NCBI GenBank assembly: GCA_033763455.1
Contig: JANRKO010000045.1
Coordinates: 1-64,000, forward strand
Source of the DNA: Polyangiaceae bacterium
GTDB taxonomy: Bacteria; Myxococcota_A; Polyangia; Polyangiales; Polyangiaceae
Direction: 5' to 3'
Length of the DNA stretch: 64,000 nt
The notes under the pieces were generated by a model, which was given only the letters and a program-made list of their open reading frames with translations, searched no databases and had not been told where the DNA came from. A program made the translations under genes and the position numbers. Positions 1-64,000 of the stretch are shown here, piece by piece (positions within the stretch are counted from its first letter, which is position 1; every line of letters starts with the position of its first letter).

Positions 1-51
1 ACCATTTGGCCAAGACCTGCGCGATGTTTCCTCCGAACGCAATTCCAATAA
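1..51 (+). CDS. possible extreme C-terminus of the intron-encoded RT/maturase (TIWPRPARCFLRTQFQ*)
   Basis: Frame 1 stops at 49-51, just before DV, where intron ORFs usually end. Only 16 codons are visible, so frame and identity are unverified. Confidence 0.3.
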   Translation, partial: TIWPRPARCFLRTQFQ

Positions 52-137
52 ACACAAACCGAAGAGCCGGATGCGGGAAATTCGCAAGTCCGGTTCTGTA
101 AGGAGCACCGGGTGGCAACACCCGGTGTTTACTTGAT
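1..137 (+). mobile_element. 3' end of a group II intron (domains V and VI); the rest lies upstream of the window
   Basis: DV at 64-96: GAGCCGGA-UGCGG-GAAAU-UCGCA-AG-UCCGGUUC, with the AGC catalytic triad (65-67) and a 2-nt bulge. DVI at 100-134: 12-bp stem GAGCACCGGGUG/CACCCGGUGUUU, GCAA tetraloop and bulged A131. Ends in AY (GAU) at 137, with the bulged A 7th from the end. Confidence 0.93.
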
Positions 138-276
138 GAGCAGCCCCCAAGATCCCCGAGCCCGTCGTCGTAAGCGCGCCCGCCGCGCCAAGAAAAACCT
201 CGAGTGGGAGATGAACCGCGAGAAAGAAAACGCGGAGTCCACCAAGCCTAAAGCCGCCGCTAAGACGGCGACTTAA
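136..276 (+). CDS. small basic protein, 46 aa (MSSPQDPRARRRKRARRAKKNLEWEMNREKENAESTKPKAAAKTAT), below the ORF-track cutoff
   Basis: ATG 136-138 to TAA 274-276; G/C-ending codons; Arg/Lys-rich N-terminal half and Ala/Lys tail; followed by a terminator-like hairpin. Confidence 0.7.
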   Translation: MSSPQDPRARRRKRARRAKKNLEWEMNREKENAESTKPKAAAKTAT

Positions 277-322
277 ATCCTGAGACCAAGCCGGGTGGGA
301 GGCTGGTAACGGCCCCACCGAA

Positions 323-357
323 CCCGCGCTGTGCTCCCCGCAGCGGGATCCTTTTGT
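323..357 (+). terminator. putative intrinsic terminator after the small ORF
   Basis: CCCGC(G)CTGTG/CGCAGCGGG stem followed by ATCCTTTTGT. Confidence 0.45.
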
Positions 358-396
358 CGGTCTAGCGGGTCCCGGGGGACTAGTTGTGGGATTTTC

Positions 397-422
397 GGAG
401 TACTTGGCATGCCAAGTACTCC
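397..422. promoter_or_regulatory. perfect 26-bp palindrome upstream of clpS (operator or hairpin)
   Basis: GGAGTACTTGGCA|TGCCAAGTACTCC is its own reverse complement; followed by ACCTTTTT. Confidence 0.55.
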
Positions 423-556
423 ACCTTTTTGTCGAGCGCCTAGGAGGACACAACAAAGCCTCCGCGCGGCGGCGGGTACTGGGTCGCCTCCGGGCGAGGT
501 GTGTCCCGGCGCCCCCCCCTCGACAACAAGGGCACAAGTCACAACAATTTGGTTGG

Positions 557-901
557 ATGGCAGTGAGCAAGCCTGGGGGCACCCCCAAGGAAGACGACGG
601 CCTGGCCGTCGCGGACAAACCGAAGACCGAGCGGCCCCGCCGCTACCAGGTGGTCTTGCACAACGACGACTACACCACCATGGAGTTCGTGGTGCACGTG
701 CTGACGAAGTTCTTTCACCTCAGCGACACCGAAGCCACCTCCATCATGCTCCAAGTTCACCACAAGGGTTACGGCATTGTCGGCCTCTTCACTCGTGACG
801 TCGCCGAGACCAAAGCTTCGCAAGTGATGGAGTACGCGAAGGAACATGGGCATCCGCTGAAGTGTACGGCGGAGCCGGAAGGGTTGGGCGATTCCGAGTG
901 A
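557..901 (+). CDS. clpS: ATP-dependent Clp protease adaptor ClpS
   Basis: YQVVLHNDDYTTMEFVV and MLQVHHKG motifs; stop overlaps the clpA start (GTGA); start set at ATG 557. Confidence 0.97.
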   Translation: MAVSKPGGTPKEDDGLAVADKPKTERPRRYQVVLHNDDYTTMEFVVHVLTKFFHLSDTEATSIMLQVHHKGYGIVGLFTRDVAETKASQVMEYAKEHGHPLKCTAEPEGLGDSE

Positions 902-3153
902 AAGTCAGCGCTGAAGTTGAGATTGCGTGTTCCCTTGCACACCGTGAGGCCCAGCGTCGGCGCCACGATACGCTCACGGTGGAGCACCTCCTCTACGCAC
1001 TCCTGCACGACGAGGCCACAGCTCGGGTGTTGCGAAAGTCAGGGGCTAACCTCGAGAAGATCCGAAAGGAGCTGGAGCGGGTCTTTGATCAAGAGTTCAC
1101 ATCCGTGCCGGGCACCGAAGAAGTGCACCCCGAACCTTCTCGCGGTTTTCAGCGTGTCCTCCAACGCGCCGCAATTCACGTCGAATCCAGCGGAAAAGAA
1201 GAACTCCGCGGCTACAACGTGATGATCGCTATCTTCGCCGAAGTGGAGTCGATGGCCGTGCACGCCCTCAATCAAGCGGGCGTTACGCGTTATGATCTTG
1301 TCAATTTCGTCTCCCACGGCGTAGCGAAAGACGCCGGAGATGAAGGCGCTGATGCTCCCACTGAATCAGGATCCGAGGCCGCGGGAGAGGAGCCCGAGCC
1401 GGAGCCCAACCCGCTTGAGCGCTTTGCCTCCAACCTGAATGAAAGAGCCCTCGCCGGAGAAATTGAGCCACTCGTTGGGCGGGAAAAGGAATTGCGACGC
1501 GCCATCCAGGTGTTAGCTCGTCGCCGCAAGAACAATCCCATATTCGTTGGGGATTCCGGGGTCGGGAAAACTGCCATTGTAGAGGGGCTCGCGGCGAAGA
1601 TTGCGGCGGGACAGGTGCCAGCTCCACTAAGAGACGCCGTGATCTACGCACTCGACATGGGCAGTTTGGTGGCCGGCACAAAATTCCGGGGGGATTTTGA
1701 GAACCGCGTGAAGGCGATCTTGAAGCAACTAGAAAAGGTGCCTGGCTCCATCCTCTTCGTGGATGAAATGCACACCATCGTGGGTGCGGGCGCTGCCAGC
1801 GGTGGCAGCTTAGACGCGGCGAACCTGCTCAAGCCCTCCCTTTCCAGCGGCAAGCTGCGCTGCATAGGCGCCACTACGTTCGAGGAGTACCGCAGCCATA
1901 TGGAGCGCGACCGCGCTCTCGCTCGGCGTTTCCAGAAGATCGAAGTACTCGAACCCTCGCTTGAGGAAGCCGTTCTGATCCTCAAGGGCCTGAAGGCCAA
2001 GTATGAAGAGTTCCACAAGGTCACGTTTACGGACGCGGCGCTTGAGGCCGCGGTGAACCTCGCCGCCCGTCATCTTCACGACCGGAAGATGCCAGATAAG
2101 GCCGTCGATTTGATGGACGAAGCTGGAGCTGACGCGAAGCTCGAAGCTGGGGACGGAGCAGTTGTAGATGTGGATCGCATCGAGGCGGTTCTAGCGCGGA
2201 TGGCGCAGATCCCGCCCAAGCAGGTTTCAAGTTCGGACAAGAGCTCGCTCAAAAGCCTCGAATCTGATCTTAAGAAGGCTGTCTTCGGTCAAGACCGAGC
2301 ACTGCAGGAGCTCGCTACCGCTATCAAGCTGTCACGGGCCGGCCTTCGTCCTGCAGAAAAGCCCATAGGGTCCTACCTATTCACGGGTCCTACCGGAGTC
2401 GGGAAAACGGAGGCCGCGCGGCAGCTCGCCAAGACGCTCGGCATCGAACTCGTGCGCTTCGACATGAGCGAGTACATGGAGCGGCACACTGTGTCTCGCC
2501 TGCTGGGGGCACCGCCAGGCTACGTCGGATACGATCGCGGCGGCCTCCTCACCGAAGCCATCGCGAAAACGCCCCACTGTGTGCTGTTACTGGATGAAAT
2601 CGAAAAGGCGCATCCCGACGTTTTCAACGTACTCCTGCAGGTGATGGATCACGGGACGCTCACCGATAGCAACGGAAAAAAGAGTGACTTTCGTCATGTG
2701 GTCTTGATCATGACGAGCAATGTGGGGGCCCAAGATCTACAGCGGCGCGTGCTCGGTTTTGGCGAGCGAAAGAGCGCCGGGCGAGAAGAAGTCGCCATGA
2801 AGAACACGTTCAGCCCAGAGTTTCGCAACCGTCTAGACGCTCGAATCTCGTTCGATCCGCTCTCTCCGGAAGTGATGGAGAAGGTCGTTTCCAAGTTCAT
2901 GAGGGAGCTTGATGAGCAGCTCAAGGAGCGCCAAGTTACGATCAGCCTCACTGACAAGGCGCTCACGTATCTAGCGGACAAGGGCTACGATAAGGACAAC
3001 GGCGCCCGTCCATTAGCACGCTTAATTCAAGACGAAGTGAAGCGCCCGCTGAGCGATGAGCTGTTATTCGGAGCCCTTGAAAAAGGGGGCCACGTTGCGG
3101 TGGACTTCCGCGATGGAAAGCTCGTATTCGACATCCGCGCCCACTCGGAATAA
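898..3153 (+). CDS. clpA: ATP-dependent Clp protease ATP-binding subunit ClpA
   Basis: Clp N-domain (EHLLYALL), two AAA+ modules (GDSGVGKT, GPTGVGKT), RFDMSEYME, GARPL; directly after clpS. Confidence 0.97.
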   Translation: MKVSAEVEIACSLAHREAQRRRHDTLTVEHLLYALLHDEATARVLRKSGANLEKIRKELERVFDQEFTSVPGTEEVHPEPSRGFQRVLQRAAIHVESSGKEELRGYNVMIAIFAEVESMAVHALNQAGVTRYDLVNFVSHGVAKDAGDEGADAPTESGSEAAGEEPEPEPNPLERFASNLNERALAGEIEPLVGREKELRRAIQVLARRRKNNPIFVGDSGVGKTAIVEGLAAKIAAGQVPAPLRDAVIYALDMGSLVAGTKFRGDFENRVKAILKQLEKVPGSILFVDEMHTIVGAGAASGGSLDAANLLKPSLSSGKLRCIGATTFEEYRSHMERDRALARRFQKIEVLEPSLEEAVLILKGLKAKYEEFHKVTFTDAALEAAVNLAARHLHDRKMPDKAVDLMDEAGADAKLEAGDGAVVDVDRIEAVLARMAQIPPKQVSSSDKSSLKSLESDLKKAVFGQDRALQELATAIKLSRAGLRPAEKPIGSYLFTGPTGVGKTEAARQLAKTLGIELVRFDMSEYMERHTVSRLLGAPPGYVGYDRGGLLTEAIAKTPHCVLLLDEIEKAHPDVFNVLLQVMDHGTLTDSNGKKSDFRHVVLIMTSNVGAQDLQRRVLGFGERKSAGREEVAMKNTFSPEFRNRLDARISFDPLSPEVMEKVVSKFMRELDEQLKERQVTISLTDKALTYLADKGYDKDNGARPLARLIQDEVKRPLSDELLFGALEKGGHVAVDFRDGKLVFDIRAHSE

Positions 3154-3253
3154 CGGCCCCGCACATAGGGCATTTCTCGGCTGGCTTGGCTCAAGCACAG
3201 CTGGCTCCGCACAACGCATGGCAAGGTACCTTTCGGACTAGTGCCGCCAGCAC

Positions 3254-4318
3254 TCACTCCTTACTTGGTGCCGGCTGCGCGGGGTTAGGCTTTGCACTCG
3301 CCCTCACCTGGAGCGCCAACGAACATGAATTAGCCTGGCGCGCCTGGGCTGCTGCACTCGCCGCTGAAACCTCGGCACTACCAGCCGCCGATACGAGGCT
3401 GCCTCCCGCCCAACCTCGTATCCTCAAGAGGGGTGCCCCATCTTTCACCCGCCAAACCCCCACTCGCGCAAAGTGAGGGACGCGTTGGAGCTGCTCTTCG
3501 GGTGTTTCAGGATCGCCGGGCGCTAACGCCGGTAAGCCCTCAGCCGGAGCCTCGTCAAGGACGATGGTGGCGTAACGCGCCTGAGTCCAAATATCGACCG
3601 CAATCGGCACGTCATGCTGAATGACGCTTTCAAGATCGCGCTCGTAAGCTGTAATCGCTAACTCGCTGTCAGCCAAATGCAACTCGTCCGTCCACTGCGG
3701 TGAGAGAACCCGCAGTGCTCGATACGCCAACCGCATGTTGTATGGCCGCGGTGGCTCAACGCACACGTTGTATTCGTTGCACAGAAAGTGAGGCTGGCAC
3801 GCCGAAGATGTCACACATGGCGGCCCTACTGTGGGATCGTAGGCACGAGAATTTCTAAAGAAACACGCCGTGAACCCGTCGTGCAGAGAACGGACGGCCG
3901 CTTTGCGCAAACTTACGGCCTCTCGTGCGTTCTCAAGCCGCACTCTTAGATACACACCGGGCGACCGCGCCACCTCCTCGTAGTCCCAAGCATCCCCCAC
4001 AAAGGCCGGGCTAGAGTTGGTTGCCAGCTCACGTGCCCACCCCTCCATCTTCTCCCCAAACGGGACAAGCTTAGGTCCGAGCACGCTCGCAACGGCACGC
4101 TGCTTCCCCATAACCTGAGCACGCATTTGCACCAGTGCGCGTTGGGCAAACCACCAATAGATGAGGAGCACCGCGCTCAGGACCACCAAAGCCCAAATCC
4201 AGAACTGGGGTGGCATAGCCCGCACTCTCACCTTGCCCGCCACAAGTGCCCGACGGCGCTCGTGCCGGGAAACAGCAAGCGACGGGAGGCCTCGGTCAGA
4301 CTCCGCTCGGCGGCTCAA
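3254..4318 (-). CDS. hypothetical membrane-anchored protein with a Cys-rich insert
   Basis: 354-aa ORF; N-terminal TM (FWIWALVVLSAVLLIYWWF); CVTSSACQPHFLCNEYNVC cluster. Confidence 0.75.
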   Translation of the reverse strand: MSRRAESDRGLPSLAVSRHERRRALVAGKVRVRAMPPQFWIWALVVLSAVLLIYWWFAQRALVQMRAQVMGKQRAVASVLGPKLVPFGEKMEGWARELATNSSPAFVGDAWDYEEVARSPGVYLRVRLENAREAVSLRKAAVRSLHDGFTACFFRNSRAYDPTVGPPCVTSSACQPHFLCNEYNVCVEPPRPYNMRLAYRALRVLSPQWTDELHLADSELAITAYERDLESVIQHDVPIAVDIWTQARYATIVLDEAPAEGLPALAPGDPETPEEQLQRVPHFARVGVWRVKDGAPLLRIRGWAGGSLVSAAGSAEVSAASAAAQARQANSCSLALQVRASAKPNPAQPAPSKE

Positions 4319-4479
4319 GGCCTCTCACTCCTCATCTGATCGTAGGCCCTCTTGAACGTTCGCTTGGCAGCCAACAACTCACACGTCGTCATCAAATGCG
4401 ACTCTGCGCCGGCTGCTAACGAAAGCAACGCGGCGCAGACTCTTGACTTGCTTAAGTCGACCCGACGGCTGGACGGCAA

Positions 4480-5070
4480 TTACTCGCCACCACCGCCCGA
4501 GCTAGCACCACCCAGACGCCCAACCATAAAGCTCACGTTCGGGAAGCCACCTAGGGCAGCCGTCTGAAACACACTTTTTACGACCAACGCAGGAACCTTG
4601 CGGTCGACCTGAAGCACAACAACACCTGGGAAAGGCTTACCAGGGTTCAGCTGAGACCAAAGATCCCGCTTTGCCTTCAGGCGTGCGAACAGGTCGTCGA
4701 TTTTCTGGAGCCGGTTGGCCTCAATAATCGCGCGAGTGCTTCCTGCCGGGTTACCGTCAACCAGAATCTGAGTGCCGGTAATCGCCACGATCGGTGCGTC
4801 CGTCATGTCGATAACGTTCTCTGCCTTGGGCAGTTTCACGTTCTTATCGATAGGAAGCTCACCGCTTGCGGAAAAGCTTGCCAACAGGAACAGCACGATA
4901 CAGAGCAGGAAGTCGATGAAGGGGATGAGCGGAATTTCCTGATTCACCGCTCGACCACCGCCACCCAGCACCTTCTTCCGCACGAAGGCCAGTGGGACCT
5001 TGTGCATGAGCTGGCGGCCGGGAACGGAAATCGCCTGATGAAAACGGCTTAATGCTTTTTCTGAGCTCAT
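4480..5070 (-). CDS. aglS: ExbD/TolR-family protein, AglS-like gliding motor subunit
   Basis: TM with the conserved Asp (IPLIPFIDFLLCIVLFLLASFSASGE); third gene of a TolQ-TolR-TolR operon; resembles remembered M. xanthus AglS features. Confidence 0.75.
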   Translation of the reverse strand: MSSEKALSRFHQAISVPGRQLMHKVPLAFVRKKVLGGGGRAVNQEIPLIPFIDFLLCIVLFLLASFSASGELPIDKNVKLPKAENVIDMTDAPIVAITGTQILVDGNPAGSTRAIIEANRLQKIDDLFARLKAKRDLWSQLNPGKPFPGVVVLQVDRKVPALVVKSVFQTAALGGFPNVSFMVGRLGGASSGGGGE

Positions 5071-5073
5071 GGG

Positions 5074-5631
5074 TCAGTTCATCGCAAAGGTGACGTTAAA
5101 GGCCGGGAACTTCTTGAGCTTGCCACCCAGATCGTAGTCCCGCTGGGGCGTGTAGATGGCGTCAATCACCGCAATCACGTCTGAAAACGGAGTGGAATTG
5201 TCGGTATGGAGCACAGCCTGATCGAGCTTCTTGTCGCTCGCCGCGCGATGAGTGCCGTTCTTGGTCCACTCCTCCTTTATTTTCGCAGCTAGATCCGGAT
5301 ACCGGTACTCGTCAGCGCCGGCGTTGACCTTCTTTCGGTCAACGTCGATCGTGTTCACGACCGTGCTGCCCTCTTTCCAAACCAACTGGAATTTATGCTC
5401 GCCGCGCATTTCCACGTGCAGCTGCTTCTCCTTCTTCTGTTCCTCCGGGGGATCAGAAGTTGGAGGCCCAGGAACTCGAGCGTCCGCGTTGATGCGAGCC
5501 ATCTGTGACCATACTGCCGTAACCAGCAGGAAGGCGACCAGACAAAGCAAAAAATCAATGAACGGAATCAGCGGGATGTCGTGATTCGTGGCGCGTTTGC
5601 CACCATGCCCGCCTACGTCAATACCTGCCAT
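5074..5631 (-). CDS. aglQ: ExbD/TolR-family protein, AglQ-like gliding motor subunit
   Basis: MAGIDVGG...PFIDFLLCLVAFLLVTAVWSQ (TAVWxQ as in AglQ); TPFSDVIAVIDA C-terminal motif. Confidence 0.75.
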   Translation of the reverse strand: MAGIDVGGHGGKRATNHDIPLIPFIDFLLCLVAFLLVTAVWSQMARINADARVPGPPTSDPPEEQKKEKQLHVEMRGEHKFQLVWKEGSTVVNTIDVDRKKVNAGADEYRYPDLAAKIKEEWTKNGTHRAASDKKLDQAVLHTDNSTPFSDVIAVIDAIYTPQRDYDLGGKLKKFPAFNVTFAMN

Positions 5632-5729
5632 GATACTTCTCCGGGTGCTCCGTCAAAACCTGACGGGTGTTGGAACCGGCGCGGAGCCAATCTTTGGGTC
5701 CGCGCCTGATTCAGAGGGAGATCGAAAAC

Positions 5730-6389
5730 TCAACCAGCCTGCTCAAGACCCTGGAGGTTCACCTTCTGCCGATTTGCGACAACAAGGTTCAGAACCTGAA
5801 CGGAAGCCTCATTGATATCGTCTTCCAGTGATTGAGTCTTACCGTTGAGAATAGCGAAGCCGACAAGGGCCAAGATAGCGGCGATAAGGCCGAAGGCAGT
5901 GCAGTTCATAGCTTCCGAAATACCCTCAGCAAGAATTCGAGCTTTCTGGCTAGGATCGATCGCCTCACCACCGACGGCGCCGAATGCCTTGATTAGGCCG
6001 ACGATGGTGCCGAACAGACCGGAAAGCATCGCGAGGTTGGCGAATAGAGCCAGGTACCCAGTGCGCCTGTTGATCTTCGGCATCTCTCGGAGGGCCGACT
6101 CATCCATGGCCGACTGAACTTCGTCGTCCGGGCGATTCACTTTCACGAGGCCAGCCTGAACGATTCTAGCGAGCGGTGCGTTCGCAGCCGAGCACATCTT
6201 GACCGCCTTAGCCACGTCTCCGGCGAGGATGCACTTCTGCATGGTTGCCAAGAAAACATCCTTGTTGATGGAAGCTCCGAACAAGTAGACGGAACGCTCT
6301 GCAATGACCGCAATCGAGCAGATCAACCAAAAGAGGATGATCCACATTGCCCAACCGCCTGCCTCGTAGTGATGCCAAAGTGACGACAT
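5730..6389 (-). CDS. aglR: MotA/TolQ/ExbB proton-channel protein, AglR-like
   Basis: IAERS, GLFGTIVGLI and GISEAMNCTAFGL motifs; leads two ExbD-like genes. Confidence 0.8.
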   Translation of the reverse strand: MSSLWHHYEAGGWAMWIILFWLICSIAVIAERSVYLFGASINKDVFLATMQKCILAGDVAKAVKMCSAANAPLARIVQAGLVKVNRPDDEVQSAMDESALREMPKINRRTGYLALFANLAMLSGLFGTIVGLIKAFGAVGGEAIDPSQKARILAEGISEAMNCTAFGLIAAILALVGFAILNGKTQSLEDDINEASVQVLNLVVANRQKVNLQGLEQAG

Positions 6390-6541
6390 TAGTTACTTAC
6401 CTTCCGGCTGAAGCCTGGTGCTCTTGAAGTGCTTGGTACTGAGCTCGCCCCGTGTTTGGGTGCTAGCCCGAAGTACCTAATGGAGATGTTTGAGGTTCAA
6501 CTCTTACTCGTGATCCTGCATGGTACACGGAAGAGGGGTGC

Positions 6542-6571
6542 ATCTTGCTGAAAGCCCCCGGGTTCCGTCAA
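6542..6571 (-). promoter_or_regulatory. candidate sigma70-type promoter for aglRQS
   Basis: Minus strand TTGACG-N18-CAAGAT, about 150 bp upstream of the aglR ATG. Confidence 0.4.
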
Positions 6572-7266
6572 GGAGAGAATGCAGCGGCGCGACAGTTCGT
6601 ATGCTGCAGGAACTTTCCTCCGCTGGTATTCTGCGGAGAGGGGCTATCCGCCTTCGAGGTGCGGTGAACAGGGTGGTCTTCCCTGCAGGTTTCTGCAGAC
6701 TAAGAAGCCGCAGGGTCAGTTGCTCCGTCAGGCTGTGCGACTTTCGCCTTCATCCTCGTACACGCACTTACTTCCACCAACTGGCCTGACCCTGCCTAAC
6801 CCTCCACGGGTTTCGGTCGGAGCCCCGAGGGTGCGGCTCCGAGGCCACGCCCCACAAGTGAGACCCAGGTGCGCTAGCCGGCCATCTGGAGCATGCGAAG
6901 GCTCGTCCTGCGATCCACGCCGCGAGCCGACCGATGACGCGCGATCTAGAACGAGCATCGGTTCACGCCGCGCATTCATTCATGAGTACATGAGTACGCC
7001 TCCAAGCCGGTGCCGAGAGGGTTGTACCGTTTAGCGCTCCCGCACTCGAATGTCATCGCAGCGAGCGGCTGCGTTCGGCTTATGGAAGCAACAAAAATCT
7101 TCTTCTTTATTTGCGCCCATGAATGGCGACCAAAGGAGGGAGGCACGGTCGAAAAGAAGCGTGTTTATTCGAGGTTTCTCAAACATTATACGGAACTTAA
7201 AAACGGCCGCTCATTCGGCCTAAATGATTTGCGCGTACGGACTAATGTTTTCCAACAAATGCCCGC

Positions 7267-7296
7267 TTGCAGAAGCGAAATGCCCGCGGCTATAGT
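7267..7296 (+). promoter_or_regulatory. candidate sigma70-type promoter for the second motor operon
   Basis: TTGCAG-N18-TATAGT, preceded by an AT-rich tract, 87 bp upstream of ATG 7384. Confidence 0.45.
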
Positions 7297-7383
7297 CCTG
7301 GGCTAGTCTCAAACACAATTGTTCCGCATGAGCGACGTCACAAGTAGTCGACCTAGTGGATGTAGCAGAAAGGGCGATGGGGA

Positions 7384-8043
7384 ATGCAGCTCCTCCTAGT
7401 TGCAGCTGAAGGCCAGCTGATCGAAGCATTCAAACACAACCCGACCTTCATGGTCCTCAATCTCATCACGTCCGCCATCGTTTTGACGATCGTGGTTGAG
7501 AGGTTTATCTTCCAATCCAGCCGTTATCGGGTAAATTCCAAGGAATTTTTCGCGCAGGTGAAGAAATTGGTGGCCGCGGGCAATATCGATCGCGCCATTA
7601 AGCTGTGTGAAGCGAGCGATTATCCGATTCTGCAGCTTGTAAAGGCGGGCCTTACGCACGCCAACAAGGGTGCAGACGAGGTAGATGCCGCACTCAGCGA
7701 AAAGCTCGGAGAGCTCAAGCCTCAAGCTGAGAAGCGGATCGGGGCCCTCTGGTCCTTAGCAAACATCGCAACCCTCATTGGGCTACTGGGCACTGTTTCC
7801 GGTCTGATCGCAACCTTTGCAGCCATCGCGGCGCCAGGCCTGAACCAGGCCGATAAGCAGTCGATGCTTTCAAACGGTATCGCTGAAGCGATGTATAATA
7901 CGGCGCTCGGTCTGGGTATCGCCGTGTTTTGCATGATAACCCACGTGATACTTCACACGCGCGCGAAGAACATCCAGCACGATCTGGAGAGCACTGTGGA
8001 ACGCACTTTCAACCTGCTCACTATCCAACGCGCCGGCCAGTAA
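7384..8043 (+). CDS. MotA/TolQ/ExbB proton-channel protein (AglR paralog)
   Basis: IVVERF, GLLGTVSGLI and GIAEAMYNTALGL motifs. Confidence 0.93.
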   Translation: MQLLLVAAEGQLIEAFKHNPTFMVLNLITSAIVLTIVVERFIFQSSRYRVNSKEFFAQVKKLVAAGNIDRAIKLCEASDYPILQLVKAGLTHANKGADEVDAALSEKLGELKPQAEKRIGALWSLANIATLIGLLGTVSGLIATFAAIAAPGLNQADKQSMLSNGIAEAMYNTALGLGIAVFCMITHVILHTRAKNIQHDLESTVERTFNLLTIQRAGQ

Positions 8044-8074
8044 ACCAGCGTTCTACCTTCAAACCCGGACTGCC

Positions 8075-8635
8075 ATGGACCAACCCGGACAGCTTAGCGC
8101 TGCTCAGCGCAGCAAAATTCGCCGCCTGAGCGCACCCAAGGAGCTCGCGCCGGATGAAGAGGGGGGCGAGCTTAACATCGTTCCGTTCTTGGATATCGTG
8201 ATGAATATCCTGATCTTCGTGCTCGCAACCGTGGCGGTTACGTTCACGGCGAGCATTGAGTCCACCCCTCCCTCTTTGGGAGGGGCTGGAGTGCGCAGCG
8301 ATGTTAAGAGTGCAGCCCTGAATCTGACGATCCTCATCGTCAACGAGGGGTTCTCCTTGAAAGCGTCGGGCGGCAACATTGCTACCGGGTGCAACGGGGT
8401 CGGATCGGGGATCGCGATCCCAAGGAATAATGGCCGCTACGACTACAAAGCGCTCAACGAGTGCGCGAACAAGCTGAAGGGTGCTAACCCGGACTTCGGC
8501 GACGAAACCCAGGTCACCATTAGCCCTAACCCGGCTACCCCATACAGCGATATTGTGGCCGTTATTGATGCCGTTCGTCAGACGGCGAACGGCGAAGTTC
8601 TCTTTGACGACGTCAAGTTCGGAGTGGTGAGATGA
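8075..8635 (+). CDS. ExbD/TolR-family protein
   Basis: ELNIVPFLDIVMNILIFVL TM with Asp; TPYSDIVAVIDAVR. Confidence 0.92.
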   Translation: MDQPGQLSAAQRSKIRRLSAPKELAPDEEGGELNIVPFLDIVMNILIFVLATVAVTFTASIESTPPSLGGAGVRSDVKSAALNLTILIVNEGFSLKASGGNIATGCNGVGSGIAIPRNNGRYDYKALNECANKLKGANPDFGDETQVTISPNPATPYSDIVAVIDAVRQTANGEVLFDDVKFGVVR

Positions 8636-9216
8636 GCGCACCGATCGTTCGGTACAAGGCTGAGCTTCGCAAGGCTATCCGGCGCAATGCCATGGAGCCT
8701 GAGATTAACTTTCTCAACATCACCGCGATGCTGGATATCATGACGATCATCTTGGTCTTTCTATTGAAGACCCTAGGTGAGTCGACAGCTGCTGTACCGC
8801 AGAGCGACGACTTGCGGCTCCCCAAGTCGGTTATCACTACCCAGCCGCCCCAAGACGGGGTTGTCGTCACAGTCTCGAAAACGCAAATATTGGTGGGTGA
8901 GCAGCGAGTGTTGACATTGCCAGGGCGCGAATCGATGGTTCAAACTGGAGTCGGGGCCAGCTTCAAGCGAAACGGTCCGTCCGACCTATATGTGGTGCCA
9001 TTGGGGAATGCTCTCCAGGCGGCCGGTAAGACTGACAAGTTGATTCGAGCAGCTAAAGGGCTGGACGCTTCGTCCTCAGACGCCGTGATTATTGCCGATG
9101 AGACCACCCCTTATCGCTTGCTTATGGAAGTCATCTTCACGCTGGGCCAGTCGGGGTTCGGCAAGTACAACATGATGGTAATTCAATCCAAGGATGCCCC
9201 AGGCCGAATACCCTGA
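8632..9216 (+). CDS. ExbD/TolR-family protein
   Basis: LNITAMLDIMTIILVFLLK TM; ADETTPYRLLMEV; ATGA overlap with the previous gene. Confidence 0.92.
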   Translation: MSAPIVRYKAELRKAIRRNAMEPEINFLNITAMLDIMTIILVFLLKTLGESTAAVPQSDDLRLPKSVITTQPPQDGVVVTVSKTQILVGEQRVLTLPGRESMVQTGVGASFKRNGPSDLYVVPLGNALQAAGKTDKLIRAAKGLDASSSDAVIIADETTPYRLLMEVIFTLGQSGFGKYNMMVIQSKDAPGRIP

Positions 9217-9392
9217 TCTCGAGTGCTGCACGGGGGTGGAGAGTGCCCGCCGCTCGGGCCCTCACGGGCCCAAGATGCCAAGATGGCTGGGCGCGGAACG
9301 ACGCTGCGGCTCCGCAAGCGGCGCGGGTAATGCGTGAGGGCCCATTATTCCGGCGGTGCGCTAGTTTTTTTGCCGATAGCCCTTGTCTTAGC

Positions 9393-9578
9393 GTGGCGAC
9401 TGCTATATCCGTCGAGCACTCTCGGGCTTGCGACCGAAGCCTTCGCTTCGTTTCGATCGTGACGACGGTTGCTAGTCTGGGGACGGCATTCGCCATCAGC
9501 GTAGCGTGGGGCGCCCTCGGCGCGGAGCGGGTCGAGGCCTCAACGGACCAAACGTTCCGCCGACACCGTCAAGCCTGA
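9393..9578 (+). CDS. possible small membrane protein (61 aa)
   Basis: GTG start within ORF 9243-9578; hydrophobic stretch FVSIVTTVASLGTAFAISVAWGALG; fills an otherwise empty 480-bp gap. Confidence 0.4.
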   Translation: MATAISVEHSRACDRSLRFVSIVTTVASLGTAFAISVAWGALGAERVEASTDQTFRRHRQA

Positions 9579-9696
9579 AGCGAGTTACGCGGCTGACGGG
9601 CGGCAGCACCCCAAGCTTCGGCTCAGGGGCTCCGTGAATAGCAGATCCAACCTCATCTTACGTTTCTCCCTTCGAGACTGACCTTCACCTTGGACT

Positions 9697-12600
9697 TTGA
9701 GTATCCCCTTGTCTTCCCTTTCTGACGCCCTCTCCACCCTTTCTGACAGAGGACTCCGGCGCTTGCTGGGCGCACGAACCTTCTTGCGGGGGCTCGATTA
9801 CGAGAAGCGGAAAGTCGTCGAGGAAGTCCGTGTTGACGACGCTGTTGCCACCGGAAGAGTTAAAGGCTCCGATCCTGAGCCCTACACGGTGCAGATCCAG
9901 CTGGGTGGCGAAGGAATAACTTCGGAGTGTTCCTGCCCCGCATTCCAAAAGTCGCAACAGCACTGCAAACACGTCGCGGCACTGTTGATAACAGTAAGGA
10001 ACCGCGCGCGCTCCAAGATGCCCCGGCCCGCCCCGCAACCCGCGCACCAGCAGCAGCCACACCCTCCCACTGAGTCCAAAAAGTCACGGCGCGAGCGGCG
10101 GCGGCGTCCACAGGCACCAGCCTCGATCAACGCCCCTGCCGGCGTCCAGGGCCCCGCACCACAGGACTCAAGCGTGCGGTCGACCGGCATCGCTGCCTGG
10201 CTTCCACCCAACGGTTCGGTGCGAGCACTGAACCTGGAGTATCGCATCCACGTGCGCCCGGGCGGCATGACGGTCACGGTACTGGACGTCGACAACCGCA
10301 CCCCGATGTTGCCTTCAGTGGCGCTAACTTGGCAATCACTGGCACCCACGGCTGACCGCGATGCGCTTCGATTGTTGACTCGTTTCGAGAGCGGTAACCC
10401 ACGTCACCCTGCTGTAGACATCCGTGGCGAGGAAGCCGCTGATCTTCTCCCAATGTTGAGGACTCGACGAGTTCTGCTCGAGCCTTCTCTAATGCAACTC
10501 AGGTTCTCCGATGAAACTCTGCGGCCTCAATTTGAGCTGGAGTTGGTCGGGTCGGACACCGTGGTCGCCAAAGTAATGTTTGAGCGTCAGGGTAACGGCA
10601 GGCGCTTCTCCTTGACTCAAGGTGGTTGGTTCGAGGGGTTTCCAAGCTGGCACGTCGATACCAACGAGGGCGTGGCGCGACAGCTGGATCCACGGGTGTC
10701 TCCCGGCGCCCTCAAGCGCCTCTTGCGCAGCCCCACCGTCGCCGAGCCTGCCAACCAATTGATCCAGATGATCATGGATGGCTTACCCAAAGTGGCACTC
10801 GAGGTTGGGGCGGAATTACCGGATCTTTCGCAGGTGGCAGATGTCATCGACTCAGCTCCCATCTTCAAGATGCGGGCAGGTGGCAACCTCACCGAGGTGG
10901 AGGTTTCCCTGCGGGCCATCTACGGAGGTGACGAAGTTGAGGTGCGTGCTGACGGAATTTCGCCACCGGTGCTTATTCGGCCCCCGGGAGAGGGACGCAA
11001 ACGCTTCGAGTGTATCCGCTGCGACATCGTAGCCCAACAAGAGGCGGCCCAAACACTGATAGGGCTCGGGCTCAGGGCTGACGAGAGCGGCGAAGTGTTC
11101 GTCGCTCAAGGGGAGAATGCGATTCGATTCTGGTCCGAAGGCGTAGCCGCCCTTCCTGAAAGCTGGGACCTGTACGTTCCCGAAGACATGGTGGGCGCCG
11201 AGATCCGCAGCAAGCCGCTGCAGATGATGGCCAGAGTTTCGAGCGGTGTGGATTGGCTCAACGTCAACATTAGCTACGAAAGCGAGGGCGTCGGAGTGGA
11301 TCGGGCCGAGCTGGAGCGCTGCCTCCGCGAGGGCAAGAAGTACGTCAAGCTCTCAGATAACACCTATGCTTCGATAGATGCCGAACGCGTGCGCGCCATG
11401 ATGGAGCGCGAAGTGGAGCTGATGACGGCCAGCGGTAAAGGCGGCAACATCCCGATTGTGCACGCGGGCCGCGTGCAAGAGCTACTCCAGCACGCTACTT
11501 CGTCCCAGGTGGCGCCTTCAACGCGCGCACTCTTCAAGAAGTTAGCCAACATCGAAGAAATCAAGGTGGCTAAGAAGCCACGCGGGCTTAAAGCCACACT
11601 CCGCCCCTATCAAGACCAGGGCGTTGCCTGGCTGAGATTCGTGCACGATATGGGCTCAGGCGGCGTTCTCGCGGACGACATGGGCCTTGGCAAGACCATT
11701 CAGACCATTGCGCTCTTACTCTCGCTCAAGCAAGACCAGAAAGAAGAACCTCTTCGTGCACTGATCGTGGCCCCCACAAGCGTGGTTTCCAACTGGATCC
11801 GAGAGATTGGCCGCTTTGGCCCCTCGCTCACTACGGCGCTCTGGCATGGTGCAGGCAGGAAGGAACAGCGCGGCGAGCTTGAGAACGCAAACGTTGTAAT
11901 CACAAGCTACGCACTCTTGCGACGCGATATCGAGCTCCTGAAGAAGCTTCGCCTCGACTACGCCATCCTAGACGAGGCGCAGGCCATCAAAAACCCAACC
12001 AGCGCAACTGCCTTGGCTGCACGCGACCTGCCCGCTACACGTAAGCTAGCGCTCACAGGTACCCCCATCGAGAACCGTTTGAGCGAGATCTGGTCCATAT
12101 TCTCATTTGTGAGCCCTGGGCTTCTGCCTCCGCTCTCGAAGTTCGAGGAGCGCTTCGCGCGCCCCATCGATCAAGGTGATTCCAAGCAAGCCGCACGCCT
12201 ACGAGCCATCATTCACCCCTTCATCTTGAGGCGTACCAAGACCGAGGTTGCCCAAGATCTGCCGCCCAAGATCGAGGTCGATAAGATCTGCGACATGGCC
12301 CCAGACCAGAAGGCAATTTACCTGCAGGTGCTGCGTGAGGTCCGAGCGCAAGTGATGGGCGAAGTGGAGAAGAAAGGGCTCGCAAAAGCGCAGATCCACA
12401 TCCTGGCCGGGCTTACAAAGTTGCGACAGGCTGCCTGTGATCCACGCTTACTTGGCTTACCGCGAGAATTCTCGCACGAAGATAGCGGTAAGCTTGCTGT
12501 GCTCCGTGAATTGGTAGAAGAGGTCGAGCAGGGCGGACACAAGGTCCTTATTTTCAGCCAGTTCGTTAGCATGTTGAAGTTGATCGCCACGGCTCTCGAC

Positions 12601-12996
12601 GAAGACAAGATCCGCTACGAATACCTCGATGGCAGCACCATCGACCGCCAGCAACACATCGACCGCTTTGAGGAAGATCCGACCATTCCTGTCTTCCTCA
12701 TTAGCCTCAAGGCCGGAGGCACAGGCCTCAACCTTACCGCTGCAGACACGGTGATTCATTTTGATCCGTGGTGGAACCCGGCGGTGGAAGATCAGGCCAC
12801 AGACCGGGCTCACCGCATCGGTCAGAACAAGGTAGTCACGGTGTATCGCCTGGTGGCCACTGGGACCATTGAAGAGAAAATCCTAGAGCTCAAGCAGAAG
12901 AAGAAGGACCTTGTTGCTAGCGTACTGACTGAAGACGAAGGCGGCGGAAAGAAGCTTTCCCAGCAGGATCTTGACGACCTTTTCCGTCTGGATTGA
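9697..12996 (+). CDS. SWIM zinc finger + SNF2-family helicase
   Basis: SWIM CSC...CKH; LADDMGLGKT, ILDEAQ, LTGTPIEN, SLKAGGTGLNL, DPWWNP, DRAHRIGQ. Confidence 0.95.
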   Translation: MSIPLSSLSDALSTLSDRGLRRLLGARTFLRGLDYEKRKVVEEVRVDDAVATGRVKGSDPEPYTVQIQLGGEGITSECSCPAFQKSQQHCKHVAALLITVRNRARSKMPRPAPQPAHQQQPHPPTESKKSRRERRRRPQAPASINAPAGVQGPAPQDSSVRSTGIAAWLPPNGSVRALNLEYRIHVRPGGMTVTVLDVDNRTPMLPSVALTWQSLAPTADRDALRLLTRFESGNPRHPAVDIRGEEAADLLPMLRTRRVLLEPSLMQLRFSDETLRPQFELELVGSDTVVAKVMFERQGNGRRFSLTQGGWFEGFPSWHVDTNEGVARQLDPRVSPGALKRLLRSPTVAEPANQLIQMIMDGLPKVALEVGAELPDLSQVADVIDSAPIFKMRAGGNLTEVEVSLRAIYGGDEVEVRADGISPPVLIRPPGEGRKRFECIRCDIVAQQEAAQTLIGLGLRADESGEVFVAQGENAIRFWSEGVAALPESWDLYVPEDMVGAEIRSKPLQMMARVSSGVDWLNVNISYESEGVGVDRAELERCLREGKKYVKLSDNTYASIDAERVRAMMEREVELMTASGKGGNIPIVHAGRVQELLQHATSSQVAPSTRALFKKLANIEEIKVAKKPRGLKATLRPYQDQGVAWLRFVHDMGSGGVLADDMGLGKTIQTIALLLSLKQDQKEEPLRALIVAPTSVVSNWIREIGRFGPSLTTALWHGAGRKEQRGELENANVVITSYALLRRDIELLKKLRLDYAILDEAQAIKNPTSATALAARDLPATRKLALTGTPIENRLSEIWSIFSFVSPGLLPPLSKFEERFARPIDQGDSKQAARLRAIIHPFILRRTKTEVAQDLPPKIEVDKICDMAPDQKAIYLQVLREVRAQVMGEVEKKGLAKAQIHILAGLTKLRQAACDPRLLGLPREFSHEDSGKLAVLRELVEEVEQGGHKVLIFSQFVSMLKLIATALDEDKIRYEYLDGSTIDRQQHIDRFEEDPTIPVFLISLKAGGTGLNLTAADTVIHFDPWWNPAVEDQATDRAHRIGQNKVVTVYRLVATGTIEEKILELKQKKKDLVASVLTEDEGGGKKLSQQDLDDLFRLD

Positions 12997-13070
12997 GCCG
13001 AGCCACACACGACCGAATGCGCTGGCAGTCAGCCGCGTGCGCGCGCATTCACCAGCGTGACGCTCCAGGC

Positions 13071-14198
13071 TTAACGCCGCATCGACACGTTCATCAAGAA
13101 CCCCAAACTGATGAGGGTGGTCACCACGCTCGAACCGCCGTACGAAAACAGCGGCAGAGTGATCCCTACAACTGGGAAAATCCCGACGGCCATTCCGAGA
13201 TTGAAAAGTGTGTGCCAGAAAAAGATTGCGCCCACGCCGATAGCCACCGCAGCTCCGAATCGATCGCGAGCTTGTGAAGCGATATGGACTGCCCAAATAC
13301 AGACGAAGGCGTAAAGGCAAATCAGCACCAAGCACCCGAGTAGCCCCCAATCCTCCGCGAAAACGGCGAACGGGAAGTCACTGAACTGGTCGGGCAAGCG
13401 CCCAAATTGGTTCTGCGTGCCCTGCATGAACCCCTCGCCAGTAAGCCCACCGTTACCTATGGCTGTCTGCGCTTGGAGTGCATGCCATGCGGCACCCGTC
13501 TTGTCCGCCTCTGGATCGATGAAACTTTCTAGGCGGCGAAGCTGATAGCCATGCAGGATGGATGTGCGAAAATACCAAAACGAGGGGATACCAACTGCGG
13601 CCGCACCGAGCACATTCAGCACGCTCCGGCGGCGAATCTTCGTCATCGCAATCATGCTCAGAGCAGTCACCATGAGGATTGTGGCAGTTCCTAGATCCGG
13701 CTGAGCCATCACCGCAGCGGCGGGCACCAGGCCGAACACCAAGGCTGGGGCTAAATCAATCCAAGTTCTCGGCTCCGTTTGCGGATCGTTGTGGATGTAG
13801 CGAGCTATCATCAAGACCAGAGCGACCTTCATGAACTCACTCGGTTGGAACGTGAAGCTCCCGATCTGGATCCAGCGCGAAGCTCCTCGAATGTCGCTAC
13901 CCAGAACCCACACGAGCCCCAGCGAAAACACCCCACCCCAATACAAGATCGTCGCCCAGCGTTCGAAGATCCGATAGTCGATGACCGTGGTGATGACTCC
14001 CAAAAGGACACCGACCACGATCCAATAGATCTGCGAAACATAGATATCCGCCAACTTGCCGTGCGTACCAGACCCAACATAGGCGCTTGTTGCGCTATAG
14101 AGGTTTACAAGACCGCAAGTGGCGATAGCGACAATTGCCAAAAATAGCGGCATGTCGATGAGTGGCCCGCCACGAAACGAAGCATCCTTCCCTCTCAC
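13071..14198 (-). CDS. rodA: rod shape-determining SEDS protein RodA
   Basis: GASRWI, FQPSEFMK, QPDLGT, LPLFSYGGSS; downstream of mrdA. Confidence 0.96.
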   Translation of the reverse strand: MRGKDASFRGGPLIDMPLFLAIVAIATCGLVNLYSATSAYVGSGTHGKLADIYVSQIYWIVVGVLLGVITTVIDYRIFERWATILYWGGVFSLGLVWVLGSDIRGASRWIQIGSFTFQPSEFMKVALVLMIARYIHNDPQTEPRTWIDLAPALVFGLVPAAAVMAQPDLGTATILMVTALSMIAMTKIRRRSVLNVLGAAAVGIPSFWYFRTSILHGYQLRRLESFIDPEADKTGAAWHALQAQTAIGNGGLTGEGFMQGTQNQFGRLPDQFSDFPFAVFAEDWGLLGCLVLICLYAFVCIWAVHIASQARDRFGAAVAIGVGAIFFWHTLFNLGMAVGIFPVVGITLPLFSYGGSSVVTTLISLGFLMNVSMRR

Positions 14199-16120
14199 TG
14201 GACTTGACCCCGTTTCGCATCACCGGGAGCACCTTTTTGGGCCAAACGCTTCTGCTTGAGCTCGTTCCATGTTTGCACCACGCGCATGGCAACCGGAACT
14301 GCATTCTTTCCGCCGCCGCCGCCATGCTCCACGAGCACTACGATCGCGATTTCGGGAGACTGCGCGGGAGCGTAGCCCGCGAACCAGGCGTGATCACGAT
14401 TGAAGTACCAGACTTTCTTCGGATCCACACCACGCCCGGTGACACGATCGACCTGGGCTGTACCCGTCTTGCCGGCCATGTCGATGCCATCGATTCGATA
14501 CTTATAGCCCGTACCCTCATTCTCCATGATGACGCCGGACATGCCGTCTTTTACAATCTTCAGATCTGACTGATCGAGCTCAACCACACGCCTCACGCGC
14601 GGCGGAAACTCCTGCACCACAGTGCCGTCGCTGGTTTCGATGCTGCGCACCAGCTGCGGTTGATACAGGGTGCCGCCGTTGGCTAGCGCCGCATACGAGA
14701 GGGCCAACTGAAGCACGGTAACAGTTGTAGCTCCTTGACCGATGGCCGCGAGCAGAGTCCAACCACCCAGGAATTGCCCCTTGTAATGATGGGTGTACCA
14801 GCTTCGTGTCGGCATACGCCCACGAGCTTCGGGATTCACACCTATGCCGGTGCGCACGCCGAAGCCAAAATCCATTCCGATTTGGGCAAGCCGATCGATA
14901 TTGATGCCCGCACCGAGCTGGTAAAAATATGTATTGCAGGATTGCACGATCGCTTGATGCAAGTTCACGCGCCGATGCACACCCGTGCATCGAAAGTAAC
15001 GCCGCCCATATTCTAGACCTCCGTGACAATCCGCCTGATCCGCCGGCCTTATCGTGCCATCTTGCAAAGCTGCCAAAGCGCTGAAGGGCTTGTAAGTGGA
15101 GCCTGGAGGGTAAGTGGCGGAGATCGTCTTATCTAGCATCGGGTTGAGTGGGTCGCTGTAGAGACGGCGAAACGCGTCGCGTAGCTGATCTTTCCCTACC
15201 CCACCACTCAAAACGTTTGGATCGAAACCCGGTTTTGAGAGAGCACCCAAGATCCTTCCGGTCCTGACGTCCACCACCACCACCGCCCCTGCCAATTGCC
15301 CGCGCATGGCTTGCTCCATGGCCTTTACGAGCTCAATGTCGACGGTAAGGCTGATATCCCTCCCGGGAACAGGTTCGAGGCTTCGTGGCTCCTCAAGATA
15401 ACGGGCTTCAAGCTCGTCAAGATTCTTTTCTTTGGCAACGCCCTTCAGGGCCTTTTTCCACCCGCGCTGACCCTTTAGATAGCTCTCCCAGCGACGTTCA
15501 ACTCCCGTCGCACCCAAGCGATCACCCGCTTTGTAACCACGGGATAACAGCCGGGTTAACATCTCCCCGTCAATTTCGCGCATATGGCCGATGGTATGCG
15601 CTCCAAGCGAACCATACGGGTAATAACGAACGGGGCTCGGGACAGCTTCGATCCCGACCAATTCATCGGCGTTTGTAGCGAGCACCCCGAGCACGTCGCG
15701 ATCGACATCCGCCACCAACAAGATCTGCTGGGTGGCTAAGCGCGAACTCTTGGATCGAATCGAAACGATTCGATCTCGAAGCGCTGCAGCCTCCTTCTCT
15801 CCGAGGCGCATGTACTGAACAGCACGTGGCCAGACCTTCTCAAGATCGATTTTCGCCGGCACTCCGTACACATTGTACGATGGTCGATTTGCCGCGAGGA
15901 CTTTGCCCGTCGTGTCACGAATGACCCCGCGCGTGGTGGCCAGGGTATTCTGAAAAACGATGTTCTCACGAGCAGTAGCTCGGTGTTGATCTCCCTGAAA
16001 AATCTGTAGTTGCACAAGCCGCACAAATACAGCGGTAAAACCAACGAGAATCGCGACGACCATCCAGCGAAACCGTCGACGAAATTCACCGACGTCTGAG
16101 CGCTGCACAGGGAAGTTCAC
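14195..16120 (-). CDS. mrdA: penicillin-binding protein 2
   Basis: PGSTYK (SxxK), SCN, KTGTAQ, DHAWF; N-terminal TM; start set at GTG 16120. Confidence 0.95.
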   Translation of the reverse strand: MNFPVQRSDVGEFRRRFRWMVVAILVGFTAVFVRLVQLQIFQGDQHRATARENIVFQNTLATTRGVIRDTTGKVLAANRPSYNVYGVPAKIDLEKVWPRAVQYMRLGEKEAAALRDRIVSIRSKSSRLATQQILLVADVDRDVLGVLATNADELVGIEAVPSPVRYYPYGSLGAHTIGHMREIDGEMLTRLLSRGYKAGDRLGATGVERRWESYLKGQRGWKKALKGVAKEKNLDELEARYLEEPRSLEPVPGRDISLTVDIELVKAMEQAMRGQLAGAVVVVDVRTGRILGALSKPGFDPNVLSGGVGKDQLRDAFRRLYSDPLNPMLDKTISATYPPGSTYKPFSALAALQDGTIRPADQADCHGGLEYGRRYFRCTGVHRRVNLHQAIVQSCNTYFYQLGAGINIDRLAQIGMDFGFGVRTGIGVNPEARGRMPTRSWYTHHYKGQFLGGWTLLAAIGQGATTVTVLQLALSYAALANGGTLYQPQLVRSIETSDGTVVQEFPPRVRRVVELDQSDLKIVKDGMSGVIMENEGTGYKYRIDGIDMAGKTGTAQVDRVTGRGVDPKKVWYFNRDHAWFAGYAPAQSPEIAIVVLVEHGGGGGKNAVPVAMRVVQTWNELKQKRLAQKGAPGDAKRGQVQ

Positions 16121-16172
16121 CGTGCAACCTCGACCATGTTCCCCCGTGCAAAGGTACGCCTGAAGGCACGCA

Positions 16173-16739
16173 TCAAGTTCCCCCCCCAGCTTCTGCGGAG
16201 CGCACCACAGCAGTGCCCGCCGCCACACGCTGGCACAGTCGAAATACAATCGGTGCAAACAGCGCCGTGACCACGGCGCGCGGTAACACTAGGGCCAGAA
16301 GTTCGATCGGGCGTCGATTGTCAGTACCAAAAATTGCCAATAGCGTGAGGATCACCGCACCTTCAACCAGTGAAAACCCAAACACCAAGGGCACCCGCGT
16401 GAGGGGGGTTTGTGCAGAAAACCGCACTCCTGCGAGCTTGGCCAACCCCCACATAGCAACGCTCACAAACGTGAATAAATACATTGGCGCGGCGCCCATG
16501 AGATCGGTGAGGTGGCCCAACGCGAAAGCCAAAACCACGCCACGTGCCACGGACGCTTCTTGCACGCCGAGGAATATGATCACTGGCAGCACTAGATTCG
16601 GAGTGGCAGAGAGAAAGCCGAGCGCTCTTCTAAGGCCATCAGCGTCAAGGGGTGCGGAGAGCGGCCCCATCAACCGATACAGGGTTCCTTGTACCAAAAG
16701 CAGCAGAAACCCTAGGGTCAGATACGCGACATTTCGCAC
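16173..16739 (-). CDS. mreD: rod shape-determining protein MreD
   Basis: Polytopic membrane protein with a G-x-L-x-D motif, between mreC and mrdA. Confidence 0.85.
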   Translation of the reverse strand: MRNVAYLTLGFLLLLVQGTLYRLMGPLSAPLDADGLRRALGFLSATPNLVLPVIIFLGVQEASVARGVVLAFALGHLTDLMGAAPMYLFTFVSVAMWGLAKLAGVRFSAQTPLTRVPLVFGFSLVEGAVILTLLAIFGTDNRRPIELLALVLPRAVVTALFAPIVFRLCQRVAAGTAVVRSAEAGGGT

Positions 16740-16746
16740 GGCCGGG

Positions 16747-17613
16747 TTACCTCTTCACCTTCGTGTCCGGCTTTGATTCACATTCCTTAGGATCTGACAG
16801 GGAGATCAACACCTCCTCTAGCCTAGAAAAGTCGACCGTAGGCTCCGCCTCAACTGTTTGATAGATGCCGAATTCTCGCTTCTTGACTTCTTTCACCCTC
16901 GCCACGGGAATTCCCCTAGGGAAACGGCAACCGACACCGCTCGTCAGAAGTAGATCGCCTACCTCCACCTGATCGGTACGTTCGACATACTGCACGCGCA
17001 ACGTGTAGCGCGCCGGGTCCCCAGTGCCGCGCACCAGCCCCCGTGCACGAGTCCGCTCCACGACCACATCAATACCGTTCCCGCTGTCAACGGTGAGCCT
17101 AACGTCCACCTTATCGCCAGACACACGGAGCACTGTTCCGACGGCACCGTCGACCGAAATGACCGGCATATTCGGCTTAATCAACACTCCCGGGCGGTCC
17201 AAAACCACCTGCGCCACGCGAAAATACTGGGAAGTGTCCTTGGCCACAACCAAAGCGCTCGCCGTTTCCACGGTTAGCGTGTCACGCAACGAAAGCAACT
17301 TACGCAACCTTAGATTCTCAGCTTGCTCCGCGGTGAGCTCGCGCACACGTTGCGTAAGGCGAGCATTCTCGTACGCTAACTTGTTGTTATCGTCTTTGAC
17401 ATCTACGAGATAGACGTAATCGTTGACGATTCCAGAAAAGCTCCGCGCCACCGCTGCCGCGGCGTACTGGAGCGGCGCAGTTAGCCGATTGATACTGCGA
17501 TCAATCGGATGCATGTCTTCGGGCGCTCGAATGCTCGCACGCAAGAAAAAGAAGGGCAGCGCCAACAGCACTACAACCAGGAAGATGTCACGAAGGCGGC
17601 GAAATGAGGTCAC
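16747..17613 (-). CDS. mreC: rod shape-determining protein MreC
   Basis: TM + coiled coil (ENLRLRKLL), GDLLLTSG, FPRGIPV. Confidence 0.95.
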   Translation of the reverse strand: MTSFRRLRDIFLVVVLLALPFFFLRASIRAPEDMHPIDRSINRLTAPLQYAAAAVARSFSGIVNDYVYLVDVKDDNNKLAYENARLTQRVRELTAEQAENLRLRKLLSLRDTLTVETASALVVAKDTSQYFRVAQVVLDRPGVLIKPNMPVISVDGAVGTVLRVSGDKVDVRLTVDSGNGIDVVVERTRARGLVRGTGDPARYTLRVQYVERTDQVEVGDLLLTSGVGCRFPRGIPVARVKEVKKREFGIYQTVEAEPTVDFSRLEEVLISLSDPKECESKPDTKVKR

Positions 17614-17655
17614 GACAGAGAACGAAGTTAGGCGCGACCGCTCAATGAACGGCCA

Positions 17656-18705
<1,050 letters not shown>

Positions 18706-18916
18706 TCAAACCCAGCGGAACGATGAGAGAATCACCGAAACCGTGGATCTATGGGTCGTTTGCCCGTGTGAATTCGCTCAGGTCGTAGCACGGGGACTCG
18801 ACGCAGCGCAATCGCACCCAGCAAACTTGGTCATGGAACTACCGCAGCGGCTAACTCATTGAATTAGCTCAATAATATCTGACAATCCCCACCCTTAAAC
18901 GGGAGGCTCAGACCGA

Positions 18917-19864
18917 TCAGTCGTCGCTCCAGTCATCAGAATCAAGGCCAGTTCGCCAATTGTTGCCCCCGCCACGGCGCCGGTCGTCCGGAGCGGCCGG
19001 CTGTTTTTTCTTCGCAGCCTCGACCTTCTTCTTCTTTCCTTCACGGCGTCCCTCGAAATCCCGGTTGTCGAATGAGCTCCGCTGTTGCGGCGCTGCCGCA
19101 CCGAAATCACCAATAGAAGGGCGACGCTCAGTCGAAGGGCGCTCGAATCCACCTCCGCCAGCATTCGGTGGCCCACCGGGACGCGGCGCATAACCGCCAC
19201 CACCGGGACGTTCTGTCCGTTCCGGACGTTCCCCGCGCGCGTGCGCTGCATTAATCATCAAGCGACGCCCACCGAGCTCAAGATTACGCAGCTGAACCAA
19301 CGCCTCATTAACGGCTTCGGGTGACGCAAGCGAAACGAACGCGAAACCGCGCGCACGCCCGTCGGGACCTGTGGGCATGTGCACACGCACTACCTGATTC
19401 ACACCCCGCTCTTTGAGCACTGACTCTAGGCCGGGTCGATCAGCATCGTACGGCAAATTGCCGATATAGATCGACCTATCATCCCCGCCCTGCCCTCCAC
19501 CTGCCGGGGCTCCACCTGAAGCTGGAGCGCCCGCGGCTTGATACGCGCGCGGCTCTGGACGCGGCCTCGTGTCGCCGCCGGCATCACCCGGACCGCGTCG
19601 TGAGTCCGAAGAAAATGGTCGAACTGAAATCGAGCGCCCTGCCTGAGTGGACCCGTCGAGTGTTTCTCGCGCACGAGTCGCTTCCTCGGCAGAAGACAGC
19701 GTCACGAATCCAAAGCCGCGCGGGCGTCCCGTCGCACGATCGCGCGGAACGCTGACCTGTACGACCGTACCACCGGTGGCTTCGAAGACTTGGCGCAGTA
19801 CTTCTTCGTCGACTGAGTCCGGCAAACCCGCAACGAAGAGTTTTCGCGCGTCGTCGGTCTGCAT
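18917..19864 (-). CDS. RNA-binding protein with two RRM domains and Gly/Arg-rich disordered regions
   Basis: RNP2/RNP1 pairs LFVAGL...RGFGFV and IYIGNL...RGFAFV. Confidence 0.92.
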   Translation of the reverse strand: MQTDDARKLFVAGLPDSVDEEVLRQVFEATGGTVVQVSVPRDRATGRPRGFGFVTLSSAEEATRARETLDGSTQAGRSISVRPFSSDSRRGPGDAGGDTRPRPEPRAYQAAGAPASGGAPAGGGQGGDDRSIYIGNLPYDADRPGLESVLKERGVNQVVRVHMPTGPDGRARGFAFVSLASPEAVNEALVQLRNLELGGRRLMINAAHARGERPERTERPGGGGYAPRPGGPPNAGGGGFERPSTERRPSIGDFGAAAPQQRSSFDNRDFEGRREGKKKKVEAAKKKQPAAPDDRRRGGGNNWRTGLDSDDWSDD

Positions 19865-20033
19865 ATGCTGTTACCTTTGTGTTCCTGTTGAGTGGGAGGT
19901 TTTGGGTGTTGGGCGCGGAGGTCGCCTGCGGACGATAACCCCGGTATGATTCGCGGTTCAAGAGTCCCGGAGGGTCCCGCGAGCCAGTAGGCTAGTCATC
20001 GCTTCCCAGAAGGCTGCTGTCGAGTCACATGAA

Positions 20034-20948
20034 ATGAAAACTCAAATAATCCTGAACCCCAAGGCAGGCAGCGGCCGTTCGCAACGGGCCCTGGGGCGTC
20101 TGACGGCCGTTTTGGATGCCAAAGGCGCTCATTACGAGGTCACACCCACCCGGGGGCCCCGCGACGCAGCGCGGCTAGCCCGTGAGGCTCGGCAGAGTGG
20201 TGTCGAGTGCATTGCGGTCATTGGTGGCGATGGAACTATCAGCGAAACCGTCCAGGGCTATATGGAAAATGGCACCGTGGCGGGAGGGCCCAAGCTGGCG
20301 CTGGTCCCCGCCGGCACCGGTGGAGACTTTCGGAAGACGTTTGGATTCTCGGATTCACCGGAGGACGCCGCACGCCGAATCCTCGCTGGTAACACGCGCA
20401 GGGTAGACGTAGGGCTGGCCCAACTGACCCCAGGGGCGGATCCTGTGGCGTTCATCAATATCTTGAGTTTCGGGATCAGCGGCCGAACGGATGAACTCGT
20501 TAACCGGGGACCCAAGTGGCTAGGCGGGAAGGCGGCATTCTTCTTGGGCACGGTGCAGGCCATGGCGACCTATCGCAACGCTCCGGTGCGGCTAACTGTC
20601 GATGGCGTGGTTGTGCTGGAGGGCCGAATTTTCACAGTGGCCATCGCCAACGGTCAGTATTTCGGTGGAGGCATGCAAATCGCGCCCAGCGCAGATCCTG
20701 GGGACGGGCTTTTGGAGATCGTAGTGCTTGGAGATCTGACTTTCGCTGAGAGCCTCGCGCTGTCGCGACATATCTACAGCGGTTCGCATCTCACGCAGAA
20801 GAAGGTCTTGTCGTTTAGAGGCCGAGTGATCGAAGCTGAGGCACTGCGCGCGAGCGAGCCTGTATTGATCGATTGCGACGGCGAGCAACCGGGAACGTTG
20901 CCGCTCAAGGCGTCGGTGATACCAGCTGCGTTGGAGCTACTGGTATAG
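20034..20948 (+). CDS. diacylglycerol kinase family (YegS/DgkB-like) lipid kinase
   Basis: NPKAG, GGDGT, PAGTGGDF, NGQYFGGG, DGE motifs. Confidence 0.92.
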   Translation: MKTQIILNPKAGSGRSQRALGRLTAVLDAKGAHYEVTPTRGPRDAARLAREARQSGVECIAVIGGDGTISETVQGYMENGTVAGGPKLALVPAGTGGDFRKTFGFSDSPEDAARRILAGNTRRVDVGLAQLTPGADPVAFINILSFGISGRTDELVNRGPKWLGGKAAFFLGTVQAMATYRNAPVRLTVDGVVVLEGRIFTVAIANGQYFGGGMQIAPSADPGDGLLEIVVLGDLTFAESLALSRHIYSGSHLTQKKVLSFRGRVIEAEALRASEPVLIDCDGEQPGTLPLKASVIPAALELLV

Positions 20949-21993
20949 GCGCCTCTTGTCCGGATTGGGAGCGCACGCCCGAGGCTTTTGACACCACGAG
21001 CCTGTCTTCGCCAACCAGCCCGTCACCCGCAGGGATCATGCGGATTTCGCGCCCTTCACAGCTCCGAGCTAAAACCTCGGGGCTCTCTAGGGGCCGCGAG
21101 CATGCTTGTTCGGAGGCTACCGGTTCGATCAGAAGCTCCACCAGCGCAAGCGCCCGAGCTACCCCCTCCATGCGAGCCTGCCCATCCTCGGTGGCCACAC
21201 CCGAAAGCGTGAGAGCTTCCGACAATCGGCTAAACAGCGCCCCGCCGTGAACCTCCGCGGCGACCACGGCCCCTGATTCCAAACGCAAGGTGATCCCGAG
21301 CGGTGCTTGCCTGCCGACTAACTTTCCATTCTCCGGAATCGCAAACTCAAAACTGAGAAGCTTCTCGCATGCGTTTTCTGTGCAATGAGCCTCAGGAGGA
21401 GTTAACCTAAACGCGTGAATGAATTCATGGGGAAGTTCACTTGTAAGACCGCCAAAGTGGGGAATGCTGAGCACGAGCCGTACCCAACGCGAGAACTCGT
21501 CCACCAAGCGCTTTCGGTCGAAGCGAGCTTGGTCAACGGCACCCAAAGCTGCCCTATCTCGCTCCGCCTGCTCTTTATCCCGTCGCGTCTCAGCGCTCTT
21601 TGCTGCTACGAGCTCCGCGACCCGGGCCTCAGCAGCGGCGCGATGAGGGCCATTGGGCAGCACGGCAAGATAATGCGAAAGGCCTTCGAGGCTCCCGCGT
21701 GAGGCCACAAAGAAGCGACGCTCACTCGGATAATACCAAGCTTCCGTTTCGTGCCTGGAGGGGCCTTGATACCCGTGTGACAGGTAATCCGAGGCGGCGC
21801 GCAGGCGCGACTCTAGCGTCTTACTGAGACGAATCCGACGGTAAGCCTCGTATTCAGTGCGGTCTCGCGTAACATGTTGAAGCGGTGCGCACGCCCAAAG
21901 CGTAACGCAGCCCCAAAGGGCGGCATGGGCCAAAACAGCCGAAGCGAGCACTCCCATGCCACAGCGTTTCACTCTAGGGGACAGAACGCGCAT
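20905..21993 (-). CDS. hypothetical protein, probably exported
   Basis: Long ORF at the end of the pepP operon; hydrophobic N-terminus ending in LWAC; start uncertain. Confidence 0.65.
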   Translation of the reverse strand: MRVLSPRVKRCGMGVLASAVLAHAALWGCVTLWACAPLQHVTRDRTEYEAYRRIRLSKTLESRLRAASDYLSHGYQGPSRHETEAWYYPSERRFFVASRGSLEGLSHYLAVLPNGPHRAAAEARVAELVAAKSAETRRDKEQAERDRAALGAVDQARFDRKRLVDEFSRWVRLVLSIPHFGGLTSELPHEFIHAFRLTPPEAHCTENACEKLLSFEFAIPENGKLVGRQAPLGITLRLESGAVVAAEVHGGALFSRLSEALTLSGVATEDGQARMEGVARALALVELLIEPVASEQACSRPLESPEVLARSCEGREIRMIPAGDGLVGEDRLVVSKASGVRSQSGQEAPIPVAPTQLVSPTP

Positions 21994-22349
21994 TCGGTTG
22001 GTACCTCCGGCAGCAAATCGCGCATGTATCGGGCATAGGCGCCACAGCTTGCGGCTTCGAGCGCATGAAGGCACACCTGCCCGTCATGAATTAACGGCTC
22101 ACACCCTACGGGGAAAACTTCCTCGCTCAAAGCTCCACTGCACGCACTCACGCACGCATCCGTCCGCAACTTACAGGTTTGGCACTTCGAACAATCGACC
22201 GCTTGCTTTTTGGCAAAGAAGCGGCCTGCATCAAGTGGTGCAGGGTTCTGGCCGCAGGCACCGATATCTCCGGGAGTGGGAGCCGCGCAAAACAAGAGGA
22301 GCAAGCTGAGTGCGATGAGTCGACCCCGAATCGGCTGATGCATGCTCAT
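21969..22349 (-). CDS. Cys-rich secreted protein or lipoprotein
   Basis: Signal-like LIALSLLLLFC; multiple Cys pairs; ATGA coupling to the upstream gene. Confidence 0.7.
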   Translation of the reverse strand: MSMHQPIRGRLIALSLLLLFCAAPTPGDIGACGQNPAPLDAGRFFAKKQAVDCSKCQTCKLRTDACVSACSGALSEEVFPVGCEPLIHDGQVCLHALEAASCGAYARYMRDLLPEVPTECAFCPLE

Positions 22350-22984
22350 GGTAAATCCTCGTAATCCCAAAGCAGCCCAGCCTGAAAAGAAACCAGATCG
22401 ATTGCTGTGGCGGCACGTTCGCGTGTGGCTGCGCCCAGATAGTGGCTAAAGCCAAGCTCCGCGGTTAGGCCCCAGCCGGCTTGCACGAGCAGTACTCCGC
22501 CACCCGCAACTTCTGCCCCAAGATTCAGGTCGGGCCGCGTAACCACCGGCAAACCTCCACGCATATAGACCATTCTGCCGCCGGCGAAGCGATAGAGCCC
22601 GAGGTAGTTCGGCGTGATCACCTCTTGTGGCACGCCTTGAAGCGCCAGCGAAATGCGCACTAGCGCACCATGCTGAAGCCCGTTCGGGGCGCCGGTGAGG
22701 CCACCCATCCCCACATCCAGGTACGGAGCGCTCAGCGAAAGGGAGGTGGAATGGCCGATCTGAGTCGAAAGTCGGTAAGGATTGTTGAAGCGGAGCCCTG
22801 CCCCCACCGCCACCGTGGCAAGCCAATGCCAATACGCGTCGCCGGACGCGCCAGGCGTCGCAGCGAGCTCGACCGCCGAGGGCACTTCCTCATGAGCTGC
22901 AGTGGGTGAAACCGCACGCGCCGGAAGTACCTGGCCCGAAATAAAAAGAGCCGCACCTAGTGCTCGAGTGCGACGCTGGCGCAC
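22346..22984 (-). CDS. hypothetical protein, probably an outer-membrane beta-barrel
   Basis: Signal peptide; alternating beta-strand pattern; C-terminal FQAGLLWDYEDLP. Confidence 0.65.
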   Translation of the reverse strand: MRQRRTRALGAALFISGQVLPARAVSPTAAHEEVPSAVELAATPGASGDAYWHWLATVAVGAGLRFNNPYRLSTQIGHSTSLSLSAPYLDVGMGGLTGAPNGLQHGALVRISLALQGVPQEVITPNYLGLYRFAGGRMVYMRGGLPVVTRPDLNLGAEVAGGGVLLVQAGWGLTAELGFSHYLGAATRERAATAIDLVSFQAGLLWDYEDLP

Positions 22985-22985
22985 G

Positions 22986-24332
22986 CTAACCTCGGCACGC
23001 CGCTTCGACGTCTTCGACGGTTTTGGGGATCATAGGGCTCAATACCCGAGAACCGTTCGCCGTGACGAGCACATCATCCTCAATGCGGATCCCGATGCCG
23101 CGATATCGATCAGGCACGGCTTCATAGAGCTCACGATATTTCTCAGGAACAAGGCCTGGCTCGGCCGCCACGTATAAGCCGGGTTCAACGGTGATCACCA
23201 TGTTTGCCGCAAGTGTGCGCGGCTTGCCCTGCACTTGGTACGCTCCCACGTCGTGGACATCCATGCCGAGGTAGTGACTCGTCTTATGCATGAAGAAGGC
23301 CAAGTACAGCTTGTCCTCCAAGACCTTTTCCAGCGTGCCCTTGAGCAGCCCGAGCTTGATCAATCCCGCTGCCGTAACACGAACCGCTGCATCGTGGATC
23401 TCGCCCAGCGTGGTTCCTGGTTTGGTCGCAGCGATCGCCGCCAACTGGGCCTCAAGCACGAGCTCGTAGAGTTCACGCTGCGGCGCCGTGAAGCGTCCGT
23501 TCGCGGGAAAAGTACGGGTGATATCGGAGGCGTAGTAGCCGTACTCGCAACCTGCATCCACGAGCACCAAATCTCCATCCTCGAGACAACGGTTATTCTC
23601 GCGGTAGTGGAGGATGGTTGCATTCGGCCCGCTACCAACGATCGGGGAATAAGCGTGCCGTTCGCAGCCACGCTGGCGAAACACGTGGTTCAGCTCGGCC
23701 TCCAGCTCGTATTCAAACTTGCCTGGCGCCGCCATGGCCATGAGCGCGGCGTGCCCCGCTCCTGTAATTTCGAGAGCTTTTTCCATGCACTCGATCTCTA
23801 GGTTCGATTTGAAGAGCCGCATCTCGTGGAGGATCTGAGATAAATCCACTATTTCGGTGGGGTATCCGATGCCTCGGCGTTCTTTTTGCCGCACCCGCGC
23901 CAAGATCCTGATGATTTTTCTATCGAACGCCGAATCGACACCTAACCGATAATAAAGCCTAGTGGTGTTCTCCAGCAGCTCCACCAGCTTGGACTCCAGC
24001 TGCTCGATCTCAAACGCTTCGTCGGCCCCAAAATCCCGCTGCGCCCCCTCGGGACCCGCACGACGCCCATCCCAGATTTCGCGCTCGGGATCGCGTTTCT
24101 GCACGAAGAGGTAAAACTTCGGGCTAGCGCCACCCTTCAGCACGGCCACCGAGTGGGGCTCCACGAAGCCGGAAACGTACTGAAGGTCTGAACTCTGCCG
24201 GTAATCGTGCTCCACGTCGTTGTTGCGGACAGCAACCGGGGCGCCTGGCACAATCAGGACGGCTTCGCCCAGCTGTTCGAAGATCTGCTCGCGTCGTCGG
24301 GAAAACTCTAATTTCATGGCTCGCTTCGCCAA
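22986..24332 (-). CDS. pepP: Xaa-Pro aminopeptidase (M24B)
   Basis: AMP_N domain, DAGCE, SDITRT, HYLGMDVHD, TVEPGLY, GIRIEDD. Confidence 0.96.
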   Translation of the reverse strand: MAKRAMKLEFSRRREQIFEQLGEAVLIVPGAPVAVRNNDVEHDYRQSSDLQYVSGFVEPHSVAVLKGGASPKFYLFVQKRDPEREIWDGRRAGPEGAQRDFGADEAFEIEQLESKLVELLENTTRLYYRLGVDSAFDRKIIRILARVRQKERRGIGYPTEIVDLSQILHEMRLFKSNLEIECMEKALEITGAGHAALMAMAAPGKFEYELEAELNHVFRQRGCERHAYSPIVGSGPNATILHYRENNRCLEDGDLVLVDAGCEYGYYASDITRTFPANGRFTAPQRELYELVLEAQLAAIAATKPGTTLGEIHDAAVRVTAAGLIKLGLLKGTLEKVLEDKLYLAFFMHKTSHYLGMDVHDVGAYQVQGKPRTLAANMVITVEPGLYVAAEPGLVPEKYRELYEAVPDRYRGIGIRIEDDVLVTANGSRVLSPMIPKTVEDVEAACRG

Positions 24333-24454
24333 AGGTAGTCCCCGAAAACCCTTCTGTTAATGGCAGGTTGTGCCACAAGCCCGGGGGTGGCGAAAAAGGT
24401 GCCAAAACACAAGTGGTTTGACTGAGCCACCTGCTCCGGGTAAGTCCCCTCACC

Positions 24455-24838
24455 TTGGTCCCCCCGGAAGATTCCATCCCCGAGGAACACGAGCGCGAAA
24501 GCAGAGTTGAGCGGATCGTGCCCGAGCTCCTGCGGCGCATGCTCGAAGCTGGCTACGAAAAGCTGAGCGATGGCCCCGAAAACCTCCGCCAATTCGTGAG
24601 CGACCTGAAGCTTCCGAAAGAAGCGCTCGCCGTCTTGCTGACGCAAGTTGAAGATGGGCGGCATGGGCTCTATCGTGCCGTGGCTGGCGAGGTTCGTGAG
24701 TTTCTCCAGCGCACCAGTCTTTCCGATGAGATCAAGCGGGCCGTTTCCGGGCTGACCCTCGAAATCAAAACTGAGATTCGAGTGGTGCCGAAGGATAGCC
24801 CCAAGGATTCTGTTCGACCGAAGCCCCCCACTGAATGA
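24455..24838 (+). CDS. hypothetical helical protein
   Basis: 127-aa ORF with host-like codon usage, divergent from pepP. Confidence 0.7.
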   Translation: MVPPEDSIPEEHERESRVERIVPELLRRMLEAGYEKLSDGPENLRQFVSDLKLPKEALAVLLTQVEDGRHGLYRAVAGEVREFLQRTSLSDEIKRAVSGLTLEIKTEIRVVPKDSPKDSVRPKPPTE

Positions 24839-24856
24839 AATGATGGAGAACCGCAA

Positions 24857-25312
24857 GTGAAACCCCTAGTAGCCGGAAGCGAGATCGATGCCTGGTGCAC
24901 CAAGTGTCGTTTGGATCTCGGACATCGCATCGTTGCACTCATTGAGGGAAGACCCAAGCGGGTCATTTGCTTGACCTGTAGCTCGGAGCACAATTACAGG
25001 GCGTCGCAAGCAGATGCCAAAGCGGACATCGTGCTGCGTACGCAGCGCTCCGCCACGAGTGGCCCCAAGAAATCTAAGGTGCCGCGCGTAAAAAGTGCAG
25101 CGGACCACACGAAGGATTGGGAATCCCAAATCGCGGGCCAAGCCACCACGGCTTTCATTCGATATACGATCGATAGAACGTTCAAGCCCGGCCAGGTGCT
25201 CATCCACAAGACCTTCGGGGAAGGCGTGGTTACCGACGTTCTTGAAAGCGACAAAATGACCGTGTTGTTTCGCACCGGGCCGAAAACGCTCGTGCATAGC
25301 AAGACGGCCTGA
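24857..25312 (+). CDS. zinc-ribbon protein with a C-terminal Tudor-like (PcrA-CTD/DUF3553-like) motif
   Basis: CTKC...CLTC; FKPGQVLIHKTFGEGVV...VLFRTGPKTL. Confidence 0.75.
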   Translation: MKPLVAGSEIDAWCTKCRLDLGHRIVALIEGRPKRVICLTCSSEHNYRASQADAKADIVLRTQRSATSGPKKSKVPRVKSAADHTKDWESQIAGQATTAFIRYTIDRTFKPGQVLIHKTFGEGVVTDVLESDKMTVLFRTGPKTLVHSKTA

Positions 25313-25329
25313 GCACTTATCCAGTCCCT

Positions 25330-28314
25330 TCAGCGCGCTTCTAACCGGCGCACCACCGGATTGTTCGGAAAGTCTCGCTGGATGGCGGCGACATAGGAAC
25401 GCGTGCGCGGATCGCGTGCGAGCGCCAGCGTTCGAGCAACCACAACTCGCCCGTCGAGCGTTTCGTCGGCTGGAAGTTCCATGCTTCGGATACGTAGGGT
25501 AACGGCACGTGGCCCAAAGCCGAGAAGTGCCGAAAGCCAAGGATCTTTGGCCTCAGGGATGGTCGAATAGAGCTCTTTGACTTGAGCGTCTTGCCCTGTC
25601 GCCAAAAGCAAGAAAGCATGTTCGGTAAGCAGCCGACGTGTTCGCACAGAGCGCCCAAAAAGCCGTGTGGTGATATCAACACCCTCGCGGATGCGCCCCT
25701 CGTAGCGGCGCAAGCGAGCCAAGCGCAGAAGGTGGAGAGGGCGATCTTGGATCGCTGGCCAGTGCAGCAGCAACTCCTCGGCGCGCTCGAGGTCACCCGC
25801 ATCCAGCGCTGCGTCAATAGCTACAAGCCCCGCCCAATACGCGCCCGAGCTTACTAACGCTCTAAGCTCCTCGGAGCTTAGCGCACCTCCGGAGAACAGT
25901 TGCAGGCCAACGGCAGCGCCCTTGAGCGGCTCGCTCATGGCGGCGTCGGTGCCCGCCCTGCTGAGGGCGTCCCGCAGGCCTTCGGCGGACGCCTCTTCGT
26001 AGGCGATAGTGCTCCTCAGAATGGCAAGGTCAAAAGAGAGCTTCTGCCCGAGGGGATCGGCTGCCAGGCGTGCGACCAAGCGCTCAGCTTCCCCCAGCTT
26101 GCCCTCCAGAAGGGCGCCCCTAGCCCGCAAAACGCGAGCATTCGGCTCGTCCGCATCAATCGCCTCCAACACATTGGCGACCTGGTTGGCCAAATCAAGA
26201 CGGCCAGCGTCTACGGCCAACATCCCTAAGGCACCTCTTACCGCCGGGCTCTCCGCACGCTCAAGCGCATGAGCAAGAATGTTGCCCGCCTCAACGAACT
26301 TTCGGGCAAGCAGCGCAGCGCGCGCTTGTACCAAGCTCAAGAGCGGCCTCGCTGGGGCCGCCAAGGTATCGGCTGAAATCGGCGAGCCACCCGACCCTTT
26401 CAACTCGGTGTGGTTCGATGGAACGGCCAGGGCCCCAACCACACGGGACTCTAAAGTGCCCGCAAGCGGCTCCAACCAATCTTTAGCGAAAGCGCGCTCC
26501 AACCCAAGGGAGCGATCTAGAAGGGTTAACCTGGAGTCCAATAATGCCGCAATCTGCAAACCCTTGTCTAACTCACGAGCCCGCGCATAGAATTTTCTCG
26601 CGTGGGGGTCTGCGGCCAGTTCTAGGGCCATCCCCGCGCCCAGCTGGAAATACGGATCGCGAGAGAGCGTGTCTTCCCAATGACGAACGAGGCCGACAGC
26701 GGCTGCAATGTTTCCCTTTTCGAGCAACATCAACAATTCGCCAGAAATCCTGGCGCGCTTAGGCAGACCGAGCACTTCGGCGCGCTGCAAGGCCTGGGCA
26801 AGGCCGTTACACGCCTGCCCGAACACAAGCTCCGAAACGACACAGTGCCGAATGCGAAGGCGGGCAAGCGCAGGCGAAGCTACCGCATCCGCACCGAGAG
26901 ACTGAATGCGAGCGCTAAGGGTGCGCTGAACCGCTGGCTCCACACGCCGATTGAGCGCCGAAAGCTCTTGAATCACAGTTCCAAGTTCACTCTTTCGAGC
27001 CCACGTTTGCTGCTCATCGGCGTAACGTACAGCTACGAACCCGGCCGCACCGAGCACACAAAGCCCCAACGCTACTTCGACTGCCGTTAGCAACCACTTG
27101 CGCCGCGTCTTCAGGGTGCGCTGCGCTGTTGTTTCATCCTTGAAGCCCACAACGCCCACATCTTGTGGGACGCGTGGCGGACTGAGCGGCGAGACGGCCG
27201 CGGGAGGGAGGGTAGGAACCCACGCTCGATTCTCGATCGCTGGGACCGGAGCACTTGGGGTGGGCTTCAGGGGTGGCCGTGGAGAAGGGCGGACCGCTCC
27301 GGGGGGCAACGAAGGCTTAGGGGGCACCAATGCAGGCGGCGGTGGAGCTGACGCGGGCGCAGCAAAAGCCCTTTCTGGAGCTGGCGGAGACGTCGAAACC
27401 AGCTTAGCTGCTGGCGGCAACGTGGGGGTTGGTGGCGGCACCGACCTTGGGCGCCCCCGCTCAAGCGAACTTGGCGCCACAATGACGCTATCTTCTACGC
27501 GAGGCTCCGGTGACTTTTGGGCGGGCCGCATGGCGGGCGAATACACTGGACTCGACTTAAGGGGCGGCTCGGGACGCGGTGGCTCCGGCTCTTCAATGAG
27601 ATCAGCCGAGAGAAGCTCCGCGCGTCCTGCCCCCAGCTCTGAGACGCTTTGCAGCGAAGCCTCTTCGAGGTCATCATCCTCCAAGAGATCAACCACCGAG
27701 ACGAATTCGGCACGGGACTCTCTTAGTTCGCTACGAAGCTTCTCACTGTCTCGCGAATCCAATACCTGAGTGTCGTCGTCGTCGTCAGCCGCAGGCCGTG
27801 CCCTCGACGAAACGGGCGAACCGTCCGGCCTCAGGTGCATTTGTGTTGCGTCCCCGGCAACTCTCACCGCAACCGCCCCTGCTCCCTCTGTGCGTTCTAA
27901 TTCCATGTACTCAACGAGTTGCTCGTTGAGTGTCAAGATGTCGTTACTGGTGACGCCATGTTCGAGAGCGCGCTGGAGAAGCTCACTTGCACGGGTAGCC
28001 TCGCCTTGGCGAAGAAGCACTTCAGCGAGGTAGCGAAAGGGTCGAGGGTCTCTCTGATCGGCCCTGCGCGCATACGCGAGTGCCCGCCAAGCGGCAGGGA
28101 ACATTCCCGCCGCAAGGTACATTCGACCGACCGCCAGAAGGACTTCCGGGTTCTGGCTGTACGCACTCTCCGCGGTGCGCCCCACCTCCCCAATCAGACC
28201 CAATTGGAGCGTAGCGCCTAGGTACCCACAAAGCGCGGTCGTGGTGTCCTCGTCCGGATGGCTTCTCCAGGCCTTGAGGAGTTCATTCAACGCGCTCGGT
28301 TCTGCGGCGCTCAT
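25330..28314 (-). CDS. large TPR-type protein with Pro-rich linker and central TM helix
   Basis: TPR-like helices at both ends, Pro-rich middle, TM LLTAVEVALGLCVLGAAGFVAV; start set at ATG 28314. Confidence 0.8.
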   Translation of the reverse strand: MSAAEPSALNELLKAWRSHPDEDTTTALCGYLGATLQLGLIGEVGRTAESAYSQNPEVLLAVGRMYLAAGMFPAAWRALAYARRADQRDPRPFRYLAEVLLRQGEATRASELLQRALEHGVTSNDILTLNEQLVEYMELERTEGAGAVAVRVAGDATQMHLRPDGSPVSSRARPAADDDDDTQVLDSRDSEKLRSELRESRAEFVSVVDLLEDDDLEEASLQSVSELGAGRAELLSADLIEEPEPPRPEPPLKSSPVYSPAMRPAQKSPEPRVEDSVIVAPSSLERGRPRSVPPPTPTLPPAAKLVSTSPPAPERAFAAPASAPPPPALVPPKPSLPPGAVRPSPRPPLKPTPSAPVPAIENRAWVPTLPPAAVSPLSPPRVPQDVGVVGFKDETTAQRTLKTRRKWLLTAVEVALGLCVLGAAGFVAVRYADEQQTWARKSELGTVIQELSALNRRVEPAVQRTLSARIQSLGADAVASPALARLRIRHCVVSELVFGQACNGLAQALQRAEVLGLPKRARISGELLMLLEKGNIAAAVGLVRHWEDTLSRDPYFQLGAGMALELAADPHARKFYARARELDKGLQIAALLDSRLTLLDRSLGLERAFAKDWLEPLAGTLESRVVGALAVPSNHTELKGSGGSPISADTLAAPARPLLSLVQARAALLARKFVEAGNILAHALERAESPAVRGALGMLAVDAGRLDLANQVANVLEAIDADEPNARVLRARGALLEGKLGEAERLVARLAADPLGQKLSFDLAILRSTIAYEEASAEGLRDALSRAGTDAAMSEPLKGAAVGLQLFSGGALSSEELRALVSSGAYWAGLVAIDAALDAGDLERAEELLLHWPAIQDRPLHLLRLARLRRYEGRIREGVDITTRLFGRSVRTRRLLTEHAFLLLATGQDAQVKELYSTIPEAKDPWLSALLGFGPRAVTLRIRSMELPADETLDGRVVVARTLALARDPRTRSYVAAIQRDFPNNPVVRRLEAR

Positions 28315-28383
28315 GCGACGGCCCGGAGCATACACAGGCCGGTGTCGTTCCGGAACACGTTCGATGCTAATCAGCCCCGCGAC

Positions 28384-31281
28384 GTGAAAAACCTCATGCA
28401 AGCCGCTCGCTCCCGGGCCCTCCCAGCCGTTTCGACCAGCGGAATTAAACTCGCTCGGGAAAAATCTGTGTCGATTCAGTCGCGCTCAGATAGCGAAGTG
28501 GTCCTACGCGTTCGCGCTCCGGGGCACGTTGTCGCGTGCACCGTGGTCGTTTACCCCGTCGATTTAGAGTGGACCTGTGACTGTGATAGCCGCACCGATC
28601 CGTGTGCCCATGTGGTGGCGGCGACGATTGCGCTGAGTCAGCCGGAGCTGCTCGCGGACACTGAAGGCGAAAGAGCCCCCGGACATATCCGCTACATCCT
28701 CAGCCAACCAGAGCCAGCCACGCTCGTGTTGCAGCGGGAACTCGTGAGCGACGGCAAAGCCCAAGCGTTTACGACGACCCTCGCAGGGCTCGCGGCTCAA
28801 GCCTCGACCCCGGTGCAATTGGAAGAACACGATTTTGAGCTGGAGCATGTGATCCGTGCGGGTCGCGGCGGACGCCTAGCGTTAAGCCGTGTAGGCGAAA
28901 CACTCCGCATACTATCGCGCGCAAAAGATATAATATTCGAGGGAGCACAGGTCACCGTAAATGGCGAACCGCTCGCGCCGCTCGCGAGGGTGACGCGCGA
29001 CCAACAGGGCACCTATGTGCTCCGGATCACTCAGGCCCCAACGATGACTCGCCTGCTAGCGCCCGGCGTCGCCCTCTTAGGCTCGGTGGTGCAACCTTTG
29101 GGACTCTTGGAGCTAACCGGGATGAGCCTAGAAAGGCTGCCCATCGAGCAGCGTTTTTCTCCCGAACAAGTGGGCGAATTGGTGAGCCGCGCGCTGCCCG
29201 AGCTGGAGGCACGCATGGCCGTGGAGATCCTGACTCAGCTGCCCGGTAGGGGGCGCCTAGAAGCCCGCCCGCGCATCGAATTTCAGCTCGAAAACTCCGA
29301 GCGAGGCTTGGGTGTCTTGCCTCTATTGGTATACGGAGATCCCCCGATTGCGCGGGTAGATGGGGCAACGCTCGTGCACCTTTCGGGCGATATCCCCAAA
29401 CGCCAGTTAACCCAAGAACGCAACCTCGTTGAACGTCTGCGCTCAGAGCTCAACCTGGTGCCAGGGCGCGCGGTCCACTACGAGGGGATGCACGCGGCGC
29501 GCTTCACCGAGAAGTTGATGGTGTTCCAGCGCGCCATCGACCCAAACAAGTTGGCGGCGCGCCCCCCAGAGCAACTTTCATTGGATGTTTCGTTTGACGG
29601 GGCAAAGCTCAACGTTGAATTTGCGCTCCCGGGTCCACCCAAGCAGCTGGTTCCCGTCCAATCCGTGCTGCGCGCGTGGCAGGAAGGGTTCTCGCTCGTT
29701 GCGTTGCCAAACGGAGGCTTCGCCGAGCTCCCTCTGGGAACCTTGGCTCGGCTTGGGCCGTGGCTCACCGAGCTCTGGGCGCTTCGGAATCAAGACGGGG
29801 AGCTGCCGAAGCTCGCTGCCTCAGCCGTGGCGGAGCTCTGCCTTGAACTCAATGTGCCGCTGCCTCCAGACTTTTCCGCGCTTCGCGCCCTCTCTGATAA
29901 TTTTGAGGGGCTTCCGAGCGCGAGCCTGCCGGTGGACCTTACGGCTAACCTCCGCCCTTACCAGCAGCTAGGCGTTAACTGGCTATGCTTCCTGCGAGAA
30001 GCAGGCCTGGGTGCGCTCTTGGCTGACGACATGGGGCTCGGAAAGACGCTGGAGACGCTGTGTGCTCTTAACGGGAAAACTCTCGTGGTTTGCCCGAAGA
30101 GTGTCGTTTTCAATTGGGCAGCCGAAATTACACGTTTCAGACCGACCCAAAAAGTTGCCATCTACCAAGGCGCCTCTCGCAGGTTGGAGAGCGACGCCGA
30201 CATAACCTTGACTACCTTCGGGATCCTTCGACTCGACATCGACACCCTGGCCAAACACACCTTTGACAACATCGTGTTGGATGAGGCTCAAGCAATCAAA
30301 AATCCTGATAGCCAGGTGGCTCGTGCCGCGTTTCGTTTGCAGGGCAAATTCAAGATTGCCCTGAGTGGCACGCCCGTGGAGAACCGCCTGGATGATCTCT
30401 ACAGCCAGATGCATTTCGCAAACCCGGGCCTCTTGGGTACCCGCCAGGATTTCCAGACGCGTTACGCCAATCCGATCCGTGACGGCGAAAACGAAGCCGC
30501 CGAGCAACTTCGACGCAGGATCCGACCCTTTGTGTTGCGCCGACTGAAACGTGAGGTAGCCCCAGAGTTGCCTCCCCGCACGGACATGGTTCTGACCGTG
30601 GAGCTTGAGCCCGAGGAACGCGAAATCTACAACGCCATCCTAGAATCGACCCGCAGTGAGGCGATGGCGACCTTTCGCGATGGAGGAAACACCTTTGCAG
30701 TATTTGAGGCACTGCTCAGGTTGCGTCAGGCCGCTTGCCACTTGGCGCTTTTGCCAGGAAAACAAACCCACCAAGGCTCTTCCAAGCTCACCTGCCTGCT
30801 GGAACGGTTGGAGGAGGTGAAGGGTGAAGGGCACAAGGCGATCGTCTTTTCGCAGTGGACGGGATTGTTGGATCTCGTCGCGCCCGAGCTTGGCGTCAAA
30901 GACACCAACTATGTGCGTTTGGATGGCGCCACCAACAACCGCCAAGAAGTTGTGAGCCGGTTTCAAAGCGATTCCGGGCCGCCCATTCTACTTGCGAGCT
31001 TGAAGGCGGGAGGCACCGGCCTCAATCTTACAGCCGCCGACCACGTATTTCTGCTCGATCCCTGGTGGAACCCAGCCGCAGAGGATCAGGCCGCGGACCG
31101 GGCACACCGCATCGGGCAAACTCGCCCCGTATTTCTGTATCGGTTGGTTGCCAAGGACACTATCGACGAGCGAATTTTGGCACTCCAGGCCAAGAAACGT
31201 TCCCTATTGGATGCGGCGCTCACCCCTGGTGAAAAGGGTCAAGGCCTCACACGTGACGATCTGCTCAGCTTGCTTGAGTGA
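28384..31281 (+). CDS. second SWIM zinc finger + SNF2-family helicase
   Basis: CDC...CAH; LADDMGLGKT, VLDEAQ, LSGTPVEN, DPWWNP, DRAHRIGQ; start GTG 28384 or ATG 28396. Confidence 0.93.
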   Translation: MKNLMQAARSRALPAVSTSGIKLAREKSVSIQSRSDSEVVLRVRAPGHVVACTVVVYPVDLEWTCDCDSRTDPCAHVVAATIALSQPELLADTEGERAPGHIRYILSQPEPATLVLQRELVSDGKAQAFTTTLAGLAAQASTPVQLEEHDFELEHVIRAGRGGRLALSRVGETLRILSRAKDIIFEGAQVTVNGEPLAPLARVTRDQQGTYVLRITQAPTMTRLLAPGVALLGSVVQPLGLLELTGMSLERLPIEQRFSPEQVGELVSRALPELEARMAVEILTQLPGRGRLEARPRIEFQLENSERGLGVLPLLVYGDPPIARVDGATLVHLSGDIPKRQLTQERNLVERLRSELNLVPGRAVHYEGMHAARFTEKLMVFQRAIDPNKLAARPPEQLSLDVSFDGAKLNVEFALPGPPKQLVPVQSVLRAWQEGFSLVALPNGGFAELPLGTLARLGPWLTELWALRNQDGELPKLAASAVAELCLELNVPLPPDFSALRALSDNFEGLPSASLPVDLTANLRPYQQLGVNWLCFLREAGLGALLADDMGLGKTLETLCALNGKTLVVCPKSVVFNWAAEITRFRPTQKVAIYQGASRRLESDADITLTTFGILRLDIDTLAKHTFDNIVLDEAQAIKNPDSQVARAAFRLQGKFKIALSGTPVENRLDDLYSQMHFANPGLLGTRQDFQTRYANPIRDGENEAAEQLRRRIRPFVLRRLKREVAPELPPRTDMVLTVELEPEEREIYNAILESTRSEAMATFRDGGNTFAVFEALLRLRQAACHLALLPGKQTHQGSSKLTCLLERLEEVKGEGHKAIVFSQWTGLLDLVAPELGVKDTNYVRLDGATNNRQEVVSRFQSDSGPPILLASLKAGGTGLNLTAADHVFLLDPWWNPAAEDQAADRAHRIGQTRPVFLYRLVAKDTIDERILALQAKKRSLLDAALTPGEKGQGLTRDDLLSLLE

Positions 31282-31312
31282 AATGAACTCAACTTCGTTG
31301 TATTCCTAAGGG

Positions 31313-33469
31313 ATGCGCGTCAGAGATTCTCTCGACCACTTTCGAACCCGGGTGAGCCAGGCAGTTCCTGCCTCAAAGCCGCTCTCGCCTCGAGCCCTCC
31401 CCGCCGACGAATCGCGCCGCTTGCTCGAGTCCATTCTCATCACGCGGCACCTCGATTGGGCAGCCCAAGAGCTGCGCGAAGCTGGCCACGGGCATTACAC
31501 GATTGCGAGCGCTGGGCACGAGGGCAACGTGGTGCTCGGCTCTTTGACACGCACGACCGATCTTGCGCTTTTACATTACCGCGACGCAGCCGTGCAGGTG
31601 GAACGCTCCCGCCAGATCTCCACGGTGGACCCTGTCAACGACATCTTACTCTCATTGGTCGCCTCCAAAGACGATCCACTCTGCCGCGGTCGACACAAAG
31701 CCCTGGGCAACCACGCGCTCGGTATCATTCCGCAGACCAGCACGATAGCGTCTCATCTACCGCGCGCCGTGGGCTTGGCACTTGGGCTCGCTCGGCGCCA
31801 CAAACAAGGTAAATTCGAGCAATTTCCCAAGGACGCCGTGGTGCTCGCTTCGTTCGGAGATGCGAGCATTAATCACAGTACGGCGCTTGGCGCGTTCAAC
31901 GCAGCGTCTTTTTCGGTCCATCAGAACCTCAAGGTTCCCCTCCTGGCCGTCTGCGAAGACAACGGCTTGGGGATCAGCGTGCGTTCGCCGGAAGGTTGGG
32001 TAGAAACGAGGCTCCGTGCCCTGCCACACTGGGCCTATTTCTTCGCCGAAGGGTACGACGTGGACGCCGCTTACCGCGCTGCGGAAAGTGCTCTTGAATA
32101 TTGCAGACGCACCCAAAAGCCCGCCACGCTCCACATCAAATGCTTCCGCCTGCTCGGGCACGCTGGTAGTGACGTGGATACGACCTACCGCACGCGCGAA
32201 GAGCTTGAAGAAGCACAAGCTCACGACCCGCTCCTGTGTTTTGGCCTAGCCTTGGTTGAACAAGGCCGCATCCCGAAGGAGGAAATTCTGGCGTTGGAAG
32301 CGGCTGTCCAGCGCCGAGTGCAGCAAAAGCAGCACGAAGTGATAGTGCGACCGAAGTTGGAGTCCGCCGAGCAGATCATGGCGGCCATCGCCGATCCGGT
32401 ACCGATTGGTTGGGTCCCCACGACATTCTTCCGCTCCGCAGACTTACGGACCGAGGCGCCCACACTCACCCTCGCAGCCGGGCTCCAGCTTGTCCTCGAA
32501 TGCGCTCTCGATGCCGATCCGGACACCCTGATTTTCGGCGAAGATGTGGGCAAAAAGGGCGGTGTTTATGGGATCACGAAGGGGCTTGTCCAAAAAGCCG
32601 GCCCCGTCCGCGTGTTTAACACACTGCTCGACGAGCAGACTATTTTGGGCTTGGCGCTCGGCCTTGCAACGCTTGGTTTCCTACCCATCCCGGAGATCCA
32701 ATACCTTGCGTACTTGCACAATGCTGAAGATCAATTACGCGGAGAAGCGGCAACGCTCGGCTTCTTTTCGGACGGGGCTTTTTCCAATCCAATGCTCGTG
32801 CGTGTGGCCGGGCTCGGGTACCAAAAAGGTTTTGGTGGCCACTTCCACAACGATAACTCGCTGGCCGTGTTGCGGGATATTCCAGGAATTATTGTGGGCG
32901 TCCCTGCACGTGCAGACGACGCTTTGGCGATGTATAAGAGTGCTCTGGGTTTGATCCGGGAGAGGCGCCGTGTAGTGGTGATGGTGGAGCCTATCGCGCT
33001 CTATCACACCAAAGATCTGTATGAGCCCAATGACGGCCTTTGGTTGGCCGCGGACGCAGCACCGGCACAATTTGGCAGGGCGCGAGTGTACCGACCCGAA
33101 GCCACTGACCTCACCATTCTAACCTATGGCAACGGGGTCCATCTGAGCCTACAAGCCGCCAAAAAACTGAGTGGGCTGCACCACATTGAGGCGCGAGTGG
33201 TAGATCTACGCTGGCTTGTGCCGCTCCCCGATGCGGACATCCTGGAGCACGTGGCAGCCACGGGGCGGGCGCTCGTGGTGGACGAATGCCGGCCCGGCGG
33301 GAATGTTTCTGAGGGCATTTTAGCCTTGTTGGCCCTCGAACAACCCGAGGCCAAGCTCGGGCGGGTGACAGCAGAAAACAGCTTCATCGCTCTCGGTGAA
33401 GCCGCGAACCTGGTGTTGGTTCAAGTTCCCGAGGTCGTGGAAGCGGGCCGCGCTCTTTACAGCACCTAG
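31313..33469 (+). CDS. 2-oxoacid dehydrogenase E1, fused alpha/beta (TPP-dependent)
   Basis: GHEG, HYR, GDA...EDN TPP motif, GHAGSD, GEDVG, FNTLLDE, transketolase-like C-terminal domain. Confidence 0.92.
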   Translation: MRVRDSLDHFRTRVSQAVPASKPLSPRALPADESRRLLESILITRHLDWAAQELREAGHGHYTIASAGHEGNVVLGSLTRTTDLALLHYRDAAVQVERSRQISTVDPVNDILLSLVASKDDPLCRGRHKALGNHALGIIPQTSTIASHLPRAVGLALGLARRHKQGKFEQFPKDAVVLASFGDASINHSTALGAFNAASFSVHQNLKVPLLAVCEDNGLGISVRSPEGWVETRLRALPHWAYFFAEGYDVDAAYRAAESALEYCRRTQKPATLHIKCFRLLGHAGSDVDTTYRTREELEEAQAHDPLLCFGLALVEQGRIPKEEILALEAAVQRRVQQKQHEVIVRPKLESAEQIMAAIADPVPIGWVPTTFFRSADLRTEAPTLTLAAGLQLVLECALDADPDTLIFGEDVGKKGGVYGITKGLVQKAGPVRVFNTLLDEQTILGLALGLATLGFLPIPEIQYLAYLHNAEDQLRGEAATLGFFSDGAFSNPMLVRVAGLGYQKGFGGHFHNDNSLAVLRDIPGIIVGVPARADDALAMYKSALGLIRERRRVVVMVEPIALYHTKDLYEPNDGLWLAADAAPAQFGRARVYRPEATDLTILTYGNGVHLSLQAAKKLSGLHHIEARVVDLRWLVPLPDADILEHVAATGRALVVDECRPGGNVSEGILALLALEQPEAKLGRVTAENSFIALGEAANLVLVQVPEVVEAGRALYST

Positions 33470-34026
33470 GGTGCTTGCGGAACCTTAGCCTTCGGAGCCG
33501 GGGCTGATTCTTCGCAAGTGATATCCAGGTTCTTGGCTGCTGCCGAGAACGCCTCAAGCTGCGATCGGCAAATGCTGTCGGGAGAATCCAAGAAGGTCTC
33601 GCACTTCTGGTACTCCCCTTCGTTGTTGAGTTTTCCCATCACCCGCTGGCAGCAACGAATGGCCCGCAAGCACTCTGGAGTCGCCGGCGCACCCGCATTG
33701 CCCGGCTTAAAGCGCACGTGATCCAACTTCTGAGCTGCCGATTCAATCGCGCTTTTGGCCTTGAAGTATCCCCAAACCCCGAGCCCCACGAGCGACAGGA
33801 CGAAGAATAGAACGATGCCTCCGCAGCCAAGGCCCACGTACAGAAGAGTTTTGTCTTTCCTGACGGGTTGAATGAAATGCTGCGGAATGTATGGATAGCC
33901 AGCGGCGTGAGGCGGATGCGGCACACCAGCCGGGGGGTAACCAGGTGGCGAAGTTGGGAAGCCTGGCGGCGGGGCGCCGGGTGCACCCGGTGGTGGCTGA
34001 GTCCCAAACGGATCGTGACCGGACAT
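33466..34026 (-). CDS. Pro-rich single-pass membrane protein with a Cys-containing external domain
   Basis: PPPG repeats, TM helix, C-terminal C..CC..C..C..C. Confidence 0.75.
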   Translation of the reverse strand: MSGHDPFGTQPPPGAPGAPPPGFPTSPPGYPPAGVPHPPHAAGYPYIPQHFIQPVRKDKTLLYVGLGCGGIVLFFVLSLVGLGVWGYFKAKSAIESAAQKLDHVRFKPGNAGAPATPECLRAIRCCQRVMGKLNNEGEYQKCETFLDSPDSICRSQLEAFSAAAKNLDITCEESAPAPKAKVPQAP

Positions 34027-34170
34027 CTTCTGTTCGCCGGCTAGCACGCTCGCTCGGTCCGGGAAAGTGCGGGTCCTTAGCCCGATACGGATCCTCGGCG
34101 GGCGTCGGCATGGCCGACTCTTGCCCTTGGAAGGCTTCCCAGGAATTGGAGACGGCCTAAGCTGGCGGCC

Positions 34171-35649
34171 GTGTCACTCTCAAAAGCTCGACTGCGCCCA
34201 TTCTTCGTCCCTCTCCTGCTCGCATACCTGAGCTCAAGCTTTGCCGCTCAGGCCGCCGAAGTGGCGCACCCAACCGTGACCCGAGACGCGACCAACGTTC
34301 GGCTCCAGGCACAAAAGTTAACCCTCCCCAATGGCCTCGAAGTGATCTTGCACCAAGATCACTCACTGCCCCGGGTAGCCATCAATATTTGGTACCGCGT
34401 CGGCCCCGTAAACCAACCCAAAGGGCGCTCGGGCTTCGCGCACTTGTTCGAACACTTGATGTTCGAGGGCTCCAAACACGCAGGCCGCGAATTCGACCAC
34501 CTCCTGGAGGCGGCCGGTGCCACGAACGTGAATGGAACAACGTCCTGGGATCGAACGAATTTCTTCGAGACTCTCCCTTCTGAGTACCTGGAGCTAGGCC
34601 TCTGGCTGGAGAGCGATCGCATGGGATTCCTGCTAGATGTTATCAACCAAGAGAGGTTAGATGTGCAGCGTGAAGTGGTGCTCAATGAGCGCCGGCAAAG
34701 CTACGAAAATGCGCCGTATGGCGCGAGCTACCTTGCCCTCGTCAACGCGATCTATCCCGAGGGACACCCCTTTCATGACGCGGCGATTGGGTCAGTGGCA
34801 GACATTCAGGCCGCCACACTCGCCGACGTTGAAGATTTCTTCAGGCGCTTCTATTCCCCCAGCAACGCAACGCTCACGCTCGCGGGCGACTTCGACGTGG
34901 ACCGAGCGACAGCTCTCATCAAGCGCTATTTCGGCACGTTACCCAGCCAGCCCGCATTGCCTAGGCCCGCGCCCCCCTGTTCGCTCGTAAAAACGCCGCA
35001 CTGCCGAGTCGATTTCCCCGTGCGTTTGCCCAAAGCCCAGACGCTGACGGTGAAGGACGCCGTGAGTTTACCCGAGATAGCCGTGGCGTGGGCAACTCCA
35101 GCTGCGTTCTCCGATGACGATCTTGCTTTAGATCTTGCCAGCGTAATTCTAGCTGAAGGCAAGACCAGCCGACTCTACAAGGCACTAGTTATTGACCAGC
35201 GACTCGCTTCGAGTGTGAGCGCGTGGGTGGACTCCACCTCCACGGACAGCATGTTTCAGGTGAGCGCCATGGGAACCTTCGCGGGCGACCACCGGAAGCT
35301 CGAACAATCTCTACTGAGCGAGCTCGAAAAGCTGCGACGCGATGGGCCTACCGAGCTTGAAGTGGCGCGTGCTCAACATAAGCTGTTGCTATCAACGCTG
35401 AGCGATTTGCAGTTACTCAACGGGTCAGGCGGAGAGAGCGGCAGAGCCGGCACCCTCCAACGCCTCAACCACTACTTGGGAAGCCCGACCCACTTGCAAA
35501 CATGGTTAACCAGAGTGGGTGAATTGACCAAAACCGACATTCTCCGTGCGCTTCAGAAGCACGCGGGACCAGAACACCGAGTCATTGTGCGCACTGTACC
35601 TAATTCGACCCCACCCAATCCCACGCCTGCTAAGGGAGGTACGCCGTGA
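34171..35649 (+). CDS. M16 family zinc peptidase, catalytic subunit
   Basis: Signal peptide, HLFEH, WLESDRM, NERRQ. Confidence 0.95.
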   Translation: MSLSKARLRPFFVPLLLAYLSSSFAAQAAEVAHPTVTRDATNVRLQAQKLTLPNGLEVILHQDHSLPRVAINIWYRVGPVNQPKGRSGFAHLFEHLMFEGSKHAGREFDHLLEAAGATNVNGTTSWDRTNFFETLPSEYLELGLWLESDRMGFLLDVINQERLDVQREVVLNERRQSYENAPYGASYLALVNAIYPEGHPFHDAAIGSVADIQAATLADVEDFFRRFYSPSNATLTLAGDFDVDRATALIKRYFGTLPSQPALPRPAPPCSLVKTPHCRVDFPVRLPKAQTLTVKDAVSLPEIAVAWATPAAFSDDDLALDLASVILAEGKTSRLYKALVIDQRLASSVSAWVDSTSTDSMFQVSAMGTFAGDHRKLEQSLLSELEKLRRDGPTELEVARAQHKLLLSTLSDLQLLNGSGGESGRAGTLQRLNHYLGSPTHLQTWLTRVGELTKTDILRALQKHAGPEHRVIVRTVPNSTPPNPTPAKGGTP

Positions 35650-37184
35650 AGGCAAGGGCTGTGCTCTCCCTGGTGTCAGCATCCCTGTGGGCGAACGCGT
35701 GCGCCCCAACGCCCGTACCTAAAAGCGGCATCCAGCCGCCAGCTATTGCCGCCCCGCCTCGGCCCGATCCCGAAGCTTGGCGAACGGCGCAGCCACCCAA
35801 GGGCTCTCCGGCAAAGCTTGCGTTCACCGAACCCAGCCAGTTTGTGCTCAAAAATGGCTTCCACGTGTACGCCTTGCCGTGCAAAGCAAGCACACTCTCG
35901 CTCAGCACCGTGGTCCGGCACGACGCACGGAGCATCGATGGCCAAGTACCTGGGTTGGCGGCGCTCACGGCGCGCATGCTCAGTGAGGGTAGCAAAGGTT
36001 ATCCGGATTTGGCTCTCGCCGAAGCCATCGAAGGCTTAGGCTCGGACTTCTCGATCCACACCGGACGCGACGCCACCACCATTGGCGTTGAAGCATTGCC
36101 TAGCGACCTCAATGCGGCGTTGTCCCTTTTGGCGGAAGTCGTGACGCGGCCGCAGTTTTCCCCCAAAGCCTTCGACCGAGTCAAAGCGCAGTGGATCGAC
36201 AATGTGCGGGATACCTTGCAAGATCCGCGTTCGCTCTCGAGCGTCATCGGATTTGAGGCCTTGCTTGGTAAAGAGCTAGGCTCCCCAGTGCACGGGTATC
36301 CGGAAGGAATTCAAGAACTCAAGCGTGAGGATATTCAACGCTTCCATGCCCGTGCGTACACGCCCGCGCAGGCAGCCCTCGCTGTGGTCGGAGACTTTGA
36401 TCCGAAGGCTTTGGAGCACTTAGTTGAGGAGCGCTTCGGCAAGTGGAAACGCACGGCGGTCCCCAAGAACGAGGGCCGAGCGCTCTCGGCGGCGTTGCCT
36501 CAGGGCATCCAGATCCTCCTCCTGGATCGCCCAGGCTCACCCCAGAGCGCGCTGTTTGCAGCACAATCGCTCCCTCCGCGCAGAGAGCCTGGTTACGCCG
36601 AGCGCGAACTCCTGGTCACCACATTCGGTGGCCTTTTCACCTCGCGCCTGAACCTGAATCTCCGGGAGAAAAAAGCCTACACCTACGGAGCCTTCGGTAG
36701 TTACGTTGCAACGCGCAACTGGGGAGCGCTAGCGATCAGCACCAGCGTAGAGACGAAGTACACGGCCGACGCCATTCGGGAAATTCTTCAGGAGCTACGC
36801 GACTTAGGATCACCCACCACGCCTCGACCCCTCGGGAAAGCGGAGGTAGACCGCGCTCGGGCGGACATTGTGCATTCTTTGGTGGAGCACCTCGGCCACA
36901 CCAACCGCATGGTGGCGGATCTTGAGCAGCTGTTCGTCCACGAGCTCCCCCTGAATTACTTTTCCGGTCTCGCCCAAGAAATCCAAGCTGCCGACCTCGG
37001 GGCGCTGCAACACGCGGCCAGTACGCTCATTACCCCGGCGTCCCTGACGATCGCGGTCGTCGGAGACCGTAGCAGCGTAGAAGCTCCGCTTCATGCGCTC
37101 GGCTACCCAGTAAAGACGCTGCGCGATTTCGCCTCATCCTCTCAATCGCGTTCGATCAGCTCACAGCGCGCGACAGGGGACTAG
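35646..37184 (+). CDS. M16 family non-catalytic partner, probable lipoprotein
   Basis: No HxxEH; SRLNLNLREKKAYTYG (R/Y pair); ANAC lipobox-like site; GTGA overlap. Confidence 0.9.
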   Translation: MKARAVLSLVSASLWANACAPTPVPKSGIQPPAIAAPPRPDPEAWRTAQPPKGSPAKLAFTEPSQFVLKNGFHVYALPCKASTLSLSTVVRHDARSIDGQVPGLAALTARMLSEGSKGYPDLALAEAIEGLGSDFSIHTGRDATTIGVEALPSDLNAALSLLAEVVTRPQFSPKAFDRVKAQWIDNVRDTLQDPRSLSSVIGFEALLGKELGSPVHGYPEGIQELKREDIQRFHARAYTPAQAALAVVGDFDPKALEHLVEERFGKWKRTAVPKNEGRALSAALPQGIQILLLDRPGSPQSALFAAQSLPPRREPGYAERELLVTTFGGLFTSRLNLNLREKKAYTYGAFGSYVATRNWGALAISTSVETKYTADAIREILQELRDLGSPTTPRPLGKAEVDRARADIVHSLVEHLGHTNRMVADLEQLFVHELPLNYFSGLAQEIQAADLGALQHAASTLITPASLTIAVVGDRSSVEAPLHALGYPVKTLRDFASSSQSRSISSQRATGD

Positions 37185-37351
37185 GAGCCTCGAAACGCCT
37201 CAAACGCGAGAATTCACCTACACACGTCTCCAATGTAAGGCACTCGTCCCGTCGAATAAACAATGCTAGAGAAACGGCCGTTCCTCTCGCATACTAGCCG
37301 GCACTACAACAAAAGTGGGTTGGGCGGGCCACGTGGAGCACCGACGCCAGA

Positions 37352-39355
37352 ATGAATGCTTGCTTGGAGTCGACCACAGTTCTCGTCGTTGATGATGATG
37401 CCATCACTCAGGCACACCTTGTTGAGGTGCTTGAAGCGGCGGGCATCAGGTGTGCGGTTGCGAACTCCGGGGTTGCCGCAATGGCCTGGCTCGCCGATAA
37501 AGAGCCCGCCCTCATCTTGCTGGACCTGGTGATGCCAGACGCCGATGGGCTCAAGGTGCTCGGCTACGTGCGTAAGCTTGCGCGCTTTGAAGGTGTCCCC
37601 GTTGTGGTGGTGACGGCGGAGCACGGAGAGGAAAGTCTGCAGCGGGTAATTGCAGCTGGCGCGGACGACTACGTACGAAAGCCTTTCAGTACGGTGGAGG
37701 TCTTGGCGCGGGTAAAGGGCCTATTGCGATCGCGAGAGTATCTGAACCGCATCAAACGTCGTGAGGCTGCACAGAAGTCTATTTTGGGGCTTTCCCAAGT
37801 GCTTGCCTCCACCCCTGACGTAAGTACAGCTCTCGGGTCCGTTGTTCATCAGCTTGCGGGCCTATTGCGAGTGGAGCGAGCCAGCATCGTACTTTTTGGC
37901 GAAGGTCAGGTGGGGCACGTTGTGGCGAGCAACGATGATCCGGAGATCGTTGACCGCACGATCTCGCTATCCGACTACCCCGAACTCCAGGAAGTCCGGG
38001 AGACCCGCTTTCCCTTGGTGCTCGCTGACACGCACACTCACGCTCTGTTGCGGCCCGTACGGGACAAAGGGCGCCCCCTCCCCTTCCGCTCCTCCGCACT
38101 TTTCCCCCTGCTCTTCGAGCGGGAGGCGCTTGGAGCGATCTTTCTCCGCGCAACAAGCCTCACCACGTTTGACGACTTTGAACTATCGCTGGCTAGCACC
38201 ATTGCCAATGCAACAGCCATTGCACTCCGCAATGCGCGCACCGTTCAGTCCCTGAAAGACGCCACCCAGCACAGCACCAATGCGCGGGCAGAAGCCGAGC
38301 GCCGCGTACAATTGTTCCAACGCTACGCTGACTTTTTCGAAAGCTCCGCAGATGGCATTCTCGTGATAGCCCGCAACGGGCAGCTTTTGTTCACCAATCC
38401 GCGGGCCAGAGAAATTACTGGGTTTTCAGAAACACGCCTGGTGGGGATGACCCTTTCGGAGCTCTTCACCCCCAACAACGAAGAGCGCGCTGAACGCTTG
38501 CTCAAGGGCTTCTCCCAGGGCGTATACCCTCGTGCTGTTGACGTGACGATTCGAACCGAGCGCGCCGAATCCATGATTGTGAACGCGTCGTTCAGCTCCG
38601 TAATGCACGAAGACAACGCCATTTTGCTCAGCTTTCGTGACGTTACCCAGGAGCGCCGCACTGCGATCGAACTCAAACAAACCAAGGAGTTCTTGGAGCG
38701 AGTGATTGATAGCTCCGTGGACGGCATTGTATCGGCGGACCTCAACGGAACAGTGCTCCTTTTTAACCGAGCCGCAGAACGGCTTTTCCAATATTCCTCC
38801 AGCGATGTGGTCGGCAAGCTCCAGGTAGAGCAGCTCTACCCGGAGGGAGTTGCCCGCCAGATCATGCGCAACATTCGCAACCCGGAGCTCAACGGGTACG
38901 GCCGCCTAGAAGGCCATCGGGTAGACATGGTGAGAGCAGACGGGGAGGCCGTGCCGGTCGTGTTGTCTGCTTCGCTCGTGTTGGAGAACGGCAAGCCTAT
39001 TGGGTCTGTCGGCATCTTCACGGATATCCGAGAACGGCTGCGGATGGAGGAAAGCCTTGAGCGCGCCGAGGAAGAGCTCCGAACACGCGAAAAGCACGCC
39101 ATTTTAGCCGAGCTTGCCGGGGCTGCAGCACACGAGCTGAACCAGCCGCTCACGAGCGTTATCGGCTACGGCGAGCTTCTGCGCCGACACCTGGAGGGCG
39201 ATGAGAAGCTAAGCAACGCAGCCAATATCATCATCTCCGAGGCCGAGCGGATGGCGGAAATCGTCCGCAAAGTCGGCAAAATCACTCGCTACGAGACGAA
39301 ATCTTACGTAGGAAGCGCCAAGATCCTCGATCTGGAAAAGGCCAGCGATAGCTGA
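37352..39355 (+). CDS. REC-GAF-PAS-PAS-HisKA signalling protein without an HATPase domain
   Basis: VVDDD/LLDLVMP/KPF receiver; GAF; two PAS domains; H-box AAHELNQPL near the C-terminus. Confidence 0.9.
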   Translation: MNACLESTTVLVVDDDAITQAHLVEVLEAAGIRCAVANSGVAAMAWLADKEPALILLDLVMPDADGLKVLGYVRKLARFEGVPVVVVTAEHGEESLQRVIAAGADDYVRKPFSTVEVLARVKGLLRSREYLNRIKRREAAQKSILGLSQVLASTPDVSTALGSVVHQLAGLLRVERASIVLFGEGQVGHVVASNDDPEIVDRTISLSDYPELQEVRETRFPLVLADTHTHALLRPVRDKGRPLPFRSSALFPLLFEREALGAIFLRATSLTTFDDFELSLASTIANATAIALRNARTVQSLKDATQHSTNARAEAERRVQLFQRYADFFESSADGILVIARNGQLLFTNPRAREITGFSETRLVGMTLSELFTPNNEERAERLLKGFSQGVYPRAVDVTIRTERAESMIVNASFSSVMHEDNAILLSFRDVTQERRTAIELKQTKEFLERVIDSSVDGIVSADLNGTVLLFNRAAERLFQYSSSDVVGKLQVEQLYPEGVARQIMRNIRNPELNGYGRLEGHRVDMVRADGEAVPVVLSASLVLENGKPIGSVGIFTDIRERLRMEESLERAEEELRTREKHAILAELAGAAAHELNQPLTSVIGYGELLRRHLEGDEKLSNAANIIISEAERMAEIVRKVGKITRYETKSYVGSAKILDLEKASDS

Positions 39356-39378
39356 GCATCAAAGTGCCGCCTGTGCGC

Positions 39379-40152
39379 TCAGCCGTCTTTGACGATCTTT
39401 GCGTGCCGCTCCACCTGCTCGAAATAGAAGCTTGAGAGCGAACGCTGCAGCTTCTGTCGAGCGTGAAACAAACGGCTCATCACTGTGCCCTTTGAAACGT
39501 GCGTGGCTTCGGCGATCTCTTCGTAACTCAGGCCGTGAAGCTCACGCAGCACGATGGCCGACCTGTGATACGCGGGAAGTTCGTCGAGCGCCTCTTGCAC
39601 CCGGTGGGAGATCTCCTGACGGCGCAAGATTTCCCACGGATCCCCGCCGCGGCTCCCGCCAAAGAGCTGAGGGAAGCGCTCAAGTGAACTCTCCATACCC
39701 TCTTCGAACGAGGTCTCCCGGCGCAACGGCTTGCGCATGAGATCAATCGAAAGATTGCTCACGATGCGATACAACCACGTAAAAAAGCTTGAGCTACCGT
39801 TGAAGCGGGACAACCCCCGATAGACTCGCAAGAAGGCTTCTTGAACGATTTCTTGAGCGCTCTGTTCGTCACGCACAAGGCCCAGAGCAATTGCGTGCGC
39901 TCGGCCCTGATAGCGCTCAATGAGCGAACGGAACGCAACTTCATCGCCGCCGCGAGCTAATGCGACCAGAGCCAGATCCCTCTCTGGCTCGCTCAGCGAG
40001 CTCTCTGCCCTGGCTGGGCGAGGCTCAGCTTCCTTCGGAAGGCGGACGTTCCGGGTGGACCTGGAAACAAGGCGCGGACGGGGCCGCGGCCTACTGATCT
40101 CCGCACGCGACCAGAGAAGCGAACGGGTTTGAAGCGGCGTTGCAGCCATCAC
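39379..40152 (-). CDS. ECF RNA polymerase sigma factor (RpoE-like)
   Basis: Region 2 QEAFLRVYR...FFTWLYRIVSN; region 4 GLSYEEIA...GTVMSRLFHAR; true start may be further downstream. Confidence 0.93.
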   Translation of the reverse strand: MMAATPLQTRSLLWSRAEISRPRPRPRLVSRSTRNVRLPKEAEPRPARAESSLSEPERDLALVALARGGDEVAFRSLIERYQGRAHAIALGLVRDEQSAQEIVQEAFLRVYRGLSRFNGSSSFFTWLYRIVSNLSIDLMRKPLRRETSFEEGMESSLERFPQLFGGSRGGDPWEILRRQEISHRVQEALDELPAYHRSAIVLRELHGLSYEEIAEATHVSKGTVMSRLFHARQKLQRSLSSFYFEQVERHAKIVKDG

Positions 40153-40224
40153 CCGTAAGCTACGGAGGGCCGCCTAAGATCCCCCCCACGGGAGGCGCTA
40201 AAGACCGGAATTACCTGTGGGGGG

Positions 40225-40545
40225 CTAGGCCCCGCGCGCGGCCTTGGCCCGGGCTTCGGCGTGCTGATGAGTCAACTCGAAGATCGCCTGCGCGAGCAGC
40301 CGCTCCTCTTCACCCGTCAGGTTGCCCCGCGTTTTCTCCTGGAGCAAAACGAGTAAGTCGATGGATTGCTTGGCCATGGCCAGGCTGCGCCACGTTTCTT
40401 CGGGTGCCAGCGAGGGCGCGTCGTCGAAGTGGACGTGCGCCGAGTGGGTCAGAGACAAGATGAATGTGGCGAAGTCGATCGCCGGCAGGGACTCGTCCGC
40501 GCCAACTTTCTTCGGATCAGCGGTTAAAGGCTTTTCCCCACTCAT
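40225..40545 (-). CDS. DUF1844-like protein
   Basis: IDFATFILSL...AKQSIDLL..LQEKTRGNLT.EE. Confidence 0.85.
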   Translation of the reverse strand: MSGEKPLTADPKKVGADESLPAIDFATFILSLTHSAHVHFDDAPSLAPEETWRSLAMAKQSIDLLVLLQEKTRGNLTGEEERLLAQAIFELTHQHAEARAKAARGA

Positions 40546-40892
40546 TCCTCAGCCTTCGCTCCATCGTCGGGAGCGTCCTCATCGTCTTCATCCTCATCGT
40601 CGTCCGCTTCATCCTCATCCTCGTCGTCGTCGTCGTCGTCGGCAGCGAGGTTGGACTCAGGTGCCGGCACGGCACGGGGCCCTGTGGGACGAGCTTCCGA
40701 TGCCGAAGCTGCGGCTTCTGCAGACACCAGAGCCGGCTGCGGGAACGGCAGATCTTCAGCTTCGTCCGACAGATCTTTTAGCCCTTCGGTGTGGGCCGTC
40801 ACAGCCTCGGGCGTCAATGCGCCCCGACGGAGTTGGCGGTCGCGAACTCGAACATCGTATTTGGCTAGGTCCATCTGATCTTTCATTTTCAC
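40542..40892 (-). CDS. hypothetical protein with a poly-acidic tail
   Basis: YDVRVRDRQL N-terminal domain, D/E-rich C-terminus, ATGA coupling to the next gene. Confidence 0.75.
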   Translation of the reverse strand: MKMKDQMDLAKYDVRVRDRQLRRGALTPEAVTAHTEGLKDLSDEAEDLPFPQPALVSAEAAASASEARPTGPRAVPAPESNLAADDDDDDEDEDEADDDEDEDDEDAPDDGAKAEE

Positions 40893-40949
40893 TCCTGGCC
40901 GCGCAGGTGGTTCGGGTAAGTCCCAAAGTCACGCTGGGGGGCCACCGTC

Positions 40950-41513
40950 CTAGCGTCTTCGGGCCCCACGAAGCAAGCGGTCCGGAGGGATGAGCTTTGG
41001 CCCTGGGACGTCCGGGGCTAGCTCAGCTTGAGCCTCTGCGAGCTCCTCGGGCGTTGCGGGCCGGACCTCGTCTACCACAAGCTCAATGCGGATGTCCTGG
41101 CCGGCGAGAGGGTGATTGGTATCAAGCACAGCCACGTCTTCGCCGAGCTCCAGCACGCTTAAGAGCAAGAGCGCCCCTTCTTCGCCTTCTGCCTCGAAAC
41201 GATCCCCCACCTGTACTTCCGGAGGCAGCTCTTCGCGATCCACTTCGATCACGCCTTCTGGCGAACGAGGCCCAAAAGCATCTTCGGGCTTGAGCGTAAC
41301 CGTCTTCGTATCGCCCTTGGACGCGCCCTCCAACGCGATCTCGACGGCCTGCGGAAGCTGGCCGTACCCAAACAGAAAACCCAATCCCTCTGGCACAGAT
41401 TCCGCCAACTCCTCCCCCTCAGCATCGTACAGGGTGTAGCTGAGAATGACGTAAGTGTCAGGACCAACCTGAAACTCAGGCTGAACGGTGGATCGAGGGG
41501 CGCGGGGGGGCAT
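40950..41513 (-). CDS. slyD: FKBP-type peptidyl-prolyl isomerase, SlyD-like (no His-rich tail)
   Basis: PEDAFG, LDTNHPLAGQ, VRPATPEE. Confidence 0.88.
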   Translation of the reverse strand: MPPRAPRSTVQPEFQVGPDTYVILSYTLYDAEGEELAESVPEGLGFLFGYGQLPQAVEIALEGASKGDTKTVTLKPEDAFGPRSPEGVIEVDREELPPEVQVGDRFEAEGEEGALLLLSVLELGEDVAVLDTNHPLAGQDIRIELVVDEVRPATPEELAEAQAELAPDVPGPKLIPPDRLLRGARRR

Positions 41514-41566
41514 GGTGTGGCGAAGGGCGGAGAGAACTACAACTCGGTCGAGCTGGCAATTGCGCG

Positions 41567-41836
41567 TCACGGCGGGGAGCCGCCGGGCTCCTCAGGCCCC
41601 TCGACGGAGGTCACGAGCAGTACGGTTAGGGCGAGCTCCAGCTCTTCGGCTGTCAACTTTCGGCTTTTCTGGTCTAGCTCCCGTTTGAATGCGCCAAGAC
41701 GCGCACCAAACAACCGCATGCGCTGGCGCTCCGCCGGGTCCGACTCTGCCTGAACAAACCGTGCCACGATGGTCCGAAGTTCTACGAGGTCCCAGTCCAT
41801 GAGCGTGGCGAGCTGCGTGGCTAACGGGTGCGGCAT
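41567..41836 (-). CDS. small hypothetical protein
   Basis: 89-aa helical ORF co-oriented upstream of slyD. Confidence 0.55.
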   Translation of the reverse strand: MPHPLATQLATLMDWDLVELRTIVARFVQAESDPAERQRMRLFGARLGAFKRELDQKSRKLTAEELELALTVLLVTSVEGPEEPGGSPP

Positions 41837-41889
41837 GGGTAAAAGCGTAGCATGCGCGCCATTGCTTGCGCGAACGCTGCCCGCTAGCC

Positions 41890-43095
41890 ATGGTGGGCTC
41901 GGAAGTGCACCAGTTCTTAACAAGCCCCGGTTGGATCACACGTAGCTTTGCCCAAGCCTTGCTTGCGAGTGGGCTCTGCTGCGCGTGCCAAAAACACGCG
42001 GATCGCGCTCCGCCCCCGCCATCGAACCACACGCAACCAAAAAGCCAACTCAAATCACCGAAGCGAGAGCCTGTCTCCGGAGAAACTATCGATATCCCCG
42101 GGGGGGCATTTCTGGCTGGCTCCCTTCCCGGCGAGCCGGGGCGCATCCCAGTGCTTGAGCCACGCCGCCACGAAGTGGAACTTGGGCCGTTCCGGATGGA
42201 TCGACTCCCGTTCCCGAACAACCCAACCCAACCCGCGAAAACAGGGGTGACGCGAGCGGAGGCCGAGCGCTTGTGCGTGGAAGCTGGAGCGCGCTTGTGT
42301 ACCGAACTGGAATGGGAACGCGCGTGCAAAGGGCCGGGAAACGACACCTACGTTACGGGCGCCAATTGGGACGAAGCCTGCGCGAAAACGCCCACGCGCT
42401 GCGCTTCCGGCTTTGACGTATTGGCACTAGGTGTCACGCGCGGCGAGTGGGTCCGCGGAGAGGTGCACCAGAAGGGTGGAAAGCAATTGGCGGTAGCTCG
42501 CGGAGCTCGCTCGGCGGTAAACGGTGGTCCCCGCTGCGCTCTACGCACGCCCCTGGCGCCTGACACCTCGGGTACGGATCTCGGTTTCCGTTGTTGCCAC
42601 GGTGCACCTAATGCCGCCAGCGTTACGGCACCCGAGCGGGGTGAGGTCTTCGAGAAATTAGCCCTGCCTGCGGAACGGTTAAAAAAACTGCTTCTTTCTG
42701 AGCCACGCACCGAAGCACTAGCTACCGATTTGGTTTACTTTCGAGAGCCAGACGCGGCCAACACGGTAATCTCCCGCGGGCCGGGAGATCGGCAGGGCTT
42801 CTTATTCACGGTGGCGCCGTTAATTTGGCGTCCTGTAGCGGGCGCCGAATATCTCGTCGTGAGTGCGCGTTCGGGCAAAGACACCTCGTTTGTGCTCGCA
42901 TATTATGTCCTCGGCAAAGACGAATACAAGCTAGCCGCAAGCTTCGTGATGCGTGACGAAGTAGGGCCAGTTGCCTTCGCCTATAGCCCCAGCATTCAGC
43001 CGCGCATGCACTTTAGCTCGTGCTGGGGCTGCCCCGGCGAAACGGGCAAGCTCCTCTATCGTGACCCGGATACAGTCGCGATTGTTCAGCCGTGA
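41890..43095 (+). CDS. FGE-sulfatase (SUMF1/EgtB/PvdO) domain lipoprotein
   Basis: IPGGAF, RLCTELEWERACKG, LGFRCC; signal region with Cys. Confidence 0.85.
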   Translation: MVGSEVHQFLTSPGWITRSFAQALLASGLCCACQKHADRAPPPPSNHTQPKSQLKSPKREPVSGETIDIPGGAFLAGSLPGEPGRIPVLEPRRHEVELGPFRMDRLPFPNNPTQPAKTGVTRAEAERLCVEAGARLCTELEWERACKGPGNDTYVTGANWDEACAKTPTRCASGFDVLALGVTRGEWVRGEVHQKGGKQLAVARGARSAVNGGPRCALRTPLAPDTSGTDLGFRCCHGAPNAASVTAPERGEVFEKLALPAERLKKLLLSEPRTEALATDLVYFREPDAANTVISRGPGDRQGFLFTVAPLIWRPVAGAEYLVVSARSGKDTSFVLAYYVLGKDEYKLAASFVMRDEVGPVAFAYSPSIQPRMHFSSCWGCPGETGKLLYRDPDTVAIVQP

Positions 43096-43169
43096 TCGTT
43101 CCGCCGTAAACAGAAAGGGCGGGCAAGGGCTGTCGGACGGCCCGGGCATTCGCTAGCCTCACGGCCCGC

Positions 43170-44168
43170 ATGACCTCCCACGGGCCTCCCCTTCATGTCT
43201 GCTCGCGCTCACTCTGGCGAACACACTTGCTGAGCGTGGTAGCGGCAGTTCTGAGCTTACAGAGTTGCTCGATCGTTTTCTCCGAGCCGGCCCCACGTGC
43301 TCCGGAAGCCGAGAAGCCTCCACGCTGCGGCGTACGGTTGGGCCTAGCGGTGGCGGACCTCGGTTTTGTCGGGCTCGCTACTTCTGTGGCCACGGCCGAC
43401 CTTGTAGGCAACAACGTGCGCAAGGATCGCGCGACGGCTCTGCTTGCAGATGGTGCGGTCGCGGCGCTGTTCTTGGCTTCGGCGGTGTACGGCCTCAGTG
43501 AAGCTGAGGAATGCAGGGCTACTTTCGCACCGAAGGAGGCTCCGGAGCGTGAAGGGCCGAGGGCCCAGCCGTCGAGCACTTACAGGTCAACGCATGTACC
43601 TTCACCGAGCACGAGTGCAGAGCCGCAATATGCGGCCCCTTCAGGTGGTGCCGGGTTCGTATTTGGTGAGTCGCCGGAGCAGGCGCTGGCCCGCTGCAGC
43701 AGGAACGGAGGGGCATGGTCAACCGATGAAGGTGCTGCCACGTGCACCTGGCTTCGGGATCAGAACTCGGTGAGGGTGCAGCTTAATTTCTGCCCCGTGC
43801 CGTCGAATCCTGCCGCTCCCGCGCTCTGCCGCGTCTTATTCGAAACCTCCCCGCAGACCACCGACGCGTCGGTGTGGCGTCGACTCGTAACCTCACTCCA
43901 GGGACAGCTGCGTCGGCGCTTCGGGCCCACTCATGATCAGAAGGTTCGCTATCCGGAGTCCTGCAAGGCCACTGCTAGTTTCTATCAGTGTTTGGTCGAC
44001 GGCCAAATCGCATTCCGAGAGTTGTGGGGCTGGAAGGACGGCCACCGAGTAACGCTTGTCATGGACAAAGGTGGCAACCCGGGGCAACCCAGCGTTCGAA
44101 TCAGCTACGAGTCCGGCGCCTTCGCTCAAACGGCCAGCCACGACCTTCCAGAAGGGCCTACACCGTGA
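43170..44168 (+). CDS. hypothetical lipoprotein
   Basis: LQSC lipobox-like site, two hydrophobic helices, Cys-containing C-terminal domain. Confidence 0.65.
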   Translation: MTSHGPPLHVCSRSLWRTHLLSVVAAVLSLQSCSIVFSEPAPRAPEAEKPPRCGVRLGLAVADLGFVGLATSVATADLVGNNVRKDRATALLADGAVAALFLASAVYGLSEAEECRATFAPKEAPEREGPRAQPSSTYRSTHVPSPSTSAEPQYAAPSGGAGFVFGESPEQALARCSRNGGAWSTDEGAATCTWLRDQNSVRVQLNFCPVPSNPAAPALCRVLFETSPQTTDASVWRRLVTSLQGQLRRRFGPTHDQKVRYPESCKATASFYQCLVDGQIAFRELWGWKDGHRVTLVMDKGGNPGQPSVRISYESGAFAQTASHDLPEGPTP

Positions 44169-44286
44169 ACCACCGGCTCCCACCCTTCCCTTTTCACCGT
44201 CGCGCCCCGGGCGCGATCTACAGATCTTTAGAGGAGCGTTGCCCAGGGTGGGCTCGCTTCGAGTTTGCTACAAGCTACGTTAGAAG

Positions 44287-45084
44287 GTGAGCATTCAAGT
44301 GCGCAACTGCCTCCATTACACACTCTTTGTCCTAGCGCTCGTCTCTTCTTCCACCGCACGCGCGCAAACGCCGGATGAGGCAACACAGCCGACCCCGCTG
44401 GAAGCGGCTCCAGCTCCGCAGCTTCCTCCAGCCGCCGCGCCTACTCCGGGAGCGCCCCCACCGAGCGCGAGCGCAGTTTCGCCCCAAAACGCGCAGGCTG
44501 CTCCAGCCACAAGTGAATCCAGGGCCCAAGCAGCAACCTTCGACGGCAAAGCTGGGACCATAGGCAACGTTCGGCTGGTCTTAAGCGCAGAATCGATCGC
44601 GAGCGTCTGGTATACCCGCTTCAAGGAAGACGATGCCAACGCGGCCTCAAGCCATATCCACTTCCAGCTTTTGTCCTTGTCGGAGCTCGGCGCGGACTAC
44701 TTATTTGAAGGCACACCGATTTGGACGCTGGGGGGGCAAGTGCGGCTTGACGGAGGGTGGTCACGCAATGACGACAGGGTGACCTCTTCCAACCGCTCCT
44801 TCGCCATCACCCCACGAGGCGGAGTGATTCTCGGAGACGGCGACGCCATTAGAATTTGGTTACGGGCAGGTATTGCCTATGGACACATCAACAACGACTC
44901 GGACAGCAGCAGCAGCGTGGGTATTGTGCTGAGCCCGAACGTGATTGTTTCGCCGGCACCGCACGTGGCGCTTACTTTTGGTCCGATGGTGAGGGCAGAT
45001 TCCGTATCGTACCAAGGCGGCGCTCGCCCCGGTTACACTACCGTTCAGTTGGAGTTGCGGAGCGGCATCTCACTTCTGCTATGA
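44287..45084 (+). CDS. putative outer-membrane beta-barrel protein with a Pro/Ala-rich N-terminus
   Basis: Signal peptide (ARA-Q), amphipathic beta strands, terminal strand LRSGISLLL. Confidence 0.7.
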   Translation: MSIQVRNCLHYTLFVLALVSSSTARAQTPDEATQPTPLEAAPAPQLPPAAAPTPGAPPPSASAVSPQNAQAAPATSESRAQAATFDGKAGTIGNVRLVLSAESIASVWYTRFKEDDANAASSHIHFQLLSLSELGADYLFEGTPIWTLGGQVRLDGGWSRNDDRVTSSNRSFAITPRGGVILGDGDAIRIWLRAGIAYGHINNDSDSSSSVGIVLSPNVIVSPAPHVALTFGPMVRADSVSYQGGARPGYTTVQLELRSGISLLL

Positions 45085-45237
45085 GAGATCCAGCCCCTCC
45101 CGCGTCTCCCGCTTTCGGGGACGCTTGGCGAGGGGCAAGCTGCCACGCTCCGTGGCAGCTGGGGAGGGCATCAAAAAATGCAACCCAATCGCCTGTTGCC
45201 AGCGGCCCCAAGCTCGCGCTACGTGAGCCGAGAGACC

Positions 45238-46011
45238 ATGTCGGTGGGACAGCAGAGAGCAAGGTGCGCATTCTTAACTCTGCTGCTCTGTGGCGGGTGT
45301 GGGGGTGAGGCGAACGGTCGATTGGAGGTTGGTTCCGTGGTGGCCCCGCTCTACGCAGGCGTAGAGGTTCGGTACAAGGCCGTGGCTCACGGTGAGGCTT
45401 GTGATGCGCCCGGAGAGGGCGAAGTGAGCGGGCCAGCCTCGCGAGGGCCAGGGCTCGATCGCTTGGACTACGTGTTCGCGTTTTCGCGGGACTACCTGGA
45501 GCTTCCAGCGGGCCGCTATGGGATTTGCGCCACTGTCTACGACACACGGGGACAGTTAGAGGCGCGCTGCCCCACATCCGCCATCGAGGTGAAGGTTACA
45601 GCGAATGTTACGTCCACCGCTTACATCGGCATCGTGTGTGATCCGGTGCTCGATGAGAAAACGGGTCACGCGTACACGGTGACGCCACTCGTAGATTCTT
45701 TCGGCGAGGCCAGCACCGTAGCTCAACAGATGGGCGGACACCTCGTCTATATCGACGACATGGACGAGAATATGATGCTCGGCAACCATTTTTCCCGCCG
45801 AAAATGGATGGGGTTCTGGGATCCAGACGGCGACCGAACCTTCGAATGGCTCGACGGAAAGGCGCGCTCCTTCTCGAATTTCTGCGCGGGTGAGCCCAAC
45901 ACCCAGGCCGGTGAATATTACGCCGAGTGGGGGATGGGGTATGCCGATACCAGCTATTGCTGGAACAACGAAGCGTACGGGCCACGCCAGGGCATTGTGG
46001 AGTTTGAGTAA
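45238..46011 (+). CDS. lipoprotein with a C-terminal C-type lectin domain
   Basis: GHAY...GGHLVYI...WMG...FEWLDG...NFCAGEPN...WNN; GGC lipobox. Confidence 0.85.
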   Translation: MSVGQQRARCAFLTLLLCGGCGGEANGRLEVGSVVAPLYAGVEVRYKAVAHGEACDAPGEGEVSGPASRGPGLDRLDYVFAFSRDYLELPAGRYGICATVYDTRGQLEARCPTSAIEVKVTANVTSTAYIGIVCDPVLDEKTGHAYTVTPLVDSFGEASTVAQQMGGHLVYIDDMDENMMLGNHFSRRKWMGFWDPDGDRTFEWLDGKARSFSNFCAGEPNTQAGEYYAEWGMGYADTSYCWNNEAYGPRQGIVEFE

Positions 46012-46012
46012 G

Positions 46013-47200
46013 ATGAATGTCCCGCACAGGCATAAGCTAGTGTTGCCGATTTTCATGCTCTGGGGCTGCACTCTGGAGAGCGCGAACGTGCAAGAGTTCG
46101 CGCTTGGTGGTCAGCACAGTTGCGCACTTCTTGGTGATGGCAGTGTGAAGTGCTGGGGATTTCGCGGTGGAGGCGCGGTGGGGGACGGCAAGCCACTAGG
46201 ACACGGCTTTCCGGATATTCAGACGAGCGCCGTAAGCGTGCAGGGCCTGGGCGCGCGAGCCACTCAGATTACTGCCGGCTGGAATTGGTCTTGTGCACTC
46301 CTTGAGACGGGCGCGGTGAAGTGTTGGGGGACGCCGGTGGGTGGAGCGATCTCGGATTTGCCGGACCCAGCAATGGCGGGACGCCCTACCACCGTGCCCG
46401 GCCTGGAGGCGAACGTCCAAGCGATCTCGGGGCAGTTCATCACAGCATGCGCCTTGAAAACAGACGGGAGTGTTTGGTGCTGGGGAGAGAACAATTTGCA
46501 ATGGGTAGAGCCAAAGGGATGGCAAAAGGCGCCTGTGTTGATTTCGTTCCCGCTGCCGGCACGGCTCATCGCCACTGGTAGTACCGATCTTTGCACCGTC
46601 TTGCTCGACAATAGTATTTGGTGTTCGTCGAGCGAGGGTCCGGCACGGCTTCTGCAGTTGCCCAACGTCGAGTGGCAAGCGCTCGCTGTAGGTGGAAACT
46701 ACGCTTGCGCGCTTGCGCCAGGGGGCGCTCTTTACTGTTGGAATGGCGCACCGCCGTTGAAGAAGTCCCACTACGACGACAGCTCCATCTTGCTGATGGA
46801 GCTGGACGCTCCCGTTGCGCAGATGGGACTCGGTTGGAGCCACGCTTGTGCCATTTTCGAGGGACCGTCTTCTGGCCAGCCAATAGATCCGCTTCGCGGG
46901 AACCTAGGGGGCACCCTGGGCGGTCGCATGCGCTGCTGGGGTTATGGTGTCGCTGGTGTGTTGGGAGCCAGCATCGCAACGCGGCGGACCTGCGCCGACG
47001 ACAATGAAGCGTGCGTCTCGGACACGCCGGTCGCCCCAGTTGGCCTGGGTGACGTGAAGCGCATTGGCGCGGGCTATGCCCGAACCTGTGCTGAACAGAC
47101 CGACGGGCAGGTGTTCTGCTGGGGCGATAACCTCACGGGCGCCTTGGGCAACGGGAATCGTTGGGACAGCTTCACCCCCACACGAGTGCATGGCCTCTGA
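46013..47200 (+). CDS. RCC1-repeat (beta-propeller) lipoprotein
   Basis: Repeated HSCALL.DG.VKCWG units; LWGC lipobox. Confidence 0.88.
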   Translation: MNVPHRHKLVLPIFMLWGCTLESANVQEFALGGQHSCALLGDGSVKCWGFRGGGAVGDGKPLGHGFPDIQTSAVSVQGLGARATQITAGWNWSCALLETGAVKCWGTPVGGAISDLPDPAMAGRPTTVPGLEANVQAISGQFITACALKTDGSVWCWGENNLQWVEPKGWQKAPVLISFPLPARLIATGSTDLCTVLLDNSIWCSSSEGPARLLQLPNVEWQALAVGGNYACALAPGGALYCWNGAPPLKKSHYDDSSILLMELDAPVAQMGLGWSHACAIFEGPSSGQPIDPLRGNLGGTLGGRMRCWGYGVAGVLGASIATRRTCADDNEACVSDTPVAPVGLGDVKRIGAGYARTCAEQTDGQVFCWGDNLTGALGNGNRWDSFTPTRVHGL

Positions 47201-47201
47201 G

Positions 47202-49223
47202 CTAGCGCGGCCAGACTCTGGTGGGTTCACTGTTCCAGGCCTTCTGCGCGCCTATTTGACCGTCTGAATCGTTACCCCAGCAGTAGAGCTGCCGGCTCTG
47301 ATTGAGTGCGCAGGTGTGTGTGGGGCCCGCCTCCACGTGCTTCCAATCGGTGGACGTCCCAACCTGCACCGGCACGTTGCTGCCCTCCAACACTTGAACG
47401 CCGAGCTGGCTACTCGCGTTCAGGCCCCAGCAAAAGAGCGCACCATCGGTGCGAATGGCGCACGTGTGCAAGCTGGCGCTCACCTGAGACCAAAGCTCGG
47501 TGCCAATGCGCACCGGGAGTTGCTCGGGGTCCCTGGTGCCTGTGCCTAGTGCCCCATAGTACCCCGAGCCCCAACACCAAAGGCTCTGATCCAAAGCGAT
47601 AGCGCACGTGCTGTTATTGCCTGCGGTGACCTCCAAGTAGTCACGCTCCGGCGTTACTGCCTGGGGTGTCGACTGAAATCCCTGAGCTGCCACTCCCAGA
47701 GCGCCCTCGTTCCCCCAGCAAAATAGTTTGTGCGTTGGACTGATACCACACATGTGGTTCGTTCCCACCGAAACCGATTGCCACAAATCCGTGCCTACCT
47801 TTTGGGGTTGTGTGGTCTCAGTCGATCTCTCGCAATAGAGTGCATTATCTTCGGCAATCGCACAGCGCGCGAAATTATTGACGGCCAACTGGCGAAAGAC
47901 TCCAGCGTCCCAGGTTCGCTGCAGCCCATCGGGCGACCCCACGCAGGTCACCATTCCCTTGCTGAGCGTGCACGTCACGTCACTAGTCGATCCGATTTGC
48001 TCTCCGAGCGCCTCGGTTTCCACGGGAAAGCCACCTGGCAGGTCACTGCCCCAGCAGAGGATTTTCCCCTGCTCAATCCCACAGGTGGACTTGGCTCCAA
48101 GGACCACCGAGTCCCTCGCGGGGCCCACGACCAGTTGTGGCGTGCTTCTCACTCGTTCCCGCCCTGCGCCCAGCTGCGCCAAGTGATCTCGGCCCCAGCA
48201 CCAGGCCTCACCAGCCTCGTTGATGGCGCACGTGTGCGATCGGCCCGTCGCCACCGCAACCCAATCCATTGCGCTGCCCACCTGCACGAGCACACTCGTT
48301 TCTTCACGCCTGAGCGCGTTGCCGAGCTGACCAAAAGGATTCTTCCCCGAGCACCAGAGCGAACCATCGAGTGCGACTCCGCAGAAATGCTCATACGACA
48401 CCGGGGCTTCGGACTTCCATTCTCTCGGGGTACGTTGCGAGTGACACCAGCGCGAGCCATCCGCTTTTCGGGCACACGGAAAGCCACCGTCGACGCTGAG
48501 CGCCACCCAGTCCGCTTCCGTGGGAGGAAGACTGACCAGGTCGTTTGAGCACCAAACCTTCCCTGCTTGCTCCAACGCGCAAACGGACTGTGTTGCAAAA
48601 ACGACTTGCCGAAAAGCGCGAGCGGGCTCTACCAATATGGGAACCAATACGCTCGGAGATGCGATCGTAACTCCCTCCCCGGGGATCTTGGCGCCGTAAA
48701 CGTCACCCCAGCAATACAGCTTGCCTTGAGCGTTGAGTGCGCAACTCCTGCTCGCGCCTGCGGCCACATCCAGCCAGCCCCCACGATCTACCAGGGCTGG
48801 TGCTGAGTGGGCACCTCGCGTCCCGTCCCCCAGTTCGCCGTCCTCATTGTTGCCCCAACAGAATAACGCTCCCAGACGGATGCCACACGTGTGCCTAGCA
48901 CCCGCACTCACGCGCTCCCAGCCGGCTTCCCCCGAAACCCGAGTAGGCCGATCGACCGCAGCTGTGACGAACCCAGCCCCGACTTGGCCGTAGCTATTGG
49001 CTCCCCAACACCATAGGCTCGCGTCTTGGCGAATGCCGCACGAGTGATCGCCGGAACTTGAAATGGCGATAAAGCCACCGGCGCGGTTCGAGGCGGCTTC
49101 ATCGTTGGGAAATGGATCGGACTGAAAAGTCTTCTGCACGTGGATCTGGGAGGGAAAGCCCTCCTCGCCACAGGCGGTCAGCGGCAGTGTTGCCGCTAGG
49201 ATCCAACCAAACTTCGTGTGCAT
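47202..49223 (-). CDS. RCC1-repeat lipoprotein, probably two propellers
   Basis: Many HTC...L.CWG.N..GQLG repeats; LTAC lipobox; RBS GGAGGG. Confidence 0.9.
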   Translation of the reverse strand: MHTKFGWILAATLPLTACGEEGFPSQIHVQKTFQSDPFPNDEAASNRAGGFIAISSSGDHSCGIRQDASLWCWGANSYGQVGAGFVTAAVDRPTRVSGEAGWERVSAGARHTCGIRLGALFCWGNNEDGELGDGTRGAHSAPALVDRGGWLDVAAGASRSCALNAQGKLYCWGDVYGAKIPGEGVTIASPSVLVPILVEPARAFRQVVFATQSVCALEQAGKVWCSNDLVSLPPTEADWVALSVDGGFPCARKADGSRWCHSQRTPREWKSEAPVSYEHFCGVALDGSLWCSGKNPFGQLGNALRREETSVLVQVGSAMDWVAVATGRSHTCAINEAGEAWCWGRDHLAQLGAGRERVRSTPQLVVGPARDSVVLGAKSTCGIEQGKILCWGSDLPGGFPVETEALGEQIGSTSDVTCTLSKGMVTCVGSPDGLQRTWDAGVFRQLAVNNFARCAIAEDNALYCERSTETTQPQKVGTDLWQSVSVGTNHMCGISPTHKLFCWGNEGALGVAAQGFQSTPQAVTPERDYLEVTAGNNSTCAIALDQSLWCWGSGYYGALGTGTRDPEQLPVRIGTELWSQVSASLHTCAIRTDGALFCWGLNASSQLGVQVLEGSNVPVQVGTSTDWKHVEAGPTHTCALNQSRQLYCWGNDSDGQIGAQKAWNSEPTRVWPR

Positions 49224-49324
49224 GTTTCCCTCCGAGGACGCGTCGCTGGGTTCCACATGCCCAGGCCCTCAGTGGATGTCAACAGGCCCAGCTTCTGCCC
49301 TGGCACCGCCTAGGGTGCCCACGT

Positions 49325-50032
49325 TCAGCCGTAGCTGGGCAAGCTAAGAGCGAAGGCTTGCCCCGTCGGCTGTGCCAGCGCGCTCACCTCAGCGCCCGCC
49401 TGCTCTGCGCAGATTTTAGCGCACAAGAAGCCAAGGCCCCGACCGTAGCGCGATGCGCCTCCCGACTTGGACCGGAGCTGGCCCTCGACCGTGAAGATCT
49501 CGCTTTGTTGCCCCTGGGCTAGAGGCGTTCCTCCATCGGCCACGATAACTGTGCAGCGGCCTCCTTCGAAGCTCGTGGAAACCTGCACGGGCGTTCCCGA
49601 CGGGCAATACTGAATGGCGCTGCGAATCAGGTTTTCGAGTACGCGGGAGAACATTTGACGGTTGGAGCGAATACGCACCGATTTTCCCACCTCATCCTTA
49701 AGCTCCACAGCCACGCCGTGGCTCGCAGCAGCCATGCGGCTGCGCTCTACAACCTCATTCACGAGCCCCGAAAAACCGAGACCAACCAGCGGCAACGGCT
49801 CGCCACCCCCAAGCTGAAAGGAAAGCACTTCCATGTTCTCAATCACGTGCATCAAGCCATCACAGGAAGCGACTGCATCTTGCGCGGCTTCGGAAAGGTC
49901 GCGATCGATGGCGCTGAGGGCAGTGAGCAGGTAGTTGAGATTGCTGTGCAGCGCAGAGAGCGGGTTGCGCATGTCATGCGTCAACAGGCCCAAGAGGCCC
50001 GACAGCGCTTTAGCATCAATGGGTTCCGTCAC
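49325..50032 (-). CDS. stand-alone HisKA-HATPase protein with no sensor domain
   Basis: THDMRNPL H-box at about residue 19; ENLIRSA, DGGTPL and GRGLGF boxes. Confidence 0.85.
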   Translation of the reverse strand: MTEPIDAKALSGLLGLLTHDMRNPLSALHSNLNYLLTALSAIDRDLSEAAQDAVASCDGLMHVIENMEVLSFQLGGGEPLPLVGLGFSGLVNEVVERSRMAAASHGVAVELKDEVGKSVRIRSNRQMFSRVLENLIRSAIQYCPSGTPVQVSTSFEGGRCTVIVADGGTPLAQGQQSEIFTVEGQLRSKSGGASRYGRGLGFLCAKICAEQAGAEVSALAQPTGQAFALSLPSYG

Positions 50033-50904
50033 GCGGACCCCAAGAGCTGATGCTTTTCCGTGAAGCGCTCAATGCGCTCTCGCACAAGCTCTCGGTGCTC
50101 AAGCGGGGCCACGTGTGTACCATTCGTGATCGTGAATAATTCACCGCGAGGAATGGCCTCGGCCATAGCCTCGGAAATTGAGTGTGGCGTAAAAGAATCC
50201 TTCTCCCCAGCGATCAGCAACACGGGAACTTGAATGTCCTCCAACAGATCTTCTGCCGAGTGCTCACCAGCCGCCGCCAGCATTCTTAGGAACATCTGAA
50301 AATCCACGTGAGCCACGTGCTTGAAATACGGTTCGACATCCTCCACACGTATCTTGTCGGCCGCTATTTCCCCCGTCATAAGGGCTACCTTCAAAGCCAC
50401 GCGCGGCGGCACCCGGGACCAAAGGCCGCGCGCCAGCTTGGGATGGCGCCCAACAAAAGCAATAAGGTCGGGCAACACGTTAGCCAAAAGGTCCGTGCCA
50501 TGGAAAGTGTGCGTGACGCGACCAAAGCTGCCGCACAGAAAAACCATAGCGGCAACATTTTCGGGGCGCAGCCGATAAGCTTCGAGCGCCACTTGTGTCC
50601 CAAAGGAATGACCGATGAGGATCACCTTCGGATCGCCGAGGAAGCGCCGCACCACATCGAGATCGGCTGCGTGATCTCGAACTTCAATGCGACGCTCGTC
50701 AACCGGCAATGCACTCCGCCCGTGTCCGCGGTAGTTCCAATGCGCCACACTCATCGTCCGCGACAGATCATCCCAAAGGTACTTGTAGATGAAACCGTCG
50801 CAGACGAGGCCGTCGCAAAGGAGCGCCGTAACAGGGCTTGGGCCAGGACGGCGACGCACATAGAGGCGTGTGCCGTCCCCAGCGATTACGAACGATTCGT
50901 CCAC
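50029..50904 (-). CDS. alpha/beta hydrolase
   Basis: RGHGRS, GHSFG nucleophile elbow, GEKD, GTH. Confidence 0.92.
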   Translation of the reverse strand: MDESFVIAGDGTRLYVRRRPGPSPVTALLCDGLVCDGFIYKYLWDDLSRTMSVAHWNYRGHGRSALPVDERRIEVRDHAADLDVVRRFLGDPKVILIGHSFGTQVALEAYRLRPENVAAMVFLCGSFGRVTHTFHGTDLLANVLPDLIAFVGRHPKLARGLWSRVPPRVALKVALMTGEIAADKIRVEDVEPYFKHVAHVDFQMFLRMLAAAGEHSAEDLLEDIQVPVLLIAGEKDSFTPHSISEAMAEAIPRGELFTITNGTHVAPLEHRELVRERIERFTEKHQLLGSA

Positions 50905-50916
50905 CGAAGCTGCGAC

Positions 50917-51138
50917 TTAGCTGGCTTCGGGAGAATCGTCGTCATCCGCAACGTCGTTAACGCTGGGGATCTTTTTGATCTCAAGCCGTGCAAGTTTCCA
51001 TGCACGCTGGACCACCCAAGAGAGCGAGCGATCTAACCGCGCCGCTTCGTCCTTGATTTCTTGGAGCATTGCCTCAGGGAAATAAAGGCTCTGCTTTCGC
51101 TTGTCGCTTCCACCAGATTTGGCATCGTTGTCGGACAC
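50917..51138 (-). CDS. cdbA: TIGR04563 / CdbA-CdbB family ribbon-helix-helix, c-di-GMP-binding nucleoid protein
   Basis: DKRKQSLYFPE.ML.EI..EA.RLDRSLSWVVQ.AWK.AR signature; cannot distinguish cdbA from cdbB. Confidence 0.85.
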   Translation of the reverse strand: MSDNDAKSGGSDKRKQSLYFPEAMLQEIKDEAARLDRSLSWVVQRAWKLARLEIKKIPSVNDVADDDDSPEAS

Positions 51139-51390
51139 TGAACATCACCTCTTGTGAGATTGGGTGCGTGAAATATTACTTTGTACCACTTTGAAAAGAA
51201 CCAGATCAATCCTTGCCGCGGCCAAGAGACCCGGGTTGTGTCCAGGTCAGCGGACCAAATTGCTCAGATTGCTCCGTGAATCAGAGAACGTCCCCTCTGT
51301 GGGAAACTTTAGAGCTCTGTCGGTTCCCGAGCGCGAAGGTGCCGCCCTCCCCTTCAGCGGGCTCTCGGGTCCCGTATACTCGCCCGACGT

Positions 51391-52749
51391 ATGTCGAGGA
51401 CCTCTTCTGTACTGAAATTCATGGCTGTCGCCGTCGTTGCTTTCCTAGGCGGCGGTATAGCCACAGGAATTGCGCGAGCCTCCACCGAGCGCGATAGCCC
51501 CTACCAGGTCCTCGATCAGCTAGCCCGAGTGCTCGTGCGGATCGAAAACGACTATGTGGATCCCGTAGATCGGAGCCGTCTTATCGAAGGAGCTATCAAA
51601 GGCATGGTAGCGGAGTTGGATCCGCACTCCTCCTTCCTTCCACGCCAAGATTACGCGATTTTTCAAGGCGACACGGAGGGACGCTTCGGAGGCGTGGGGG
51701 TTGAAGTGGATTTCGGAAACGACACCGTGACGGTGATGTCCGTCGTGGAGGGGTCGCCCGCAGAGCAACGAGGAGTGAAACCTGGCGACCAAATCGTTGC
51801 GATCGACGACCACCCAGTGCGTGGCAAATCCCCTGCAGATCTTGTGCGCACCATGCGCGGAGAACCTGGAACCAAAGTACAACTCTCCCTCCGGCGCGGC
51901 AACCGGGAAGGTCTCATCACGCTCACGCTGGTGCGCCGCATCATCAACGTATCTAGCGTCGCCTCCAAGCTTCTAAGGGAGGGTGTGGGTTACCTCCGGA
52001 TCAAGAGTTTTCAAACCGGCACGCATACTGAATTCGAGGAAGCCGTGGGAGCCCTTCGAAAAGCCAGCCAAGACAATCTTGCCGGGGTAATCTTGGATCT
52101 CCGAAATAACCCGGGCGGTCTAGTGGATGAAGCCAGCGCCATCGCCGATGAATTCCTAACCGGCGGCGTGATCTACACCACGCGCCATCGCCGCCAAATC
52201 GTGGACGAAGTCACCGCTAGCAGCGGCGGCAGCTTAAAGCGCGGTCCCATCGTAGTGCTCGTGAACGAATACAGCGCTAGCGCCTCCGAACTCCTAGCTG
52301 GCGCCCTGCAAGATCAGCACCGCGGCCCCATTATTGGGGCCAAAACCTTCGGAAAAGGCTCCGTGCAGAGCATCTTAGATCTCCCCGGCGGTGACGGCCT
52401 CAGGCTCACTACTATGCGTTATTACACGCCAAGCGGGCGCGCCATTCAAGCCCTCGGCATCACACCCGATCTCGTGGTGCCCACCCCTAAAGAAGACGCC
52501 GGCGAAGTCGTCCGCGAAGCCGATCTCGAAGGCCACTTAGCGGCCGAAGGAGCGCGCCCTACACCGCACAAAGCGCCCGAAGCCGCAACCAAGCCAACGT
52601 CCGAACACGCGGCCCCCGATCCCAACGCCACGTTGCTCGGTGTGGCACGCGTAATCCCAGTGGATCCGCTAACAGGGCCTGACGCCGCGCTTAAAGTGGC
52701 TTACGAAGTACTAACGGGGAGGCGTACCGTTTCGGCAAGCGCGCCCTGA
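51391..52749 (+). CDS. ctpA: S41 carboxyl-terminal processing protease
   Basis: LDPHS, PDZ (FGGVG), DLRNNPGG, SASASE, FGKGSVQ. Confidence 0.94.
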   Translation: MSRTSSVLKFMAVAVVAFLGGGIATGIARASTERDSPYQVLDQLARVLVRIENDYVDPVDRSRLIEGAIKGMVAELDPHSSFLPRQDYAIFQGDTEGRFGGVGVEVDFGNDTVTVMSVVEGSPAEQRGVKPGDQIVAIDDHPVRGKSPADLVRTMRGEPGTKVQLSLRRGNREGLITLTLVRRIINVSSVASKLLREGVGYLRIKSFQTGTHTEFEEAVGALRKASQDNLAGVILDLRNNPGGLVDEASAIADEFLTGGVIYTTRHRRQIVDEVTASSGGSLKRGPIVVLVNEYSASASELLAGALQDQHRGPIIGAKTFGKGSVQSILDLPGGDGLRLTTMRYYTPSGRAIQALGITPDLVVPTPKEDAGEVVREADLEGHLAAEGARPTPHKAPEAATKPTSEHAAPDPNATLLGVARVIPVDPLTGPDAALKVAYEVLTGRRTVSASAP

Positions 52750-52854
52750 GCGATCGGCTGGATTCGCACATGGGCTGGGCCTCGGAGAAGCTCTTCTCCG
52801 CAAGGTGCCCGCGAAGGCAGCAAAAACGACGCGAGCATTGAGGCACGCCCAAGC

Positions 52855-53160
52855 TTAGTGATTCTGGGCGTTCGCGGAGTTTGCCTGCTGCTGGCGTGCG
52901 CGCATGGCCGTCATTACGGCAACTGATTCCGCAGCAGTAGAACCGGCATCAGACGCCTCTGCGCCATCGCTTGAGCGAGGAGCACAGATGCAGGACGTCG
53001 AATATTCGCCGCTGTAAACAAATGCACTCATTTTCATTCGTTTCGACTTACAATGCTCGAAACAGCCACTGGCTCCCCCTGGGAATTCGGCGGCCCCGTA
53101 AAACGTGGTGGCACAGCCCATCACCAAAGTGGCACTCAGAAAGATCCCGATGATTTTCAT
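52855..53160 (-). CDS. small Cys-rich lipoprotein
   Basis: MKIIGIFLSATLVMGC lipobox; CFEHC and CIC motifs. Confidence 0.7.
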   Translation of the reverse strand: MKIIGIFLSATLVMGCATTFYGAAEFPGGASGCFEHCKSKRMKMSAFVYSGEYSTSCICAPRSSDGAEASDAGSTAAESVAVMTAMRARQQQANSANAQNH

Positions 53161-53315
53161 GCGGCTTTGCCTATCACGCCGAGCGCCACTGACGACAGGC
53201 AAAAAACCACGCGACGGTCTCCATCTTCGCGAAACCACACCGTGCCTCCGCCGAACATGGGCGTGAGGTGCGGCACCAAAACCAAGGGAAATCCCTAACA
53301 CTTAGCGACCGGAGG

Positions 53316-53513
53316 GGGGTGCACGCCGCGCGGGCGATACTTAGCATAACAAGTACCTGTGGCGGCGCTGAAAGGGCCCCCACGCCTGCCCGTCTGCGAA
53401 CACTCCGAAGTTGAAGCTTGAACTCCGCCCAATTTGGCTGACATTCGGGAGGGGTGCGCGCAGCGTGGGCGATACTTAGCATAGCAAGTACCTGTGGCGG
53501 TGCTGAAAGGGCC
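53316..53513. repeat. 63-bp imperfect direct repeat, two copies (53316-53378 and 53451-53513)
   Basis: Core GGGCGATACTTAGCATA(A/G)CAAGTACCTGTGGCGG(C/T)GCTGAAAGGGCC; period 135 bp; 5 mismatches. Confidence 0.92.
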
Positions 53514-53567
53514 GTTGGCTTGCGGCAGAGGCGTTTCCGGAGGGAGCTGTATTGCCTGCATTGGGTG

Positions 53568-53630
53568 CCTGCGTTGGGCGCCGACACTCCTGCGCTGGGC
53601 GCCGACACTCCTGCGTTGGGCGCCGATACT
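53568..53630. repeat. tandem 21-bp repeat, three copies
   Basis: CCTGCG(T/C)TGGGCGCCGA(C/T)ACT three times, plus a partial copy at 53555-53567. Confidence 0.92.
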
Positions 53631-53650
53631 CCCACCGAAGGTGGCGTTAT

Positions 53651-54871
53651 CTATTTCTCAAAGCGCGAGAGTAGCCGTTCGCTGGCTGCGATGCCGGAAG
53701 TCACCGCTGCCGCTACCGTGCGCGATTGTCCGGCAAGCATGTCGCCTGCGACTTCTAGCCTGCCTTTGAATGGTTCGTGCGCGCTCTGACCGATATGGGA
53801 GTGAATCCCGATATGCGAGCCAACCCCGATCCGCTCCAGAACTCCTAGATCTGACTGCAAGGCGAGTGGAAGGCTCGGATCGGACGCGCTCAGTACGTCG
53901 CCATCTAACTCAAGCTCTAAGGGCGCCAAGTAGCTCAATTTCAGGCGTTCGGAATGGGAATGAGCCAACGAACCCTCCATCACGATGCCGCCCGCTGCTA
54001 CGCCGCCGGTCGCCAACACGACGGCGTCTACCTCAAGGATGCGCCCCTCACCTTCATCCGGTTGGAGCGACAACTGAGCGCCAGTATCCGTAAGTGTCAC
54101 ACGCACCAATCGTGCGCGCTCCGGAACAACACCCCATCTAGCTAACATCTTAGATCGGGCGCAGCTCCAACGCGCTCCCGCGGTTCCACCAGGCCGCGAC
54201 CCCACTTCACCCACCGGAATTCCAAGCTCCGTTCGCAACCTGGCGGCAACGTCTTCGTCCACACCGAGCCACGGCCCAAGCAGCCACGCGTCGTAGCCTG
54301 TGTGCTCCGAGAGCTGAGCGGCGAGCCACGCGGTTCGTTCGGGAGCATCGTGCAGGGCCGCAAAATCTGCCACTGGAATACGCCGTTCGTTACTCAATTT
54401 TAGGCCATTTACGGGTACCGCCACGAACTGAGTGTGCGTCTTTCGCGCCCATGACTGTTCGGCCAATACGGCCGCGAGCAACTTCGCATTCATGTCGTCG
54501 CGCCCCAAATCGGCAACACCCACGCGTTTGCCGGCAACCTCTGCTAAGTTCAAGATCGCGCGATCTGCGGCAATGGATGGCACCACGATGCCTTGCGTGG
54601 ATGCGTTCCACTCGCCCACGCTGGCATCGTTAACCTGAGAATTCGCTCTCGACTCCAGAGACCAACTTCGCCAGAGCCCCAGCTCCTCGGCAAAATTTCG
54701 GCTCGCTTCCGCGTACGCCGCCACATCACCATACACGATCCCCGAATAGAATTCGCTCGAACCCGCGCGATCCTCAATGAGAGTTACTGCAAGGTTCCGC
54801 TTCCGGAACGCCCACGCTGCAGCGACCCCCGCAAAACCACCGCCCACCACGGCCACACGGCGCGGGCTCAT
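53651..54871 (-). CDS. FAD-dependent oxidoreductase, GlpB-like
   Basis: VVGGGFAG Rossmann motif, VVLATGGVAAGG, AGD...AAAVTSG; directly downstream of the glpA-like gene. Confidence 0.7.
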   Translation of the reverse strand: MSPRRVAVVGGGFAGVAAAWAFRKRNLAVTLIEDRAGSSEFYSGIVYGDVAAYAEASRNFAEELGLWRSWSLESRANSQVNDASVGEWNASTQGIVVPSIAADRAILNLAEVAGKRVGVADLGRDDMNAKLLAAVLAEQSWARKTHTQFVAVPVNGLKLSNERRIPVADFAALHDAPERTAWLAAQLSEHTGYDAWLLGPWLGVDEDVAARLRTELGIPVGEVGSRPGGTAGARWSCARSKMLARWGVVPERARLVRVTLTDTGAQLSLQPDEGEGRILEVDAVVLATGGVAAGGIVMEGSLAHSHSERLKLSYLAPLELELDGDVLSASDPSLPLALQSDLGVLERIGVGSHIGIHSHIGQSAHEPFKGRLEVAGDMLAGQSRTVAAAVTSGIAASERLLSRFEK

Positions 54872-54931
54872 GGCTTCCCCCGTTCGACATGACGGCGCTT
54901 CACCGCTCACCCCGTTCAACATCACCGCCGC

Positions 54932-56611
54932 TCACCGTTCACCCAGCTCACTTCGAAGGCACGCCAAGGCAAATGCCTCTTGCCGCGCTTGCTCCGGCCC
55001 CAGCGTTGGCAAACGACGCTTTGCAGCAGCTTGCAGGAATTTTAAGCCCATGCGCGTGCCCACGCTCGGAGAAAGCTCCTTCATTTGCGCCACGATGCGG
55101 CCACACGCCACCGCGCAACGCATGCCCCCGCAGGCGCCCAGCCCCAGGCGCGTACGGCGTGAGACATCTTCCACGTCCGTAGCCCATTCTTGCTGCACCG
55201 TGTAGCGAATCTCAGCTTCGGTGACTGGCTCACATGGGCACACAACGACAGCTTCTCTCGGATCTTGCTGCATGCGTTCTAAGATCCGCAAGCTTCTGTC
55301 GCCGTGTCGATATTCGAGCCGCGTGGCAGTGACCGCCTCCATGCCACCCTGTAACACAAGCGACATCGGCTCCACGGTGTCGGCGCCTCCGGGGAGCGCC
55401 GTAGTATGCGTGCTACACGCGATGGATTTCCCAAACGCCCGGGCGAGCTCATCCACCATTTCTTGGGCAAACAGTCGATAGCTCGCCAGCTTTCCGCCGA
55501 TCATTGAATAAAGGCCCGGAGCTCCGTGGGCTTTGTGATCTACCACTTCGTGTTCGCGCGAGAGCGAATCCTCCGAGCCACCCCAACCATACAATGTGGG
55601 GCGAACGCCGCCCCAGGTTCCAATCGCCCGCGCCTGATCAATTGCTGGAAAAACCCTATGAATCGCCTGAAAAAGATAGCGAACCTCATCGTGTGTTGCG
55701 AGCACTTCATCGGGGTTACCGTAAAAATCATCGTCCGTCGTGCCGAGCACGCTCATGTTTTGCCACGGCATCAAGAATACTTGGCGCCCGTCGATAGCGT
55801 TGCACACGATGGCGTAGTTGGTGAGCCGCCGATCCAAAAATACGTGAATGCCCTTGCCCGGACGGATCGCTGCGCTTTTTGGCGAAAGGTTGCCGAGGGC
55901 CGTTGTGATGGGCGCCCAAGCGCCAGTGGCATTCACCACCACGGGCGCTGAAATTTCTCCGACCCTTCCGCTCAGGCGATCCCGATAGCGAACACCCGCC
56001 ACACGGCCGTGTTCTCCACGCAGAATCTCGGTAACGGTGGTGTGGTTGTAGAATACGGCGCCGCGTTCGACCGCATCGGTAACGTTGGCAGTACACAAAC
56101 GCACGCCATCAATGCCCCATTCGTCGAAGGTGACGCCCCCTTGTGTTTCCGCGAGCCCGGGCTCCAACGTGGCCAATTCATCCGCGGAAAGGCGCGCGTG
56201 GGGCTTGCCGTGCTTCAACGGCTGATAGTCGTCGTACAGATCGAAGAAGGCGTCGTACGCCGTTAATGTGAGTTTCGAAAGCAGCCCTGCTTTGCCATAC
56301 ATCGGGACTAAGAATGGGATCCGAAACAACAGGTGCGGAGCAATGCGCTGAATGTGCCCGGAATCCAAGCACGAGCTATGGGTAACATCCGGATTATGGC
56401 TCAAATAGCGCGGGCCTCCGTGGATCATCCCGCTCGAATTGCCGCTTGCCCCGAAGCCAATATCGTTGCGTTCGAGCAGCGCCACACGGAAGCCGCGTAA
56501 AGCCGCATCGCGAGCAACGCCCGCTCCATTGACGCCAGCGCCGATGACTACCACATCGACGTCGGTGTCTCGGGAGATCTGAAGAAGGGGCGTGCCCATA
56601 CTGGACTTCAC
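54932..56611 (-). CDS. glpA: glycerol-3-phosphate dehydrogenase GlpA/GlpD with a C-terminal BFD-like [2Fe-2S] domain
   Basis: IGAGVNGAG.ARDAALRG, SGMIHGGPRY, VVNATGAW, GVRP, GGKL; CPCE...RTRLGLGACGGMRC. Confidence 0.88.
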   Translation of the reverse strand: MKSSMGTPLLQISRDTDVDVVVIGAGVNGAGVARDAALRGFRVALLERNDIGFGASGNSSGMIHGGPRYLSHNPDVTHSSCLDSGHIQRIAPHLLFRIPFLVPMYGKAGLLSKLTLTAYDAFFDLYDDYQPLKHGKPHARLSADELATLEPGLAETQGGVTFDEWGIDGVRLCTANVTDAVERGAVFYNHTTVTEILRGEHGRVAGVRYRDRLSGRVGEISAPVVVNATGAWAPITTALGNLSPKSAAIRPGKGIHVFLDRRLTNYAIVCNAIDGRQVFLMPWQNMSVLGTTDDDFYGNPDEVLATHDEVRYLFQAIHRVFPAIDQARAIGTWGGVRPTLYGWGGSEDSLSREHEVVDHKAHGAPGLYSMIGGKLASYRLFAQEMVDELARAFGKSIACSTHTTALPGGADTVEPMSLVLQGGMEAVTATRLEYRHGDRSLRILERMQQDPREAVVVCPCEPVTEAEIRYTVQQEWATDVEDVSRRTRLGLGACGGMRCAVACGRIVAQMKELSPSVGTRMGLKFLQAAAKRRLPTLGPEQARQEAFALACLRSELGER

Positions 56612-56733
56612 ACGTTACGGCTTGAATGCCGTGCTGGCTAGCTCGGGCGCTTTCCCCGATGGGGAACGCTTGCGGGCGCGCGGCTTCGCCGTTTTGTTGG
56701 CCCACGGTGTCCCGCTGTGCCTAGTTGCGAGAC

Positions 56734-57243
56734 ATGAAACCTTGGGTGATAGCTTGCGCGATTCTGGGCGGCCTCTGCCTTGAACCCGCCCTTGGGTTCG
56801 CCCAAGGCGAAGAGCAAGTGGGCGCCGTCCCAAGCGGCAGCCTGCCGAGCGAACGCTCCCAAAGGGAGGGGCGACCGCGCGTACACCTTTCTCGCCTCAC
56901 CTTCCCTCAAGATCTCCCCGACGCGGCGGCGCTCGAACGCCACCTCCGACACACGTTGGCGCGTGCGGCAAGGCGCGTCGATTGGGGCGCTGGCCAAGGC
57001 CACAAGATCGAATACAGATTCACCGTTGAAGAACTGCGCATTGAGAAGAGCGACGGCTTGGTACGTGTGAGCTGCCGGGCCACAGGGCAGTTGCCCAAAG
57101 GCAAGCGAGCCAAGAGCGCCATCTCCTTCGGTGGCGACCCGAAAACCCGCGACGCCCTGGTCCACAAGGTGCTCGGGATTGTCGCCCAGGGCGTGATTGC
57201 TCGACTCGCAGAGCTGGAACGCGCGCGCCGCGGCCAAGACTAG
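56734..57243 (+). CDS. hypothetical secreted protein
   Basis: Signal peptide MKPWVIACAILGGL...GFA; divergent from glpA. Confidence 0.65.
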   Translation: MKPWVIACAILGGLCLEPALGFAQGEEQVGAVPSGSLPSERSQREGRPRVHLSRLTFPQDLPDAAALERHLRHTLARAARRVDWGAGQGHKIEYRFTVEELRIEKSDGLVRVSCRATGQLPKGKRAKSAISFGGDPKTRDALVHKVLGIVAQGVIARLAELERARRGQD

Positions 57244-57281
57244 AGCGACTCCTGCCGGATTCGGCTATAGTTTTGGGCACC

Positions 57282-58238
57282 ATGGAGCTGCCCGGCGAGC
57301 CCGTACTTCGAGAACTCATCCAACGTACCGCAACGCTATGGGCCCGCCTCAGCCACGAGGTTGGCTCGCGGCCGATGATCCTCCCAAACGCCACGTTCTT
57401 TCCAGATCCTTACCACCATGACGAACCCAGCGTGAATCGGTTGGTGCAACGCCTTGCCGAACATGCGGGCATGCAGGATGTGCCCGTGGAAGTGTGCCTC
57501 ATCGCTCCCGACGCCGAGGAAGAAGCGGCTAGTTGCAGTTCCGGCGGTTGCGGGCCAGCCGTGGTATCCGGCTCATTTCAGCGCGTGGTCGATCGCGGAG
57601 ATGGTTGGCAGCTGAACGTTGCGGAGGCCGAGCTTTTGCACCCAGTAGCTCTCACCACTGAGCTCGGTCGCGGGTTAGCGCTTATCTTCCTTCTGGAAAC
57701 CCACGAGGCCGGAGCACCGCTGGAAGGCCCCCTGGAGCTCACCACCGAGCTTACCGCCGTTGCGCTTGGAATGGGCCCGCTGCTGTTGCAGGGTTCTTAT
57801 ATCTACGCCAAAGGCTGCGGTGGCCCGCGCATCAGCCAGCTCACCCAATTGAGCACCTTTGAATTGGCGGTAATTACTGCGCTTTTCTGCACGCTTTCTG
57901 GCGTCCCCCACAAAACAGTGAGCCGTGAGCTTTCTGTTACTCAGAAAGAAGCATTTGCCGAAGCGGTGGCGTTCATAAGCTCCAACCCGGAACTCACACT
58001 CAAATTGAAGCGCGCACCCGAGCTACTCGCGATGGGTGATTTTACGCTCAATCCCACTCGAAGCTGGCTGAGCCGTGTGCTCGCCCCCGCCAAGGTTACC
58101 GAAGAGGCATTTCCTTTGTGGTTGGGTGAAAAGAGCACAGCAGAGCTCCCACCGGCACGAAGCCCGAAAAGCGCGCGCCACGCTGAACTAAAAGCCTTGG
58201 TAAGCGACGCCCTCAGCGAAGGCGCTGACCACTCCTAA
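57282..58238 (+). CDS. hypothetical protein with CSSGGC and CGG motifs
   Basis: 318-aa ORF co-oriented with its neighbours. Confidence 0.75.
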   Translation: MELPGEPVLRELIQRTATLWARLSHEVGSRPMILPNATFFPDPYHHDEPSVNRLVQRLAEHAGMQDVPVEVCLIAPDAEEEAASCSSGGCGPAVVSGSFQRVVDRGDGWQLNVAEAELLHPVALTTELGRGLALIFLLETHEAGAPLEGPLELTTELTAVALGMGPLLLQGSYIYAKGCGGPRISQLTQLSTFELAVITALFCTLSGVPHKTVSRELSVTQKEAFAEAVAFISSNPELTLKLKRAPELLAMGDFTLNPTRSWLSRVLAPAKVTEEAFPLWLGEKSTAELPPARSPKSARHAELKALVSDALSEGADHS

Positions 58239-58288
58239 CTCTTCGAACCGAAGAAACGATGCGCGCTCTACAACAGGCGGGAACCTAA

Positions 58289-59743
58289 ATGGCGATAGCT
58301 CAAGGCAGCTGCCCTAATTGCGGCGCCCCCATCCAATTCACGCTTGGTTCTTCGTTCGCCAAAGTTTGCGAATTCTGTAACTTTACCGTTGTTCGGACGG
58401 ACAGGGGCTTTGAGCACCTCGGCAAGGTAGCTGCCATTGCCAACACCCCTTCGCTCATCGCCGTCGGCGACGAAGGCACCCTTGGGGGGCGCCCATTCAA
58501 GGTGCTCGGCCGCGTCCAGCTAGACCATGGCCTCGGGCCTTGGGATGAATATTACGTTGCGCTCAACGGCGGAGCCTATTGGGGCTGGCTTGCGTATGCA
58601 GAGGGCGAATGGCTGCTCACCTACGCGGCTCCGGGAGTCCCTGGGCCACCCTTTAATAGCCTGCGCATAGAGCAAGATGTAACCCTAGGCGACGCGGGCC
58701 GCTTTCGCGTCGTTGAAATCAAGACTGGCACCATTGTGTCAGCCGAGGGCGAGCTTCCCGAACGTACGTTGCCAGGCACCGTACGCTACTACGCCGATCT
58801 CTGGGGCCCCGAGCGCCGCTTCGCGACCCTCGACTACGGGGCTGAGCAGGGCGCGGCAGAAGCGTATATCGGCTGGAGCCTCCTCGAAGCTGAACTACAG
58901 GTTAGCGCTGGAGGGCCCCGCACCGTAAGCAAAGTCAAAGCCACGAGCATGGTTTGCCCCAATTGCGGTGGCAACGTGCCCAAGTTAAGTGGTGACCGCG
59001 CGCAGCGTCTCGGTTGTCCATATTGCGGCGCCATTTCAGACATTGCCAGCCAGAAGATTGTGGCGGCACAGGAAGTTGCCGCTCAACAACCCACCATCCC
59101 GGTCGGCTCCACCGGCACGTTGTTCGGCATCCGCTACACATGCTCAGCGTATCTCCGGCGCGGGACAAGCTTCGAAGGAGAGCCCTACAGCTGGGAAGAG
59201 TACCTACTCTTCGCCGAAGGCTTAGGGTTTCGCTGGCTCGTGAACGATCCGGAAAGTGGCTGGGCATTCGTCTCCCCAGTAAACCCGGCAGAGATCGACC
59301 TCGCTGGCAGCCCCCGCGCCATCGCCTGGCAAGGGCATAATTATCGGCAAAAATACACCAACACGGTGCGGGTCGAATACGTGCTCGGCGAAGTGTATTG
59401 GCTCTGTAGCGCCGGAGAAGAAACGCGCTCCACGGACTACACGGTGGGCTCGTTCACCCTTTCACGGGAGGAATCCCCCGGGGAGGTCCGCTACTCGGCT
59501 TCAAAACCCATCGCCTGGGGCGTCGTAGCTCAGGCCTTCGGCTTGCCCCTGGAGCGAGAGGGCGGCAAGAGCAGTGGTGGCACCAGCGGCGGCTCGGGCA
59601 GCGGCGGTACCGAGCTTTCCGGCTCTGCCATCGCGTTCGTCATCATCGTAATAGTGCTCATCATCGTCATCTCCGCCCTCTTCGACGACGATCCCGTTTC
59701 GGGGGTCACTCGGGGCTCTGGGGTCTTCCTCGGTGGGAAGTAG
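58289..59743 (+). CDS. DUF4178 domain protein with zinc ribbons and a C-terminal TM helix
   Basis: CPNCGA...CEFC and CPNCGG...CPYCG; WDEY/WEEY repeats; TM helix, then a GGK terminus. Confidence 0.88.
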   Translation: MAIAQGSCPNCGAPIQFTLGSSFAKVCEFCNFTVVRTDRGFEHLGKVAAIANTPSLIAVGDEGTLGGRPFKVLGRVQLDHGLGPWDEYYVALNGGAYWGWLAYAEGEWLLTYAAPGVPGPPFNSLRIEQDVTLGDAGRFRVVEIKTGTIVSAEGELPERTLPGTVRYYADLWGPERRFATLDYGAEQGAAEAYIGWSLLEAELQVSAGGPRTVSKVKATSMVCPNCGGNVPKLSGDRAQRLGCPYCGAISDIASQKIVAAQEVAAQQPTIPVGSTGTLFGIRYTCSAYLRRGTSFEGEPYSWEEYLLFAEGLGFRWLVNDPESGWAFVSPVNPAEIDLAGSPRAIAWQGHNYRQKYTNTVRVEYVLGEVYWLCSAGEETRSTDYTVGSFTLSREESPGEVRYSASKPIAWGVVAQAFGLPLEREGGKSSGGTSGGSGSGGTELSGSAIAFVIIVIVLIIVISALFDDDPVSGVTRGSGVFLGGK

Positions 59744-61283
59744 CTCGCACAGGCCTCCGCGCGCGGAACACGAGACGGCGCTGGTGGTCACCCGCTTAGG
59801 GGTTCCACTTGTGTGCCTGTTGCCCGTGGCGGCTTTCGAAACGTTGATTCGAGTACCAGGGCTACACCTCGATCCGGGACTCCCCACAGACTCGGTTCAC
59901 TATTTGTGGGTGCTCGGAGCAAGCTTCGTGTTTGCAATGGCCGCTTCGTGGTGGCTCCCAATCCGTTACCTGTGGCTGCCAGTGTGGCTGGGAGTAGCTG
60001 CCATTTTCTGCGGATTATCAGGGCTCTTTTGGCACACCTGGGTGTCACATTCCGAGCTATTCGTGTTGTGGTTCGTCTATGCGCTGCTCGGCGGCACCGT
60101 GTTCGGAATGGGTAGCGCGCTCGCGTTGAAGTTTCTCCGCGTGGCGCTCGCGGCAGCGATCTTGGAACGAGTGCTGGGCCCCTTCCGACTTGGCTTGGCA
60201 CTCGGTGGCACCGTTCTAAGTATTGTTATCTTGCAGCAACTCGGCCCTCTACGTGCCGGAGTGGTGGTTGGCCTTCTGCTCACAGCCACTAGCCTCACCG
60301 CTCTCGGCACACTGAAGAGGCTCGAACAACTCCCGGTCCCCGGAGCTCGCTTCCCCCCCCTGGCTTTGGTTCTGCACTTTTGCGCGGGCATTCCGAGCCT
60401 TTGGTTGCTCGAAGCGTGGGTGCCAAGGGTTGAGCTTAGCAAGCACGAGAACACTGTGCTTCTACATCGCACCTCTACTCGAGGTACGACGACGCTAACG
60501 GCTGGCGAACGACAATTTCAGGTGTTTACCGATGGCCTACTTCGCGTCTCTTCGCTCGATGAGGCGCGGTACTTCGAGAGCCTCGTACACCCCGCTATGG
60601 CGCTCCGCGAAAAGCCCCAAAACGTGTTGCTCATTGCTTCTGGGGAGCCACTTTCCGCCCGAGAAATCCTGCGTTATCGAAGCGTGCGGGAGCTCTGGTT
60701 GGTGCCCGAACACCCAGAGCTTCTGGAGCTTTCTCGCCAGGTGCGCTGGCTCACCCTGAAGAGCGAGGGTGCCCTTTTGGACCCACGGGTTCGGGTTGTG
60801 GATCAGGAGGCCCTAGTGTGGCTCACCCAAACCGACCAACGCTTCGATGTGATCATCGTCGACGCCTCCGATCCTCACGACTACGTCGCCGGCAAATACA
60901 CCACCCACTTCTTCTTTGAGATGCTGAGAGCGCACCTGCATCCGAAAGGGCTCCTGGCACTCCAAGCTACCTCTTCAAGATCACCACCCAACGTTCTTCT
61001 AGATCTAGTGGCAACCTCTCGCTCTCTGGGCTTCACAACGCTCGCGTATAACGCCGCCGTTCCGACGCTCGGGCTCTGGAATTTCCTTCTAGCGAGCCCC
61101 AATGCTCAAGCCCTCGCAAGCACCCCCGAGAGCCTTCCGCGGGGTCTCACGTATTTGGATGCCCCCACTCTGAACATTCTGCTGGGAGAAGCACGTCGGC
61201 ATTCCAAGCATCTTGGCGGCGGTGAAATCAGCTACTTGCATCGGCAGACGGTGGTAGCGGCTCTGCTTGGTGAGCAGCACTAG
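59733..61283 (+). CDS. membrane-fused spermidine synthase-like (polyamine aminopropyltransferase) protein with degenerate motifs
   Basis: Multi-TM N-terminus; SSLDEARYFESLVHPAM, LLDPRVRVV, FDVIIVDASDP, VPTLGLWNF. Confidence 0.8.
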   Translation: MGSSSHRPPRAEHETALVVTRLGVPLVCLLPVAAFETLIRVPGLHLDPGLPTDSVHYLWVLGASFVFAMAASWWLPIRYLWLPVWLGVAAIFCGLSGLFWHTWVSHSELFVLWFVYALLGGTVFGMGSALALKFLRVALAAAILERVLGPFRLGLALGGTVLSIVILQQLGPLRAGVVVGLLLTATSLTALGTLKRLEQLPVPGARFPPLALVLHFCAGIPSLWLLEAWVPRVELSKHENTVLLHRTSTRGTTTLTAGERQFQVFTDGLLRVSSLDEARYFESLVHPAMALREKPQNVLLIASGEPLSAREILRYRSVRELWLVPEHPELLELSRQVRWLTLKSEGALLDPRVRVVDQEALVWLTQTDQRFDVIIVDASDPHDYVAGKYTTHFFFEMLRAHLHPKGLLALQATSSRSPPNVLLDLVATSRSLGFTTLAYNAAVPTLGLWNFLLASPNAQALASTPESLPRGLTYLDAPTLNILLGEARRHSKHLGGGEISYLHRQTVVAALLGEQH

Positions 61284-61980
61284 AAGCGGGCCCTTTGCCG
61301 AACCGCAGTGCAATCCCCAAAAAGGCGCGCCCTGCATAAAGCGCATTGACCGCTACATATGGATACAAATACAGCTCCATTTTCCCAAGGAGCGCACCTA
61401 TCCAAATGTACGAAGGGTAATGGATCAACCAATGCCCTAGAGTTTCAGCCAAGCCCACCACACGGCGACTGAGCGAACGCTCGCCAACTCCAACTGGTGC
61501 GGCGGGCGCAATCTCAGGGCGCCGCAAAAATGAGGTCATCCCGATCCCCGAGGCGAGGCACATTAGCCCGAACAGCCCAAGTAGCAATACATTCGGATCC
61601 GCTCGATCCCAAAACAAGCGCACGGTAACGGCCGCGAGCACCATGAATGCCTTGAGCTCATCCATCAAAAAATCGAGAAGGTGGCCCTGAATGGACTGCA
61701 CATTGCGCAGGCGTGCGAGCATGCCGTCCACGCAGTCCAAAATGTACGAAAGCTGGTACACGCCAATCGCCAAAACCAACCCGAAGGTGCCTGGGACAAA
61801 GAGCATGAGGCCAGCGGAGGCCGCGCACACCACCACCGCCATGAGCGTCACCTGGTTCGGTGTGATCCTGGTTTTGGCCAACCACCACACGAGCACCGCG
61901 CCGAGGGGCCGGCACACGTAAGAATTCCAGGGCAGATCTCTGAGCTTCTTGGTGCGGTGGTAGATTTGGATCGGGTTCAC
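61228..61980 (-). CDS. CDP-alcohol phosphatidyltransferase
   Basis: ITPNQVT; DCVDGMLAR...GHLLDFLMDE motif; start set at GTG 61980. Confidence 0.92.
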   Translation of the reverse strand: MNPIQIYHRTKKLRDLPWNSYVCRPLGAVLVWWLAKTRITPNQVTLMAVVVCAASAGLMLFVPGTFGLVLAIGVYQLSYILDCVDGMLARLRNVQSIQGHLLDFLMDELKAFMVLAAVTVRLFWDRADPNVLLLGLFGLMCLASGIGMTSFLRRPEIAPAAPVGVGERSLSRRVVGLAETLGHWLIHYPSYIWIGALLGKMELYLYPYVAVNALYAGRAFLGIALRFGKGPASSAAHQAEPLPPSADASS

Positions 61981-62138
61981 GCGCGGCAAGCCTCGCACGC
62001 GCGAGCTTGGACGTGCAAAATCCCCGAGCACACTCCCACCTCCTAGCCAATCCTCGGCACTTTCGTGGGGTTTTCGCCAGAGCTTTGCCAAAGGGTTGGG
62101 GGTTGGCCCCGGGTTGAGCTATCTGAACCGCCGAAAAC

Positions 62139-62801
62139 ATGCCGGCTTCATCCGCTGCCTCCCCGAGCACCAGCCCCAACAAGGGACCGCGACCCGCCAC
62201 GAAGCGCCCGCTTCAAGACTTCCCGGAAGTAATCGGCGGAAGGTTCTGGATAGCTCTCGCCCTGCTGCTCAGCATGTCGTTTGTGCCCTACTGCGAGCCT
62301 CTGCGACGCGCCATCGACAAGCAGGGCCCTCCGGCACTGAACCCGGCGGACTGGAAGGTGGGCACTACCCACACGATCAAGCTTACGGTTGTTACAGCCG
62401 ACTACGAGCACCTGGATTGCGCCTATCCCAGCGCCATAGAAGGCAAACACTGCTCCTACAAGACGCAGACCGAAACCTGGCCGCGCCGGCCCGGCGAACC
62501 GCTCGATAACAACAAGCTCGACATCATTCAGCCTTACCGCACCTGGCCCGATAACTTGCTCCTTGCTGTGTCCAACCTTTGGACCTTCCCAGATGTCGCG
62601 ATGCGCCTGCACAACGAGCCACCTGCCAATATCCCGAAAGAAAAATTGGGGCGCTTCGTGGCTCAGTGCGAAGTGAAGTTCATCGGTGAATTCGACCGCC
62701 CGCACTTGCGCTGGTTCAAGACGTCCCCCTGGGGCCAAGAAGGCGGCAAAGTGCCCGTGGGTAATGCCGTAAACTGCAAGATCGTTCCTGACGATCTGTA
62801 A
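62139..62801 (+). CDS. hypothetical membrane-anchored protein
   Basis: TM FWIALALLLSMSFVPY; host-like codon usage; directly upstream of pgpA. Confidence 0.75.
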   Translation: MPASSAASPSTSPNKGPRPATKRPLQDFPEVIGGRFWIALALLLSMSFVPYCEPLRRAIDKQGPPALNPADWKVGTTHTIKLTVVTADYEHLDCAYPSAIEGKHCSYKTQTETWPRRPGEPLDNNKLDIIQPYRTWPDNLLLAVSNLWTFPDVAMRLHNEPPANIPKEKLGRFVAQCEVKFIGEFDRPHLRWFKTSPWGQEGGKVPVGNAVNCKIVPDDL

Positions 62802-62802
62802 G

Positions 62803-63288
62803 GTGGGGGCTCAGGTGCCGGCCCCTATCGCTGCTCGCGCTCTTGCGACTTGGTTCGGCTGTGGGCTCTCGCCCAAGGCGCCTGGAACCGTCGGGTCGAT
62901 CGGGACCTTGCCGCTGTATTTTGGGCTGAAGCTTCTGCCTTGGCCTGCTTACCTTGCTGCGGTGGTAGTGCTAACGGGGCTCGGGGTGTGGGCCTCCCAA
63001 CGTTACGCCGAAGCAGCACAGGAAGAAGATCCGCAGCGTGTCGTGATAGACGAAGTTGTCGGCACTTTGCTGGCTCTCGGCATGGTGGCGTCGTTTGGCA
63101 TCGTGGCCGAAGCGTGTGCCTTCGTGCTCTTTCGATTGCTCGACATCACGAAGCCAGGCCCGATCGACACCGTGCAAAACTTGAAACCTGTTGGTGTGGG
63201 CGTCATGGCTGACGATGTCTTGGCCGGGCTTGGGGCGGGAGCGCTGACCTACGGATTCGCAACGCTGCTTCACACCTTTACGGTTTGA
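62803..63288 (+). CDS. pgpA: phosphatidylglycerophosphatase A
   Basis: G.GLSPKAPGTVGS, DPQRVVIDEVVG, FRLLDITKP, GVMADDVLAG. Confidence 0.95.
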   Translation: MGAQVPAPIAARALATWFGCGLSPKAPGTVGSIGTLPLYFGLKLLPWPAYLAAVVVLTGLGVWASQRYAEAAQEEDPQRVVIDEVVGTLLALGMVASFGIVAEACAFVLFRLLDITKPGPIDTVQNLKPVGVGVMADDVLAGLGAGALTYGFATLLHTFTV

Positions 63289-64000
63289 AATCTTTGGCGT
63301 CAGGGCCTAGCAACGTTCCGCACAGAGTGCGGCACTTTTTGTCTTTGGGCTTGCACAGGCAATCCGGGTGCTCTTCTTTGAGCTTCAACAGGGCCTGATA
63401 TTGCTCACGCGTGAAGCCGGCGCTTTTCTCGACGCGTTTAAAATCCCAACCCTCTTTGATCTGTTTCGGTGTTCGAGGATCGGTCGGAGCGGCATCTGCC
63501 TCCGCACAGCAGCGAAACCCTAGGAAATAGTAATAGAAGTCCTCGTTGTGCGTGTAGATCTTCGGGCGGCATTGGTTGCGCACCCCTTTGTACCAAGGCC
63601 CGCCCGTGTGCACGCTGTCGAATTTGCCCCGAAAATCGTCCGAATACGTTTCGCTGGATACCACGTCGTCCGTGTTGCCGGGCAAATCATACACCCCAAA
63701 GTCGCTGACACATTGAGGCTGGCTTCCGTTGCGCACCCCCTTCCACAAGCGCGAGAGCTCTTGTTCATCACGTTGGGCAACCTTGGGCATCTTCGGCGAA
63801 TCCCACGGCATATCACCATGGCACTTTTTGGTATCTCGTTCGTACCCGTAGGGGAAAGGTTTCATCTCCTGGCCTTCACAGGCAAACGTCCACTCGCTTT
63901 CCGTGCACATGCGCTTGCCCACAGCCGCACACTTCACTTCGGCCTGGTGAAAGCGGTTCATTACCTCGGGCCGCTCACCCACTTTGTTTGGCCACGCATA
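63278..64000 (-). CDS. FGE-sulfatase (SUMF1) domain protein, 5' end outside the window
   Basis: KRMCTESEWTFACEG, FGVYDLPGN, GGPW, LGFRCC. Confidence 0.85.
   Translation of the reverse strand, partial: YAWPNKVGERPEVMNRFHQAEVKCAAVGKRMCTESEWTFACEGQEMKPFPYGYERDTKKCHGDMPWDSPKMPKVAQRDEQELSRLWKGVRNGSQPQCVSDFGVYDLPGNTDDVVSSETYSDDFRGKFDSVHTGGPWYKGVRNQCRPKIYTHNEDFYYYFLGFRCCAEADAAPTDPRTPKQIKEGWDFKRVEKSAGFTREQYQALLKLKEEHPDCLCKPKDKKCRTLCGTLLGPDAKDFKP

Follow-up and report, generated by a model that had tools for sequence, protein, structure and literature searches.

A group II intron probably inserted within the start codon of a small conserved gene upstream of clpS-clpA in a Polyangiaceae genome

Results

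Organization of the locus

We analyzed a 64,000-nt stretch of DNA from a Polyangiaceae bacterium (hereafter, the window). The window opens inside a group II intron, of which the last 137 nt are visible; the 5' exon and at least the first two-thirds of the intron precede the window. The intron end is followed, on the same strand, by a gene for a 46-amino acid (aa) protein, by clpS and by a gene of the clpA type. The features of this region are as follows:

1-61, plus strand: intron sequence 5' of domain V, comprising the 3' side of domain IV and the J4/5 junction
62-137, plus strand: group II intron domains V (DV, 64-96) and VI (DVI, 99-135), with branch A131 and the predicted 3' splice site after U137 (RF00029 match and MFE fold)
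100-105, plus strand: AAGGAG, located 30 nt upstream of the ATG within the 5' arm of the DVI helix (fold)
136-138, plus strand: ATG consisting of the terminal AU of the intron and the first exon base, G; equals the native start of the intron-free alleles L001, L002 and L003
136-276, plus strand: conserved gene for a 46-aa Arg/Lys-rich protein of no named family, with a predicted single helix (residues 7-36) (homologues, selection and model)
327-422, plus strand: a pair of terminator-like hairpins, each with a T-run, at 327-345 and 397-422 in the spacer that separates clpS from the small gene
520-548, plus strand: promoter-like site TCGACA-17-AACAAT, which stops 8 nt short of the clpS ATG and is conserved in L001 (793-821)
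557-901, plus strand: clpS (Pfam ClpS, E = 2.5e-36)
898-3153, plus strand: clpA-type AAA+ gene, with a putative GTG start at 898 that overlaps the clpS stop (start at 862 in the ORF list)

The 3' end of a group II intron

The intron was identified by a match to the Rfam family RF00029 (Intron_gpII) at 62-137 on the plus strand, which covers the full model (positions 1-77 of 77) and scores 54.1 bits against a gathering score of 40 (E = 3.6e-9 in a 3-kb search and 7.6e-8 for the whole 64 kb). This is the only gathering-level match in the entire 64 kb, and no second copy of the intron was found by Rfam within the window. Both hairpins are present in the MFE fold. The hairpin at 64-96 has the features of the 34-nt domain V, with the AGC triad at 65-67 and a 2-nt bulge. 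Domain VI combines a GCAA loop with an unpaired branch adenosine, A131, located 6 nt before the intron end (position -7), and a terminal AY, here AU at 136-137, in the intron terminus ...CUUGAU that ends at 137. An initial annotation, made from the sequence alone, had described a canonical DV/DVI ending with a bulged A131 before CUUGAU, and the Rfam match and the fold agree with it. The last two columns of the RF00029 model align to A136 and U137, and the ATG at 136-138 thus spans the predicted 3' splice site.

In the 61 nt that precede domain V, frame 1 ends with TAA at 49-51 and may encode the 16 C-terminal residues of the intron's own protein. A Bradyrhizobium intron whose DV/DVI resembles that of the window has an annotated RT gene that terminates 15 nt upstream of the equivalent of window position 61; the putative 16-residue C-terminus in the window showed no recognizable similarity to the end of the Bradyrhizobium RT. 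The TAA at 49-51 is in the same frame as the small gene, and this frame is open from 52 to 276, a coincidence that is probably meaningless.

A family of small basic proteins

The ATG composed of the intron's terminal AT and the first exon base was initially proposed to open a 46-aa frame missed by the ORF track. A frame of 46 codons does extend from the ATG at 136-138 to the TAA stop at 274-276, and the ORF list includes it only as 112-276, starting from a GTG inside the intron. All 19 candidates retrieved in a protein search matched at E ≤ 0.01, and most of these are 45-46 aa long and share the same starting Met. The family alignment contains 17 invariant positions, including PQD, RAR, RRAKKN, W24 and PK, and the signature is complete in the window protein (P4, Q5 and D6; R8, A9 and R10; R16, R17, A18, K19, K20 and N21; W24; P38 and K39). 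Scanning genome contigs with the family alignment yielded 329 matched stretches, 86 of which encode a relative; the 80 loci that we kept all come from assemblies labelled as Polyangiaceae, Polyangiales or other Myxococcota. Read from the conserved ATG, 75 of the 81 copies (the window and the 80 loci) consist of exactly 46 codons, and the remaining six have 45 (three copies), 50, 66 and 43 codons.

We compared the 75 distinct 46-codon genes pairwise. The mean differences per site were 0.216, 0.181 and 0.494 at codon positions 1, 2 and 3, respectively, with pN/pS of 0.32 and a median dN/dS of 0.20 across the 75 genes; for the window and L001, pS was 0.40 and pN was 0.034. The codon-position pattern indicates purifying selection on the small gene. 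With homologues in 19 proteins and 80 loci and the mark of purifying selection, the unannotated Arg/Lys-rich frame is, on comparative evidence, a real gene, as had been proposed, and a conserved one. The family is narrow, with 23 representative clusters detected at E ≤ 0.001 in a profile search of the whole library. No model in Pfam or NCBIfam matches the small protein, and the protein atlas contained nothing named, the nearest clusters being unnamed proteins of 45-50 aa.

AlphaFold modeling with the family alignment predicted one helix (residues 7-36, mean pLDDT 79). A profile search of the PDB returned a sub-threshold match (E = 0.44, 14 bits, in a low-complexity basic stretch) to the arginine-rich motif of lambda N, the boxB RNA-binding peptide, which in the matched entries (28ro and 7a4j) is carried by engineered lumazine synthase cages. 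Family positions 9-30 align with this peptide without gaps, and the peptide matches seven of the family invariants, including the Trp (A9, R10, R16, R17, A18, K20 and W24). The model of the family as a helix is a further likeness to lambda N; unlike lambda N, the small protein consists of 46 aa and lacks the other regions of N. Inspection by eye of the downstream spacers of the family loci revealed no conserved hairpin target. Binding of RNA hairpins by the small protein is a plausible lead, nothing more. Of the nucleic acid-binding function initially suggested for this protein, its basic and possibly RNA-binding nature remains plausible, given the single-helix model and the sub-threshold lambda N match.

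Intron-free alleles and the split start codon

The initial annotation placed the intron inside the start codon and looked to intron-free alleles for confirmation. Such alleles are the rule: intron sequence was found upstream of the ATG in none of the 80 related loci, a blastn-short comparison of window positions 1-137 with the 80 loci yielded no match longer than 13 nt, and an RF00029 scan of 7 of the 80 loci (137 kb) produced no match. The closest loci, L001, L002 and L003, encode proteins with 96% identity to the small protein of the window; L001 and L003 share 76-81% DNA identity with the window over clpS-clpA, and the L002 contig ends before clpS. These three loci read ...CCCCCCTCATGAGCAGC... 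or, in a second excerpt, ...GCTAGAAGGCCCCCCTCATGAGCAGCCCC.... Their sequence is identical to that of the window between 136 and 188-191 and shows no relationship to it upstream of 136. Their native ATG falls at window positions 136-138, which places the intron between AT and G, provided that both the 5' exon and the part of the intron beyond the window are intact. Under this assumption, the intron almost certainly splits the start codon of the small gene, as initially proposed. Judging from the same three nearest intron-free loci, which have an ATG at the same place, this start codon is not a creation of the intron.

AT precedes the G at the intron end as well as at the native site, which leaves the breakpoint of homology uncertain by 2 nt. 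The 3' terminus of a group II intron is, as a rule, AY. This rule, together with the branch A at -7, puts the boundary after U137, between the T and the G of the native ATG: the branch A is at -7 in the reference groEL intron, too, so that an end at 137 fits, whereas an end at 135 would not. Only the AY rule and the branch-point distance exclude an insertion immediately before the ATG.

A longer upstream ORF interrupted by the intron, the case that the initial annotation named as contrary to its reading, is not indicated by the relatives. L001 and L002 carry an in-frame TAG 15 nt upstream of the ATG, with no other start codon between, and hence the intron does not break into a longer ORF; 49 of 79 loci lack any further in-frame start on the upstream side. 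Several relatives are extended at the N-terminus (P0011, P0025-P0030, P0033 and P0034). These were considered as candidates for intron read-through and rejected upon inspection by eye: the extension of P0027 matches what is normally found upstream in loci such as L034, and P0011 has no visible DV-like frame. The contigs of the nearest relatives end near the locus: those of L003 and L001 begin 14 and 584 nt upstream of the ATG, respectively, and that of L002 stops 74 nt downstream of the small gene. The window itself starts inside the intron, and such contig ends could reflect breaks in assembly where an element is repeated or variable.

Over the first 53-56 nt of the exon, the window (136-191) is identical to L001 (585-637), L002 (10001-10056) and L003 (15-70), and the next 87 nt contain 14-16 differences. 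Zero differences in this tract were observed in 4 of 932 ORF pairs of similar divergence, three of the four being those of the window with L001, L002 and L003. The tract could be a recombination (co-conversion) tract that arrived together with the intron; the usual conservation of 5' regions accounts for it equally well, and exact runs of 55-75 nt occur also at 6546-6600 and 7426-7500, close to the starts of other genes. More broadly, exact matches of 39-75 nt to L001 and L003 are found at 6309-6600 and 7257-7500, with flanks that are ~77-80% identical. They are located in and around a ~1-kb spacer between divergent ExbB/TolQ-like genes (5730-6389, minus strand, and 7384-8043, plus strand); no Rfam family or tRNA was found in the 6309-6600 and 7257-7500 regions, which may represent a conserved regulatory region or an unknown RNA.

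Neighborhood and transcription unit

The gene order is largely conserved in the family: clpS is encoded downstream of the small gene on the same strand in 65 of the 80 loci, usually 75-600 nt away, and a gene with a TPP_enzyme_C domain is located upstream, also on the same strand, in 52. By its motifs, we take the latter to be, probably, the beta subunit of 2-oxoacid:ferredoxin oxidoreductase. In three relatives, an RNase P RNA gene is present ~8-10 kb upstream of the small gene (L035, 124-506; L060, 330-712, minus strand; L078, 2103-2460).

In the window, the spacer between the small gene and clpS (277-556) is ~170 nt longer than in L001 and L003, and the extra sequence contains both terminator-like hairpins, of which the one at 397-422 is a perfect 11-bp palindrome with a T-run. 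Inspection showed hairpin-plus-T-run sequences after the small gene in many relatives. These hairpins and the separate promoter-like site of clpS argue that the small gene is a transcription unit of its own and not the first gene of clpSA; on these signals, the two look like separate transcription units. The small gene was correctly placed upstream of clpSA in the initial annotation, with clpS and clpA following it, but the putative terminators and promoter set it apart from them.

Signals upstream of the start codon

The AAGGAG motif is situated, as initially annotated, 30 nt from the ATG within the DVI stem, and its unpaired probability in a partition-function fold is 0.16-0.40, varying with the stretch folded. 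In the nearest relatives, the sole SD candidate is AGAAGG followed by 8 nt before the ATG, a weak match. An SD-like motif between -20 and -5 is absent in 55 of 77 family loci, and CTA[AG] starting between -20 and -15 is present in 34 of the 77. We scored promoter-like pairs of the form TTGACA-N16-18-TATAAT with the second hexamer ending 6-14 nt before the ATG, using a threshold of at least 7 of 12. Such pairs were found in 37 of 77 loci compared to 3.2% of 1,491 random positions from the same loci, with mean scores of 6.23 for the family and 3.52 for the controls. They end ~10 nt before the ATG of the small gene; examples among L004-L074 can be seen in the upstream 50 nt of L033, L036 and L074. 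In L001 and L002, the score is 6, and TAGAAG ends 9 nt upstream of the ATG.

The absence of SD motifs from most copies, combined with promoter-like pairs that abut the ATG, suggests mRNAs with short leaders or none. The consensus matches suggest that the small gene is often transcribed with a very short leader or no leader, and short-leader or leaderless mRNAs appear to be common at this locus, for both the small gene and clpS. The proposal that splicing rejoins the start codon to a native ribosome-binding site fares poorly here, with 55 of 77 loci lacking an SD motif and 37 of 77 having a promoter-like pair that abuts the ATG. If the window's genome has the same arrangement, with the gene's own promoter abutting the ATG, the 5' exon in transcripts from that promoter would be only a few nucleotides long, and splicing would need transcription that reads through from upstream.

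Comparison with known group II introns

Group II introns located within or next to initiation and termination codons have been assigned to a specialized IIB1 lineage, for which PMC12584367 names Michel, Costa, Doucet and Ferat (2007, Biochimie 89:542) as the source. In the passages of PMC12584367 that deal with this lineage, Avi.groEL and EcKTE56.groEL are given as examples, a large (~300-700 nt) 5'-subterminal insertion in subdomain Ia of domain I is described as a feature, and the groEL introns are placed between bases 2 and 3 of TAA; the groEL intron starts with G, and TA/A therefore becomes a TAG stop. The native ATG of L001, L002 and L003 at window positions 136-138 likewise puts the intron of the window within an initiation codon. 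Like the groEL introns as described there, it is in the sense orientation and between bases 2 and 3 of a translation-signal codon that the terminal bases of the intron rebuild; by this analogy, it is the start-codon counterpart of the groEL stop-codon geometry. It differs from the IIB1 cases in its host, a Polyangiaceae-type myxobacterium, and in its target, an unnamed 46-aa gene rather than a classical housekeeping gene. A term search of Waldern et al. (2020) yielded nothing on start codons, and among the matches listed in a search for literature on group II introns in initiation codons of housekeeping genes, nothing was relevant.

As a reference, we used the groEL intron of E. coli A37, taken by the coordinates in supplementary file 2 of PMC12584367. 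This intron contains a 555-aa RT gene, matches Rfam D1D4-7 and has the same DV/DVI geometry as the window, including the same distance from the branch point to the 3' end in DVI. The best nucleotide matches, however, are introns of Bradyrhizobium plasmids (L081 and L082), with 79-82% identity over window positions 60/61-120/123. They share with the window the YGAA junction before DV and the GGCAACACCC top of DVI, and their RT stop is close to DV, like the putative stop in the window; one of them encodes a 414-aa RT (Pfam RVT_1 only; Rfam group-II-D1D4-6). They differ from the window in that they lie in or beside IS66-family elements and not in start codons, in that their DV/DVI falls below the RF00029 cut-off and in that their RT C-termini are unlike the putative one.

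Membership of the window's intron in the IIB1 lineage, which would make its position a trait of that lineage and not a matter of chance, appears to us rather unlikely. The position between bases 2 and 3 of the initiation codon is a hallmark of the lineage, as is the corresponding position of the groEL introns in the stop codon in the account of PMC12584367, and the DVI geometry, with the branch A at -7, is that of the E. coli A37 groEL intron. However, J4/5 and the DVI loop are nearer to the Bradyrhizobium introns, a weak indication from a comparison that is limited to DV/DVI within the visible 137 nt, and the putative RT stop is 12 nt before DV compared to 45 nt in the groEL intron, which is also a weak point. 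The IIB1 lineage has an IIB1 ribozyme and a CL1 RT with an endonuclease domain; the visible 3' end in the window looks closer to the introns with short RTs.

Discussion

We consider it likely that a mobile group II intron, lying in the sense orientation, has entered the ATG of the small gene between bases 2 and 3, recently and in a lineage-specific manner, and that the small protein is produced only from spliced RNA. The target would be a free-standing small gene located between the TPP-enzyme gene and clpS-clpA in a Polyangiaceae-type genome. Because the intron ends in AU and the first exon base is G, the ATG is rebuilt at the 3' junction. Group II introns begin with G, so that the 5' junction should keep an ATG as well, behind the gene's own signals and reading into the intron. 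The 5' flank would then end ...CCCCCCTCAT, and the full intron would start with GUGYG directly after ...GCTAGAAGGCCCCCCTCAT. Since the ATG at the junction (136) lies directly against the DVI helix and lacks a ribosome-binding signal that could serve it, the protein would come only from spliced RNA; in other words, its expression probably needs splicing, as with any intron in a gene.

A different possibility, which we hold to be unlikely, is that the element is a dead or 5'-truncated intron remnant or the result of a rearrangement, with the small gene cut off and silent or decaying and the junction ATG inert. The visible part of the intron amounts to only 137 nt, the first base of the window falls within the element, as it would at an assembly break in a repeat, and isolated DV remnants of related sequence, without an annotated RT gene in the vicinity, occur on E. 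coli plasmids. Nevertheless, both domains, DV and DVI, are present in full with a score that exceeds the Rfam cut-off, and the small ORF is intact, with 2 amino-acid versus 10 silent codon changes relative to L001, although these changes possibly predate the insertion.

Improbable, finally, is the initially suggested regulated translational switch, whereby unspliced RNA would be untranslatable and splicing efficiency would set the protein level: the geometry allows it, with AUG 136 abutting the DVI helix and the sole SD-like motif within that helix, and PMC12584367, in the part concerned, reports modulation of host expression by splicing for a few bacterial introns in housekeeping genes, but nothing points to regulated splicing here, the absence of the insertion from 80 of 80 related loci argues against a conserved regulatory design, most family members (55 of 77) have no SD motif to rejoin, and a promoter-like pair ~10 nt before the ATG (37 of 77) would leave a 5' exon of a few nucleotides.

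Within the reading that we prefer, insertion of a mobile intron between bases 2 and 3 of the ATG, a more specific version is speculative: an intron from outside the IIB1 lineage would have landed independently in the start codon of a gene that has a short leader or none, an AUG would be present at either junction, and production of an N-like RNA-binding peptide would depend on splicing of transcripts that read through from upstream.

Bacterial group II introns rarely interrupt genes, and those in start and stop codons offer the best natural opportunity to study how introns pick translation signals. Insertion into a start codon has published precedent; the host lineage and the target gene are new. 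The locus described here adds the Polyangiaceae-type myxobacteria to the hosts of such introns and adds a kind of target, a tiny conserved and unannotated gene for a predicted helical, arginine-rich peptide that apparently has little or no leader. It also brings out a family of 46-aa proteins encoded beside clpS-clpA that has no name in the protein-family libraries. If the intron is unrelated to the IIB1 lineage, colonization of start codons would have arisen more than once, and if it did land independently in a gene of this type, the locus would be a natural splicing-gated small-protein gene in a bacterium.
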